From the human T2T-CHM13v2.0 reference genome, Homo sapiens, in assembly GCF_009914755.1 (NCBI RefSeq), contig NC_060945.1: a stretch of 64,000 nucleotides of DNA. One strand, given 5' to 3'. The notes under the pieces are model-generated. The model did not search any database, had not been told where the DNA came from, and saw only the letters and a program-made list of their open reading frames with translations. Shown here one piece after another: positions 1 to 64,000 of this stretch (the first letter of the stretch is position 1; each line of letters starts with the position of its first letter). Both the position numbers and the translations under genes were made by a program.

Positions 1-500
1 TATAATTTGTTCTCTACCTCATCTCTGCCTTCCACAGAGCAAAAATTCAGGTGGTCCTAGTTTTAAAGGTAGAGTAATATTTTCCCCCTTTCTCCCTTTT
101 GTTCTCCACTTGGTTTGTTTTTCTGCTTTCTAGAATCTGGAGGACATTCCTGGCCCTTAGCAGACTTATTTTCCCCTTTTCTTTTGCTTAATCTAATAAG
201 GCAATAGCATGTACAAACCATCCAGCGAGAATTTTCCTCTCCTACAGAGTGTGCGGCTGTGACTCAGGATTTGGTGTGTGGTTCACTTAGCCAGTCAACA
301 AACAATGGCTGCAACTCTGTTAGCACTGTGCTCTCACAGGTGAGACAGGTCCATGCTCTAGACAAAACAGTTGGCTGCCATTTTTCATTTGAACAAGTTT
401 TGTTCAACTTGGGGGTAGAGATAATAAACAAGTCAAATGTAAATTTGAAAGACAAAATAAATACAAATTATAATCATTGGCAGAAAAAAAGTGAAGTCCT

Positions 501-964
501 GTGATGGGTTTGAGATTATCCTAGATTATTTTAGTGGGTCCAATCTAAACACACAATCCCGTAAAGGTAGAGAATCATCTTTCCCAGCTGAATCAGAGAG
601 ATGAGACAGAAGAAGAGATTCAAAGCGTGAGAGTAACTTGCCCCGCCCTTCATGGCTTTGAAGATGAAGGAAAGACGCTGTGAGCCACAGAATGTGGGTG
701 ACCCCTGGACACTGGGAAATTATCTCAGCTGGCAGCCATTGAGGAAGTGAGATCTCAGTCCTACAGCTTCCAGAAGATGATTCTCCCACTAACCTGAATG
801 AGCAAGGAAACGGACTTTGCTTTAGAGCCTTCAGAAGGGAGCACGGCACTGCCAATGCCTTGGCTTTAACCCAGTGAGACTCATGCCAGACTTATAACAC
901 ATTTCTGTTGTTTAAGCTGCAAGTTTATGCCAATTTGTTACAGCAGCAACAGGAAACTAATACA
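501..964 (+). mobile_element. MLT1-type MaLR LTR
   Basis: GAGATTATCCTAGATTAT...TTTGTTACAGCAGCAACAGGAAACTAATACA terminus. Confidence 0.8.
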
Positions 965-2200
965 CTGGGCTTGGTGGCTGAGTGGATATGGAGGAGGGGG
1001 AGGACCACAGGGTGGACTCCTAGATCAGCCAGAGGGCAATGAGTCCACATACCAAGGTGAGAAAACTCAGGGAGAAATGGACTATGGAGGGTGGAAACCA
1101 GACTGACGTTTTGGTCATATTAAATTTGAAATGTCTATAAGACATTTAAGTGGAGGTACTAGCAGGCAATTGACTATGTAAGTCTAGGGTTCAGAAGAGG
1201 AGACTGAGCTAGTGATGACTTTCTGGACTAGAAGAATACAGATCCAAGGCAGGAGGATCACTTGAGCCCAGGAATTCAATACCAGCCTGGGCAACATGGT
1301 GAGACCCCATCTCTACCAAAATAATAATAATAATAATGAGAAGAAGAAGAAGAAGAAGAGGAAGAGGAAGAAGAAGGAAGAAGAAGAAGGAAGAAGAAGA
1401 AGCCGTGTATAGTGGTGTGCACTTGTAGTCCTCGTAATTAAATACCAGCCTGGGCAACATGGTGAGACCCCATCTCTACCAAAATAATAATAATAATAAT
1501 GAGAAGAAGAAGAAGAAGAGGAAGAGGAAGAAGAAGAAAGAAAAAGAAGGAAGAAGAAGAAGAAGCCGTGTATAGTGGTGTGCACTTGTAGTCCCCGTTC
1601 CTTAAGAGGTTGAGGTGGGAGGATCGCTTGAGTTCAGGAGTTTGAGGCTGCAGTGAGCTGTGATCGCACCACTGCACTCCTGGGTGACAGAGTGAGATTG
1701 TCCCTAAAAAAGAAAGAAAGAAGACAGGTGACAACATGCAACATGGAACTGAGTGGATGTAAGAAGTGAGTGTGGCTGGAGAAGCAAGACTAAGTCCAAA
1801 TCAAAGACACCACAGTATGTGAGGTTGGGTGGGAAAGGAGGAGGACATGGCAAAGGTGTCAGATAAGGACCCCCAGTAGGGCAAGGAGAAAACCATGAGA
1901 GCACAGCATCAGAAGGGCCAGGAGCCAGGCATGGGCTGCAACGGAGGATGTGGGCAGCTGAGAGGACTAGTGGAAGAATGACAGACAGGTGCCACGAATT
2001 TGGCAATGTTGAATGGATGCTGGTCCTTGGTAAGTCTGCATTAGTAGGGTGGCAAGGATGGAAGCCAGATGGGAATAGGATGCGGAGGCAGGGGTGAGGC
2101 GATTAAATTCAGACAACTTGTTCACTAGAAACAGAAGTGGAGAGTGGATCTAGAATGGGTGAGAGTGAAGAGATGGCTTTTAAAGATGGATCAAAGAACA
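965..2200 (+). mobile_element. Degraded L2 fragments flanking an Alu
   Basis: Purine-rich L2-like motifs (TTTGAAATGTCTATAAGACATTTAAGTGGAG; GGATGGAAGCCAGATGGGAATAGG). Confidence 0.5.
1244..1715 (+). mobile_element. AluJ-like element with an internal tandem duplication and (AAT)n(GAA)n linker
   Basis: GGAGGATCACTTGAGCCCAGG and GAGGCTGCAGTGAGCTGTGATC. Segment 1278-1431 is repeated at about 1441-1593. Confidence 0.88.
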
Positions 2201-2975
2201 AAGCTGGGGTGTCACATTACCTTTCAAATTTATTACAAAGCGGTAGTAACCAAAACAGTATGGTGCTGGTGCAAAAACAGACACATGGACCAGTGGAGCA
2301 GAATAGAGAACCCAGATATAAATCCACCCATTGCAACCAACTCATCTTCAACAAAGGCACCAAGAACTTACAATGGGGAAAAGACAGTCTCTTCCATAAG
2401 TGGTGCTGGGAAAACTAGATATCCATATACAAAAGAATGAAAATAGCCCCCTATCTCTCATCATACACAGAAATCAAATCAAAATAGATTATAGACTTGA
2501 ATTTTAGATCTGAAACTATGAAACTACTAGAAGAAAACACTGGGGAACCACCCCGTGACATTGGTCTGAGCAAATATTTCTTGTGTAAGTTCTCAAAAGC
2601 ACAGGCAACCAGAGCAAAAATAGACAATTGGAATTACATAATGCTAAAAAGCTTCTGCACCACACAGGAAACAACAAACTGAATAGACAAACCACAGATA
2701 GAGAGAAAATCTTTGCAATCTAACTGACAAGGGACTAATAACCTGAATATATAAAGAACTCAAACAACTAAATAGCAAAGAAACAAATAATTTCATTTTT
2801 AAAAATGGGCAAAAAATTGGGACAAACATTTTTCAAAAAGAAGACATACAAATGGCCTACAGTTATATTTTTTAAATGTTTGACATTGCTAATCATCAGA
2901 TAAATGCAAATCAAAACCATAATGTAGTATCATCTCACTCAAGTTGAAATGGTTTGTATAAAAAAGACAGGCAAC

Positions 2976-3176
2976 AGCATTAAGGAAAAATAGCTAATGC
3001 ATGCTGGGCTTAATACCTAGGTGATAGGCTGATAGATGCAGCATACCACCATGGCACACATTTACCTATGTAACAAACCTGCATACCCTGCACATGTACC
3101 CTGGAACTAAAAATAAAAACTGAAAGAAAAAAAAATGAAGATAAAAAACAATATGCACTATTCAAAAAAAAAAAAA
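2976..3176 (+). mobile_element. Short older-L1PA 3' end inserted in L1MA
   Basis: ACCTATGTAACAAACCTGCATACCCTGCACATGTACCC plus A tail. TSD AGGCAAC at 2969-2975 and 3177-3183. Confidence 0.85.
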
Positions 3177-3760
3177 AGGCAACGATGGATGCTGGTGGGA
3201 ATGAAGAAAGGGGAATTCTCATACGTTGCTGGTGGGAATGTAAATTAGTACAGCCACTATGAAGAAGAGTATGGAGGTTCCTTAAAAAATAGAAAATAGA
3301 ACTTTCTTATGACCCTGCAATTCCAGTACTGGATATATATCTATAAGACAGGAAATCAATATATTGAATAGATATCTACACTCTCATGTTTATCTCAGCA
3401 CTATTCACAATAGCCATAGCCAAAATATGGAATCAACCTAAGTGTCCACAACAGATGAATGGATAAAGAAAATGTGGTATATATACACAGTGTAACATTA
3501 TTAGGCCCTTAACAAAATAAAACCCCTGTCATTTGCAGCCACATGGATGGAACTGGGGGCCATTATGTTATGTGAGATAAGCCAGGCACAGAAAGACAAA
3601 TATCACATGTTCTTATCTGTGGGAGCTAAAAAGTGGATCTCATGAAGATAGAGAATAGATTGGCGGTTACCAGAGGCTGGGCATGGGAGGAGTACAAAGG
3701 GGTAAAGTGGGAAAAAATCATTAAATGTCTTTAAACTGTACACTTAAAAATGGTAAAGAT

Positions 3761-4111
<351 letters not shown>

Positions 4112-4162
4112 TCAAGTTTGTATACTGATGTGAACGATCTGGTCGGGGAGGATAAGTGGACC

Positions 4163-4435
4163 TGGAGAGAGAGAGAGAGAGAGAGGAACAGAGAGATAGA
4201 GAGAAGGGGAGAGAGAGAGAGGAGAAATGAGAAAGACAGAGAGAGATAGAAAGAGAGAGAGAAGGAAGAGAGAGAAGAGGAATGAGACAGAGAGATAGAG
4301 AGAAGGGAGAGAGAGAGGAGGAATGAGAGAGAGAAAGGAGAGAGAGAGAGGAGGAATGACAGAGACAGAGAAGGGAGAGCGAGAGAGACAGCTAAGGGGG
4401 AATGGGGGAATGAAAGGACAGAGGAGAGACAGAAA
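4163..4435. repeat. GA-rich polypurine low-complexity repeat
   Basis: (GA)n with repeated AGAGAGATAGAGAGAAGGG...GAGGAG(A/G)AATGAGA units. Confidence 0.95.
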
Positions 4436-5330
4436 TAATATTTGGGGAGAGAATATTTGGGGAGAATATAGGAGATGGACCCCAAGGCACACGCGGAGGA
4501 ATCAGCCCATGGCGTTCACTGTAGTAGGAAGGGAAGCTGGGGAGATGGATCTGTAGATTTGTCAGTGGGAGGCGGATGGAAAAGAATAAAAATTCCTGGC
4601 AGCACGCCAGCTCGGCCTTCCCACATTAGTACGGCCGTAATAACGACTTGGGAGTAATAATCCAAAAATTCGGATGTGGAGAGGGAGATGACACTGCATC
4701 ACTTTGATCCAAATGGCATTTTTATGATGGCTTTAAATATGTTTATGATGTTTACAAGGAGAAAGTCTAGAATGCTGAGCAAAAGGATGCCTTTGGGAAA
4801 GGACATTAACATTTTTCTGACAACAATAACCCCCATGCTTGCCTCTCTCCTCCCCCAGGCCTTGCACTCCTTCTAGTTCTTTTGTTGTTCCACACCTGCA
4901 AGGTTGACCAGCTGCCCCACATCAGGGGACTCAGCTCTTGAAGGTGTTATCCCAGGAATGGTAGTAGGTCTTTCTGAGTCAAATCAATGTCCTCCAATTT
5001 GACTTCCAAGTGAACTTGTAAGCAGAGATACTCATTATTCAGCTGATAGTGTTAACAGAGATGGCTCAGATTCTAGAATTATTCCTGAGACAGGCTAACT
5101 GGACCATCTGCAATGATTCATATCATGCGTGGTCTTCAGGAGTCCACAAGGAGAAAGAAAATATTTAAACTTTTATGCTAGTAACTTTTATCTCATTCTT
5201 TTAAAACTGTATGTTGCAGTATATAAAAGCATTAATACAATAATATATGCATACAATTTATGTCTGTATACAATCATACAGTGGTGTGATCAAAACCTTT
5301 ATCCTGAAGGAAGAATGTGGTCTCACAAGC

Positions 5331-5332
<2 letters not shown>

Positions 5333-5378
<46 letters not shown>

Positions 5379-5381
5379 ACA
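5333..5381. repeat. (CA)n microsatellite
   Basis: Read directly. Confidence 0.97.
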
Positions 5382-6952
5382 CGACCATGCATGGCGGTTG
5401 TGAGATAGTAACGCAATGGATTTTCATTGACATTCCTATTGGTGGTTGTCCTTTCAAGAGTCTCTCCTGGTGGGTTTGGATCGTAAAGCACTTGCTGCAG
5501 CTTCTGAGCTGTCACGTGGTGCTGGCTTCTGAAGGAAACGTTTGCACCTCTGCATAATGTTTGAGCTAAAATGATGACCCTACGATAGTCATACTATATA
5601 TTAATTGGCATATAGAATGTTATATATGCCTGCAGTGCACCTTTCTGCAGTGACTAATGGGCCTAGAGAGGTGGCCTCTCTGCAGGAGCTGCTCAAGGCA
5701 GGTGAGCATGGCTATGTTCCTCAGGAGGACATCACCTATTTATAGGGCCCTGCATTCTTTCTGGTCCTCAGCAAGGCCATTTGTGAATTGAGGCAATCAA
5801 TATCCCACCCACCCGAACCCCATGATTTCTTAGTGGAAATAGCCAATATCCATTCTGAGTTTACTCAGTGCCAGGTGCTACTCTGCATTAGTGCTCTAAT
5901 GCAGAGAAACTTATGGTAAAGATAAGGAAACAGAAGCCCATGTGGTCAGGATTTGCTCATAGCTACGGAGTGGCAGACCGAAATTTGGTTTCATCTAGTC
6001 TGTCTCCAAAGCCCGCAGTCTGAACCATGGTGATTTTTGCCTCTTGCACTCTCAGCTGCTTGCAGCTGCAGGCACAATGATTCCAGATTTACAAAGGCCC
6101 GCAAGTTTAGACATCCACATTTACATAATGACTTAAGGATTTGCAGATGTCTGGGAAAAATTATCCTGCTCACTTGGATTATTGGGACTGTGTCTCAACT
6201 TTCCATTTTATTTTGCACGTGTGCACAATATTTTCAGGTAATTTCTATGAAATAATATCCTGTCACATAGTTAAAGGTTATAAACATGGTGCTTTACCTT
6301 TGTTTTTGCCTTAATGGCCAAAGGAAGGAGGTTAGCGAGTGAGCACATTTGCTCCTTTTATCTGCAGTAGGAGCGTTTTGTTGGAAGTATTTCCATGTAG
6401 CAGCATGAAGCCAAATAAGACATTTACAAACAGTTTTTTTTTTAAGTTAAGATATATGTTTCATCTCTTGTTTCACATTGTTGCACTCAATATTTGCAAT
6501 TGAGTTAGCTTAAAGTAAAGTGCATTTATTCGACTAGATGGTTTGCTCCAGTTGCCCCACTGTGTTTTTTTCTTCTATTTGATTGCTGTCTTGGTACTAA
6601 GCCAGTACAAAGACAGGAATGAAGATTTACAAAGTTTTCAAAGATTATAATGGGCCCTTGGGTGTGATATTTTAAATAGGAGCTGACTTTAAGTCAAAAG
6701 CTTTCAAATCAACCAGTAAGTACTTAACAGAAGTCCTTTCTTCATGACAAGGATGAAACACAGAGTGGATTACGCAAGGTGAATCTGGTCAGCCCGGGCC
6801 TGAGGTCACGTCTGACTCCCAGCAATGGTGTTTTGCTTGGAGACTTCTACTGCCCTCTTGGCCCCTCTGTTTGACCTGGCATGGTCCATCTGTAGTCACT
6901 CTCATAACATGTCATACATTCCTACACATTCTCATTTTCTGTGCTCCTTCAA

Positions 6953-7247
6953 CTTTTTTTTTTTTTTTGAGACAGAGTCTTGCTCTGTCGCCCAGGCTGG
7001 AATGCAGTGGTATGATCTCGGCTCACTGCAATCTCCGCCTCCCGGGTTCAAGCAATTCTCCTGACTCAGCTTCCTGAGTAGCTGGGACTACAGGTGCATG
7101 CCACCAAGCCGGGCTAATTCTTGTATTTTTAGTAGAGATGGGGTTTCACCATTTTGGCCAGCCTGGTCTCGAACTCCTGACCTCGTGATCCACCCGCCTT
7201 GGCCTCCCAAAGTGCTGGGATTACAGGCGTGAGCCACTGCACCTGGC
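6953..7247 (-). mobile_element. AluS
   Basis: Poly-T followed by a full antisense Alu; TSD TCAACTTTT. Confidence 0.95.
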
Positions 7248-9832
7248 CTCAACTTTTATTAAAAAACAAACAACAAAAAACTGAGGCAGGGCCCTGCCTG
7301 GTACCCCTGACAGCCTTCGGAAGAAGAAAACAGGCCTTCTCTGTGGGTCATGTCTCCAGGGTGTGCAGGACCAAATACTGCTTTATTCATAAAACAGGTA
7401 GCTGGAAAGCTGCCCCACTGAGACTAAAGGGAATGGGGTAAATCATCCTCCCTTCATTTGGCTGTGGCTTCTGACAATCTAGATAGTTGTTTGCATACCT
7501 GTGTGCACACCTGTTGTCATTCTGTTTGGACAGATGACTAGCGTACAATACAGGTTCTTCAGAGGATACGTAATTAATCAAATCATAACGACCTCAATAA
7601 TATAATCTGAAGAATTAAAAGCAGGGCTCTGGTATTTGTTCTACATAGCATTCATATAAATGTCCGATTGCTCTTTGCAGCTTACGCTTGGTAGTCCCAA
7701 TCACTCTCTAGAAAGGGCTTATGAGCAGCTACCTGGAAGGCCTGGATTAGGGAGTGGTAGCAGATGTCATGGTTGAGAGGATCTAGGGGACCAGGCAGAT
7801 ACCCCATCGGACAGTGGGCATCCTCTAAACTGTCTCTCACTGACTTCACTATGAACCACAGTACCATAATTTTGGTCTTTACCATTTTCAAAATTTTCTG
7901 TTTTTCAAACCACAGGTTCAAACTCTATCGTAGTTTCAGATTAGTAGTCCATGTTTTTCTTATGACTCCACTTATTTAAGAACTTCAGTGACATACATTT
8001 ATCTCCACGTAGTGAGGATAAAAAAGTTGAGAACAAGAAGCTAATACGATCATCAAGACACAGTCACAGGAAGTAAAATAGGAAGGAAGGAAAAAGAAAG
8101 GTCTAGGTCTTCAGAGACAAGGGAGAGATATGGCAAGGCAGAAGTCCCTAAGAGTTCAATATAAAGACAGGTAATACCACCACTCTTAAGGAAAATATTC
8201 CCAGGGATTCAAAGTTGATCGGTTCCATGTGTCTAAAATTCACTTGGACTTGTAAGAGAACCCCAACTTTAATGGAAGAAGAAAACAGGTAAAAATATCC
8301 TCAGCTCAGGGTTAGTGGCTTTTCTTATCTCAAATAAAGGGAATAACTCATTCATGTTGCTGGGCTTTCTTTGTCCTGTTTTAAGAAATTTCAAGTTGTT
8401 GGCTACCCAAAAGCTGCATTCTAGACTTCTTCCTCTTGTCCCACTGGGTAGAAGCATGGCCTGATATTTTCCTTCTTCAGTATAATAATTTCATTTTAAG
8501 GACAGTCAGGTCCTCTAAATGTGTTATTATTTTGGTTCAGGCTTTAAACCGAATAAGCCAGCCAAACATTGATAAAAGCAATGTATCTGAGCTTCCCATA
8601 TTTACTCGGCACCCAGTGACATTTGGCTCTTATCTACTGAGAATATGAGAGTGATAACAGTAGGAAACTTAAGTCAGAGCCTGCAGGTTCTTATTTAATA
8701 TCTATAGACACTAAAGGATTTGCATCTGGATTTAAAAGGAATTACTCTGAGAATATTTAATTCCAATAGTTGGAGGAAATTGCTCCTGTGATCAGTACAA
8801 TTTGCCACAGTTTTAAACATGTGGGTGACAATGACTGACTTTCATATTTCTGTCCTTGGCAGCGTGACTGTACACAACTGAGTCGCAGCCACTCTCAGAG
8901 GGGATTGCAGCCTGCAGCTCACGTCTTAGAGCTTCTGAATGCAGCAGAGAACCAACTTGCTGAGCCACTATCATTATTAACAAAACGTTGGGGATTTTAA
9001 AAGAATCCTCAGAGAGTCCCAGCAACATATTCAATATGGAATGATAAGGGCCAGGCCTTTGGAGAGTTGAAGAAACCATTTTCCCAGTAAACCCTTACAT
9101 CAAATGTACCAGTGACATCTGATTGCGCTGTTTCCTCTCTTGGAAATGCTCTTCCCCTCCTCCTCACCTATAGAAATTTGATTCACTTGTCACAACTGAA
9201 CTCGAATCCTGCCTCCCCCACCGAGCCACCCTCTCTGAGGTTTCCTTCCCTGACTCCAGTTGGAACGAGTCCTTTCCTACTTAAGGCTATTATGATATGA
9301 CCCTTTGTCCCTAACACACTGTACTTCCAAAGCACACACGGGTTTACATGCCCGTCCTCTACTGCATGCCAGACTGTCACTCACTGTCCTTAGTGGGGGC
9401 GAGGTTCTGCATTAGCAGGAACCAGAACAGCACCTTGCATGTCCTTAAGCGGCCGGGTTTTGGGGAGCTGAATCTGTTCATGCACACTTGGCCTTGTCCT
9501 GTTCTCAAAGCTGCTCCACAGACACGGGGCTGTCTCCTCTCCGTGGATGTCCCTGGCTGGGGCAGCTTCTTTTCCATGCATCAGCCTGTAGCACGATGTG
9601 CAGTCTTATGAGCAGTAAGAATAAATGTAATGTTTCTTACCCAGCAACCGCAGAATGTGCACAGCTGCAAGCAGAGTGTGTGCATGTGACAGTGTATTTG
9701 TGTAATTGTATGTGTGTATGAGAGAGAGACACTGTGCATATGTGTATCAGATGTAACTATCTATGTCACGTAACCACATATTAGACTTAAATGTTACTGT
9801 TTCAAGTTTTTAATATTAAAAAGTAGATTTTG

Positions 9833-10127
9833 AGGTCAGGCGCGGTGTCTCACGCCTGTAATCCCAGCACTTTGGGAGGCCGAGGCAGGTGGATTGCCTG
9901 AGGTCAGGAGATCGAGAACAGCTGGCCAACATGATGAAACCCTGTCTCTACTAAAAATACAAAAAAAATTAGTCGGACATGGTGGTGGATGTCTGTAGTC
10001 CCAGCTACTCGGGAGGCTGAGGCAAGAGAATCACTTGAACCCGGGCAGCGGAGGTTGGCAGTAAGCTGAGGTCGCACCTCTGCACTCCAGCCTGGGTGAC
10101 AGGGCGAGACTCCATGTCTATAAAAAG
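9833..10127 (+). mobile_element. AluS
   Basis: Full Alu; TSD-like GATTTTGA on both sides. Confidence 0.93.
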
Positions 10128-12639
10128 AAATTGATTTTGATTTTCCTTTTGTGCTTGTCCTCTGATGTCACCTTCCTCCCCACAACACACACTACTGTTG
10201 TTAATTTGTTCAGACCATGGGTTCCTGACTCACAATTAGAAAGTGGAAGTGACAGTAGAAACACATTGCTTTCACTCTGAGCGCCCATGGTGGGCTGTTC
10301 CCTATTTTCAGGAGGTAGATGTTCATGCGGGAATACTGCTTTGAGGACTACATGCCTTGAGTTCAGAAAATAAGTTTGATTTAACGCGCCCCCCGCCCAC
10401 CCACCGCCTTTTGTTTTGCAGAGAACGAAGACTCAGTCATATCTTAGGATGTCTTAGGCCTGAACCTGAAAAAGGCTTCCCTGCTTTATGTCATCATCAG
10501 TCAGGATGCTATCTCCCTTTATCTTTTGTCCCGTGTGCTGGGAGGACATGGTCCAGGGTGAAATGAAAAACAAAGTGAAATGCATAACTTTATTTGCGTG
10601 TTTCTAATCATCCTTTAACAGCAAGAATAATACACTGTATTATAATAGTCAAATTTACTCTCTTGAGCTTACTTCATCTGGAGAGGTCTACTGACTATTT
10701 TGGTAACTCTTGTAAGATTTTTCACTAGCTCAAGCAGCATCTCTCAAAGTGTCAACTGTTCACCTTTCACTCCAGTTCATGCTGCTTTTTCTGGCTGTGC
10801 TGCTAGGCTGAATGCATCGCTAACACCCGCACAGGGGACACAGCAGATTTTAGCAGATGCCTCTGTGGTTTGCAATGGGAGGGAGCACTTCCCATGTGTC
10901 CCAAATGAAAACAAGCAGAACTTCAGGTATGAATATATATGCAAGTACATACAATTAGAAGAATATGCAGATGTACACATGCCTCCTGGGCACCTGTTTT
11001 CAGGACAGAAAAGGAAAGAGTCAGATCGTGTGTCTCTGCATGAGCTCAATTGAGAAAGGGGTTCCCTCACCAAACATTCAACTCATTGATTGTTGCAAAT
11101 TCTGAGCTGGATGCTAATGAGGAAATCAAACACTGGCTCCTTCATCCCAGATTTGTAAAGCTTATTACTGATAGTTTTCAGTCTTTCCGTCTTCTAATTT
11201 ATAACCCAACTTCTAATGTTCAAGTCACTCTGCTCTGTGCAAGAATCCACCCCTCCATGGTTGGGAGACTTTGGCAAACCCAATCAGAGATGAGGACAAA
11301 CTGAATCAGCAAAGGAGGTGGTGCTGACCAGGTTCTGACCCAGCAGCATGTCTTGGGAAGAAACTAAGCCCTTCCTCAATACCTCCCCGCCAAGCTGGCA
11401 CTGCTCATTGACTCAGATCACAAATCCTGGGTAATCTGGGTGGAGCATGTTGCCCAACCTCAGTGACATTTGCTATTTCTATTTTTGGAATAGAGCGAAA
11501 GGATCCAGGAGATCAATTCGGCTTGATCCTGTTTTTTCCTTTCTAGTCAACCTCCTACAGTGTGAGCAATGACCCTCACTCCACCCCCAGGCATACACAC
11601 CCCCCTCTACATCCCACAACTTAGGCAGTTTCTAAGACTTTGGGAAAATCCCTGGGAGTTCCTCATAACACAAAATGCCTTGGGCTGTACAAGCCTTGGA
11701 GAAGATGCCAAGCTGTGGTCTAGGCTCAGGGAATAGTTTCGCTGCCCCTTCCTCCCCACCTCCCTACAGACACCCCCCACCAGCCAAGCAGCCTGTTCCC
11801 ACTGATGCCTGACTGGGGAAGGAGACTGAGTTTGTTAGGGCCAAGGCCATAAGCACTTATCACTCAGCAACCACAAAAGCAACTGGGTTTTGTGTTGATC
11901 CCTCTAAGATTAGGCCTTGAACCTCCTTTGTGCACCCCTTCCCAACAGACAATTGTACTTCTGTCTGAAAGTTTTAATTAAATGACTCCTGCACAAGCTG
12001 TCTGATTTCAGGAGACATAGCAGCATCTATTGGATCAACAGTTCCATTGTTTGAAACATGAGGACTATAAATAGGAGGCAGAAACTGACAGCACATTTAG
12101 TGTGTTTGCCTATGTGGTAATGGACATGAATAGTATGGGCACTGAGCTGGTGAACAACAGAATCTCAAAAAGGGAAGAACACATTTGCCCAAAACATTAA
12201 TCAGTATCAGGCTGGCAGGAGAGAATCAAAGTAGCTTCTGTGGAGAGAAGACACCTCACCCAGAGATAAATAGCTTGCAAGTATTAGAACATTCACAGTG
12301 AAAATTAACCCATTTCCTTTAAAAAAAAAAAAAACTTTTAATTTTGAGATACTTTTAGACTTACAGTAAAGTTGCAAAAATAGTACAGAGTTCCGTATCC
12401 CCCTAATCCAGCATATCCTAATGTTAGCATCTAACAAAACCATACAACCAAGATGACGACTAAGAAATTAACATTGATACAATGCTACTAACTAAACTGC
12501 AGACTTTATTCAGTTTTCTCCAGTGTTTCTGCCACGGTCCTTTTTCTGATCCAGAGCCAATCCAGGATATCACCCTGTATTTAATTGTCACATCTACTTG
12601 GTTTGGTCCACATTTTTATTACTGGTTGTATTTTCTGCA

Positions 12640-12935
<296 letters not shown>

Positions 12936-15479
12936 ATTTTCTGCATTCTTTCTACACTTATTAATTGCTGTTTCTCTAGAAGGAAGTGTTATTCCTTCTC
13001 CCCCATTTATTTATTGGTTTTTTCCAAGGAGACATGACAATTAAAAACAGGGTGATATCCTGGATTGGATCTGTGACAGCTCCTTGGTGTTCCCTTTACT
13101 TTCATGACCTTCTTACTTTTAAAGAGCATTGGTCGGTTATTTCATAGAACGTCCTTCAGTTTTGGTGTGTCTTATGTTTTCTCACGATGAGATTGAGCTT
13201 GTACATTTTGGGGTTGAATAACAGAGGTGATGGGCCCTTCTCAGGGCATCAGGTCAGAGAGTACGTGATGACTATCTGTTTTACTATTGGTGGTGTTAAC
13301 CTCAATTTTTAGGCTAAGGTGGATGGAGTTAACCTCGATTACTAGGCTAGGGTGGTGTGTGCCTGTCAAAATTATCCACTGGAAAGTTCCTATTTTTCTT
13401 TTTGTGATTAATAGACATTTATGTTGAAGGGGGTCCTTTGAGGCTATAAAAATAACTTCTTTTTTTTTAAATTTTGCTCACTAATTTTGGTATCCATGTG
13501 TAGATCTTGACTGGAGAAATTTTTGTTACTGGTTGTATTTTCCACATTCTTTCTACATTTATTAATTGCAATTTCTCTAGAAGGAAGTGTTATTCCTTCT
13601 CCCCCATCTATTTATTTATTCAGTTACTTATTTATATCAGTATGAACTCAGCATTATTTATTTTATTCTTTGGATAAGAATGCAATAATGCAATACTATA
13701 ACAATTTATTTTCCTGATCAAATTGTTTCAGCTTTGGCCGCTGGGAGCTCTTACAGGCTGGCTCGTGCCCCCTATTGCAAGCTTCTATTTCTTTTGTTTG
13801 ACTGCTTCTTTACTCTCTGGTACCACAAATCCTCTATGCTCGTCTTATATATTCTTTGCTCCAGCTTTGGAATTAACCAATACTTCAAAAGTCCTGTTTC
13901 CTTTTATTGCAAAGTCAAATTTAGAACCAAGATCTGGGCAATAGATGTGCTCATTGCTACTAGAATGTCATTTCCACTAGGTCATCTCAGCAGACAGAAC
14001 TAGGAAATGCATGTCATATGTACCAACCCATATGTATATATGTATCTATGTTTATTTCTGCATATATTTATCTGTTTATATATTTTAAGTAAACACAAGT
14101 TTGTATTGATACTTTGGACTCCAATTCAGCACCACATGGTTCACTCTAGCCTTCTTCCTTATTTGTAATGCCTTTCCCTGACTGTGAGAGCCTGACTCAC
14201 AGCATCTACCATACATTTCTTGTTTTGCTAACTCATAACCCAGAGACAAACAAATTTACCAAATAAAATACAGCATGGAGTATAGTTCTTGTTGTCTTTA
14301 GCCTTCCAGTATCGAGTCAAAACAGGGTTTCCAAAGATACCTAGGTCAGCTCTTTTGTCCCCCACCTGTCTCAGTGAGCCTTGGTGATTGATTAATTTCT
14401 GACACAGTTGGGTTTCTTTCTTACTGTCTGTGTTTCTTCTCAACTGCCCCCCCTTCCATTCAGCCAACATGCTGGTTGATTTTAAAAATTTAACTTACAT
14501 ATAACAAAATTGTAATTCTGTACATCAAATTTGTATGTCACTCTTTGTGACATATAGTTTTATGCATTTTGACAAAGTGATAGTCATCTATTTACTGCTA
14601 TAGTTTCTTAGAGCACAATTCCATTCCCACTCCCCTAATTTCCTCATGATCCCTGCTTGTAGTTTGTCCTCCCCACCATCACTCAACTCATGGCAACCAC
14701 TGATCTGTTTTCCATCTTATAAAGATGGAAGCTGTAAGCTTCACCTCTTCCAGAATGTTGTATAAATAGAATCAAACAATATGCAGCCTTTGGGATGAAC
14801 TTCTTTCACATACTGAAAAGAATTTAAGATTAATCCATGTTGTTGTTTAAATTAACAATTTGTTTCTATTTATTCCTCAGTAGTATTCCATGATACAGGT
14901 GTACCATAGTTTATCCATCCTTGTTTGAAGGTCACATGGGTTGTGTCCAGCTTTTGGCCACTATGAATAAAGATTCTATATAGATCCACATACAGGTCTT
15001 TATGTGAACATATATTTTCCTTTTCTTGGGTAAATAACTAGGATTGGGATTGCTGAGTCATATGGTAGGTGCAAGTTGAACACTATAAGAAAATGCTCAA
15101 CTGTTTATCAATGTGGTTGGCCATTTTTGCTTTGAGCGAATAGCAACATATGAGAGTTCCATTTGCTCTGCCTCCTTGCTGGCATATAGTATTATCAAGA
15201 TTTATGGGGCTTAGCCATTCTAATAGGCAGGCAGTGGTATTACCTTGTGGTGTTATTTACATTTCCCAAATGACTGATGATGTTAATCATTTTTCATATG
15301 CTTATGCACCATCTTTATTTACATGCCTGTTTAGATTACTTGCCTATTTAAAAAATATTGGGTTGTTCATTTTCTTATTTTTGAGTTTTGAGAGTTCTTT
15401 ATTGTATTCTGGACACATGTCCTTTGTTAGAAATGTGATTTGCAAATATCTTCTCCCAGTTTGTGGATTGTCTTTCTAA

Positions 15480-15863
<384 letters not shown>

Positions 15864-17489
15864 ATTATTTTTTCTTTTATAAATTGTGCTTTGGTATTAT
15901 ATTTAAATACTTTTTGTCTAACCAAAGGTCATTACAATTTGCTTCCATGTTCTCTTCTATAAGTTTTATAGTTCTACAATTTAAATAAGTCTATTATCAA
16001 CTTTGAGTTACTTTTTTTGTATAAAATATGAAGCATAGTTTAATATTCTTTTTAAAAATATAAATGAAATATTCACATGAATATGAAATTTTTTCATAAT
16101 TCCAGCACCATTTGTTGAAAATACTATTCTCTCTACATTGAATTAATTTTGTACCTTTGTCCAAAATTAATTGGCTATTCTTACGTGGATCTATTTCTGG
16201 GTTCTCATTTCTGTTTCATTGATATGTATGTCTGGCCTTTTAAAAATATTATATTATCTTAATTATTGTAGAGTCATCATAAGTCTTGAAATTTGGTGCT
16301 ATGAGTCTTCCAACATTTTTCTTCTTTTTCAAAATTGTTTTGGTTATTCTAGATACTGTGCTTTTCCATATATATTTAGAATGAGTTTTTCAGTAGCTAC
16401 CAAAAAAGCTTTCTTGGATTTTGATTGGGATTGCATTGAACCTATAGATCAAATTAAGGAGAACTGACATCTTAACAATATTAAGTATTCTAATTTTGAC
16501 CATGGCATATCTTTCCATTTAGTTAGATCTTGTTTGATTTATCAGAATTTTTATAGTTGTCAGCATGCAGATTCTACACACTAAACAAAAAAAAAGATTT
16601 ATACCTAAGTATTTCACTTTAGGAGCCACTGTAAATTTATTTTAAAAAAATTGGTTTCCAGTGGTTCGTTTCTAGTGTATATAAATTAATATTTGTATGT
16701 TGACCTTGTGTCCTGTGACTTGGATCAACTTGCTTACCAAATCTAGAAGCTTTCTTTTATTCCCTAGTTTCTTTTTTAGATTTTTGTATGTAGAGAATAA
16801 TATCTGTAGAGAATAATATCTATAACTAGAGACAGTTTTATTTCTTCTTTTCTAGTCTGTATGCTTTTTTTTTTTTTCTGCCATATTGCACAGACTAGGA
16901 ACCCAGAACAATGCTGGATACCAGGAGTGAGAGAACCTCCTTGACTTGTTGAAGATCTTAGGGGAAAAGATGGAAAGTCTTTCACTAATAGGTATAATTA
17001 TAATTAATTATTTCAATATCCTTTATTGGTTAAAGGCAGGTTCCTAGGTGATCACAAGTTTTTTTTTTCACGAATAGATCTTGACTTTTGTCAAATGCTT
17101 TTTCTGTTATCTATTGAATATATACATTTTTTTTTCCTTTTTAGTCTGTTAATATGTTAATTACACTGGCTGCTTTTTGAATGTTAAATCAGTCTGGTAG
17201 TTTTTGGAATAAACTCCACTTGGACATGATGTATTATATTTTTAATATATCGTTTGCTGAAAAAAAATATTGGTAGAATGCATTTATTGTTGGCAGTAAA
17301 GACCTCCATGTTCTTTAAAAGCCAAAGACCAGGGCCAGAGTACTGCTGGAAGCTAATCTCCTCCCTGGGAGCCACACAGATAAGGTTAACTGGAAGCAAA
17401 GGGCTCTGGAAGAGAGGAAGCCAGGGTGCCGCTGCTGCGCCCCGTTCCTGCCTGGCTTGGACGTATCTGGAACTGACCTCATTCTTTCA

Positions 17490-18075
17490 CTATGGTGGAC
17501 AGAATTCTAAAGCTGTCTTTCTAAGATGTCGTCCCCTGGTTATATAATCAAGCGCTAATCCAGGTAATGCTGTGAAGGGACTTTGCAACCCAAATTAAGG
17601 AGGCTAATCACCTGACCTGAAAATATGGCAATTATCTTGGGTTACTGAGTAGGTCCAATGTAATCACATTAGCTCTTAAAAGCAGAAGAGGAAGCCAGAG
17701 AGATGCAGCAGAAGGGCTGGTGGGACTGGAAACATGAGAACTTTGTCTGCCATTGCTAGTTTTGAAGATGAAGATGGAGGAAGGGACCACCGAGGAATGT
17801 GGGTGGGCTTTAGAAGCCGAGAACGATGCCCGCAAGGAAGCAAGCAAGGGAATGCACCCGGAACGACTTTGGAAGCAGATTTATTCCCCAAACCTCCAGG
17901 AAGGAACACAGCCCCACTAATACCTTGATTTTGGCCTATGAGACCCAGAGCAGAGAACAAGCTGAACCCCACTATGTGTGGACTTCTAACCTACAAAACT
18001 GTGAGATAATAGATAGACACTGTTTTAAGATGCTAAATTTGTGGCAATTTGTTAAGGCAGCAATAAAAAACGAAT
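17490..18075 (+). mobile_element. MLT1D/E-like MaLR LTR
   Basis: GCTGTGAAGGGACTTTGC...GGTCCAATGTAATCACA...AATTTGTTAAGGCAGCAATAAAAAACGAATGC. Confidence 0.82.
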
Positions 18076-18559
18076 GCTTTGGCTTAGCAAACATATACGG
18101 AAGACCTTCTATGTGTCAGGGACTGCCAGGTGCTGAAGATAAGGAGACTGGGAAGAAAAACGACCTCTTTATCTAAGGGGCGCACCAACCAGAGGGAGAC
18201 TATAACACCAAACAAAACATGGAGGTATTCCGTATATGTGCCGTAAAAGCAAAGCTTATCTTGGTTGCAAAGAATAAAAAGCAATTCTGGCTAACTTTAA
18301 ATAACAAAAGAAAAAAAAAGAGAGACTATGTGCTTTTAATTTTGAGAGCAAAGATACTGGAAGATTCTAGTAAATGAAGGAAACTTCAAACATGTCAGAT
18401 TTGGGGAAAGGACGACCAGTACATTCCCAGGAACCTTAGTCATAGAAGTTTGTAGACTTTCTGCTGGTTCTTTAACTCTGAACCCACAGTTCTTGGTCTT
18501 AATTTATCCTTTCCAAATTTAAAATTATAAGAGGGAAAAAGACAAGGCTTAGATTGGTC

Positions 18560-18823
18560 CTCTTCAAGGACGGCATCAATCTATTCATGAAGGATCCAAC
18601 CCTCCCCAGCCCAAACACCTCCCATTAGGCCCCACCTTAAAGACTAGTAATCAAATTTCGACATGAGGTTTAGAGGGGATAAATATCCAAACTATAGCAA
18701 GGGTAACCTGTTTTACTTAGAGTCCATTAAAAAAACATCTTCACAGCAACATGCAGCCTGGTGTTTGATCAAATTTCTGGGTAATGTGGACTAGGCAAGT
18801 TGACCCATAAAATTGAACATCAC
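18560..18823 (-). mobile_element. MST fragment followed by an MLT2 5' fragment
   Basis: CACCTCCCATTAGGCCCCACC...ATCCAAACTATAGCA, then CAAGTTGACCCATAAAATTGAACATCACA. Confidence 0.7.
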
Positions 18824-19262
18824 ATCTTGTGGTACACATAACCCATGGGGTCTAGCTCTATGGGTCAGAGCCTCATCCCCAGAAAGAAGCCTCTTTATGG
18901 GCCTTAAAGTTAGTCAAACAGGTGCTCCCAAGACTGTCCAGTTGTCAGCCACACTTCAATTACCCCTACAATGAGGATGGTAATACTCATAGGATTTTTT
19001 TTGTGTAGCTTGGAAAAAGATTATGAGGATAAAATGATTTTGTTAACTGTTAAGTGATGTGCGTATGTGAAGTTGGCATTATGTATTTTAAATTAAGATT
19101 CAAGGAAAGTTGGCAAACTTTGAAATCTAGAATTTGTACTTGCTACTAAAAACGAGTAATTTTTAAGTGAGACGTCAGGAAACCCCAAAGCCTTTTCGTG
19201 ATTCCAAATGCTGTCAGAAACTCCTCAAAGCAAAACTCCACCATCTGCACTTTAAATTGAAA

Positions 19263-19917
19263 AGTGTGGCGAGTCCTCAGGGATCTAGAACTAGAAATAC
19301 CATTTGACCCAGCCATCCCATTACTGGGTATATACCCAAAGGACTATAAATCATGCTGCTATAAAGACACATGCACACATATGTTTATTGCGGCACTATT
19401 CACAATAGCAAAGACTTGGAACCAACCCAAATGTCCAACAATGATAGACTGGATTAAGAAAATGTGGCACATATACCCCATGGAATACTATGCAGCCATA
19501 AAAAATGATGAGTTCATGTCCTTTGTAGTGACATGGATGAAATTGGAAATCATCCTTCTCAGTAAACTATCGCAAGAACAAAAAACCAAACACCACATAT
19601 TCTCACTCATAGGTGGGAATTGAACAATGAGAACACATGGACACAGGAAGGGGAACATCACACTCTGGGGGCTGTTGTGGGGTCAGGGGAGAGGGGAGGG
19701 ATAGCATTAGGAGATACACCAAATGTTAAATGATGAGTTAATGGGTGCAGCACACCAGCATGGCACATGTATACATATGTAACTAACCTGCACATTGTGC
19801 ACATGTACCCTAAAACTTAAAGCATAATAAAATAAAATAAAATAAAAAGTCATGAAGATATTAAAAATTTTTTTTAATAAAAGCACGATCCATATAAGGA
19901 AAAAAAAAAAAAAAAAA
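19263..19917 (+). mobile_element. 5'-truncated young L1PA (L1PA3/4-like) with a 3' transduction
   Basis: Intact ORF2 C-terminus (...EIPFDPAIPLLGIYPKDYKSCCYKDTCT...FSLIGGN), 3' UTR, two A tails, TSD GAAAAGTG (19259-19266 and 19918-19925). Confidence 0.95.
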
Positions 19918-22900
19918 GAAAAGTGAAACTGCAATCATCCCTGTCTATCAGGAACAGCCAGGGGCTGATGAATTGCAACAGGATAGGGTTGTCCCAACCC
20001 CAAATGACAAAGACTCACTGCCCTGAAGGATAAAAGTGGGAAAAAACCTAAACAAAAATCACGAGTTGAGCCAGAGATGTTTGTGACCCAACAGAACATG
20101 GATTTTTCACGTTCTCTTGTGCTTTTCTGGTCTTTACTGGATGAAACATCAGAGCATCTATGCTGATTGTATTCTGACAAAACTATCAGAGGCCAGAGTG
20201 AGTCTTACAAATTTTGTGTATCTTATTGCTTCACAGTCAGTCCCTTCTTTATAGCATGGCTGAGTGCTGAACTTAGCCCCAACTTTTTAAAAATTAAAAT
20301 TGGTCAATATTGCAACCCTTTCCTAGCCCTTCTGTCTTCTGTCCCTCCCTCCCTTCTATCCTTCTTGCAGATGTAATTCAGGCAGAATTCTGACATTCAT
20401 GTATCAAACTTGCTGTTGCCGGCATCATTTTGCTTAGTGTTCATTATCATTTCTGAACGGTTCTATCAGGCAAAGGCGTCCTCGTTCTCCAAGCAAGGAA
20501 GCCCCAGCCAGACAGTTGTCAAGGCAACGGAAAATGCACACTGTGAACTACCAAGAAAAGGCCGTTTCTGGCTGCTAAGAGTTTTTGCACTCTTGAGGCT
20601 CAAACTTAATTTCTGGGCTTGGCAAAAAGAAGTATTTTATGGCTAATTATAAAATGTACCCAATGTTATTAGACTAGGGGATAGATGATTGCCTGCTAAA
20701 TGTGTTGTGAAAAATTAAAGCAGTTTTCAGAGCGGAGGGAGCTAAACTCAGTGTGCCCAAAGGATCGATCGCTTATTTTTGTCATTCTTTATAGCTGGAA
20801 TACAACAGTTGATTTGAGTCTCATTATCTATTTTGTTGTCTTAGGTGTTCAAAACAAGGTAGAAAGTGCACCGTCCATATTTAGACTTTTTTTGGTTGGC
20901 GGGGGTGATGGTTAGGGCAGCGTTTAAATAACATGTTTCTTGGTCCACATTAAGAGCCGTACATTACACTTAGCAGGTGAGACTATAAGATCAGAGTCTG
21001 TGGGCTAATTTCGTACATTAGCTGCTATCATTGTCTTCCACATCTATTTATTTATTTATTTTTGTCTTCTATTCTCTTCCCATGTACTTGCTTGTCAACA
21101 AACCCCAAATAAATGCCACATATTAAGTTAATAAAAGACATGGTAGTTAGGGATTGAAAGTGTCAGGGTGAAAACACTGGTATGACAATCTGCCTTCTTA
21201 ATAAGGTTGTTCTTTTGTAAACAATGTTTTAAAATCTAACTTTATATGAATGGTTGATTCAAAGCCTGGTGGCCAGTGTTACAGTGAATCTCCATTCACC
21301 GTAATGGAGATTCACTGTAATGGACTCAGTTAATCCAGTCGTTGAATAATCCATGTTAAGGCTTCACTTTTTTTCTTTTTGGGTGAGCCTCCACTCATTG
21401 AAAACAAGGTAAACTTAGACTGAGGTTGACATGATTGGGTATCTTTCCTCAGGATCTCCCCCTTAAGAAAGGAAAACTGAACCATCCTTTAGAAGAGGAA
21501 ATATGATTTACCTGAGGAAGAGGTAATATATTTCTTTCTACACTCAGCTGATTGATCATGGAATAAAACAGTATTTGTAGTCCTCTCTCAGGTAGAGAAG
21601 GCTCATGAAGTTGATCTCCTAAAAGAAAACAATGCTATGGAAACTAAGTATGTTTTAATGTTTAATGTGCATCGTATTTACTCATAGGTATTCAAACAAC
21701 ATCCCTCCCTTTAGCCTGAAATGTTCCCAGGATTGTATTTTATACACTAGGCACATTGATATAGGCAAAGGAATGGGGAAGGTAATTATCCAGCAATCAG
21801 ACATGTCAACCAGGCTTGTTTGGATAACTGACAGCGGTGAATCAGGTTCATCGCCTCTATTGCTTTGTGGGACTTTGTTTCTCTTTATAGCATTTCCACA
21901 TGTGTTGAAACAGGGCCTAAATGTAGGTGTTCAGGATATTAAAACTAGAGCTTTCTAAAAGGACTGAGTATAATTAACTCTTGACTTAAGTTCCTTCTTT
22001 AAATTTCATTTCTATCTGTGGTTTAGAGGCAGTGGGAGGCTGTGAAATGGAAAAATGGACCAAAATAAGAAACTGAAGTGAAATGAAATGACTGAAATCT
22101 GTTTCCCCATAGCCAGCTTTCTGGAGCGTTTCAGCAGCGCCAGTCATCCTTGCATACACTGAGTTTCTACTACATTCCAGGTGTTGTAAAATTTTCTTTG
22201 AGTGGGGTAGAAAGTAGGAGAATAAAAATCAAAGTGACGCCTGGTCCAGCTCTCAAAAACCTCAGATTCTAATCAAATGCAGATTCGGTCTGAATGTGCA
22301 TCATCAGAATGTACCAAGGGCCCCTATCAACGTGTATACAGTTTCCACAGGAACACAGAGGAGAGAGCAGCTATCTCTGCCTGGAGGAGTTGGGAAGGTT
22401 CCACTGAAGAGGTGGATCTTGAAGAATGGGTATGAGTTCAACATATAGAGAAATGGGATATGAGACTGAAAGAGCATTCCCAACAATGCACATGTGGCTG
22501 AGAGGAAGAGCTCGATGCATACGAGCAGTAGAGAGTTTTTTCACAAGGCAGGGGACTCAGGCCACTTGTATGGATGGAAAGGAAGGGACTTAAGAAAGGT
22601 TTTTAAGGCAGGAAGAGCTGGCTGTCTCCCCGAGACGCTTCTGATAAGCTGTGCTAAAGAGCTTGGCATTTAGCTCCTGGGTTACAGGGCCTCTGAAAGG
22701 TTTTAAGCAAATGACTACCCTGAAGAGACTCTGGTGGGTGGAAAGACAAAGCATGGATTGGAGTGAGAATTAAAGGTGGAGACAGGCTCAGGGATTAAGG
22801 GATGGTTCAAGGGAGATACACGGACCTGAACAAAGGTAGGGGGCATGGGGATGGAGATGAAAGGAAACCATCAGAAAAGAAGGGGCCAAGGAGGGAGGTT

Positions 22901-24463
22901 ATCTTGGCAGAAGAAAGACATTATTCATCTTGGTTGGTTGGAAATGTGGGTCTGGAGCTCATAAGACAGATCATGGATAGGGATATAGCTCAGGGTCTGG
23001 GGTCCTGACTCCCCCTAAGGGTCTTACCTCAGAGAGTGATGACTGAGCTTCTGGAGGTCTTGAATTTCCTGAAATTTATGTAAAATGGAAGGTGCATGTG
23101 TATACATTTCCTAGGGAATAAGTCAATAGCCTTCATCAGTTTCTCAAATGGTTGGAAAATGGAATATAGAACAGCACCAAAAAACACTGTCTTAAATGAG
23201 GATCTATCTACAGGGTGTTAAACGGAAGTGAGAGTAACCCAGTGAGCAATGGAGAGGAGAGAAGGTCCCGGCAGCCTTGAGGCCCCTTCCCCCTTAAGCT
23301 GAGCACTCAGTGTCACTCTTCTCAGCTCCATCTGACTGTCCCCATCTCTAATCTCTCCCCATATGTACTTCATATGAATCAAAGGAAATAACATAGAGAG
23401 CTTGTAAACTCTGAAATGCTCTGCAAGTGTTTAGTTATCATTTAAAAGATGAAATGAAATATGGCAACTCCATTTAAGCTTTTATTAGTTCTGCCCATCT
23501 CCATGGAAAATATCTGTGACATTCAAAATGCCTGTTGATGCTACATTCACTAATCTTTTTATTAATAAGTGAGCATGTAAAGTTCACACACCTCAGACAC
23601 TAAGATATGCTATCAGTACACATCGATGCCTTCCTCCTAATTCAGGGCTGGGTAGGATGGGCCTGAGACAACACAGATGGATGGCCAATGACTCAGAGGT
23701 GGAAAGTGGAATGCAACCCAGCAGTACTGTGCAGCGATGCAGTCAGATAGAAACAACATCTAACTTTTCAGTGCAGCTTAAATGATGTTGAATTAGCCAT
23801 GGTGTGGCGGCACGATTATGTCTCAACATCACTGTGCTAAATCTAAACCAGAAGGAAGCCCTGTGTGCAGAGAGCGATGGTAGCAAAAAGCTCTATTAAG
23901 ATTTGTTTCAGAACAGAAAAGAGTCAATATATACTATAAATTAAAAAAAAAATTGTCACCATTGTAGCCGATGTGAGAAATTTTGGCATGCTATTTATAG
24001 CCCAGATTCCCATTTGAAGTAAAATGCAGTCAGATTGCAAGAACAGGGTTTTGAGCCATAGAATTGATCATAGAGCTGATGGAGCCACATATCAAGAATT
24101 GTTGATGGGAGTGGGTTCTCTGCATTTAGACTTCTGAGATGAGGGATAAGGAAGAACCCTCTAATCCAGGTGTCTAAAATAGCCATGGGTCATTTAAGAA
24201 AATTATCCACCAAAGATTCCTTAACAAATTTTTTTCTAAAGGCGGGTTTAGGCACATGGTAGGAAGGAAAATCAAAAAGAATCCCTTTCTTAAATGAGTT
24301 ATTAAAGAAATAGATTTGATTAGAAATGAACTCATGAAATTAAAATGTTAGGATGATTGAAAGTAGAACATCACTTTTTTCTTGTGAAGGTCAAATGAGG
24401 GGTGTGCTTGTGAGAAAGGAAAAAGACAACAGCAAGGAAAGCAAATTAAAACCAACATCAGGT

Positions 24464-24802
24464 TGTGCAATGGACTAAATGTGTTCCCTTAAAATTCATA
24501 TATTGGAATCTTAACACCAATGTGATGGGAATAGGAGGTGGGGCCTTTAGGAAGAGATTAGGTCATGAGAGGGGGCCCTCATAAATTAGATTAGTGCCTT
24601 TTTAAAAGGGACCCCCGAGAGCTCTCTCTCACCCTGTCTCCCCACTGTGAGGACACAAATAGAAGGCAGCTGTCTGCAAACTTGGAAGGGAGTCCTCACC
24701 AGAACCCAACCCTGCTGGCTCCCTGATCTTGGACACATGCCTGTTGTTTATAAGCCACCATCTCTATGACACTTTGCTATGGCAGCCTGACCTGACTAAG
24801 GC
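24464..24802 (+). mobile_element. MLT1A/MST-like MaLR LTR
   Basis: TGGACTAAATGTGTTCCC...GAGGTGGGGCCTTTAGGAAGAGATTAGGTCATGAG...TATGGCAGCCTGACCTGACTAAGGCA. Confidence 0.82.
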
Positions 24803-25884
24803 AAGCTGGGAGTTAGAACTCTCAAATTCTCCGAATCTCAGCCCTGACATTCAATAGCTGTGGGTGGCATGATGGGCATGGCACTTTACAGATTTGTTTC
24901 CTGACTTTTAATCTAAACAAGAAAGAGCACAACCACTACTGCCTACCTGAGATCATTGCACACAAGTGTTTTATAAACTGTTATATAAATAATTTATTTT
25001 GGCACAATCTTGAAATTTTAAATGTCTATATGAAAATTTTCTCTGCTTGTCACCACTACCTCCTGTCCTTATAGAAACGTATTTTCATGAGCCATTTGGT
25101 TCAGAGTTTAAAAGCAGGGAGAATAATTATTCAACCATAATTGATGTCAAGCAATGTTGTAAAATCTCTTAACTTATCAGAGTCTAAGCACTGTTGGTTA
25201 TGAAACCCAAATAATAACAATGCATGTGAAAGTGTTTTGTAAACTTTAATGCTCAATGCAAATGTCATTTATTTATTTCAGTTTCTCTCTTACTAAAGTC
25301 TGTTTTTCTGATCTTTTTGCTGCTGGTATATTTTTGCCCTAGTAAGTTCAAAAAAATTAAAAAGTCGTAATTCTTGGCTTCAGATACCTCCCTAGGAATT
25401 CTGAGAGTTTTTTTTCTATATAGATCTGCATTGCCTGCTTGATTCCAGCACATCTCAACTGGGTAGCTCCTACGCCAACCATTTATTTCATGAGCTTGCA
25501 TCTCACTCTCTTCTCACCTTCTCCATTAACCTTTACCTTGGAAACGTCAGATCTGCTCCCATCTAAGCCAAAAACACTATCCAATTTTATATCCATTAGG
25601 TAATGCCTTGTGATTCAAACTACATCTCAAGATTCTCCTTGTTGAGAAAGCTTATCTCAATGTGCTTGGAGGGGTGACAAGGATGCAATTCGTTAATCAT
25701 TGTAACTCTTCATATTTAGAGAATGCAGCAATTAAAAGGTGCTTCCTCATAAACATGTGACCTTGTTTGATCTTCACTTCTATAAAGAAAAACATAGTAC
25801 CTATAATTATTTAACATTATTCCATCCATTGTGCAAAGTGAGAAAACCAACAATGTTTAAATCCAATAAAGTCCAAAATCTCTC

Positions 25885-27560
25885 AGATGATAAGTAAAAC
25901 AGTGAAGTTTGCATTTTTTCTGTCTACATCTAAGTTTTTTTTCTTTCAGGATTTTTTCTTTGTTTTTGGTTTTCTGAAGTTTGAATATGATATGCCTACA
26001 TGTGTATTTTGTTTGTTTGTCACTTATCCTGTTTGGTGTACTCTGTGGCTTGGTGTTTTGCATTACTTTTGGAAAGTTCTCAGTCATTGTTTCTTTACAT
26101 ATTTCTTCTGCTCCATCCTATGTTTCTTCTCCTACTAGTATTCTAATTACATATATATTGCATCTTTTGAAATTGTCCCACAGTTCTTAATTGTTCTGTT
26201 CTGCTTTTATCATTCTTTTTTCTCTTTGAATTTCAGTTTGGAAAGTTTTCATTGATCTATCTTCAAGCTCACTGATTCTTTCTTTGGCTGTGTCTAATCC
26301 ACTAATGAGCCTATCAGAGGCATTCTTCATTTCTGTTAGTGTTTTTCATTTCTAGCATTTCCTTTTGATACTTTTCTAGAGTTTCCATCTCTCTACTTCA
26401 TTATCCACCTGTTCTTTCATGTCTATTTTTTCCATTAATTACCTTAATATATTAATCAGTTACTTTAAATTCCATAATAATTACAACATATGTTTCATAT
26501 CTGAGTCTAGTTCTTAATATTGTTTTGTCTCTTCAGAATGTTTTTTTCTTGTCATTTGACATGTCTTATAATTTTTTGTTGAAAGTCAGATACAATGTAT
26601 CGAGTACTAGGAAGTGAAGTAAATAGGCATTTAGTATAAGAATTAATGGTCGTCTGGCAGAGAAGTTCGTTTGTCTTTAGTGTTTGCTATAGTTGTATGT
26701 TACAAATATAAATATAGCCAGAGGTTTCAGATTTCTCTAGTGTCTTTTTCTTTGTCTCATCTCTTACCTTTGGGCTTCCCTAAGTACTCCTTCTTAGAGA
26801 GAGTTTGTGTCACCTCTTTCAGCTGTGCTGTATTCCCGCTGATGTGATGGTAAGGTGCAGGGGAGGAGAAGCATTCTCTAATTTTATTAATAAATCTCAG
26901 TCTTTTAATGGGGCTGTGTCTTGGGGCTATAACCGTTACAAGCTTTCTCCTTTGGTACCGTCCCTTCCCCCTGCCTCCTACTCCCTTTCCTGTCTGCAGC
27001 CTCCCCAACCCATTTCCTGGAAGCCATGGTCCTTGTTGACTATGGGGATCTTTTGCCCCCTATAAAGTAGACAGAAAGTTTGGGGGGTGCTTTCCACTGG
27101 AATATGACTCTGGCAAAGTATTTTCTCTTGGAGCATAGGCCTTTGTTGCAGACACATTTCACAAAGATTACTCTCCCCCTTCTCTTGCCAAAACCTTGAA
27201 GAGATCTTGCAGATCTTCATCTTGAGAACCTGTGAATTTCCTAAAGGTAAAGCCAATGATGGTATGGGGTCCCTGAGGACTGGGGACCCCTGGAAGTTTC
27301 TGACTCTCATGCTAGTCTACACTCCTGGTTTATCAAAATTTCCATTTGAGTGTTCCTATGAGTTTATGCCTCATGTGGCTTCTGCTCCAGGTGAGCAGAT
27401 CTTGGCTATATTTCCCCAGATTTGGGGGTGGCAGTTTGCCCTAAAGCCACAATTCTCTCGTGGTTCCAAGAAATATAATTGATTTTCCAAGAAAAAGTCC
27501 AGCTTTTTTGTTGTAAGAATAAAATTATGATTTCCAAAGTATTTACATGTCAGAACAGGA
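25885..27560 (-). mobile_element. Old L1M 5' UTR/ORF1 region, antisense
   Basis: The minus-strand ORF1 relic MTENFPKVMQNTKPQ...RHIIFKLQKTKNKEKILKE is typical of L1 ORF1p. Confidence 0.8.
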
Positions 27561-30500
27561 GCCAGATGTCCCAAGTCATTTCCTTTACCTGAGAGCCTTC
27601 ACCAGCTTCTAAGCAAGAAAAAGAAAAATCTATAAATAAGCCACCATCTACTTGTTGCTATTAGTAAAACCATTTTTGTGTTATTAGTAAAGAGGAAGGA
27701 AATGCTGATGTATTGACTTCTCTATCTGCCCATTCTCTATGGAGGAGGAAAGCCAGCAGAAAAGTGCTGAAATATCTTTGAGGCATAAAAAGCTAAGACA
27801 TACCATGATGCAGGAGTCTAGCAATCTGTCCAGCAGAAGGCTCAGTCTGACTGTGGCCATCAGGGGTGTCTTAGGAGGGATCCAGGCCTCCACAGATTAG
27901 AACAACCTCCAGATATTTCCCACTTCTGGCTAGTTATTGATATGCTGTCCACAAAATCATGGCAACTCATAAAATCACAAAAATTTGCATGTTGGAACTG
28001 GAAGATTCTCAGGGCTTTTTTCTTTTTCTTTCTTTCTTTTTTTTTTTTTTTAACAAATGAGGAAACTAAGTCCCAGAGAGTCTGGTTCAAAGCCATACAG
28101 TTAGCTCTTGACAGATTGTGGGGTGGGTGGTGGGGGAGTGGGGGCAGTCTACACTTTTATCAATGCCTTTTGCTTTCACTCTAAATTACTTTTATTTTCA
28201 TTTTATTCTACCCTTTGGAGCATAAGATTTCTATGTACTTGTATATATACTTTTCTCATTAGTATGTTGGCTCCCTAAGGAGGGTATAAACTGGCCCTTT
28301 ATGTTATTACTAAATTCCCCTAGGCATTTATAACGATGAAAAATGTCAAAAAAAAAAGAAAAAGAAAAAGAAAAATATAGCAGTGCTGAAGATGGGGAAA
28401 AAAAGGTAGGCTACACTTATTTATTTCCCTTCCACCTTGTCATCTAGGCATTTTGCAAGCATATCACAACAGTATACATCTGATATATCTGCTGTCACCT
28501 CCATCACCCTTCCATTCCACCTGAGATCGTGTTAGGAAAAGAAATGAGGAAGACGTTTGTGTTCTTCTTGCTCATTGTTTCAAATGATGAGAAAGACTTT
28601 GATGAGACAGACAGAAAGAAGAATGAGGCAAAGCAAGAATAATAAACCCAAGTGCAATGATAAAACCAAGTGTGCAGTGGGAAAATATGCAAGACTAAAT
28701 CTAAATCCTTCAATGTGAGTCATCTGAGGATACCTTTGAAAATGGTATTTTTATTTGGTTTGTCTGAAACATTATGTAGCTTTTGTCCTGTGCTTGGTTA
28801 TCTCAGAGTCTTAGCTGTCAGAGAAGGAAGGGACCTGAGAGCCTGCTTTGTTTAAAGTTCCTCGTGCTGCACTGGAATCCATTCAATCACCAGGGACCAG
28901 CTGACTTCTGCTGAACCCAACCCCATCCACACCCACCCCCAGTCCTCAACCCACTTACTTTACATTCCAGGGGTTTGGGTGTTAGAAAGTCCTTTCTCTT
29001 GTAGAACTGAATATGATTTCCTTGTAAATCCATGAATTGGTCTTAATTACATCATAAAATAAATATGCTTGACAATTCAGCTATTAAGCAAAGTATACAT
29101 TTTGTATTACTTAGATGAAGTCTTTCTGAGGAGAAATCTTGGACAAAACTTGACGTCTATTCTTTTATTTTCATGGATCTCCAAACAATATGAACCAAAA
29201 TGGCTAGCCTGAGTGATTTAAGGGGTTCAGCAAATTGACCTATAAAAAAAACGGAGGCCAAAGTAGTTTGAAATATAGGACATAGAAATGTCTTTACTTC
29301 TTCCCAAGTAGTGAATGATCACAGGTCCCTGTGGGGTACTCAGGGCAGGAATATGCCCCCAATTTGTGGAGATGAAGGATCACTTTCTCATCTAGAGTGG
29401 TAAATTATATTAATTGGAGAAAGTGGTGAATTATATTAAAAGAGGCATTTCCAGTTCCAACTCTTCAGATACACATGGAAATGGGCAGTTGTGAGTATAT
29501 TTAGAGACACCATGTTGCACTAGACGTTAGAGAACGCGAGTGTCACGTTAAATGGTGATAGGTGAGACTGAAATTAGTTATCTGAACATTCTCTTTTTCA
29601 GAAAGATACTGGACCTTGCATTAGAAAAACCTGGAAAAAGTTACAAGGTATGGAGACATTATTGATGTCAAACATGATTTCAGACAGGCTGTTTGTTCTA
29701 ACCTCAGCCAAACTCCGGCCCCACCGGGGAGGCAGCAAGCAGATAGCAGGAGGAATGTGGAAGAGAGAAAGGCTTACGGAAAATGGACCAAAGAGGAAAC
29801 AAGGCAGAAGTTCTCCATCTCTTTTGATTGGGGCCAACTATGAGAAGAGATAGCCCCAGTGAGAAAAAGTGAGCTCTAAGCTCCAGGGATCAGCAGGGAG
29901 CCATGAGGGGAAAGTTTTAGTACCTGAGCTCTGTGTATATACAAGAAAATGCAAATACAAATTGAGCACCAAGAAATTACACATCTATACGCAGAAGGGA
30001 TAAGAAAAAAAGGCAAATTTACAATGTGACATCACTAATTAAAAGAATTAGGGAGGGGCAAGAGGGATCCTACTGTAGTAGATCCCAGACTTTTTGAGTT
30101 TATTAATTTTTAAAACTAGAATGTTGAGTTCATTTGTTTAAAATATTAAATGTAATTCAAATAATGGTATCTTAGTGATTATTCAAAATCAAAATTTTAT
30201 TTGTCAAAAAGAATGCTGAAAAAGGTCATATTCAAAGGAAATAATGATTATATGACTAAAGATAGTAATTAATTTCTCAGGAAAAAAATGATCCACCCAC
30301 ACATAAAATCCTTCATCTTTGTAGAAACTTATTTGAGGTAACCCTATTTTGCTCCCTTAAGCTCACCTTTGATTGAACAAAGTAAAAATAGTCTTTCTTT
30401 GTCTATGCATTTACTTTAATAAATAGGCATCTAGAAACATCAGAGGCAATAATATATCAAAAGCTAACTGAATTCCACCAAGCTGTTTTGAAAATGGGAT

Positions 30501-31649
30501 TTCTCCATCTTCGAATTTTCAAAAGCAATTTATCTCCTCCACAGGCTGACAAAAAAGGAAAGTTTTTGATGCCTTACTCTGAGGGAAAATTTCTTGATTT
30601 CAAATATGTAAGGAAAAGAGTTCTCTGCATATTTTATCTTATTGTATATATATATACATCTATCACTTTGTTTCTTTGTCAACCTCATAGCCAGAATTAC
30701 TGACTGATGATCATTTGATGTACCACACTAATTTCAGTGAGAGTTGTACTGAGTGTTTTATCTCATAAATATGTTTATAATCTCTAATAAACTAGGTATG
30801 CAATTTCTTAGTGAATTTTCAATGGTAATGCAAAGCTAAATATCAATTAATTAAAGAGTTCTGGGGGTGGAAAAGGGGACAAGGGAAAGGAACCACTCTT
30901 GGTTCTTACAAGATGGAGTTTGCAAGAGAACTTAAATTACAAAGGAAAAATGGCATTAAATTAATATCTAATTTCTAAGCTAGTTGACCAAATTATTTGA
31001 GGCTTATTGGCGTTCTCTTGCTTAGTATTGATATAGTACTTACTTAACTTGCTATCACCATAAACAAAAACAAACAATGATGACATGCTCTTCAAACTGA
31101 AAAGCTGCAGGTAGCATTCCCCACCTTCAATAGTAGCTGCCTGAATCTGTGTCTCTCCATATAACCTTTGAAATCAAACCGTTCAATGAGGATATTAAGA
31201 AATATCACCCCTAACCCTCATGTACAACAAAACTGGAAGACAAAGAATAGTTTAGACTCTAAGTGTAATGGGAAGAACCTCTCAAACCAGCAGAATCAGT
31301 TTCAGACTCCTGACTAAAGTCTCTCTGATGGACAAGGATGGAAGAGGTGTGACTGCATTTGAGGATGTAGCAGGGAGGAAAAGAAAAAGCACCCCCCCAA
31401 GAAGAATAGGGGTGGATCTCAGGAGTGTACTGAGATGGGACATAGAGAACAGGGACATGAGGCCTCAGGGATCCACTGGCTACTGTGGAATTGAAAGAAA
31501 GAGGCTTGATGTTTCAAAGGACCATAGGTGTAAGTCTTCTAGTAAAGAAGCAGGCAATGTGGAGGCTTGCTGGTAAAGGGGAAAAGATAGCAAAAGCTAG
31601 AAGTTATAGGAAGAAGTGTTATACATCAGGAAGCACTGTGGCCACCTCC

Positions 31650-32800
31650 ACACGGTAGAAGAAAGCAACGAAAAAATATACCCCACTTACAAGGGCAACA
31701 AAAAAATATAAAATACTTAAAATAAATGTTGTGGCCAGGTGCGGTGGCTCATGCCTGTAATCCTAGCACTTTGGGAGGCCAAGGTGGGCGGATCACGAAG
31801 TCAGGAGATTGAGACCAGCCTAGCCAATATGGTGACATCCTGTCTCTACTAATAATAAAAATATTAGTCAGGCATGGTGGTGCAAGCTTGTAATCCCAGC
31901 TAATCGGGAGGCTGAGGCAGAAGAATCGCTTGACCCCAAGAGGTGAAGTTCCGGTGAGCCGAGATCGCGCCAGTGTGCTCAGTCTGGGCGACAGAGCAAG
32001 ACTCTGTCTTTAAAAAAAAAAAAAAAGTTGCAAGAAATGTGGAAAAAAAACTCATGAATAAGCCTTGAAAACTCTCCTGGAAGACCCATGATCAACTTGA
32101 ACCATAAGGAAAATGCCCCTTGTTCATGGACAGAACAAGTCAACATTATAAACTTGCCAATTTTCCCAAAAAGAATGAATAAACAATACAATCACAATGA
32201 AAATAGCAAGAAGTTTGTTTTTTCCCCCTCGAGCTAGACATTCGATTCTAAAATTCACATGAAATATAAAGATGGGATAATAGCTAAGAAACTCCTGAAA
32301 AGGAAGATAAACTGGGTGGGGGGCAGCCCTAACCCTATCAGGTATTAAAATATAGCATTGAGCTGCTGCATTTAAACGATTCTGGAAATGTTCCATGAAT
32401 AGACAGACCAATGAAACAGAATAGAAAGTAGATCCAAGTATATAAAAAATTTGTGTTTGATAAAGGATGAATGCATCCTTTGTTATACACAGACTTTCAT
32501 TTGGGAATGTATAAATTTGGGGGAATAATGAGCTTTCATTAATTACTGTAGAAATTATGAACTTTCATTATTTATTGGGGAAATTATGAACTTTCTTGTA
32601 AATAATGTTGAAACAATTGGTTTCATTTGTAAGAGAAAAACGTGGACCCATACTTCACATTATACTTAAGAGGAAATTCTAAAAGATCTAATATATAAAT
32701 GTAAAATTGAAACCACATAGTACTCAGATGAAACAAAACTTTGAAGGGAAGAAAATACTCAAAATCCAGAGACAATAAAAATAAAAGAAAGAATTAATAA
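31650..32800 (+). mobile_element. Degraded L1ME-like ORF2 fragment with a nested Alu
   Basis: AAAATACTTAAAATAAAT, TGTTCATGGACAGAAC, ATTCTAAAATTCACATG, GACCAATGAAACAGAATAGAAAG. Confidence 0.65.
31733..32026 (+). mobile_element. AluS
   Basis: Full Alu with A tail. Confidence 0.93.
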
Positions 32801-34334
32801 ATTATATTCTCTGTGTGTGTGTGTCTGTATGTTTTAATATAACAAATAGAACAGGAAAAATAATCAAAGCTAAAATAAAAGAACATGTTTTCACCTGAAG
32901 AATTTAAATCTGTGAATCAAAATACTTCATCTATTATCAGTTGACTAAAACCATAGACCTGGACACAGTTTTGTAAAATTTATAAAAGCTCACTCCCCAA
33001 GTATTTCAGCAGAAAAGTCAATCTACCTACAATTTAATAAAAATAATATTTGTCTCAGACTTTTCCATAGCAATGAACATCAGATATAAATAAAAGTAAC
33101 ATTTACAGAGATTTAAAAAAGAAAGATTGTAACCCAAGAATATAAACTAAACAAATTTTCACTCATCTGTAAAGGTCAAAGTAAATAGTCAAGTCTTTAG
33201 GAAGTAGTTCACTTCCATGCCATTTTGGAGAAAAATAAAAAAATAATAATTGAATATGTAGTACATCAGAGCAAAGTAAAAAACTTGGTAATATGAAAAT
33301 TGTGGTAAATAAAGAACATTCAGGTTCATTTTTAAAAGTTGCAATTATTGAAAATACTCTTGAAACCATAGGGTAAATATTTTGAAAATGCTCCTGAAAA
33401 AGAAGAGTCTCCAGTCTTTCCCTCTGTCTCTCACAACACACAGCCACAAACACACTTACGCACTTTTAAAATATTAGATTATTACAACCAAAGTTAAAAA
33501 TTAGCTGGAGAAGAAGGCCAAGGAATAAAAAGCAGCCAGTTTCCTAATTTTCTATAAAGAAGCATCAATAGAAACTGTTTTATGTTGGCAATACTAATTA
33601 GATAAATATTGGTTCAAGTGCATGTTCTCAGATTTGAAGAAACTTATCAGATAATTAAAAACAAAATATACCTCTTTCTAGTTATTAGAAGTACAAAGAC
33701 ATTAAAAATAATCAACTTACAAAAAGCGGAAACAAGAAAATAAAAGCACACAAGCAGGAAAATAAAGGTATGAAATGCTAACTCCCTAAAGTCTATTATT
33801 TTCTCATCTATAAAATGTGGGTTATAACAAACCTAACCATAGGTTAATTTTGAAGATTAATAAGATAATGTTCAAAAAGTATTTCTCAGTGTCTGGCTCA
33901 CAATCGAAGCTCAAATAATGTTTATTATTACTATTTATAATAAAATATGACAGTTATCAATTATGAAAGTAAATTTACATAGTTAAAATTTAAATAAAAT
34001 ATTAAACCTTTCTTATTAAAGGGAAAAATTAATACAATAAATAAAATAACAAAGAGAATTAAAAATTTAGGCTTGTGAAAAGGTATCTCAAACAACACAA
34101 ATCAAAAGAAAGTAACAGTGTAGAATTCCAAGTAAAAAAGCATTAGATGATGCAAAGATGGTCATTTTATATGGATACATTTTTAAAAATCACAGTGATG
34201 ATAAAATTGTCATAAAATTTAATTAATTAAACATTTATCTTTACAATAAATAAAAGTATTTGGAAATACAAGGGATAAGAAATAATTTTTAATGCTTTGC
34301 TCTCAGTATTTATAAATCAAGAAGACCAAAAATA

Positions 34335-34450
34335 GGGCAACCCTCTTTTGGGCCCCCTGTCCGTGGTGGAGAGCTTTCTTCAATTGTTCATTAAACTCTT
34401 GCTCCAACCTCAAAAAAAAAAAAAAAAAAAAGAAGAAGAAGAAGAAATAA
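34335..34450 (+). mobile_element. Polyadenylated retrocopy of an ERV1-type LTR R segment
   Basis: 77-bp LTR-like body with ATTAAA (34390), A20 tail plus (GAA)n, 24-bp TSD (34311-34334 and 34451-34474, one mismatch). Confidence 0.8.
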
Positions 34451-35171
34451 TATAAATCAAGATGACCAAAAATATACCTAAGATGGTAGAGGACTTTAAT
34501 AATGTAATTAATTAGATTTAATTAGTGTATATTAAACAATATACCTTTCCAAGGTTTTGGAAAACCTTAACAAAAACTATATCTTATGTAGTCTACAGGA
34601 TTTAAAAAAATTTTATTTGTATATGACACACTCTATCATGACTATGTAATAAAAATAAAAACTAATGGGAATAAAACATTTCAAAAAATCCAGTAATTTT
34701 AGAATAAAAAGAAAACATTGTAAATATTAGCTAAAAAGAAAAAGAAAATGAAAGTTACTACTACAAACCATTTAGAAAGTAATGACCATGTAAAACTATA
34801 TGTTAAAATTTCTGTACCAAGACAATTAAATGGGAAAAGAAAAGGCCTTTCAGCAAGTGGAGCTGGAAGAACTAGATAGCCACACAAGAAAGAATGAGTT
34901 GAAGTCCTATCTCACATACAAAAATTAGCAAAATGGAGGAGCTAAAACTCTAAAACTGTTAGAAGAAAATAAGCATAAATCCTCATGATCTTAGAATAGA
35001 CAATGGTTTCCTAGATAAGACATCGAAAGTATAAGCTGCAAAAGAAAAAAATACAAAAATTGGACATCATCAAAATTAAAAACTTATGTGTTTCAAAGAA
35101 TGCCATCAAGAAAGTGAAAGGAAAATCCACATAATGGGAGAAAATTTTTACAAATCATGTATCTTATAAAG

Positions 35172-35952
35172 CAGGGGTCCCCAAGCCCCAGACCACAGAC
35201 TGTACCAGTCCCTGGCCTGTTAGGAACCAGGCTGCACAGCAGGAGATGAGTTGAGGGAAGTGAGCATTACTGCCTGGGCTCTGCCTCCTGTCAGATCAGC
35301 AGCGGCATTAGATTCTCATGGAAGTGCAAACCCTATTGCGAACTGTGCCTGCAAGGTGTATTAGTCCATTCTCATGCTGCTATGAAAAAATACCTGAGAC
35401 TGGGTAATTTATAAAGTAAAGAGGTTTAATTGACTCACAGTTCGGCATGGCTGGGGAGGTCTCAGGAAACTTACAATCAATGGCTGGGGAGGTCTCAGGA
35501 AACTTACAATCATGGTGGAAGGCAAAGGAGAAGCAGGCACCTTCTTCACAGGGCAGCAGGATGGAGTGAGTGCAAGCAGGGGAAATGCCAGACACTTATA
35601 AAACCATCAGATCTCATGAGAACTCACTTACTATCACAAGAACAGCTTGGGGGAAACCACCCCCATGATCCAATTACCTCCACCGGGTCTTACCCTTGAC
35701 ACATGGGGATTACAAAGATTATGTGAATTATAATTCCAGATGAGATTTTGGGTGGGGGCACAGCCAAACCATATCATGAGGAATCAAGGTTGCACACTCT
35801 TTATGAGACCCCAATGTTTGATGATCTGAGGTGCAACGGTTTCATCCCTAAACCGTGCCCCTCCCCCTGCGCTTCCCACCCCCTGTTCCAATTTTGTGAA
35901 AAATATCTTTCATGAAACTGGTCTCTGGTGTCAAAAATGTTGGCGACCACTG
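35172..35952 (+). mobile_element. MER1B hAT DNA transposon split by a MaLR LTR
   Basis: CAGGGGTCCCCAA...TTGGCGACCACTG inverted termini; 8-bp TSD-like TTATAAAG/TTACAAGG. Confidence 0.88.
35357..35776 (-). mobile_element. THE1D/MSTA-like MaLR solo LTR
   Basis: TGTATTAGTCCATTCTC...CAGCCAAACCATATCA; 5-bp TSD CAAGG/TGAGG, compatible with CpG decay of CGAGG. Confidence 0.9.
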
Positions 35953-36872
35953 TTACAAGGGACTCGTACCTAGAATATGTAAAGAATTATTACAACTCAA
36001 TAATAGAAGGGTAAATAACTCACTTTTAAAAATTAGCAAAGGATTTGAATAGACAGTTCTTTTAAGGAGATATACAAATGGCCAATAAGCACATCAAGGG
36101 TTGCTTGACATCATCAGCCATCTGCAAAATCGAAATCAAATCCACAATGAGATACCACTTCACACCTGTGACGATGCCTATAACAAAAAAGATGGATAAA
36201 AACAGGTGTTGGCAAGAATACGGATGGAGAAACTGGAATCCTCATACACTGCTGCTATGAATGTAAAATGGTGCAGCCACTTTGGAAAACAGGGTGGCAA
36301 TTCCACTCCCAGGTATATACCAAGAGAAATGAAAACATACATCCACACGAAACCTTGTATACAAATGGCCATAGTAGCATTGTTCATAATAGCCAAAAAG
36401 TGGAAACTACCCAAATATTCATGAACTGATGAATGGATTTAAAAATGTGGTATATTCTTATAATGAAACATGCTTCCGTGATAAAAAAAAAAAAAAAGAA
36501 ATGAAGTGCTGACATGTGCTACAGCTGAGACAAATCTTGAAGACATGAAGCTAAGTGAAAGAAGCCAGTCACAAAGAACCCCATATGGTATGATTCTGTT
36601 TATATTAAATTTCCAAAATAAAGGAATTTATATAAAATGAAGTAGATTAATGCTTGCCTTGGGCTACAGGGGCTGGAGCAATTGAGGGTGATTTTTAAGG
36701 GGTGCAAGGTTTATTTGTATTGTCATGAAAATGTTCTAAAATTGATTGTTGTAATTGCAGAACTCTGTGAATATACTAAAAGTCATTGAATCATATACTT
36801 TAAATGGGTGGATTGTGTCACATATGAATTATTTCTCAATAGAGCTGTTTAAAAAAAAAAAAACAACTTGTT

Positions 36873-37163
36873 GGCCGGGCGCAGTGGCTCACACCTGTAA
36901 TCCTAGCACTTTGGGAGGCCAAGGCGGGCGGATCACGAGGTCAGAAGATCGAGACCATCTTGGCTAACACGGTGAAACACCATCTCTACTAAAAATACAA
37001 AAAAAAAAATAAAAAATAGCCAGGCGTTGTGGCAGGCGCCTGTAGTCCCAGCTACTCAGGAGGCTAAGGCAGGAGAATGACATGAACCCAGGAGGCGGAG
37101 CTTGCAGTGAGCCAAGATTGCGCCACTGCAGTCCAGCCTGGGCTACAGAGCGAGACTCCCTCT

Positions 37164-37199
<36 letters not shown>
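36873..37199 (+). mobile_element. AluY
   Basis: GAGACCATCTTGGCTAACACGGTGAAAC and GGCGGAGCTTGCAGTG diagnostics; long A tail; TSD AACTTGT. Confidence 0.93.
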
Positions 37200-37201
<2 letters not shown>

Positions 37202-39059
37202 TGTACTATGACTTCAACTTCCAAGTGGAATGTAGATGTTGTGATTGCCCAATGTTCCCAACACAATTACTGGACAAAAAGCCAGACAAATGACCAAAAT
37301 CTTGTTTCAAGTCGCCATACAGTTGTAGAAACAATAATTAGATGAACTGGAATTTCACAGGAGGAGACTTCTAGAACAGTAGGAATTTTGCTAATGTTTA
37401 GTAAGGCCTCATGATCAGATTTGGCCCACACCAGGGAGAGAAACCGGAGATGTTTTTGTTGGTCACTCAGGGCTGGTATGGGCGCAAAAGATTATATAAC
37501 TTGAGAAGCACAGACTTAATAGGTGTTTTCCCCAAGAAATTCTCTGTGTGCTGGAGATGAACATGGAGGACTCGAGAGCTAGGCTAAGGGTTCCTAAAAG
37601 ACAGAGTAAAATCTGCTTTATTCTCCAAGTGCTTGAGAGACTGTATTTCCCCAGAGGGACTGGGCCTACCAACTAGTCCTCCAAGATGTTTGCCACATTT
37701 AAAGCTGCAGGATATGGGAGCTAAAGATCCAAGCTCAAATCTAGATAGTGGATTTGCCACAGTCTTCCATGTTTGAGGGAGAGTGACCCACTAGTCTCTC
37801 AGCCCAAATCCTTGAAGGGTCTTCCTTGAGAAACAGGGAAGGACCAAAGATGGATGAGTCTTAGGAAAACTGCATATGTGTAATAGAACTAAGAGGGGAA
37901 GCGGGAGAGAGACAATGGGCCAAAAGCAACAACTGAAGATATAATGGCAAAGCATTTGCCAAAATGGATAAAATATTAATACATCAATTCAAAAATTCAA
38001 GAAACCCTAAGTAGCTCAGCAAACCCCAAGTAGGGTTTAAGAAAAAAGAAAATCATACTAAGGTACATTACAGTTAAACTGCTAAAACTTAGCAGATGAG
38101 CTCAAGTTTCTTTTCTGAAGCAAATTCATATCCTTAAATAGCCTTATTAAATAATAAATATTTAAAAATTTTAAAACTACTTATTCATCATAAGAAATTA
38201 AGAAAATAATAAAATCTAAGATTCACAGGAGATTGGGTTACCAAAAATAAATGCTGAAATTAAATTATCAAAAAAAGGGAAAACAGTTAAATTGATAAAT
38301 TAATAAATCTTAAAGGTGGTTATTTTAATAATAAAAACCCAACAAAAGACGTGTATTTACTTTCAATGTTTATTATTTTAATTAAATAAATTTGATTCAA
38401 ATTAAAAAGCACAAATGTGAGAGTGAAAAAATGACATGACTACAGATTCAAAGGAAACTACAAAAATAAGAGAAACTGCAAAAATATGCCTTCCATAAAT
38501 AAATTTGATAGTTTTAATGAAAAGTATAATTTCTGGCCAAATATAAATTATAATATTTTACTTAAGAAGTAGAATATCTGAATAGGCCTATTACTATGCA
38601 TATTACTAAAAGGATTATTCAGAAATTTTAAAATTTACTACAAGATTTTACAAGATTAGGTTGTATCACATAAAATTACTTTATGCTATATATAATAGAG
38701 TACATATGCATAATAATTGGCTATATTTGAATCTCAATTTATTTTTGACATTAAATTAACTTGTTACCAAGCTTGAGAAAGCACTACAACCATGCAACTA
38801 AAAAAATAGCACATGCGACACTCTCACTTATGAATATAGGTGCAAAAATTCTAAAGGAAATTCTAACAAATCAATTTCAATGCTAAATAAAAATAAGGCC
38901 ATACCATTTTAAGTAGAATTATTCTAGGTATGCAGACTTACTTCACACTAGGCAATCTATCAGTTGAATTGATATAGCTACAGTTCAAAGGGAAAACTAC
39001 ACAATTATTTCTACCCATGCTGAAAACACATTAATAATTAAGATACATTTAAAAATTAA

Positions 39060-40330
39060 TAAGCTTTATGTTTTAGAGTAGTTTTAGCTTTACAGATATA
39101 TTGAGTAGAAAATACAAAGTTCCCATATACTCCCTCTCCCTACCACAGTTTCCTCTATTATCAATATCTTGCATTGATGTGGCACATTTATTATAATTGA
39201 TGAGCCAATATTGATACACTATTATTAACTAAAATCAATAGGTTACTTTAGGTTTCACTCTTGGTATTTACATTCTAGGGATTTTGACAAGTGTATAGTG
39301 ATGAGTACCCACCACTAAAGTATCTTACGTAATAATAGTTTCACTGCCTTAAAAATCCCCCTTGTACTACCTATTCATCTCTCCCTGTCCTCCAGTCCCC
39401 AGCAACCACTCATCTTTTTACTGTCTCCAAAGTTTTGCCTTTTCCAAAACGTCATAGAGTAGGAATCATACAATATGTAGCCTTTTCAGATTGGCTTCTT
39501 TCACTTAACAACATGTGTTTAAGGCTCCTCCATGTCTTTTTGTGGCTTGACAACTCATTTCTTTTCATTACTAAATAGTATTCCATTGTATGGATGTGGA
39601 TGTACCATAGTTTATTTGTCCAGTCACCTATTAAAACACATCTGGGTTGCTTCTAAATGTCGGTAGTTAAGAGGAAAGCTGCTGTAAACATTCATGTCCA
39701 GGTTTTTTTTTCTGTATGTAAGTTTCTAATTCATATGGGTAAATATGAGGGAGTGTTACTACTGAGTAGGAGTATGCCTAATTTTGTAAGAAACTGCCAA
39801 AATCACTTTCCAAGTGGCCATACCATTTTGCATTCCCACTAGCAATGAGTAAGAGGATCTGCTGCACAACATTCTCATCAGCATTTGGTGGTGTTTATGT
39901 TTGGGATTTTGGTCATTCTAATGGGTGTGTAGTAATATCTCGTTTTAATTTGAAAGTCTCTAATGATGTTGAGCATCTTTCCACAAGCTTATTTTCCATC
40001 TGTATATCTTCTTTGGTAAGGTATCTGTTGAGATCTTTTGCCTATTTTTTAATTGGACTGTTTGTTTCTTACTATTGAGTTTTAAGAGTTCTTTGTATAT
40101 CTTAAATACTAGCCTGCATCTGACATATGTTTCACAAAATCCTCCCAGTCTATGGCTTATTTTTTCATTCTCTGAACAGTGTCATTTACAGAACAGAAGT
40201 TTGAAATTTTAACAAAGTCCAACTTATCAATTTTTTTATGGATTGTGCTTTTGGATTTAAGAAGTCATTGCCAAATTCAAGGTCATTGAAATATTCTCCT
40301 ATTTTACCTTCTCAGCATTTTACAAGATAT
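39060..40330 (-). mobile_element. L1MC/MD-like 3' end, antisense
   Basis: TTTTAGAGTAGTTTTAGCTTTACAG 3' terminus, GGAATCATACAATATGTAGCCTTTTCAGATTGGC, ORF2 relic. Confidence 0.82.
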
Positions 40331-40643
40331 ATTTTTAATTAAAAACAAATAGATGCTCTGAATCAGTCATGGTCCCCACAAGGATTTTTAATAGAAACTG
40401 TAAGGAAAAGACAACTTACAATGGGCTTGGTAAGGTTAAGGAAATATATAAGGGATAATGCTTGCAACCATGATAAGCTGTCATCACCCAGGTCAAAAGG
40501 AAAAAAGGGAGGAGCTAGTGCTGGGACCCAGTGTGGAGGCTATGGTGAAGAAGCTATTATTGTGAACTCCACTACTACTATAGGTTTCATACCTAGGCAA
40601 GAAGAGCATGTAGTCCTCATAAGTTGATAGATATAAGAAAGGG

Positions 40644-40952
<309 letters not shown>

Positions 40953-42140
40953 GGAGCCCTAACTGGCAGGAACAGGAGCAAGGATGGGGGAGAGCCATCA
41001 TTCTAAGAAATGGCTGACAAGCCATCGTTCTGAGAACTGGTTAACCAACAACAACCCACTTGCACAACACCCTGTTCCCAAATACCTTGTTTTGCACATA
41101 GACCCAGCAGCATGACCTTATCAGCACGTACCCTCTCCAGCACAAGCCTATAAAACTTCCCTCCAGCCCCTGACTCTTCGAGACAACCTCCTCTCTGCTG
41201 TGCACCTCATTGTTCTCTTGCAGTGTATCTTCGTACTTTCTACAATAAATCTGCCTTTCTTTATCCATGACTGTCTTGGTAAATTCTTTCACTGCCTGCA
41301 ATGCTGGACCCAGCCAGTCACACCAGCAGCATTTTGGTGGTCCATATGGAGACCTCTCCCCTATTCACTGTTTTTTCTCTTCTCCAACTCCAACCTCTTA
41401 GTGGACAGCATCCAAGCCTGGAGACATCTGATGGCCCCCCACTGCAGCTACTCCCTGGTGGATCAGAAGGTCCCAGTGGAAAGAAGTTTGACCGTCACTG
41501 CCCGATCGAGTGAGAGTTTAGAGTTTACTTTCCTTTCCCGTCTTCTGGTGGACAAACTCTAGTATCCCTCTAGCAGCTGATGGCCACTGGCCAGGGCCAT
41601 TCCCTGGTGTGGCCTAAAGGCCAAGGAGTGAACCAGGTTTGGCTGCTTTGCTTGGAAGGGAGGATGGCTCTCTCCTAACCCTTCTGGTCAAAAGTCCCCA
41701 GTCCCTACATGCAGCACAATAGGCAGCGGCAGCTTGACCAGGGCAAACGCACACACATTTTGGGGAACTCAGACCCCGTCCTTCTCACTCTAAATTTCTC
41801 CTGTGAAGAAAGCCAGCCATCCTTTTCTGGACATTTTAAGCAACATGATCCCAAATAGCACCAGAACAGTGAGCCTTCCCTCAACCTTTGCCCCTTATAC
41901 CTGGATTCAGCACCCAGTATAATTCATACGTGGACTGACCTGGGGCTGCTCACCCTGTGTTCATCCATCCAGTGTAAGGCTCTCATGCTGGGAGGTCCTT
42001 TCTAATAGGTGGGATGCCCCTTTGGAAAGTGCCTCTCAAGGCTCCTCAGTGGACATAAGTGGAACCCCCTTTCCTTGGCTGGAGGCCCCAAGAGAAATTG
42101 TGGTTTGTGTCCCCAGTAGACATTCTTTTCCAATCCCCCC

Positions 42141-42410
42141 ATGGGACAAAGCCCTTCCATTCTCTCAGACTCACCGATGGGCTGCATTCTAAAACATTGG
42201 GATAAACTTGACTCCCAGACTCTCAAAAGGAAACATCGAATTTTCTTGTGTAATACAGCATGGCCACTTTATAAACTTCCAGATCAGGAATCCTACTGGC
42301 TTCCAAATGGGACCTCTGCCCCCAGTAGTATTTTATAGGTTGACCTCTTTGGTCATAATTCTTCTAAACGGCTTGAGATTCCTTATATCTGAGGTTGTGT
42401 AACTCTTTCT
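42141..42410 (+). pseudogene. gag matrix remnant
   Basis: MGQSPSILSDSPMGCILKHWDKLDSQTLKRKHRIFLCNTAWPLYKL with a Gly2 myristoylation-type start, followed by a frameshifted VDLF...EIPYI; class I ERV MA-like. Confidence 0.85.
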
Positions 42411-42424
42411 AAGTTTGCTCTCCT

Positions 42425-42600
42425 CTCCCTTACATGGTTCCTTCCTTTACTAGGACAGCTGCATTTATACTTCTACTTCTCCTCTTCAGTCCTTTGTCTC
42501 TTTAATTTACTGGTTAAATTTGTTTCTTCCAGAATGTAGCAATTCCACAGCAAACTCCTAATGATGCAAGGATATCAGCCAATCACCCTCAGAAAACCCC
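42425..42600 (+). pseudogene. env TM C-terminal remnant
   Basis: Frameshifted LTWFLPLLG...LFNLLVKFVSSRM*QFHSKLLMMQGYQPI, typical of a gamma-type env tail. Confidence 0.75.
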
Positions 42601-43644
42601 ATGAATCTCCTCTAGACTCACTAGATATCAATTCCATATTAACACGCTCTTTCTTCCTGAGTTCTATCCTCCAGCAGCATTTAATAGACTAAGTCCCATA
42701 ACTCAGGACAATAACCCACAGGGTCCCCTAACAGACCGATAATCACAGGTAGGGCCCACACTGTGCCCACAGTCAGCAGGAAGCAGTTGGAAGATAAGAC
42801 CTCCATACCAATGCCAAAGATTTGTCATTGTTGTTCTGTCAGCGGGGAACATGGAGTCCTGGTAAGTTAATAGATACAAGAAAAGGGCTCTAGCTGGCAG
42901 GAACAGGAATGAGGATTGGGGAGAGCCACTGTTCTAAGAGATGGCTGACAAGCCATTTTTCTGAGAAACACCTAACCACAAACAACCTACTTGCACAACA
43001 TCCTGTTCCCAAATACCTTGTTCCACAGGTAGCCCCAGCAGCATGACCCTATCTGTACATAGCCTCTCCAGCATAACCTTATCAAACTTCTCTGCTGTGC
43101 TGCCTGTTGCTCTCTTGTATCTTTGTACTTTCTCTAACAAATCTGACTTTCTTAACCCACAACTGTCTTGGTAAATTCCTTTACTGCCTGTAACACCAGC
43201 CCCAGCCTATCACACCTGTGACAGATGGAGAGGATGAAGTACCTTTACTTCTCTCTCCTCACCCTCAATAGCATGCCAGTGATCCTTGCTGGCCAAACAC
43301 AATCAGAGGGCAGCCAGCAAGGGAGCCTGGGGGCTGCTGTCTGCATGGGTGATCATCCTGGGGCACAGGCAGAGCCAACATGAGTAGGCTATCCCTGTGA
43401 GAGAGGGCACATGGAGCATGAGGACCACAGCTCTTTGTGTAACCAAAAATTAGTGTTCCACACTCTAGACTCTTGCAGACCAAGGGTTGAAGCTGAGCTC
43501 TAGCACTCATTGGAAAGTTGATGTCTTTAAGCCTCTGCATTTTATGTGTAATTAGGATTAATAACAGTGCTACATTATAGATATTAAGATGACTATTTAT
43601 ATTAAATGTTTGTGAAGTATTAATGAGTGCTTAGTAAATGCTAG

Positions 43645-44140
43645 CTGCTATCACTACTGCTGCCACTACTATCAAAACTACTACCATTACTACTACTAAT
43701 AACATAACTACTATTGTCACTACTATTACCACTACCATTAGTACTACCACCACTATCATCACTACCATCACTACTAATACTATCATTACCACTACTATTA
43801 CCATTACCACGACTATCATTACTACTACTACCACCTCCACCATTACTACTAATGCTATCATTACTACTACTGCTTCTATAATTACTACTCCTACTCCTAC
43901 CATTACTACTACTAGTAGTATCACCATTACTACTACTACTATCATTACTATTACCACCACCATTACTACTATCATTACTACTACTACCACCACCATTACT
44001 ACTACTGCTGTCATTACTACTACTGCTACTATTTACTCCTACCGTTACTACTACTACCACCACCACCATTACTACTACTATCATTGCTACTATTACTACT
44101 GCCATCATTACTATTACTACTATTAGTTTAGTCATTATTA
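43645..44140. repeat. Degenerate (ACT/ACC/ATT/ATC)n triplet repeat
   Basis: About 490 bp of mixed TAC/CAC/CAT triplets. Confidence 0.95.
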
Positions 44141-44659
44141 TCAGAGGCGAGGAGAAGCAGGCAGCATAACCAAGAACATAAGTATTATTTCTCAATATGA
44201 GACAGAATCTCTATATTAAATTAATAGCCAAAGCCATACCCAGGAATGAAATATTTACATGTTCTCACTGAAACCAAGAACCAAATAACCAGAGGATTGC
44301 TACCATCATTATCATTGAATGTTCTAGAAATTTTAGCCAACATATTAAGATATGCAACATTAGGAAAGAGAAAAAGTTTACCTTTTTTGGTTAACATTTA
44401 CAAAATATGATGGTTCTCTGCCAAGAAAATCACTCCCCCATTTAAAAATTAAGTGGCTAAACACAAAATGAATGTATAAAATTTAACGGTTGTTCTGAAA
44501 ACTAGGATAAAACTATTCATAATATTTAATGAAGATAATTTTCCACTTACAATAGCAACACAAACTATTAAGTGCCTACATAGCTTTATATATAATTTTG
44601 CAAACAATATAAAGGCTAGTAAAAAATAAAAACAAAAAACTTATAACTACATTAAGAAA

Positions 44660-44840
44660 ACTGGGCACAGTGGCTCATGCTGGTAATCTCAGAACTTTGG
44701 GAGGCTGAGGCAGGAGGATCGTTTGAGGCCAGGAGTTGGAGACTAGCCTGGGCATCATTGCAAGATCACATTTTTACAAAAAAAAAAAAAAATAGGCACG
44801 CATAGAGGCATGTGCCTGTAGTCTGTTTACTTGGGAGGCT
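44660..44840 (+). mobile_element. AluJ-like, 3'-truncated, inside degraded L1
   Basis: CTGGGCACAGTGGCTCATGC...GGAGGATCGTTTGAGGCCAGGAG; stops abruptly at GGGAGGCT. Confidence 0.85.
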
Positions 44841-46985
44841 ACAGGTAGCTAGACTACAGTAATGGTAGTAGTAGTCATGGTAGTAGTAGCAAAAATGACA
44901 TTGGAAAAATGTCGATTTTTTCCAAATTCATTTATAGGATTAACACAATTGCACTTAAACTTCCACTGAGATTTATTATTAAATGTGTTCAAGTAAAACT
45001 AAGATTCATCTAGAAGAATGAATTTATAAGTAGAGCTCAGAAAAAATTTTTTAAATGCAAAACAGAAAAGATTAACCAGTGAGATTTGCCCTGTTATATA
45101 TAGAAACATAACACTAATATAGACAAAATATGTGGTTTTGGCACAAGAATAGATTATTGGAACAATGAAATGAAACAGAAACTCTGGGAAAAGAATACCT
45201 ACATTAATATAATGAAGTAAACCCAGACATGTATTCTGACACATTACCCCCAAAGAAATACCAGGTGGATTAAATATTTAAATGTCAAAAATAAGCCACC
45301 ATAAAAATCTTAGAAGAATATGCAGCAGAATATTTGTGTATCTCACAGTGAAAAGAGGGTTTTACAAGTATAAAGGTAATACAAAATAGAACAGAAAATT
45401 GATATGACAACATGAAAGAAAACCTTTTATATTTCAAAAGTCAGCTTTCAGTTTTTCCCAGTAACAGCCATTGTTTATAACCTTGGGGTCTAAGTTTCCA
45501 GGCTTGTATTGGAACAGGATTAGAAAAGGAATTATACTATACATTGGGTGACTGTGTCATCACCCTCTAGGATGATTTCTTCTTGGAATGAGACTTAAGA
45601 TACCATAGTTCTACTTTCATTGTGCATTGATACATTAAGTCATTTATAACATTTCCCAAAACTCCAATCTGGAGAACTTTCTCTATCACCAGGGCATTGC
45701 TTTGGAATTCAGGGAGGCCTGAGTTCTGGATGGGAATGGGAGTGAGATGGTCCAGTGAATGTTAACAGTCACTATTATTATCCTTATTTTACAGAGGAGG
45801 AATATTCTGCTCCTTTATGAGCCAACATTTACTTTCTCTGAATTAAATGTTACTGGTTTCTTATTTATAGACAGCAGAGATTGACTGGGCACACTTTCCC
45901 CCACAGTTTCCAAGACTCTGTAATTATATGCAAAATAGTAAAATTAAATTCAATCTAGATGAATCCATATTTCAATAAGGATATTAGTGACTTAGGTCTA
46001 AAAATTAAAATTAGACTCGTCAATCCTGTTATGCTTTCCATTCAAATGTTTTTCCTAAACAGCAACAACAACAAAAACCTGATTTCCTAATAGTCCATTT
46101 AGCTTTTATTTCATGCCATTTACAAAGTTTAGGCAACATAAATGCACTTTATGCATATCTCTGTCCCATATCTCAGTCTAGATAGTTGTCTAGATAATTT
46201 TCTAGACAACCTAGATAATCAATGGGAAGGCTGAATGGCAGAGCAGAAAAACCATGTCTTCAGGGTCTGAACTATTGAGAGTAAGTATCATCTCCACCAC
46301 TTAACAACTGTACAACTCTGGGAAGATGTGCTGGGCAAGCCCTTTCAGTCTTGTTGGCTTACCCAGTAGTCAGGATTTGTTGCAAGAATACAGTGCCAGC
46401 TGTGTTCCAGCCACTGCTCTCAGGGTACTGTTCCCTTTCCCTTTATATGTTCTGATATTTCTCCCATAGCTACCAACCAGCCCATTCTTCCAGTCTTTCT
46501 CTGTTCAGATGCTAATGGGAGAGAGTTGATGGTCTTAGATAGTCACCATAATCCCTTTAGAGCAGAGATTTGTTGTAGAAGCCAGGCCACTTTGAAGGAC
46601 ACAGGCTGCCTGATATTCTGGCTGCCCTTGGGTCAGATCTCATCCCTGGCCAAAGTGGTGCCACCACTTTCTCAATGATTGCTTATTTCTCCCTCCTTCA
46701 ACATGCTTTAGAAGGCAGCGTTTCCCTTAGAGGAGCACAGTGGGCTGGGCAGCAACAGTGGATGACGTGCGTATTACGGCACTGCTGGGTATCATCATAA
46801 CCAACATGAACTTGTGGCTTGTTCTTACAATGCGCCAGACGTCTCATGAAACATTCAACGTTTCTTAATTCACCCTCACAACCAGAATGAGGTAAGTGTT
46901 GTTCTTATTCTTATTATTTGATATTTTATAGATAAAGAGAAGCTTACAGCATGAAATAACTTTCTCAAAATGATAAGATCAGTAA

Positions 46986-47295
<310 letters not shown>

Positions 47296-48201
47296 AGTAA
47301 GCGGAATATTCAATTGGATTCCAGAGTTTATGCTTTTAGCTATCAAGCTATACTCTTTCTCACTATATTTCCCTGAGCTTTGGTTTCCTTATCTATAAAA
47401 CTGGAACCGCACTGCCTGTTTGCCTTTAGAGCTATAGGTAATAAATGTTATGCATTTATTATGGTAAATAACATGTAGTAGAGCAAAGCATGGAAATTCA
47501 GGAAGTAACAAAGAGCAGTCATAAGAATGTCTATGTGGTAAATCTAGATAAAAATTACTTGTATACACATTTACAGTAGCGCCTTTAAAACACACACCGA
47601 TAGCACTTTAGTAAGTCAAGAATGCATGTTGCACCAATTAGAGAAAACACCAATTTTTTAAAAAAACATATAAATAACAAGCTAATAGAAGAAGAAATGT
47701 AATTAGAAAAATTTAAATAAGCCCAAAAACTTTAAGGAAGGACAAAAAAAATCATAGAACAGAGAAAATAGGAATCAATGGTAAGATGGTAGATTTAACC
47801 TTGAATTACAGTAAATATAAACAGACTAAATATTGAAATTGAAATATAAAGCTCATCAGAGAAGGTAATAATATCAAGCAAAGCTAAACAAGCTGCTTAC
47901 TTTAAATATAAAGATATCGACAGGTTGAAAGTAAGTAAGGGATGGTAAAACTACTATGCAAAGCAAAAGTTACAAAACCAAAGCAAAGACTGGCTCGTTT
48001 CAGAATAATCAACGTTTCAGGTTTAATATGAAATAATCGTAAATTTGTTTATACCTAATAACATAGCCATAAAATAAAAATTGACAGATAAACAATCATG
48101 TTAAGAGCCTGTATAAGCCAGATTTCTCCAGAAAAACAGAATCAAAAGGATATATACATTAAGAATTATATTAAGAAATTTATTTTAGCATATTGGCTTA
48201 C

Positions 48202-48303
48202 ATGATTGTGGGGCTGGCAAGTCCAGAATCCGTAGGAGAAGCTGGCAGGCTGAAACTCAGGCAGGAAACGATGTTGCAGACTTTAGGCAGAATTTTTTCT
48301 TCT
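48202..48303 (-). CDS. DSCR4: DSCR4 exon 2 (102 nt), exonised from an MLT2 LTR
   Basis: Acceptor TTTTCCTAG| and donor CAT|GTAAGC. In frame with exon 1 it gives R-EEKILPKVCNIVSCLSFSLPASPTDSGLASPTI, matching recalled DSCR4. The remaining C-terminal exon was not found and is presumably left of the window. Confidence 0.92.
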
Positions 48304-48473
48304 CTAGGAAAATTCAGTTTTTGCTCTTAAGGCTTCTGATTGTATAAGGCCCATTCACAGTATGAAAAGTAAGATTTATGTAAAGCCAACTGATTGTAGA
48401 TGTTAACTACATCTACAAAATACCTTTGCAGCACTACCTAGATTAGTGTTTGATTAAATAAATGGGCAGTAAA

Positions 48474-48754
48474 GGCCGGGTGCAGTGGCTCACGCCTGTA
48501 ATCCCAGCACTTTGGGAGGCCGAGGCAGGAAGATCACTTGAGGTCAGGAGTTCAAGACCAGCCTGGCCAACATGGTGAAACCCCATCCGTACTAAAAATA
48601 CAAAAATTAGCCTGGCTTGGTGGCGGGCACCTGTAATCCCAGCTACTTGGGAGGCTGAAGCAGGAGAATCACTTGAACCCAGGAGGTTGTAGTGAACCGA
48701 GATCGCGCCACTGCATTCCAGTCTGGGTGACAAGAGCAAAACTCTGTCTCACCA

Positions 48755-48788
<34 letters not shown>
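48474..48788 (+). mobile_element. AluS in DSCR4 intron 1
   Basis: Full Alu, long A tail, TSD-like GGCA(G/C)TAAA. Confidence 0.93.
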
Positions 48789-48792
<4 letters not shown>

Positions 48793-49026
48793 CTAAAGCC
48801 TGGCCCCCATGATGACACAGGAAACTAATCGTCATGGAGACTTTATCCACACTTTTGAATATATGTTACATTTCAACATTAAAACACACACACACACACA
48901 AAATCATAAAGCAATCAACAAAATTAAGCTGAATGCTTCGTAATTGCTGGATTCCCTGGGAAGCTGACTCTGAGATGGAGATTAGCGTGCAGGACATTTC
49001 TTACGGGTTGTTCTTGGGATCAATAC

Positions 49027-49154
49027 CTGTGGAGAGGAGAAGCTGAGGCAGGATCAGGAAGCGGGGAAGTAGAGTGCAATGCTGGTGAAGCGGCATCACT
49101 GTCTGGGGTAAATATCCGGGGTTCATCATCTCTCGTCAAGATGATTAACGACAT
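49027..49154 (-). CDS. DSCR4: DSCR4 exon 1, coding part (42 codons + 2 nt); protein-coding status of this young gene is debated
   Basis: The minus-strand ATG at 49154 reads MSLIILTRDDEPRIFTPDSDAASPALHSTSPLPDPASASPLH, matching the DSCR4 N-terminus as I recall it. It ends at donor CAG|GTATTG (49027/49026). Phase 2 joins exon 2 in frame. Confidence 0.92.
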
Positions 49155-49249
49155 GGACACACATGGGTGAGTTAAGAAGCGGAAAGTTTAATAGGCGGAA
49201 GAAAAGAGTGAGGAGACCAGCTCTCAGACATCCTTAAGGGAAAGGCTGG

Positions 49250-49400
49250 CCCGTGACTGACGGCAGCAGGTTTTACGGGCAGGCTTGAGGAGGCGGTGTC
49301 TGATTTACGTGGAGCCCAGAGATTGGTTCGACCAGGGGTGACGTTTACGTAGCGCGCAGGGAAGGCTGGTCACCCCACCCTAATCTTGTTATGCAAATAG
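49250..49400. promoter_or_regulatory. Bidirectional LTR promoter of DSCR4 (-) and DSCR8 (+)
   Basis: Lies between divergent exons and is CpG-rich relative to the window. Motifs: CCAAT (GATTGG, 49321), TGACGT (about 49339), TACGTG (about 49306), TTGTTATGCAAAT Sox-Oct-like (49386-49398). Bidirectional activity is established knowledge for this locus. Confidence 0.8.
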
Positions 49401-49500
49401 GCTTCCCACTTGGCAGGGGCCGTCTTGTCCACTCGTTTCTGTAAACATGGGTGGCAAAAAGAGAAGATGGAGCTGCCATTTAGAACATGCCTAATCCCAG
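49350..49500 (+). ncRNA. DSCR8: Candidate DSCR8 non-coding first exon inside the LTR (start approximate)
   Basis: The acceptor at 50210 needs an upstream exon, and DSCR8 is known to initiate in this LTR. Candidate donor CAG|GTAGTG at 49500/49501. The TSS cannot be determined from sequence. Confidence 0.5.
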
Positions 49501-49505
49501 GTAGT

Positions 49506-49690
49506 GTTTTTTGTTGTTGTTGTTGCTGCTGTTGTCGCTTTTTGAGTCGGAGTTTCGCTCTTGTTGCCCAGGCTGGAGTGCAATGGCGCCATCTTGGCTC
49601 ACCACAGCCTCCGCCTCCTAAGTTCAGGCGATTCTCCTGCCTCAGCCTCCTGAGTAGCTGGGATTACAGGCGTGAGCCACAGCGCCGGCC
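49506..49690 (-). mobile_element. Monomer-length Alu (left-arm start fused to right arm) inserted in the LTR
   Basis: Alu 5' end GGCCGGCGCTGTGGCTCACGCCTGTAATCCCAGC runs directly into right-arm sequence, followed by a degenerate (AAC)n tail. TSD CCAGGTAGT at 49497-49505 and 49691-49699. Confidence 0.88.
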
Positions 49691-50230
49691 CCAGGTAGTA
49701 TATTTTTATTGGCACAACTGCCGGTATTTGCCTGTGCAAGCTTTCAGCTTGCTTGTCTGTGTCTGCAGCTCGATTTTCCAGGTTGCTTTTTGTTAGAAAA
49801 GAAAATGATTTGGGGGCTGCTTTTCATTAAAAGGAAGACCTTACTGAGGACTCCCATACCTTCACTATCTGCCTAAGTACTTTCTTCTTAACTCCTATAT
49901 CACTGGGTCAGCAGCAACCCCAGTCAAACCTCAAGGGAGACGGGAAGATGGGACGATCTGTCAGAGGTATGCTGAGTTGAGGCAAGAGAGCTGACCTTTA
50001 TGGATTGCCAATCAGTGACTCATTGGAAGTGGGGCAACCTGGAAGGAAATGTGGCCTTAGGTGAGGCAGCTGTCTTCAGAGGAGGCAATTTCTTTGTATC
50101 TGGAGGGGCAATTGTTAGTGTTCCCCTGGACTGAAGGGTGAATTATGGAGAATGGAATAGAACGATTTGTTACTATGATTTGGTTGATGACTTATTTCCT
50201 GTTTCCTTAGCTTCATCTTGCTGAGCAAAA

Positions 50231-50310
50231 ATGAAGGAGCCTGGACCCAACTTTGTTACTGTGAGAAAGGGTCTTCATTCATTCAAGATGGCATTTGTTA
50301 AGCACCTACT
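50231..50310 (+). CDS. DSCR8: DSCR8 (MMA-1/CT25) first coding segment; the exon spans 50211-50310; often annotated as lncRNA
   Basis: Acceptor TTTCCTGTTTCCTTAG| at 50210, ATG at 50231, donor ACT|GTGAGT at 50311. The translation MKEPGPNFVTVRKGLHSFKMAFVKHL matches the recalled DSCR8 N-terminus. Confidence 0.88.
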
Positions 50311-50774
50311 GTGAGTAGATGATCTCCTGTCAAAGACAGTTAACAAATCCTCGGAATATTGCTTCATGTACAGTTATTGGAGATGAGTAACTTACATTCT
50401 CTTAATTGTAATGGTTCCTTGGAAAGTCATCGTGGAAAATGAAGGCTGGCTCATACATTTTCCCAGACAGGAATTTGGCTGCCAACAGGGAATTCTAAAC
50501 AACTAAAAACTCCAGATGATGAATGCACAACATAATGATGGTTAAATTAAAAAAAAAAAAGAGCACGGTAATAAAATTTCCATGAAATATTTTGTGTAAG
50601 CGCAGATAATCAGTCATTTTCTTTGTAGAATTCTTATTCGTAAATAATTTAGAATACTTTGTTCTTTATAATATATGATGGGCAACTATAGTATGATTCT
50701 TCTGAGTGACTCAGTTCTTTTTTTTTTTTTTCACATTTAATGACTTTGTTTCTCCTAAGTGAATGCACAGATAG

Positions 50775-51243
50775 TATATTAATCAGGGTTCTCTGGAAAA
50801 ACCAGAACCAATTTATTATCAGGTACTGGTTCATGTGATTGTGGAGGCTGAGAAGCCCCATGATCTGCTCTCTGCAAGCTGGAGACCCAGGAAAGCTGAT
50901 GAAAGTCAAAGGCCTAAGAGCTGGAGGGCCGATGGTATAGATTGCAGCCCAGGTCTAAAGGCCTGAGAACCAGAAGCACAGAGGGCAGAAGATCAATATT
51001 CCAGCTCAATCAGGCAAAGAGAAAAAGTCCTCCCTTCCTCTCCATTTTTCTTCTATTCTGACCCTGGATGGACTGGATGAGGCCCAGCCACATTGAGGAG
51101 AGCCATCTGCTTTAATCAGTCCACCAACTCAGATCCTGATCTCTTCCAGAAACACCTTCACAGATACACCCAGAAATAACATTCAACCTGTTAGGAGTAT
51201 CCCATGGCTCAGTCAAGTTGACACACAAAACTAACCATCACAG
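50775..51243 (-). mobile_element. MLT2 LTR
   Basis: AGGGTTCTCTGGAAAAACCAGAACC...CAGTCAAGTTGACACACAAAACTAACCATCACA. Confidence 0.88.
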
Positions 51244-52511
51244 ATACACATCAAAGTTAAATAATATTAACACAGACTTTGGCAAGCTGTATTTTAAAAC
51301 ACAGTAGGTTAGTGAGTCTGGTTTAAGAGCACTAGATGAAACCACATATAAGGATGTTTTTGACATTCTGTGTCTGACCCTTCAGACTCCCTGCCCTCCT
51401 CCCCACCATGTTCTGAACCCCAGAACACTGACCTCTACGAACAGCCCCACATGGGCTCTGTTACCCTCTGGCTTCCCATTGGCCCATGGAGGCACAGAGG
51501 AAGTTGGGGCAGGAGGACAGAATGGTTGAGGTACGGATGCTCGAGCTCTCAAGGCCACAAGTCGGCAGGGGCTACATTCCTGTGTGAAGCTCACTACCCC
51601 TCAGTCGTCTCCTCTAGCTCTCTGTGGGGTCCGGTGACCTCTCTCCTTACAGTCCCATTAGCCCTAGGGGAGGTAATGGCTCTCCAGGGAGTGCTGCCCA
51701 TGGGTGTCTCAGTATCACTTGTTGGTTCCCATAGCCCCACCCACACCTGTGTAAATAGGCCTTCATTAACCTTAGCTCAGTTGCCTGGTTTGAGTGTACC
51801 ATCTGTTTCCTGCCAGCACTCTGACTGATAACAGCATTTTTGATATAGGTCTCCATCACATGTATGTACCTTTGTGTCCTCTGTATTCCTCATTGATCAG
51901 GGTTATAAATTTTCTCTTCCTGTGACACTAAATTGCCCTTAATAAAGCTTATTGACCCTAAAAGTCAAAGGGGGCAAAATCAGAGCTAGTCTCAATTCCT
52001 TAAAGTGGACATTATACAGAAGGTTAGGAAATATTAAATACAAGTATTCACATATGTGTTCCCCCCGTCAAGCTAATAAACATACGTATGTGCTTTTTGA
52101 AAACCAGTGTAACCGCAGGTTGTCTCTTGTTCCTAGTAGGTGCTGATTAGAGCAATGAGTTCCAACTCGGCAGTTTTTGGAAACTGAACATGAGCTGTTA
52201 ATGTCTCTGCATCAACTCGGGTTTCCTTTTGCTTTTGTTTAAATTGAAGTTTTTCACTTAATATAAGATTTAGAGATTTCTGTCTCAGAGCTCGCCAAGA
52301 TTTGCTACTTTTGTCTACCCTTGTTTTTAATCTTAAAAATTTGGATTTACTTAATAATTCCAAGTATGAACATTAATGTTGCTTTTATCTTCCATTTTAC
52401 TGCACAGGAGGAGGGGAACAGATACCAAACTACTGATTATTTTACTTCCATTGTTAATACACATGAGAATATAAGTCTTCTTGTGTACCTGGAACTTACA
52501 AAAATTGGTTT

Positions 52512-52640
52512 CAGCTACTCAGGAGGCTGAGGCAGGAGAATGGCGTGAACTCAGGAGGCGGAGCTTGCAGTGAGCCAAGATCGCACCACTACACTCCAGC
52601 CTGGGAGACAGAGCGAGACTCCGTCTCAAAAAAAAAGGAA
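52512..52640 (+). mobile_element. 5'-truncated AluY (right arm only)
   Basis: GGAGAATGGCGTGAAC...GGAGCTTGCAG; TSD AAAAATTGGTTT. Confidence 0.9.
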
Positions 52641-52759
52641 AAAAAATTGGTTTTTAAAAAATTACATAACATATGTAATTTTTAAAACATATGTTTTAAA
52701 CATATGTAATTTTCAAAAAAAAATTGGTTTTTAAAAAATTACATAACATACTTATGTTA

Positions 52760-53460
52760 AAATATACATAATATAAAGTGTATCATTTTAACCATTTTTT
52801 AAGTGTACAGCCTAATGGCATTAAGTACATTTGCATTGTTGTGCAGCTATCCCTACCATCCACCTCCAGAACCTTTTTTTATCCTCCAAAATTGGAACTG
52901 TGTACCCATTACACAATAATGCCCCGTTCTCTTTTCCTGTAAGCCCCTGGCACCCACCATTCTGCTTTGCCTCTAGGAATTTGACTACTCTAGGTACTTC
53001 ACATAGGTAGAATCATGCGGTATTTGTCCTTTTGTGACTGGCTTATTCCACTTACCATAATGTCTTCAAGGTTCATCCATGTTGTATTAATAGCATGTCT
53101 TGGAATTCCTTTCCGAAATTTCTAAGGCTGAATAATATTCCATTGTATGAACAGACCACATATTGTTTTTCTGTTCATCTGTTGATGCAAACTTGGGTTG
53201 CTTCTACCTTTTGGCTGTTGTGAATAATACTGCTGTGAATATAGGTGTACAAGTATTTATTCAATCTTTGCTTGCAGTTCTTTGAGCTATATATGCAAAA
53301 AATGGGATCCTGGATTATACAGCAATTCTATGTTTAATTCTGTGGAACCACCATATTCTTTTCTGTGGTGGCTGCACCATTTTATATTCCCAATAGCAGT
53401 GCGCAGAAGTTTTTCCACATCCTTGATAGCACTTGTTATTTTCTGTTTTTTGTTTTGTTC
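52760..53460 (-). mobile_element. L1MB 3' end, antisense
   Basis: TTAAGTGTACAG...TTTGTCCTTTTGTGACTGGCTTATTCCACTT...GCTGCACCATTTTATATTCCC. Confidence 0.85.
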
Positions 53461-54588
53461 TGATTTATCTTTTGACATGGAACATTCTTATACATGGTTA
53501 CACATCCATTATGGTGGTCTTCATCAAGTTAGAGGCTGCAAAGCATCCATATCATTCATTCTTCTAGGGTTAAAGGCATTTGTAAAATATCAAATTCAAT
53601 AACACTGCTAAATGTCTTAAACTTTGTGTGTGGGAGGGCGTAACTACTGGATTTTATAAGTGCTTATTACACTTGAAGATGACAGATTTCTTTTCTATTG
53701 AACATTTTAAAGAACAATTTAGTTCATCCCAACTGATATTTTCTGAAGGCCGCTATGTACCAGGTTCTGTTACAGGTGAATGGACCCATCAGTGAACAAA
53801 ACCTTAAAAAAATTACAAATCATTTGGAAATCCACTATTACAGTGGCTTCTTCAGGGATGATACTGTTTTCCAATATGCTACCTAGGAAATGTGCTTCTT
53901 TCCAAACTCACTGTTATGTCTCAAGCGATTAGTTCATGGCTCAGAAGAAACATAAGTGAGAGGTGCTCCTTCTACAGCCCTTACTTTGTGCTTGTTTCTG
54001 GCACTCACCACTTTCGACCTTGTCATTCGTGTGCTTGTTTTATTTTCTTACAAGACTTTGAGTTTCTTGACAGGATTTCATCTGTATTTGATTTTCTACA
54101 ATTATCTGCAGCATTTTGCATATAAGCATTAAAAAGATTTATTTCATTTGCTGAATAATAATGAACATGGCTGTTTTGTATTCTTTTTATGAGATGGTCA
54201 GTCACATGCAGCCACGGAGGAGACACAGGGGAGGCTCAGGAAGACAGAGTATTATACTCACAGGTCCTACAAAGAGGAGGCACGCCATGCCACGCAGGAC
54301 CACACGGGAAAAAACACCAGAGTGGTCAGGAGGCAGGAGGCAGGAGCTCAGGAAATCATTCAACCTTTACTGAGGTTTCGCGGGAAAGGCAGGTGAGCAG
54401 CTTAGGATGGGCTAGTTTGAATCATCCTGGTGGGCTCTAAGCTCTAGGGATGGCCCTAGTTGTCTAGTACCCAGCTCTGGAATGGTTAAGGCAGAAATTT
54501 TAAAAAATGAAAATTTAAAAAATATATATGTGTACAATATCATACACACATATATACAAAATAATACACATATATATTGTGTTTGTGT

Positions 54589-54590
<2 letters not shown>

Positions 54591-54622
<32 letters not shown>
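54591..54622. repeat. (CA)n microsatellite
   Basis: Read directly. Confidence 0.97.
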
Positions 54623-54625
<3 letters not shown>

Positions 54626-54767
54626 ACAACTTCATGCTAGGGAGAATGGTGATTCTAGACATCCTGAACTCCAGAATGATGGTGAAATAGGTAATGCAAG
54701 TCACCTCCCCACCTGCTCCTGACTCGGTCGGCTCCCTCGGTGGGTGAGAGGGTTGTTGGTCTGCCCT

Positions 54768-54785
54768 TTGGCGCCCTCTAGGTGA
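54768..54785 (-). promoter_or_regulatory. Candidate CTCF site
   Basis: TGGCGCCCTCTAGGTG: the core CTAGAGGGCGC matches the CTCF motif, with an imperfect flank. Confidence 0.45.
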
Positions 54786-55607
54786 GAACACTGCATAGGC
54801 CATTCTGGTCTCATTGCTGCAGTTTGTACTTTTCATAGGAAAAAATTAGCAAGCTGACCTCTGTTTTGGAATGCCTCAGAAGCTAGAATAGAAGCCCACT
54901 CACTCTCCTACAGCACCCCTTTATCCCCACACACCTGTCTTTGCTAGGTAATAAGCAGATGCGGCTTGCAGACACAAAGCGTGAATACGATTAGTAAATT
55001 CACCTTGTGAAATGCAGCTCCACCTTCCTCTAATTTGGCCTTAGGGGTTGTTTTGCTATTTTTATGAGTCTGTATGTAATTAGCCACAATTAAAATCTGA
55101 AGTCTCTAAGTATTTTCACAGTCCAATTTCATCTGAGGCAATGAAAAATAAATAACTCACAGTGACTTTATTACTTCTGTTTCTCAGATTTGGGGAAGCA
55201 GAATAGTGAAGTGGGTCTCTTCACACATCCACAGGACAGGTAGGATTCGCAGGGGCTTGAAAGTCCCATAACTCAAGTGCATTTCACCTGTACTGTCAAC
55301 ACTGTCTATGGGCAAGACTTAAGGCAGCAACGTCCAGCAATTCTTTGTGTGCGAGGATCTCATTTCATCCTTCTTCCAGGGAGGAGAGGGGTGAGAAAAA
55401 ATGACTCCCAAACCTCTTGTTACCATCCTGTCTCCACTTCTGAGCTCTGTCATTGTTTATGTCATTTGTATTCCAGATTCCAAAAGGATATGAAAGATCT
55501 GCCTGAGATCTAGTAGCATATTTCCAGCTGGCTCTTGGGAATCAAGAATATATACAAAGCATTGTTGACAACAAATGTTTATTTACTCTGAAGATGGTTT
55601 CCCCTTC

Positions 55608-56380
55608 TGTGTGAGTCAGGGTTCTGCAGAGAAACAGAACCAATGGGATATACATAGTGCTGTGGTTTGAATGTGTCCCCTCCAAATTTCATGTTGAAAC
55701 TTAATCCGTATTGAGGTGATATTAAAAAGTGGAGCCTTTTGGGAAGTGATTAAGCCATGATGGCTCCACCATCATGAATAGATGAGTGCCTTATAAAAGG
55801 GCTGGAAAGAAATGGATTAGGCCCTTTTGCCCTTCAGCCTTCTGTCACATAAGGATACCATCAAAAAACACCACTGATGGAGCATTCCCTCACTAGATAT
55901 GGAACCAGCCAGCCTTGATCTTGGACTTTCCGGACTCCAGACCTGTGGGAAATAAACATTCTGGTCTTTATAAACTACCTCGTCTTAGGTGTTTTGTTAG
56001 AGCAGCACAAACAGACAGGACAGAAATACATGTAGGAGGAGACTGGCTTATTTGATTACAGAGAGCAAGGAGTCCCACCATCTGCTATCTGCAAGCTGGA
56101 GAACCAGGAAAGCTGAGGGTTCAATTTAGTCTGAGTCTGAAGGCTTGGCAACCAAGGGAGCTGCTGATCTAAGTCCCGGAGTCCAAAGGCCCAGAACCAG
56201 TAGCTCTGATGTCTGGGGGCCGAGGAAGATGAATGGACCAGTTCAAAAAGAGAGAGACAGAGAAGTCCTCCTCCCTCCACTTTTTTGGTCTATTCAGACC
56301 CTCAATCAATTAGATGATGCCTGTCCACACTGGTGATGGTGGATCTTCTGATTCAAATGTGAATCTCTCTAACCATCATA
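55608..56380 (-). mobile_element. MLT2 LTR interrupted by an MST/MLT1A-like LTR (about 55658-56022, +)
   Basis: GTCAGGGTTCTGCAGAGAAACAGAACCAAT; insert TGCTGTGGTTTGAATGTGTCCCC...GTTAGAGCAGCACAAACAGAC; then CTGCAAGCTGGAGAACCAGGAAAGC. Confidence 0.82.
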
Positions 56381-56789
56381 GCTTCTAAGTTCCCACCTTT
56401 CTTCCATCCTTGCCCCATCCCTTCTTCTCTAACCTCACCTTGTCTTCCCTTACCTCTATCCTTTCCTCTCTCTCCTGCATACATTTTGTGGAAAGCCTAT
56501 GTATTAAGGGTAGACACAAGGCAAAATTGTTTCTCTGTTCATGGAACTTAGATACTACTGCACCAGCTACTGGAGAAAGTATTATGCACTTGCCAAGTAA
56601 TACACAGGATTTTTGTCACTTATAAACACAACAAAGCTCAAAATCTACCATCATCATATTCTCCTTCTTGTCACTCAAAGTCACATCAAGAGGATGAATT
56701 GATTTTGTCCTCAGGACACCTTGTCATGTCTCCCAACTTTCCTATATAACTGATGGTTGTTACTCCAGACTTTTATTAGATTATCTTCA

Positions 56790-57217
56790 GTGTTGTGGGT
56801 TGAAATGCATCTTCCAAAAGATATGTTCAAGTCCTAACCCTGGGAATGGGACCTTATTTGGAAATAGGGTCTTTGTAGATATCATCAAGTAATGAGGTCT
56901 TACTGGAGTAGGGTGAGCCCTAATGCAATGACTGGTATATTTATAAGAAGAGGAAGATTTAGACACAGACACACAGGGGGAGAAGGCCATGTGATGATTG
57001 AAGCAGAGTTGGAGTGTCTACAAGTCAAGCAATGCCAGCAATCACCAGAAGCTAGGCGGGAGGCACCCAACAGACTCTCCCTCACACCCCCCAGAAGGAA
57101 CCAACCCTGCAAATGCTTTCATATAGAAGGCCTCTCCAGAACTGTGAAGGACTTTCTCCTGTTTCAAGCCACCCAGTTAGTGGTGATTTGTTAAGGCAGC
57201 CCTAGGAAACTGGTACA
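56790..57217 (+). mobile_element. MLT1B/C MaLR LTR
   Basis: TGTTGTGGGTTGAAATG...GACCTTATTTGGAAATAGGGTCTTTGTAGAT...GCAGCCCTAGGAAACTGGTACA. Confidence 0.88.
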
Positions 57218-59647
57218 CCCAGTCAGTGCAATAACTTTCAAATAGTTCTGCTTGCCTCCAACACTCACACTCCATCTGTTCCCATCCTTGATTACTGTGG
57301 CATTCTGCACATGGCACTCAAAGCTGGGTCAATGTGAGCCAAGAGAACTCAGGAAAGGAGAGACATAAGAGAGAAGAAGACCCTGGAGAGAGAGGTTTTG
57401 AGACTGGAAAGTAATCATATAAGCCATTGGATACTTGCAGAAATCTTGGGGTGGTCGCTGAACTTCCCCCAGAGCATGGGATGGGGGAATTCAAAGGACA
57501 GAGAGGCTTCTGTTGCCTTCTGCATGATGTATAAGAAATCTCATTGAATCCTCTCTGCCACTGCATGGGCTGGAACTACTACCTGCACATACAGTTAGGA
57601 AGCTGAGGCTCTGTGGGGTTATCTCTTGCTTAAGAATGACCGACTGGACTGACAAAGTTCAGCCATAGAATTAGAGCCCAAGATATCCTGCTCTATAATG
57701 AGTATTCTTCCTTACCACCCTTATATCTCTAAATCAACAAACTGGGTTATTTGTTTCTCTTGGCCCTGACTTGCTATTTACCTATCTGGATTTCCTTCTC
57801 TTTCCCTCTGCACCTGGTCAAAAGCTGCTCATCCTTCAAAGTCCAGTTTAAATTTAATTGTCTCTATATAAATGTTCCTGAGCACCTTAGCCTGAAGAGA
57901 CATGAATCAGTCCCACTGAACAAGACTAACTGACATGCATATAATTTAATTTGCACAATTGAACACCTGCTGTGTTGTTTCTTCAATTATGGGCTTGGTC
58001 TCTTTGCATCTTTTGTTCTGAGTTATTTTTTTCACACTGTTGTAAGCTCCTTGGGCAGAGTCCATAATTTATACATCTTTGTATACCTAGTGGGTCTCAG
58101 AACAGTTCCTTGCACACACAAAAAATGAGGCAAAATGAAGTCAGATGTCTTGGTTCTCAATACAGTCATCTGTTCTGGAGTTGTTAAGTGTAGGATATCG
58201 AATGCTTTTCTTAAACTTCCTGGTCTCTGTCTCCTCTTCTTTGACAGTAGGGGTTTGAACCAGCGAATGTCAGTTTCCTTCAGCTCTGTTGGACTGGGGC
58301 ACTGCTCCTTTAGCTTAGGGACACATGCCGGGAAGAGGGAATGTGGGACTCCTCTGGCCCAATTTCCAGGCACCTGGGGCCCCAGCAAGCTTACCTTGTC
58401 AGATTCATCAGATGGTTGGACTGTAGGCATGACCTTGGTGTTCCTTGCAGGAAACAAAGGCCAGGTGTGATGCTGGCAGTGTGTCTGTGTGTCTCAGGAG
58501 TCTCTCTGATGTTCCGTCTGAACTACATGTCGGGAGATGCCAGATCTCATCCGACAGATCAAGCCACATGTGCCCAGAAAGGCTTTTGGCGACATCACAT
58601 TCACTTAGGAGCTGTGGTCCATAGGGGGCTGGGGTATGATATTCTGAATGGTGACGGAAATAAGTGTTCTTATTCTTGTTTACAGTGCCTTTTTGGGAAA
58701 ATGGGTGAAATAAGGTTCTGTGTGAGTGTGCATGTGCGTGTGTGTGTGTTGAAGTAGGGCTGGAATGGAAACATGGGGGGAAGGATATTTGAAGCTCTGT
58801 AGTACCGTTCCTTATTGAAGTAACACCCCTCGCCTAAGTATAAACTTGTGGATGGCTTCCCCAGTGCAAGTTTATAAGTTTGTAAACCCCAGGCTCTGCA
58901 GATTAGATGTATGGGCAACTGAATTTTTTTACACAAGCAGAGAAATTTTAAGAAATTTAAAGCATAATCATGTACACCCAAATGCTGGTGGTTTGTGCTG
59001 GCTTAAGAAGCAAGAATATTCCTTTGGTTGGTGTAGCATTTCTCTTTACTGAACAGCATTAAAATAGCAACAACCGACTATACACTTCAGAGAGAACCAT
59101 CTAGACATGGAGAGAAAAGAATCAATCTTGTTTGTAGGTAGCAATGTCTGGTAGTATCCATAAAATATAACAGCCAAGGAAATTTCAAGGGAGTGGAGCA
59201 ATGGAGATTTTGTGCTTAAAGAGGGATCAATTAATTGGCAATCATGTACAACTCTAGGTATAATTATATAGAAAACAGGCAACATGAGATCATTTATTTA
59301 TTTTTATGAGGGAATAATTTTATTTTATGCTCATTTTACTGAGGCTAATTTCTTCTTATTCTAAGAAGTAAATGTGAACATGCCTATTGTGCATTTGCAA
59401 AGGAAATTCAAACATTGTCTTTGTTTCAGAAGCAAATGCTGTAAATGTTGCTATTTCAGAATGACTTTTATCATAGTTATAGATGTTCTCATTTATTTGC
59501 AAATACATTTAAAGTGACAAAAAAGGAATACTTGGGGATTTAAATAGCATGTTTTCAACTTTAACTGCATACTGTATTTAGAATTTAAAGGGGATCTCTG
59601 ATCTTTGTTTTCTCATACGTTCCACTTGAGGCCACATTATTCTAGGG

Positions 59648-59877
59648 CAGTGGTCCTAATCCACAGATTTTAGTCTCTTTTCCCCACCCCTCCAGGGCAC
59701 ATCTGGCAGTGTCTGGGGGCATTTTGATTATCACAATAGGGAGGGTCCCCTAGTACAGGATTCTAGTAGGTAAAGGCCAGAGCTGCTGCTAGACAGCCTA
59801 AAACACACAGGACGGTTCCCATCTACAAAGAATAATCCAGTCCAAAATGTCAGGAGTACTGAAATGGAGAAACCCTG
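59648..59877 (+). mobile_element. MER20 hAT DNA transposon
   Basis: CAGTGGTCCT...TGGCAGTGTCTGGGGGCATTTTGATTATCACA...AAAGAATAATCCAGTCCAAAATGTCA...GAGAAACCCTG. Confidence 0.82.
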
Positions 59878-61559
59878 CTCAAAAAAAAAAAAAGAAAGAA
59901 ATTTTATTTCCTTCTTACAATAATCCATAGTTAATCTCTGAGCCCCATTTTGTCCACAACAGCATGGTGTCGTGACCTAAAGGTATATCTCAAAAGAATC
60001 TCTCATTCTTATCAGTGCAGAATAGAGAAATTGTGTGCAGCCTACGTGTGATTTGTCACTTTAGTACTCTGTGGTAGGTTATTTGACATTTCATGCTTCA
60101 TAGTCTGAAATGCCCTCTCTTAGTATACCCATCTGACATTTTCGAGAGACTAATGTTTGCCTAAGAGTGCTTAAACGATGGCCAGATTTTACTCTGAGTG
60201 ATACTACCCCCTGGAAGTGGGGGGAAAAAAAGAAGGAGGGAAAAAAGTTAAGTTTTCATTCTAAACATCTTCAAAGCTTGATTGGCTTTAATAAGGTATC
60301 ATTAATTAATTCAACAGCTAAGAAGGGACTGCAAGTGTTAAAAATCACGGCTGTCAAATGTTATGGCATCTGGGAGCCCTAGTGGTTGGTTACTTAACAT
60401 GATATTTTAGGACAATTCTACTCTGCTTAAGCATAATAAACCGGAAAGACATGAACAAATGTCCCAACTGCTTCCCTTTCTACTCCCACCCCCTGCTCTG
60501 GAAAGAAGCCCTAACACCTCTAATACCACACCACTCTAAAATAAACCCAAATGTTGCACTTATTTTACTGCTATGCATTGAGCATTATTATTTGGAGATG
60601 CTCTATGCTGCTTCATTAAAGATCTTTCATACGGGGTGGGGAAACTGAGCCACAGGGGATGATTAAAAGAAGGAAGAAGTCAGATGACTTCGGATTCTGT
60701 TGGCTCCTGACTAGAGAACACCTTAGGAAAAGCAATCCTTCATCTGCAGCACACAGAAGAAACCACATTCCGAACTTCTCGGTGATGAGCCCCGTTTCCT
60801 AACAGTGTGAGGTTAATGAACCTCCTTATTTTTGGCAGGGTGAGGAAGTGGCAAGCAGAAAAACCTATCAAAGGGAGCCCAGTTCCAAGGCTTTAATTGC
60901 TTAGGTGACTATTAAGAAAAGAGCCCCCTTCTTTCACAGCAGAAGGATACAGTTCTCTGTTCCCAAATCTGGCAGCTATTCCTCAATTATAGAAAGAAGA
61001 AGGAAATTAAAATGTGATGGATTAAATAAGAGGGTGAACCGGTACTTATTTCCTAACTAGAAATTACCATTTTTGTGCTTTTAAATTGATAATTATCAGC
61101 ACCATACTTTATTCACTTTTGTCATAAGGTCCTTCCTTTTAATTAAAATTGAGATGCTTCACATTTCTTGCGTTCCCTTAAGAAAATCTTTCAAGTGTTT
61201 AAGTCCCTGATATTGGAAAGCTTTAATTACAGCATAGAAAAAGAAGAGTGGAAAGAGCTGGGGCGGGGGGATGTGTCCCTTCATTTCCCGTGAACATGAT
61301 CACACTGGGAACTCAGGGAGGTCCAGTGCATTTGTCAACTTGCCAAACATTATGTTCATTAAAGGCCAGAAAGTATCCCTGGGGGGTGGATACACTTGAG
61401 CTCATTTCCAATCATTTTACCTGCTCTGCCTCATTTCAGAGCCCAGTCAGATCATTACCAGACTTCTCACATTGTCCTAAAAAAATGCATTAAAATTAAG
61501 TCACAACAGACATCCAGGTTTGCACCTGTATCTCACACCTGTGAGGATCGCTTTTATAT

Positions 61560-62056
61560 TGAAATAAGACAAGGTTCTCCAGAGAAACAGAATATATATA
61601 TATATATATGTATGTATTACCACACACGCATATATATATGTATGTATACATATATGTATATATACACGTTTTAAATTTTATTAAAAATTTTAAATATATT
61701 TATTTTAAGAAATTGTCTTGTGTGATTGTAGGGGCCGGCAAGTTCAAAATCTGTAAGTCAGGTCAGCAGGCTGAAAACTTAGGCAGAAGTTAATGCTACT
61801 GTCTTGAGGCAGAATTTGTTTTTTTTGTTTGTTTGTTTTGTTTTTTTTTTCAGGAAACCTCAGTTTTTGCTCTGAAGGCCTTCAGCTGACTGAATGAGGG
61901 CCATGCACATGATCCAGTTATCAAGGAGAATCTCTTTACTTAAAGTCAGCTGAGTAAATTGTCTAAAAAATACCTCCACAGCACCTAGATGAGTTTGATG
62001 ACATAACTGTGTATTATATAGCCTAGCCAAGTTAATACATAAAACTCATCATCACA
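61560..62056 (-). mobile_element. MLT2 LTR with an internal (TA/TG) microsatellite
   Basis: GGTTCTCCAGAGAAACAGAA...CCAAGTTAATACATAAAACTCATCATCACA. Confidence 0.85.
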
Positions 62057-62549
62057 GGCATCAAGCTCAAATGTTAGGGTTTGCAGTGGACTAATGCATA
62101 CTTAAGTACCTAGATGACACCCAGAAGGGACAAAAGCCCTGAGCTTCCCCACTCAGCATGCTGCCACCTCCATACCCATGTTGACTCTCTTTCTGTTTTC
62201 AGGTTGTAACCCACGTATTCTGGTTCTGACCTGCTCTATTTTCTCTTTATCCTCCTGGAGCAGGAGTGAAGTAGCAAGTATGTTGAGTCATAGGACAGAT
62301 TTCACTATTCCTTGAATGCTGACAGAACTCAGAGTCTTATGTCTCATGATTTTCCACTTGATTTCCATTTCTATGCTTTGGGTAATGAGGTTTAACTTGC
62401 CTCTCCATTGGGAATACAGATTCCTGGAAGGTAGAGAATCTTATTTTCTGTGTATAGAGTTCATAGTTAGGTTTCAGGTGATATTCAGAAAATACATTCA
62501 GAATTTTAGAGATGTATGGAGTTGTGAAACTAGCAAAATATTAATCATT

Positions 62550-62835
62550 CTTTTGACACAGAGCCTCACTTTGTCACCCAGGCTGGAGTGCAGTAGCATG
62601 ATCTCCACTCACTGCACCCTCCGCCTCCCAGGTTCAAGTGATTCTCCTGCCTCAGCCTCCTGAGTAGCTGGGATTATGGGTGCCTGCCACCACGCTTGAC
62701 CAATTTTTGTATTTGTAGTAGAGATGGGGTTTGCCATGTTGGCCAGGCTGGTCTTGAACTCCTGACCTCAAGTGATCCACTCACCTTGGCCTCCAAAAGT
62801 GCCGGGATTACAGGCCTGAGCCACAACACTCTGCC
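62550..62835 (-). mobile_element. AluS
   Basis: Antisense Alu; TSD TAATCATTC. Confidence 0.92.
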
Positions 62836-63484
62836 TAATCATTCATTTTAAGTGATTAAATCATCCATTCATCTACTTTTAGTACATCCTACATCCTTTT
62901 TCCTTCCTTCCTTCCTTCCTTCCTTCTTTTCATCCATCCGTCCATCCATCGATTATTAATTCAATAAATATTTACTGTTTTCCTTCTTTTAAGAGGTGTA
63001 TGACCTAAACTAAGAGGTATGGAGTTTAAATGACTTGTGGAAAATTAGAATGTTTTATTCTCTCGTTTCCCACAAGTCATTTATATAGTTGCTAAAATTT
63101 AGTAACTGCAATAAAAATACATGATTCCGGACAACATATTCTCATTTTACTTACTTCTAATATTGATATCAGATTGGTTCTCCTGCCTCTGAGTCTCAGT
63201 TGAGATCAGAAAGCGGTGATAACAGCTCATTGGGAATTGGCCATTTGCAACCAAAGTTTGTGATATAGTTGGGACAACTAACTGAATAACTGGGTCACAA
63301 TAGGAGACATCTTAAATTACTAAAGCTACATGATTTTGGAAAGTCTGGTTTCATTTATTTAACTAAACTACCAGTAATACCTTATGTTTCCAACTTTGGT
63401 TTTTGTCAGTTGAGATCTGGCTTAATATCCCTCATGGAAAAGATGGACAATTTAGGCAAAAAGTATTTATAAAGATAAAGTTTA

Positions 63485-63797
63485 GGCAGGGCACAGTGGC
63501 TCACGCCTGTAATCCCAGCACTTTGGGAGGCTGAGTCAGGCAGTTCACGAGGTCAGGAGTTCAAGACCAATCTGGCCAACATAGTGAAACCCCACCTCTA
63601 CTAAAAATACAAAAAATTAGCTGGGTGTGGTGGTGTGCACCTGTAATCCCAGCTACTCGGGAGGCTGAAGCAGGAGAATCACGTGAACCCAAGAGGCGGA
63701 GTTACAGTGAGCTGAGATAGCACCATTGTACTCCAGCCCGGGCAACAGTGTGAGACTCTGTCTCAAAAAATAAATAAATAAACAAACAAACAAACAA
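63485..63797 (+). mobile_element. AluS with (AAAT)n(AAAC)n tail
   Basis: Full Alu; TSD AAAGTTTA. Confidence 0.93.
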
Positions 63798-64000
63798 AGT
63801 TTAAAGAAGAAGTGTATATTTATGTATTATTTAATTAACACATGCACCAACCGTACAACTGCCTTCAGAAAGTACCTTTCTGACAAAATTAGAATAAAGG
63901 AGACATAGTGGGTAGGGAGGAGAGGGGTTAGGTGGGTAAATTTAGGCTATGCCAAATAAAAATGGGGCCCCTAGGAGTGGGGTGCCTAGGACTAGCATTG

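What the first reader, a model, noticed from the sequence alone, without database searches (positions are those of the whole stretch)
48202..50310. Two divergent young genes (DSCR4/DSCR8) assembled from a stack of TEs around one solo LTR
Seen in sequence: a solo ERV1 LTR with a perfect 4-bp TSD sits inside an older LTR16-like element. The DSCR4 ATG and first ~23 codons are LTR U5 sequence. The ORF then crosses the insertion junction (49086/49085) into the LTR16-like host, which provides the donor. Exon 2 is entirely MLT2. On the other strand, the 3' half and donor of the DSCR8 exon (CATTCATTCAAGATGGCATTTGTTAAGCACCTACTGTG) resemble an antisense L2 tail. Established: this LTR is the shared bidirectional promoter, active in placenta, testis and tumours. 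Inference: the exon 1 ORF cannot predate the LTR insertion, so about 2 kb records a stepwise de novo gene birth from at least four TE families. None of this appears in the ORF track.
Basis: partly seen in the sequence, partly recalled or inferred. Interest (0 to 1): 0.8.

Follow-up and report, generated by a model that had tools for sequence, protein, structure and literature searches.

The report
Known LTR9 promoter of DSCR4/DSCR8

Summary
Window 49086-49902 is a solo LTR with TG...CA ends and a perfect 4-bp duplication, CTGG. All 20 genomic copies I fetched share its boundaries, and 13 of 20 have perfect 4-bp duplications. Print names it LTR9, class ERV1. Provirus-like copies show its sense strand is the window's minus strand, so the DSCR4 ATG (49154) and exactly 23 codons lie in its U5 end. 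It is nested in an older repeat (print: LTR16A) that supplies the DSCR4 exon-1 donor. DSCR4 exon 2 lies wholly in another old LTR (print: MLT2C1). Divergence dates the LTR9 family to about 30-50 My; print gives 29-45 Ma. The "L2 tail" rests on a roughly 40-bp motif only. The bidirectional LTR promoter (Dunn 2006) and the stepwise origin from repeats (Saber 2016) are published. Verdict: already known, low interest.

The parts
48110..48468 (.). Old LTR-type repeat (print: MLT2C1, ERVL class). It contains all of DSCR4 exon 2. Its orientation was not determined.
   Evidence: 843 candidates, 40 scored, 70-79% identity; 16 of 16 fetched copies align, starting at 48084-48178 and ending at 48432-48471. 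The name comes from Saber 2016.
48202..48303 (-). DSCR4 exon 2 (102 nt), wholly inside the MLT2-type repeat.
   Evidence: RefSeq table. Splice dinucleotides read. 16 of 16 copies span it. The acceptor dinucleotide is shared by 4 of 16 copies and the donor by 6 of 16.
48473..48789 (+). Full-length Alu with an A-tail in DSCR4 intron 1, just outside the end of the MLT2-type repeat. It is not exonic.
   Evidence: Sequence read. It has 14 other matches in the window. The name Alu is recalled.
48940..49085 (.). Left piece of the older host repeat (print: LTR16A, ERVL class). It supplies the last 59 nt of DSCR4 exon 1 and its donor.
   Evidence: all 20 fetched copies match within 48943-49082. The family end maps to 48936-48948. 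The donor dinucleotide is shared by 9 of 17 aligned copies. The name is from print.
49027..49259 (-). DSCR4 exon 1. Its start site and ATG (49154) lie in the LTR9. The ORF crosses the insertion junction at 49086/49085 into the host repeat.
   Evidence: RefSeq table. ORF reconstruction.
49082..49085 (.). Left copy of the 4-bp target-site duplication, CTGG.
49086..49902 (-). Solo LTR (print: LTR9, ERV1 class, HUERS-P3B group). It is 817 bp, or 623 bp without the nested Alu and one copy of its duplication. The sense strand is the minus strand, with the U3 start at 49902 and the U5 end at 49086. There are no viral genes here.
   Evidence: at least 1218 and 1386 candidates. (boundaries, duplications, copy lengths of 612-656). 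(orientation from provirus-like copies). (no second copy in the 64-kb window). Names.
49260..49349 (.). 90-bp stretch between the two annotated start sites; the core of the bidirectional promoter, and CpG-dense.
   Evidence: RefSeq table. CpG observed/expected is 0.92 across 49230-49370. Promoter activity is known from print only.
49350..49500 (+). DSCR8 exon 1, entirely LTR9 sequence read antisense.
   Evidence: RefSeq table. Boundaries. The donor GT is shared by 19 of 20 LTR9-type copies.
49506..49689 (-). Nested 5'-truncated Alu (right arm plus a degenerate tail) inside the LTR. Its 10-bp duplication is at 49496-49505 and 49690-49699, and the left copy contains the DSCR8 exon-1 donor.
   Evidence: junction letters. 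(all 20 copies lack it). (about 80% identity to positions 158-279 of the Alu at 48473-48789, on the opposite strand).
49903..49906 (.). Right copy of the 4-bp target-site duplication, CTGG.
49903..50155 (.). Right piece of the host (LTR16A-type) repeat. Similarity is detectable only over 49974-50090. The family end maps to about 50070-50155, so it stops short of the DSCR8 exon-2 acceptor.
   Evidence: no hit from the genome tool. (4 of 20 copies collinear)..
50211..50310 (+). DSCR8 exon 2, short form (the long form runs to 50567). The ATG of the longest ORF is at 50231.
   Evidence: RefSeq table; 97 aa in NR_026840.
50274..50313 (-). Short motif of L2/MIR-tail type: a TTCA-type repeat followed by a high-copy 16-mer. 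It covers the last 37 nt of the short exon 2 and the donor GT.
   Evidence: 9809 against 720.. Assigning it to L2 is recall, not a tool result.

Best explanation
An ERV1-class retrovirus of the LTR9 family integrated, in minus orientation, into an older ERVL-class LTR (LTR16A type) roughly 30-50 million years ago. It made a 4-bp duplication and later collapsed to a solo LTR.

The LTR's own promoter drives sense transcription. This is DSCR4, whose start site, ATG and first 23 codons lie in the R/U5 end. Transcription then reads out into the host LTR, whose sequence supplies a GT donor. It splices to an exon inside a third old LTR (MLT2C1 type) and to a distant third exon.

The same CpG-dense core, 90 bp wide between the two start sites, also fires antisense through U3. 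This is DSCR8 exon 1, and it uses a GT that nearly all family members carry. It splices to an exon whose last roughly 40 nt carry an L2/MIR-tail-type motif.

What is shown and what is not:
- Shown here: the anatomy, the nesting order, the orientation and the family age.
- Taken from print: promoter activity in placenta and testis, and the primate distribution.
- Unresolved: whether either short ORF (118 aa and 97 aa) is translated. I lean towards mostly non-coding transcripts or weakly translated young ORFs.
For: - LTR boundaries and 4-bp duplication: (20 of 20 copies share the boundaries; 13 of 20 have perfect 4-bp duplications).
- Solo status: the duplication flanks a single LTR, and there is no second copy in the 64 kb.
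- Orientation: in a chr7 pair of LTRs 7.4 kb apart (86.4% identical over 589 bp), the end equivalent to 49086 is followed 3 nt later by a TGG-initiated stretch that looks like a primer-binding site. The start of the other LTR is preceded by a purine run. A chr3 copy has about 50 bp of homologous sequence and a purine run upstream of the same end. A minus-strand ATTAAA at 49192-49187 is kept in 15 of 20 copies.
- Nesting: the left and right host pieces are collinear in 4 of 20 copies, with spacing 125 vs 128, 137 vs 141, 184 vs 184 and 95 vs 118 bp.
- ORF anatomy.
- Age: the chr7 LTR pair has K2P 0.137, about 31 My at 2.2e-9 per site per year (rate recalled). Copy-to-copy K2P is 0.145-0.223 at all sites and 0.127-0.196 at non-CpG sites. 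The window's LTR is no outlier, at 0.151-0.241.
- Print: LTR9, LTR16A, MLT2C1, LTR79 and 29-45 Ma (Saber 2016; passages and section 21). LTR9/ERV1 as a bidirectional promoter (review passages citing Dunn 2006). Placenta-specific and methylation-controlled activity (Ward 2013 passages). E1-E2 junction reads of 17 in placenta and 33 in testis. Promoter and DSCR8 dated to about 43.2 Ma (preprint figure legend).
Against: - The family names LTR9, LTR16A and MLT2C1 come from print. No repeat library was on hand to test them.
- The right-hand host piece is detectable in only 4 of 20 copies, and the genome tool found nothing for it.
- Orientation rests on one provirus-like pair plus one 3'-LTR context.
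- The 20 copies used for dating were the best hits to the window, so the distances are biased low. A solo LTR cannot be dated on its own.
- Ward 2013 labels the repeat at the promoter LTR16A rather than LTR9.
- The ATG at 49154 is present in only 7 of 20 family copies, so I cannot say whether it came with the insertion or arose later.
- RefSeq lists both genes as lncRNA.
- I did not see Dunn 2006 itself; it is not held.
Confidence: 0.9

Rival explanations
1. DSCR4 (and DSCR8) are true de novo protein-coding genes. On this view the 118-aa and 97-aa ORFs are translated and under selection, so the locus records the birth of proteins and not only of transcripts.
For: Intact ORFs in the spliced RefSeq exons. 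Saber 2016 reports the ORF reconstructible in all great apes examined and a stop-creating change 15-19 Ma. The preprint calls the 118-aa protein 'experimentally verified' and reports a polymorphism pattern read as purifying selection.
Against: RefSeq RS_2025_08 lists both genes as lncRNA. DSCR4 has 2 upstream ATGs and DSCR8 has 4 before the ORF. No Pfam family matches the three exon-encoded pieces (0 of 3). I saw no peptide-level data in the passages I read.
Confidence: 0.3
2. The end of DSCR8 exon 2 is not L2-derived. The roughly 40-nt motif would then be a MIR-type tail or a chance resemblance, leaving only three TE families that contribute exon sequence within the 2 kb.
For: There is no genome-wide or in-window DNA match for 50180-50560. 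Similarity to 20 places that hold the exact 16-mer extends only over 50285-50323. Most of those 20 places lack the upstream TTCA-type repeat; only 2-4 of 20 have one.
Against: The 16-mer is 13.6-fold enriched over its reversed control (9809 against 720) and has at least 100 exact copies. The window also has a TTCA-type repeat at the spacing seen in that subset of copies. From recall, this is the L2 3'-end signature.
Confidence: 0.35
3. The LTR did not insert into a single older element. The left and right flanks would then be unrelated sequences, and only the left one is a repeat.
For: The genome tool found no relative for 49903-50210. 16 of 20 copies show no right-hand match.
Against: 4 of 20 copies match both flanks, on the same strand, in order, and with the spacing expected for an uninterrupted element. 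Print calls it LTR16A.
Confidence: 0.05

Closest known systems
The DSCR4/DSCR8 bidirectional ERV1 (LTR9) promoter described by Dunn et al. 2006 (Gene 366:335). I did not see the paper; I know it through review passages.
   Same: It is this very locus. One solo LTR is the only known promoter of both genes, active in both directions and mainly in placenta. Part of DSCR4 exon 1 and all of DSCR8 exon 1 are LTR sequence.
   Different: Nothing of substance differs. This report adds exact T2T coordinates, the 4-bp duplication, orientation from provirus-like copies, the nested Alu whose duplication holds the DSCR8 donor, and the CpG retention. I cannot tell whether Dunn 2006 already reports these.
The multi-step origin of DSCR4 from repeats, in Saber et al. 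2016 (PMC4987104).
   Same: LTR9, LTR16A and MLT2C1 supply the promoter, exon 1 and exon 2. LTR79 supplies exon 3. The gene arose de novo and stepwise.
   Different: Saber dates MLT2C1, LTR16A and LTR9 together at 29-45 Ma. Here LTR9 is nested in the LTR16A-type element, so it is younger than that element. Both ERVL-type elements are more diverged from their best relatives (K2P 0.27-0.28) than LTR9 is (0.15-0.24). I could not see Saber's supplementary tables, which may list the repeats in the DSCR8 exons.
Other LTR-initiated host transcripts named in the reviews I read, for example THE1B-CSF1R and a bidirectional HERV9 LTR at CADM2.
   Same: A solo LTR supplies the promoter, the first exon and a splice donor to a host transcript.
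   Different: Here both directions give spliced, named transcripts. The sense ORF starts inside the LTR itself.

Membership tests
Solo LTR of an ERV1-class endogenous retrovirus (LTR9) | TG...CA termini | tested here: met
   TG is kept in 18 of 18 aligned copies and CA in 16 of 17.
Solo LTR of an ERV1-class endogenous retrovirus (LTR9) | Target-site duplication of 4 bp directly flanking a single LTR. That 4 bp is the class I length is recalled. | tested here: met
   CTGG on both sides. 13 of 20 other copies have perfect 4-bp duplications. There is no second copy in the window.
Solo LTR of an ERV1-class endogenous retrovirus (LTR9) | Belongs to a multi-copy family with the same ends, some members of which flank internal proviral sequence with primer-binding-site and polypurine contexts. 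| tested here: met
   The chr7 pair and the chr3 3'-LTR context.
Solo LTR of an ERV1-class endogenous retrovirus (LTR9) | Match to the LTR9 library consensus (Repbase/Dfam) | not testable with these tools
   No repeat library is on hand. The name is from print: Saber 2016, a 2024 review, and Kojima 2018, whose table lists LTR9 with HUERS-P3B.
Solo LTR of an ERV1-class endogenous retrovirus (LTR9) | Class assignment from a core gene (pol) of full-length relatives | not tested
   I left this out. The LTR and print suffice, and no internal proviral genes were fetched.
Bidirectional promoter | Two divergent start sites within a short shared region | tested here: met
   The annotated start sites are 49259 (-) and 49350 (+), 90 bp apart, both inside the LTR.
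Bidirectional promoter | Measured promoter activity in both directions | not testable with these tools
   From print only (review passages on Dunn 2006; Ward 2013).
ERVL-class host LTR (LTR16A) | One old repeat continuous across the insertion | tested here: met
   (4 of 20 copies collinear on both sides). The name is from print.
ERVL-class LTR MLT2C1 (DSCR4 exon 2) | The exon lies wholly within a multi-copy old repeat | tested here: met
   (16 of 16). The name is from print.
L2 LINE 3' end (antisense) in DSCR8 exon 2 | Extended similarity to L2 3' ends, beyond a short motif | tested here: inconclusive
   The 16-mer is enriched 13.6-fold. However, similarity spans only 50285-50323 and there are no DNA-level hits. 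L2 and MIR cannot be told apart here.
De novo protein-coding gene | Intact ORF in the spliced transcript | tested here: met
   118 aa for DSCR4 and 97 aa for DSCR8 NR_026840.
De novo protein-coding gene | Evidence of translation, and absence of the ORF in outgroups | not testable with these tools
   No primate genomes, Ribo-seq or proteomics are on hand. Print claims the ORF is great-ape specific. RefSeq lists the gene as lncRNA.

The most novel reading that the evidence does not exclude
This LTR9 copy may have been a germline-unmethylated, active promoter for most of its roughly 30-50 My residence. Two observations support this. It keeps 18 CpGs in 49086-49505, against a mean of 7.2 and a maximum of 14 in 20 sister copies. 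It also keeps CpG-bearing factor-site-like motifs that most sisters have lost (2 of 20 and 5 of 20).

Separately, the LTR9 family may be predisposed to antisense exon formation, because 19 of 20 copies carry the GT used as the DSCR8 donor. The later Alu insertion duplicated that donor, leaving a second, untested donor-like site 194 bp downstream.
Probability: 0.3. Interest if true: 0.35.

Novelty: already known. Interest (0 to 1): 0.2.

Why it matters
This is a textbook-grade example of a retroviral remnant supplying a promoter, first exons, a start codon and splice sites to lineage-specific human transcripts, in a region studied for Down syndrome. Its value here is as a check: a reader working from raw sequence alone recovered published anatomy almost base-perfectly. 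The small additions are the nesting order, the Alu-duplicated donor and the CpG retention. They refine the published timeline but do not change the picture.

Tried and rejected
- Whole-genome DNA search with the right host flank (49903-50210) and with DSCR8 exon 2 (50180-50560) returned only the query itself. The flank was rescued by local BLAST against fetched copies. The exon was not.
- DSCR4 exon 3 (print: LTR79) gave only 3 weak hits, all outside the coding part, so I could not confirm that name.
- A candidate chr3 LTR pair turned out not to be one provirus: the two LTRs are 76.6% identical, and nothing like a primer-binding site follows the first. Only its second LTR was informative.
- Pfam on three exon-encoded pieces gave 0 families. 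Rfam over 47800-50800 gave 0 matches.
- Dunn 2006 is not held. Supplementary files of Saber 2016 (Table S3, Figs S2, S5) were not available; they may list the repeats in the DSCR8 exons and the per-species presence.
- I ran no protein search with the 118-aa DSCR4 or 97-aa DSCR8 ORFs. These are joined-exon translations printed by a script and may not be typed. The single exon pieces (42 aa or less) are too short for the length filter to reach full-length entries. So search for homologous proteins, the Atlas and structure prediction were not used.
- I did not subtype the Alus, and I did not identify the tRNA matching the stretch that looks like a primer-binding site. Its likeness to a tRNA-Pro type is recall only.
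- I rejected the idea that the window's LTR is an unusually diverged subfamily member. Its distance to the copies equals the copy-to-copy distance.
Full report
**What is there**

Window 49086-49902 is a long terminal repeat. The + strand reads CTGG|TG...CA|CTGG, a perfect 4-bp target-site duplication at 49082-49085 and 49903-49906.

Searching the human reference with its two halves gave at least 1218 and 1386 first-look candidates, of which 40 were scored each time. I fetched 20 copies and aligned them locally. All 20 align to the window starting at 49079-49087 (9 exactly at 49086) and ending at 49898-49911 (11 exactly at 49902). 13 of the 20 have a perfect 4-bp duplication of their own, and their lengths are 612-656 bp. 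The window holds no second copy. This is therefore a real solo LTR with no viral genes.

All 20 copies lack 49506-49689. That stretch is about 80% identical, on the opposite strand, to the right arm of the full Alu at 48473-48789. It is flanked by a perfect 10-bp duplication at 49496-49505 and 49690-49699. Without the Alu and one copy of its duplication, the LTR is 623 bp.

The DSCR8 exon-1 donor (49500|49501) lies inside the left copy of that duplication. An identical donor-like sequence therefore sits 194 bp downstream.

**Family and class**

No repeat library was on hand, so the names come from print.
- Saber et al. 2016 (passages and section 21 read) name LTR9, LTR16A, MLT2C1 and LTR79 at this locus.
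- A 2024 review (passages) calls the shared promoter LTR9 of the ERV1 family, citing Dunn et al. 2006.
- Kojima 2018 (table passages) lists LTR9 with the internal sequence HUERS-P3B. It places LTR16A and the MLT2 LTRs with ERV3/ERVL.
- Ward 2013 (passages) labels the repeat at the promoter LTR16A. That is the host element, not the insert.

The 4-bp duplication seen across the family fits class I. That 4 bp is the class I length is recalled.

**Orientation**

A pattern search listed two same-strand copies 7.4 kb apart on chr7. I fetched only the LTRs with short stubs.
- The two LTRs are 86.4% identical over 589 bp.
- The end equivalent to window 49086 is followed, 3 nt on, by a TGG-initiated stretch that looks like a primer-binding site.
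- The start of the other LTR is preceded by a purine run.
- The outer flanks match at 3 of 4 bases.

A chr3 copy has about 50 bp of homologous upstream sequence ending in a purine run at the same LTR end. Its apparent partner proved unrelated, at 76.6% identity.

The LTR's sense strand is therefore the window's minus strand. U3 starts at 49902 and U5 ends at 49086. DSCR4 is the sense transcript and DSCR8 the antisense one. A minus-strand ATTAAA at 49192-49187 is kept in 15 of 20 copies, about 100 nt before the LTR end.

**DSCR4**

Joining the RefSeq exons as they stand gives a 118-aa ORF. It starts at mRNA position 106, which is window 49154, after two upstream ATGs. The stretch 49154-49086 is exactly 23 codons of LTR. 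The ORF then crosses into the host repeat, which supplies 59 nt and the donor. All splice dinucleotides are canonical (read; the exon-3 acceptor).

How often the family copies carry the same letters at the key sites:

| Site | Copies with the same letters |
|---|---|
| ATG at 49154 (LTR9-type copies) | 7 of 20 |
| Exon-1 donor dinucleotide (host-type copies) | 9 of 17 |
| Exon-2 acceptor (MLT2-type copies) | 4 of 16 |
| Exon-2 donor (MLT2-type copies) | 6 of 16 |

Print reports junction reads for E1-E2 (17 in placenta, 33 in testis) and E2-E3 (10 and 2).

**Host element**

The left flank 48943-49082 matched 39 other places (84 candidates, 40 scored). The genome tool found nothing for the right flank.

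In 20 fetched copies, all match the left piece. Four also match 49974-50090 on the same strand and in order. Their spacing is 125, 137, 184 and 95 bp, against 128, 141, 184 and 118 bp expected if the LTR9 were absent.

Mapping the family's ends through those four copies puts them at about 48936-48948 and 50070-50155. The LTR9 therefore sits inside one older element, which ends at least 55 bp before the DSCR8 exon-2 acceptor.

**DSCR4 exon 2**

A repeat with 843 candidates covers about 48110-48468. 16 of 16 fetched copies span 48202-48303. A full Alu lies just outside its end.

**DSCR8**

Exon 1 (49350-49500) is wholly LTR9, read antisense. Its donor GT is present in 19 of 20 family copies.

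The longest ORF is 97 aa in NR_026840. It starts at 50231 in exon 2, after four ATGs in exon 1. The other isoforms give 91, 47, 43 and 37 aa.

Neither the genome search nor a sensitive in-window search found relatives of the exon. The evidence for a repeat origin is limited:
- The 16-mer 50298-50313 occurs 9809 times at up to 2 mismatches, against 720 for its reversed control, with at least 100 exact copies.
- In 20 fetched exact-match places, similarity to the window spans only 50285-50323.
- 2-4 of those 20 carry a TTCA-type repeat upstream, as the window does at 50274-50285.

From recall, that combination is the signature of an antisense L2 3' end, and the related MIR tail lacks the TTCA repeat. 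This is a lead, not a test.

**Age**

| Comparison | K2P, all sites | K2P, non-CpG sites |
|---|---|---|
| chr7 LTR pair | 0.137 (about 31 My) | - |
| 20 copies, copy to copy (means for the two LTR pieces) | 0.145 and 0.223 | 0.127 and 0.196 |
| Window LTR to copies | 0.151 and 0.241 | - |

The rate used is 2.2e-9 per site per year, and it is recalled. The window LTR's distance to the copies is the same as the copy-to-copy distance, so it is an ordinary family member. Halving these distances at that rate gives roughly 30-50 My. The copies were the best hits, so this leans low.

Print gives 29-45 Ma and about 43.2 Ma in the simian ancestor (preprint figure legend).

The two ERVL-type elements are K2P 0.27-0.28 from their best relatives, and the LTR9 is nested in one of them. 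They look older than LTR9, unlike the joint 29-45 Ma date in Saber 2016.

**CpG retention**

The window copy keeps 18 CpGs in 49086-49505, against a mean of 7.2 and a maximum of 14 in the 20 copies. CpG observed/expected is 0.92 over 49230-49370.

CpG-bearing motifs are kept in few sister copies: GAGGCGG in 2 of 20 and TGACGT in 5 of 20. The CpG-free ATTGG is kept in 15 of 20. This fits a promoter long unmethylated in the germline. That reading is an inference.

**Coding status**

RefSeq lists both genes as lncRNA. Pfam found nothing in three exon-encoded pieces, and Rfam found nothing in 47800-50800. The preprint and Saber 2016 argue for a protein. I could not test translation or the primate distribution.

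**Novelty**

The bidirectional LTR promoter (Dunn 2006) and the stepwise origin from repeats are published. One literature search on the locus returned 10 papers.

The finding is accurate but already known. The small additions here are the nesting order, the Alu-duplicated donor, the orientation evidence and the CpG retention. I cannot say these are new, because I did not see Dunn 2006 or the supplements.

Noticed in passing
window 49496-49699: The 10-bp duplication made by the nested Alu contains the DSCR8 exon-1 splice donor. An identical donor-like site therefore lies at 49694|49695, 194 bp downstream of the one RefSeq uses.
   Followed up: partly
window 49086-49505: This LTR9 copy keeps 18 CpGs, against a mean of 7.2 and a maximum of 14 in 20 sister copies. 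CpG-bearing motifs in the core are lost in most sisters.
   Followed up: partly
window 48110-48468 and 48940-50155: The two ERVL-type elements look older than the LTR9. The LTR9 is nested in one of them, and both show K2P 0.27-0.28 against 0.15-0.24 for LTR9. Saber 2016 dates all three to 29-45 Ma.
   Followed up: partly
window 48473-48789: A full-length Alu with a long A-tail sits about 4 bp outside the end of the MLT2-type repeat in DSCR4 intron 1, with a roughly 10-bp near-perfect duplication read by eye.
   Followed up: no
L043 (chr7) and L083 (chr3), the last ~50 bp before each LTR start: Two LTR9-type copies share homologous upstream sequence ending in a purine run. This is the context expected of 3' LTRs of related proviruses. 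It was not translated or explored further.
   Followed up: partly
L041 (chr21:36437353-36438515; DSCR4 exon 3): The exon-3 coding part has no detectable repeat relatives in the own-genome search. The 3 weak hits fall just outside it. Print assigns it to LTR79.
   Followed up: no
window 61564-61909: A second fragment of the MLT2-type repeat lies about 13 kb to the right in DSCR8 intron 2, with 73-78% identity to 48110-48468.
   Followed up: no
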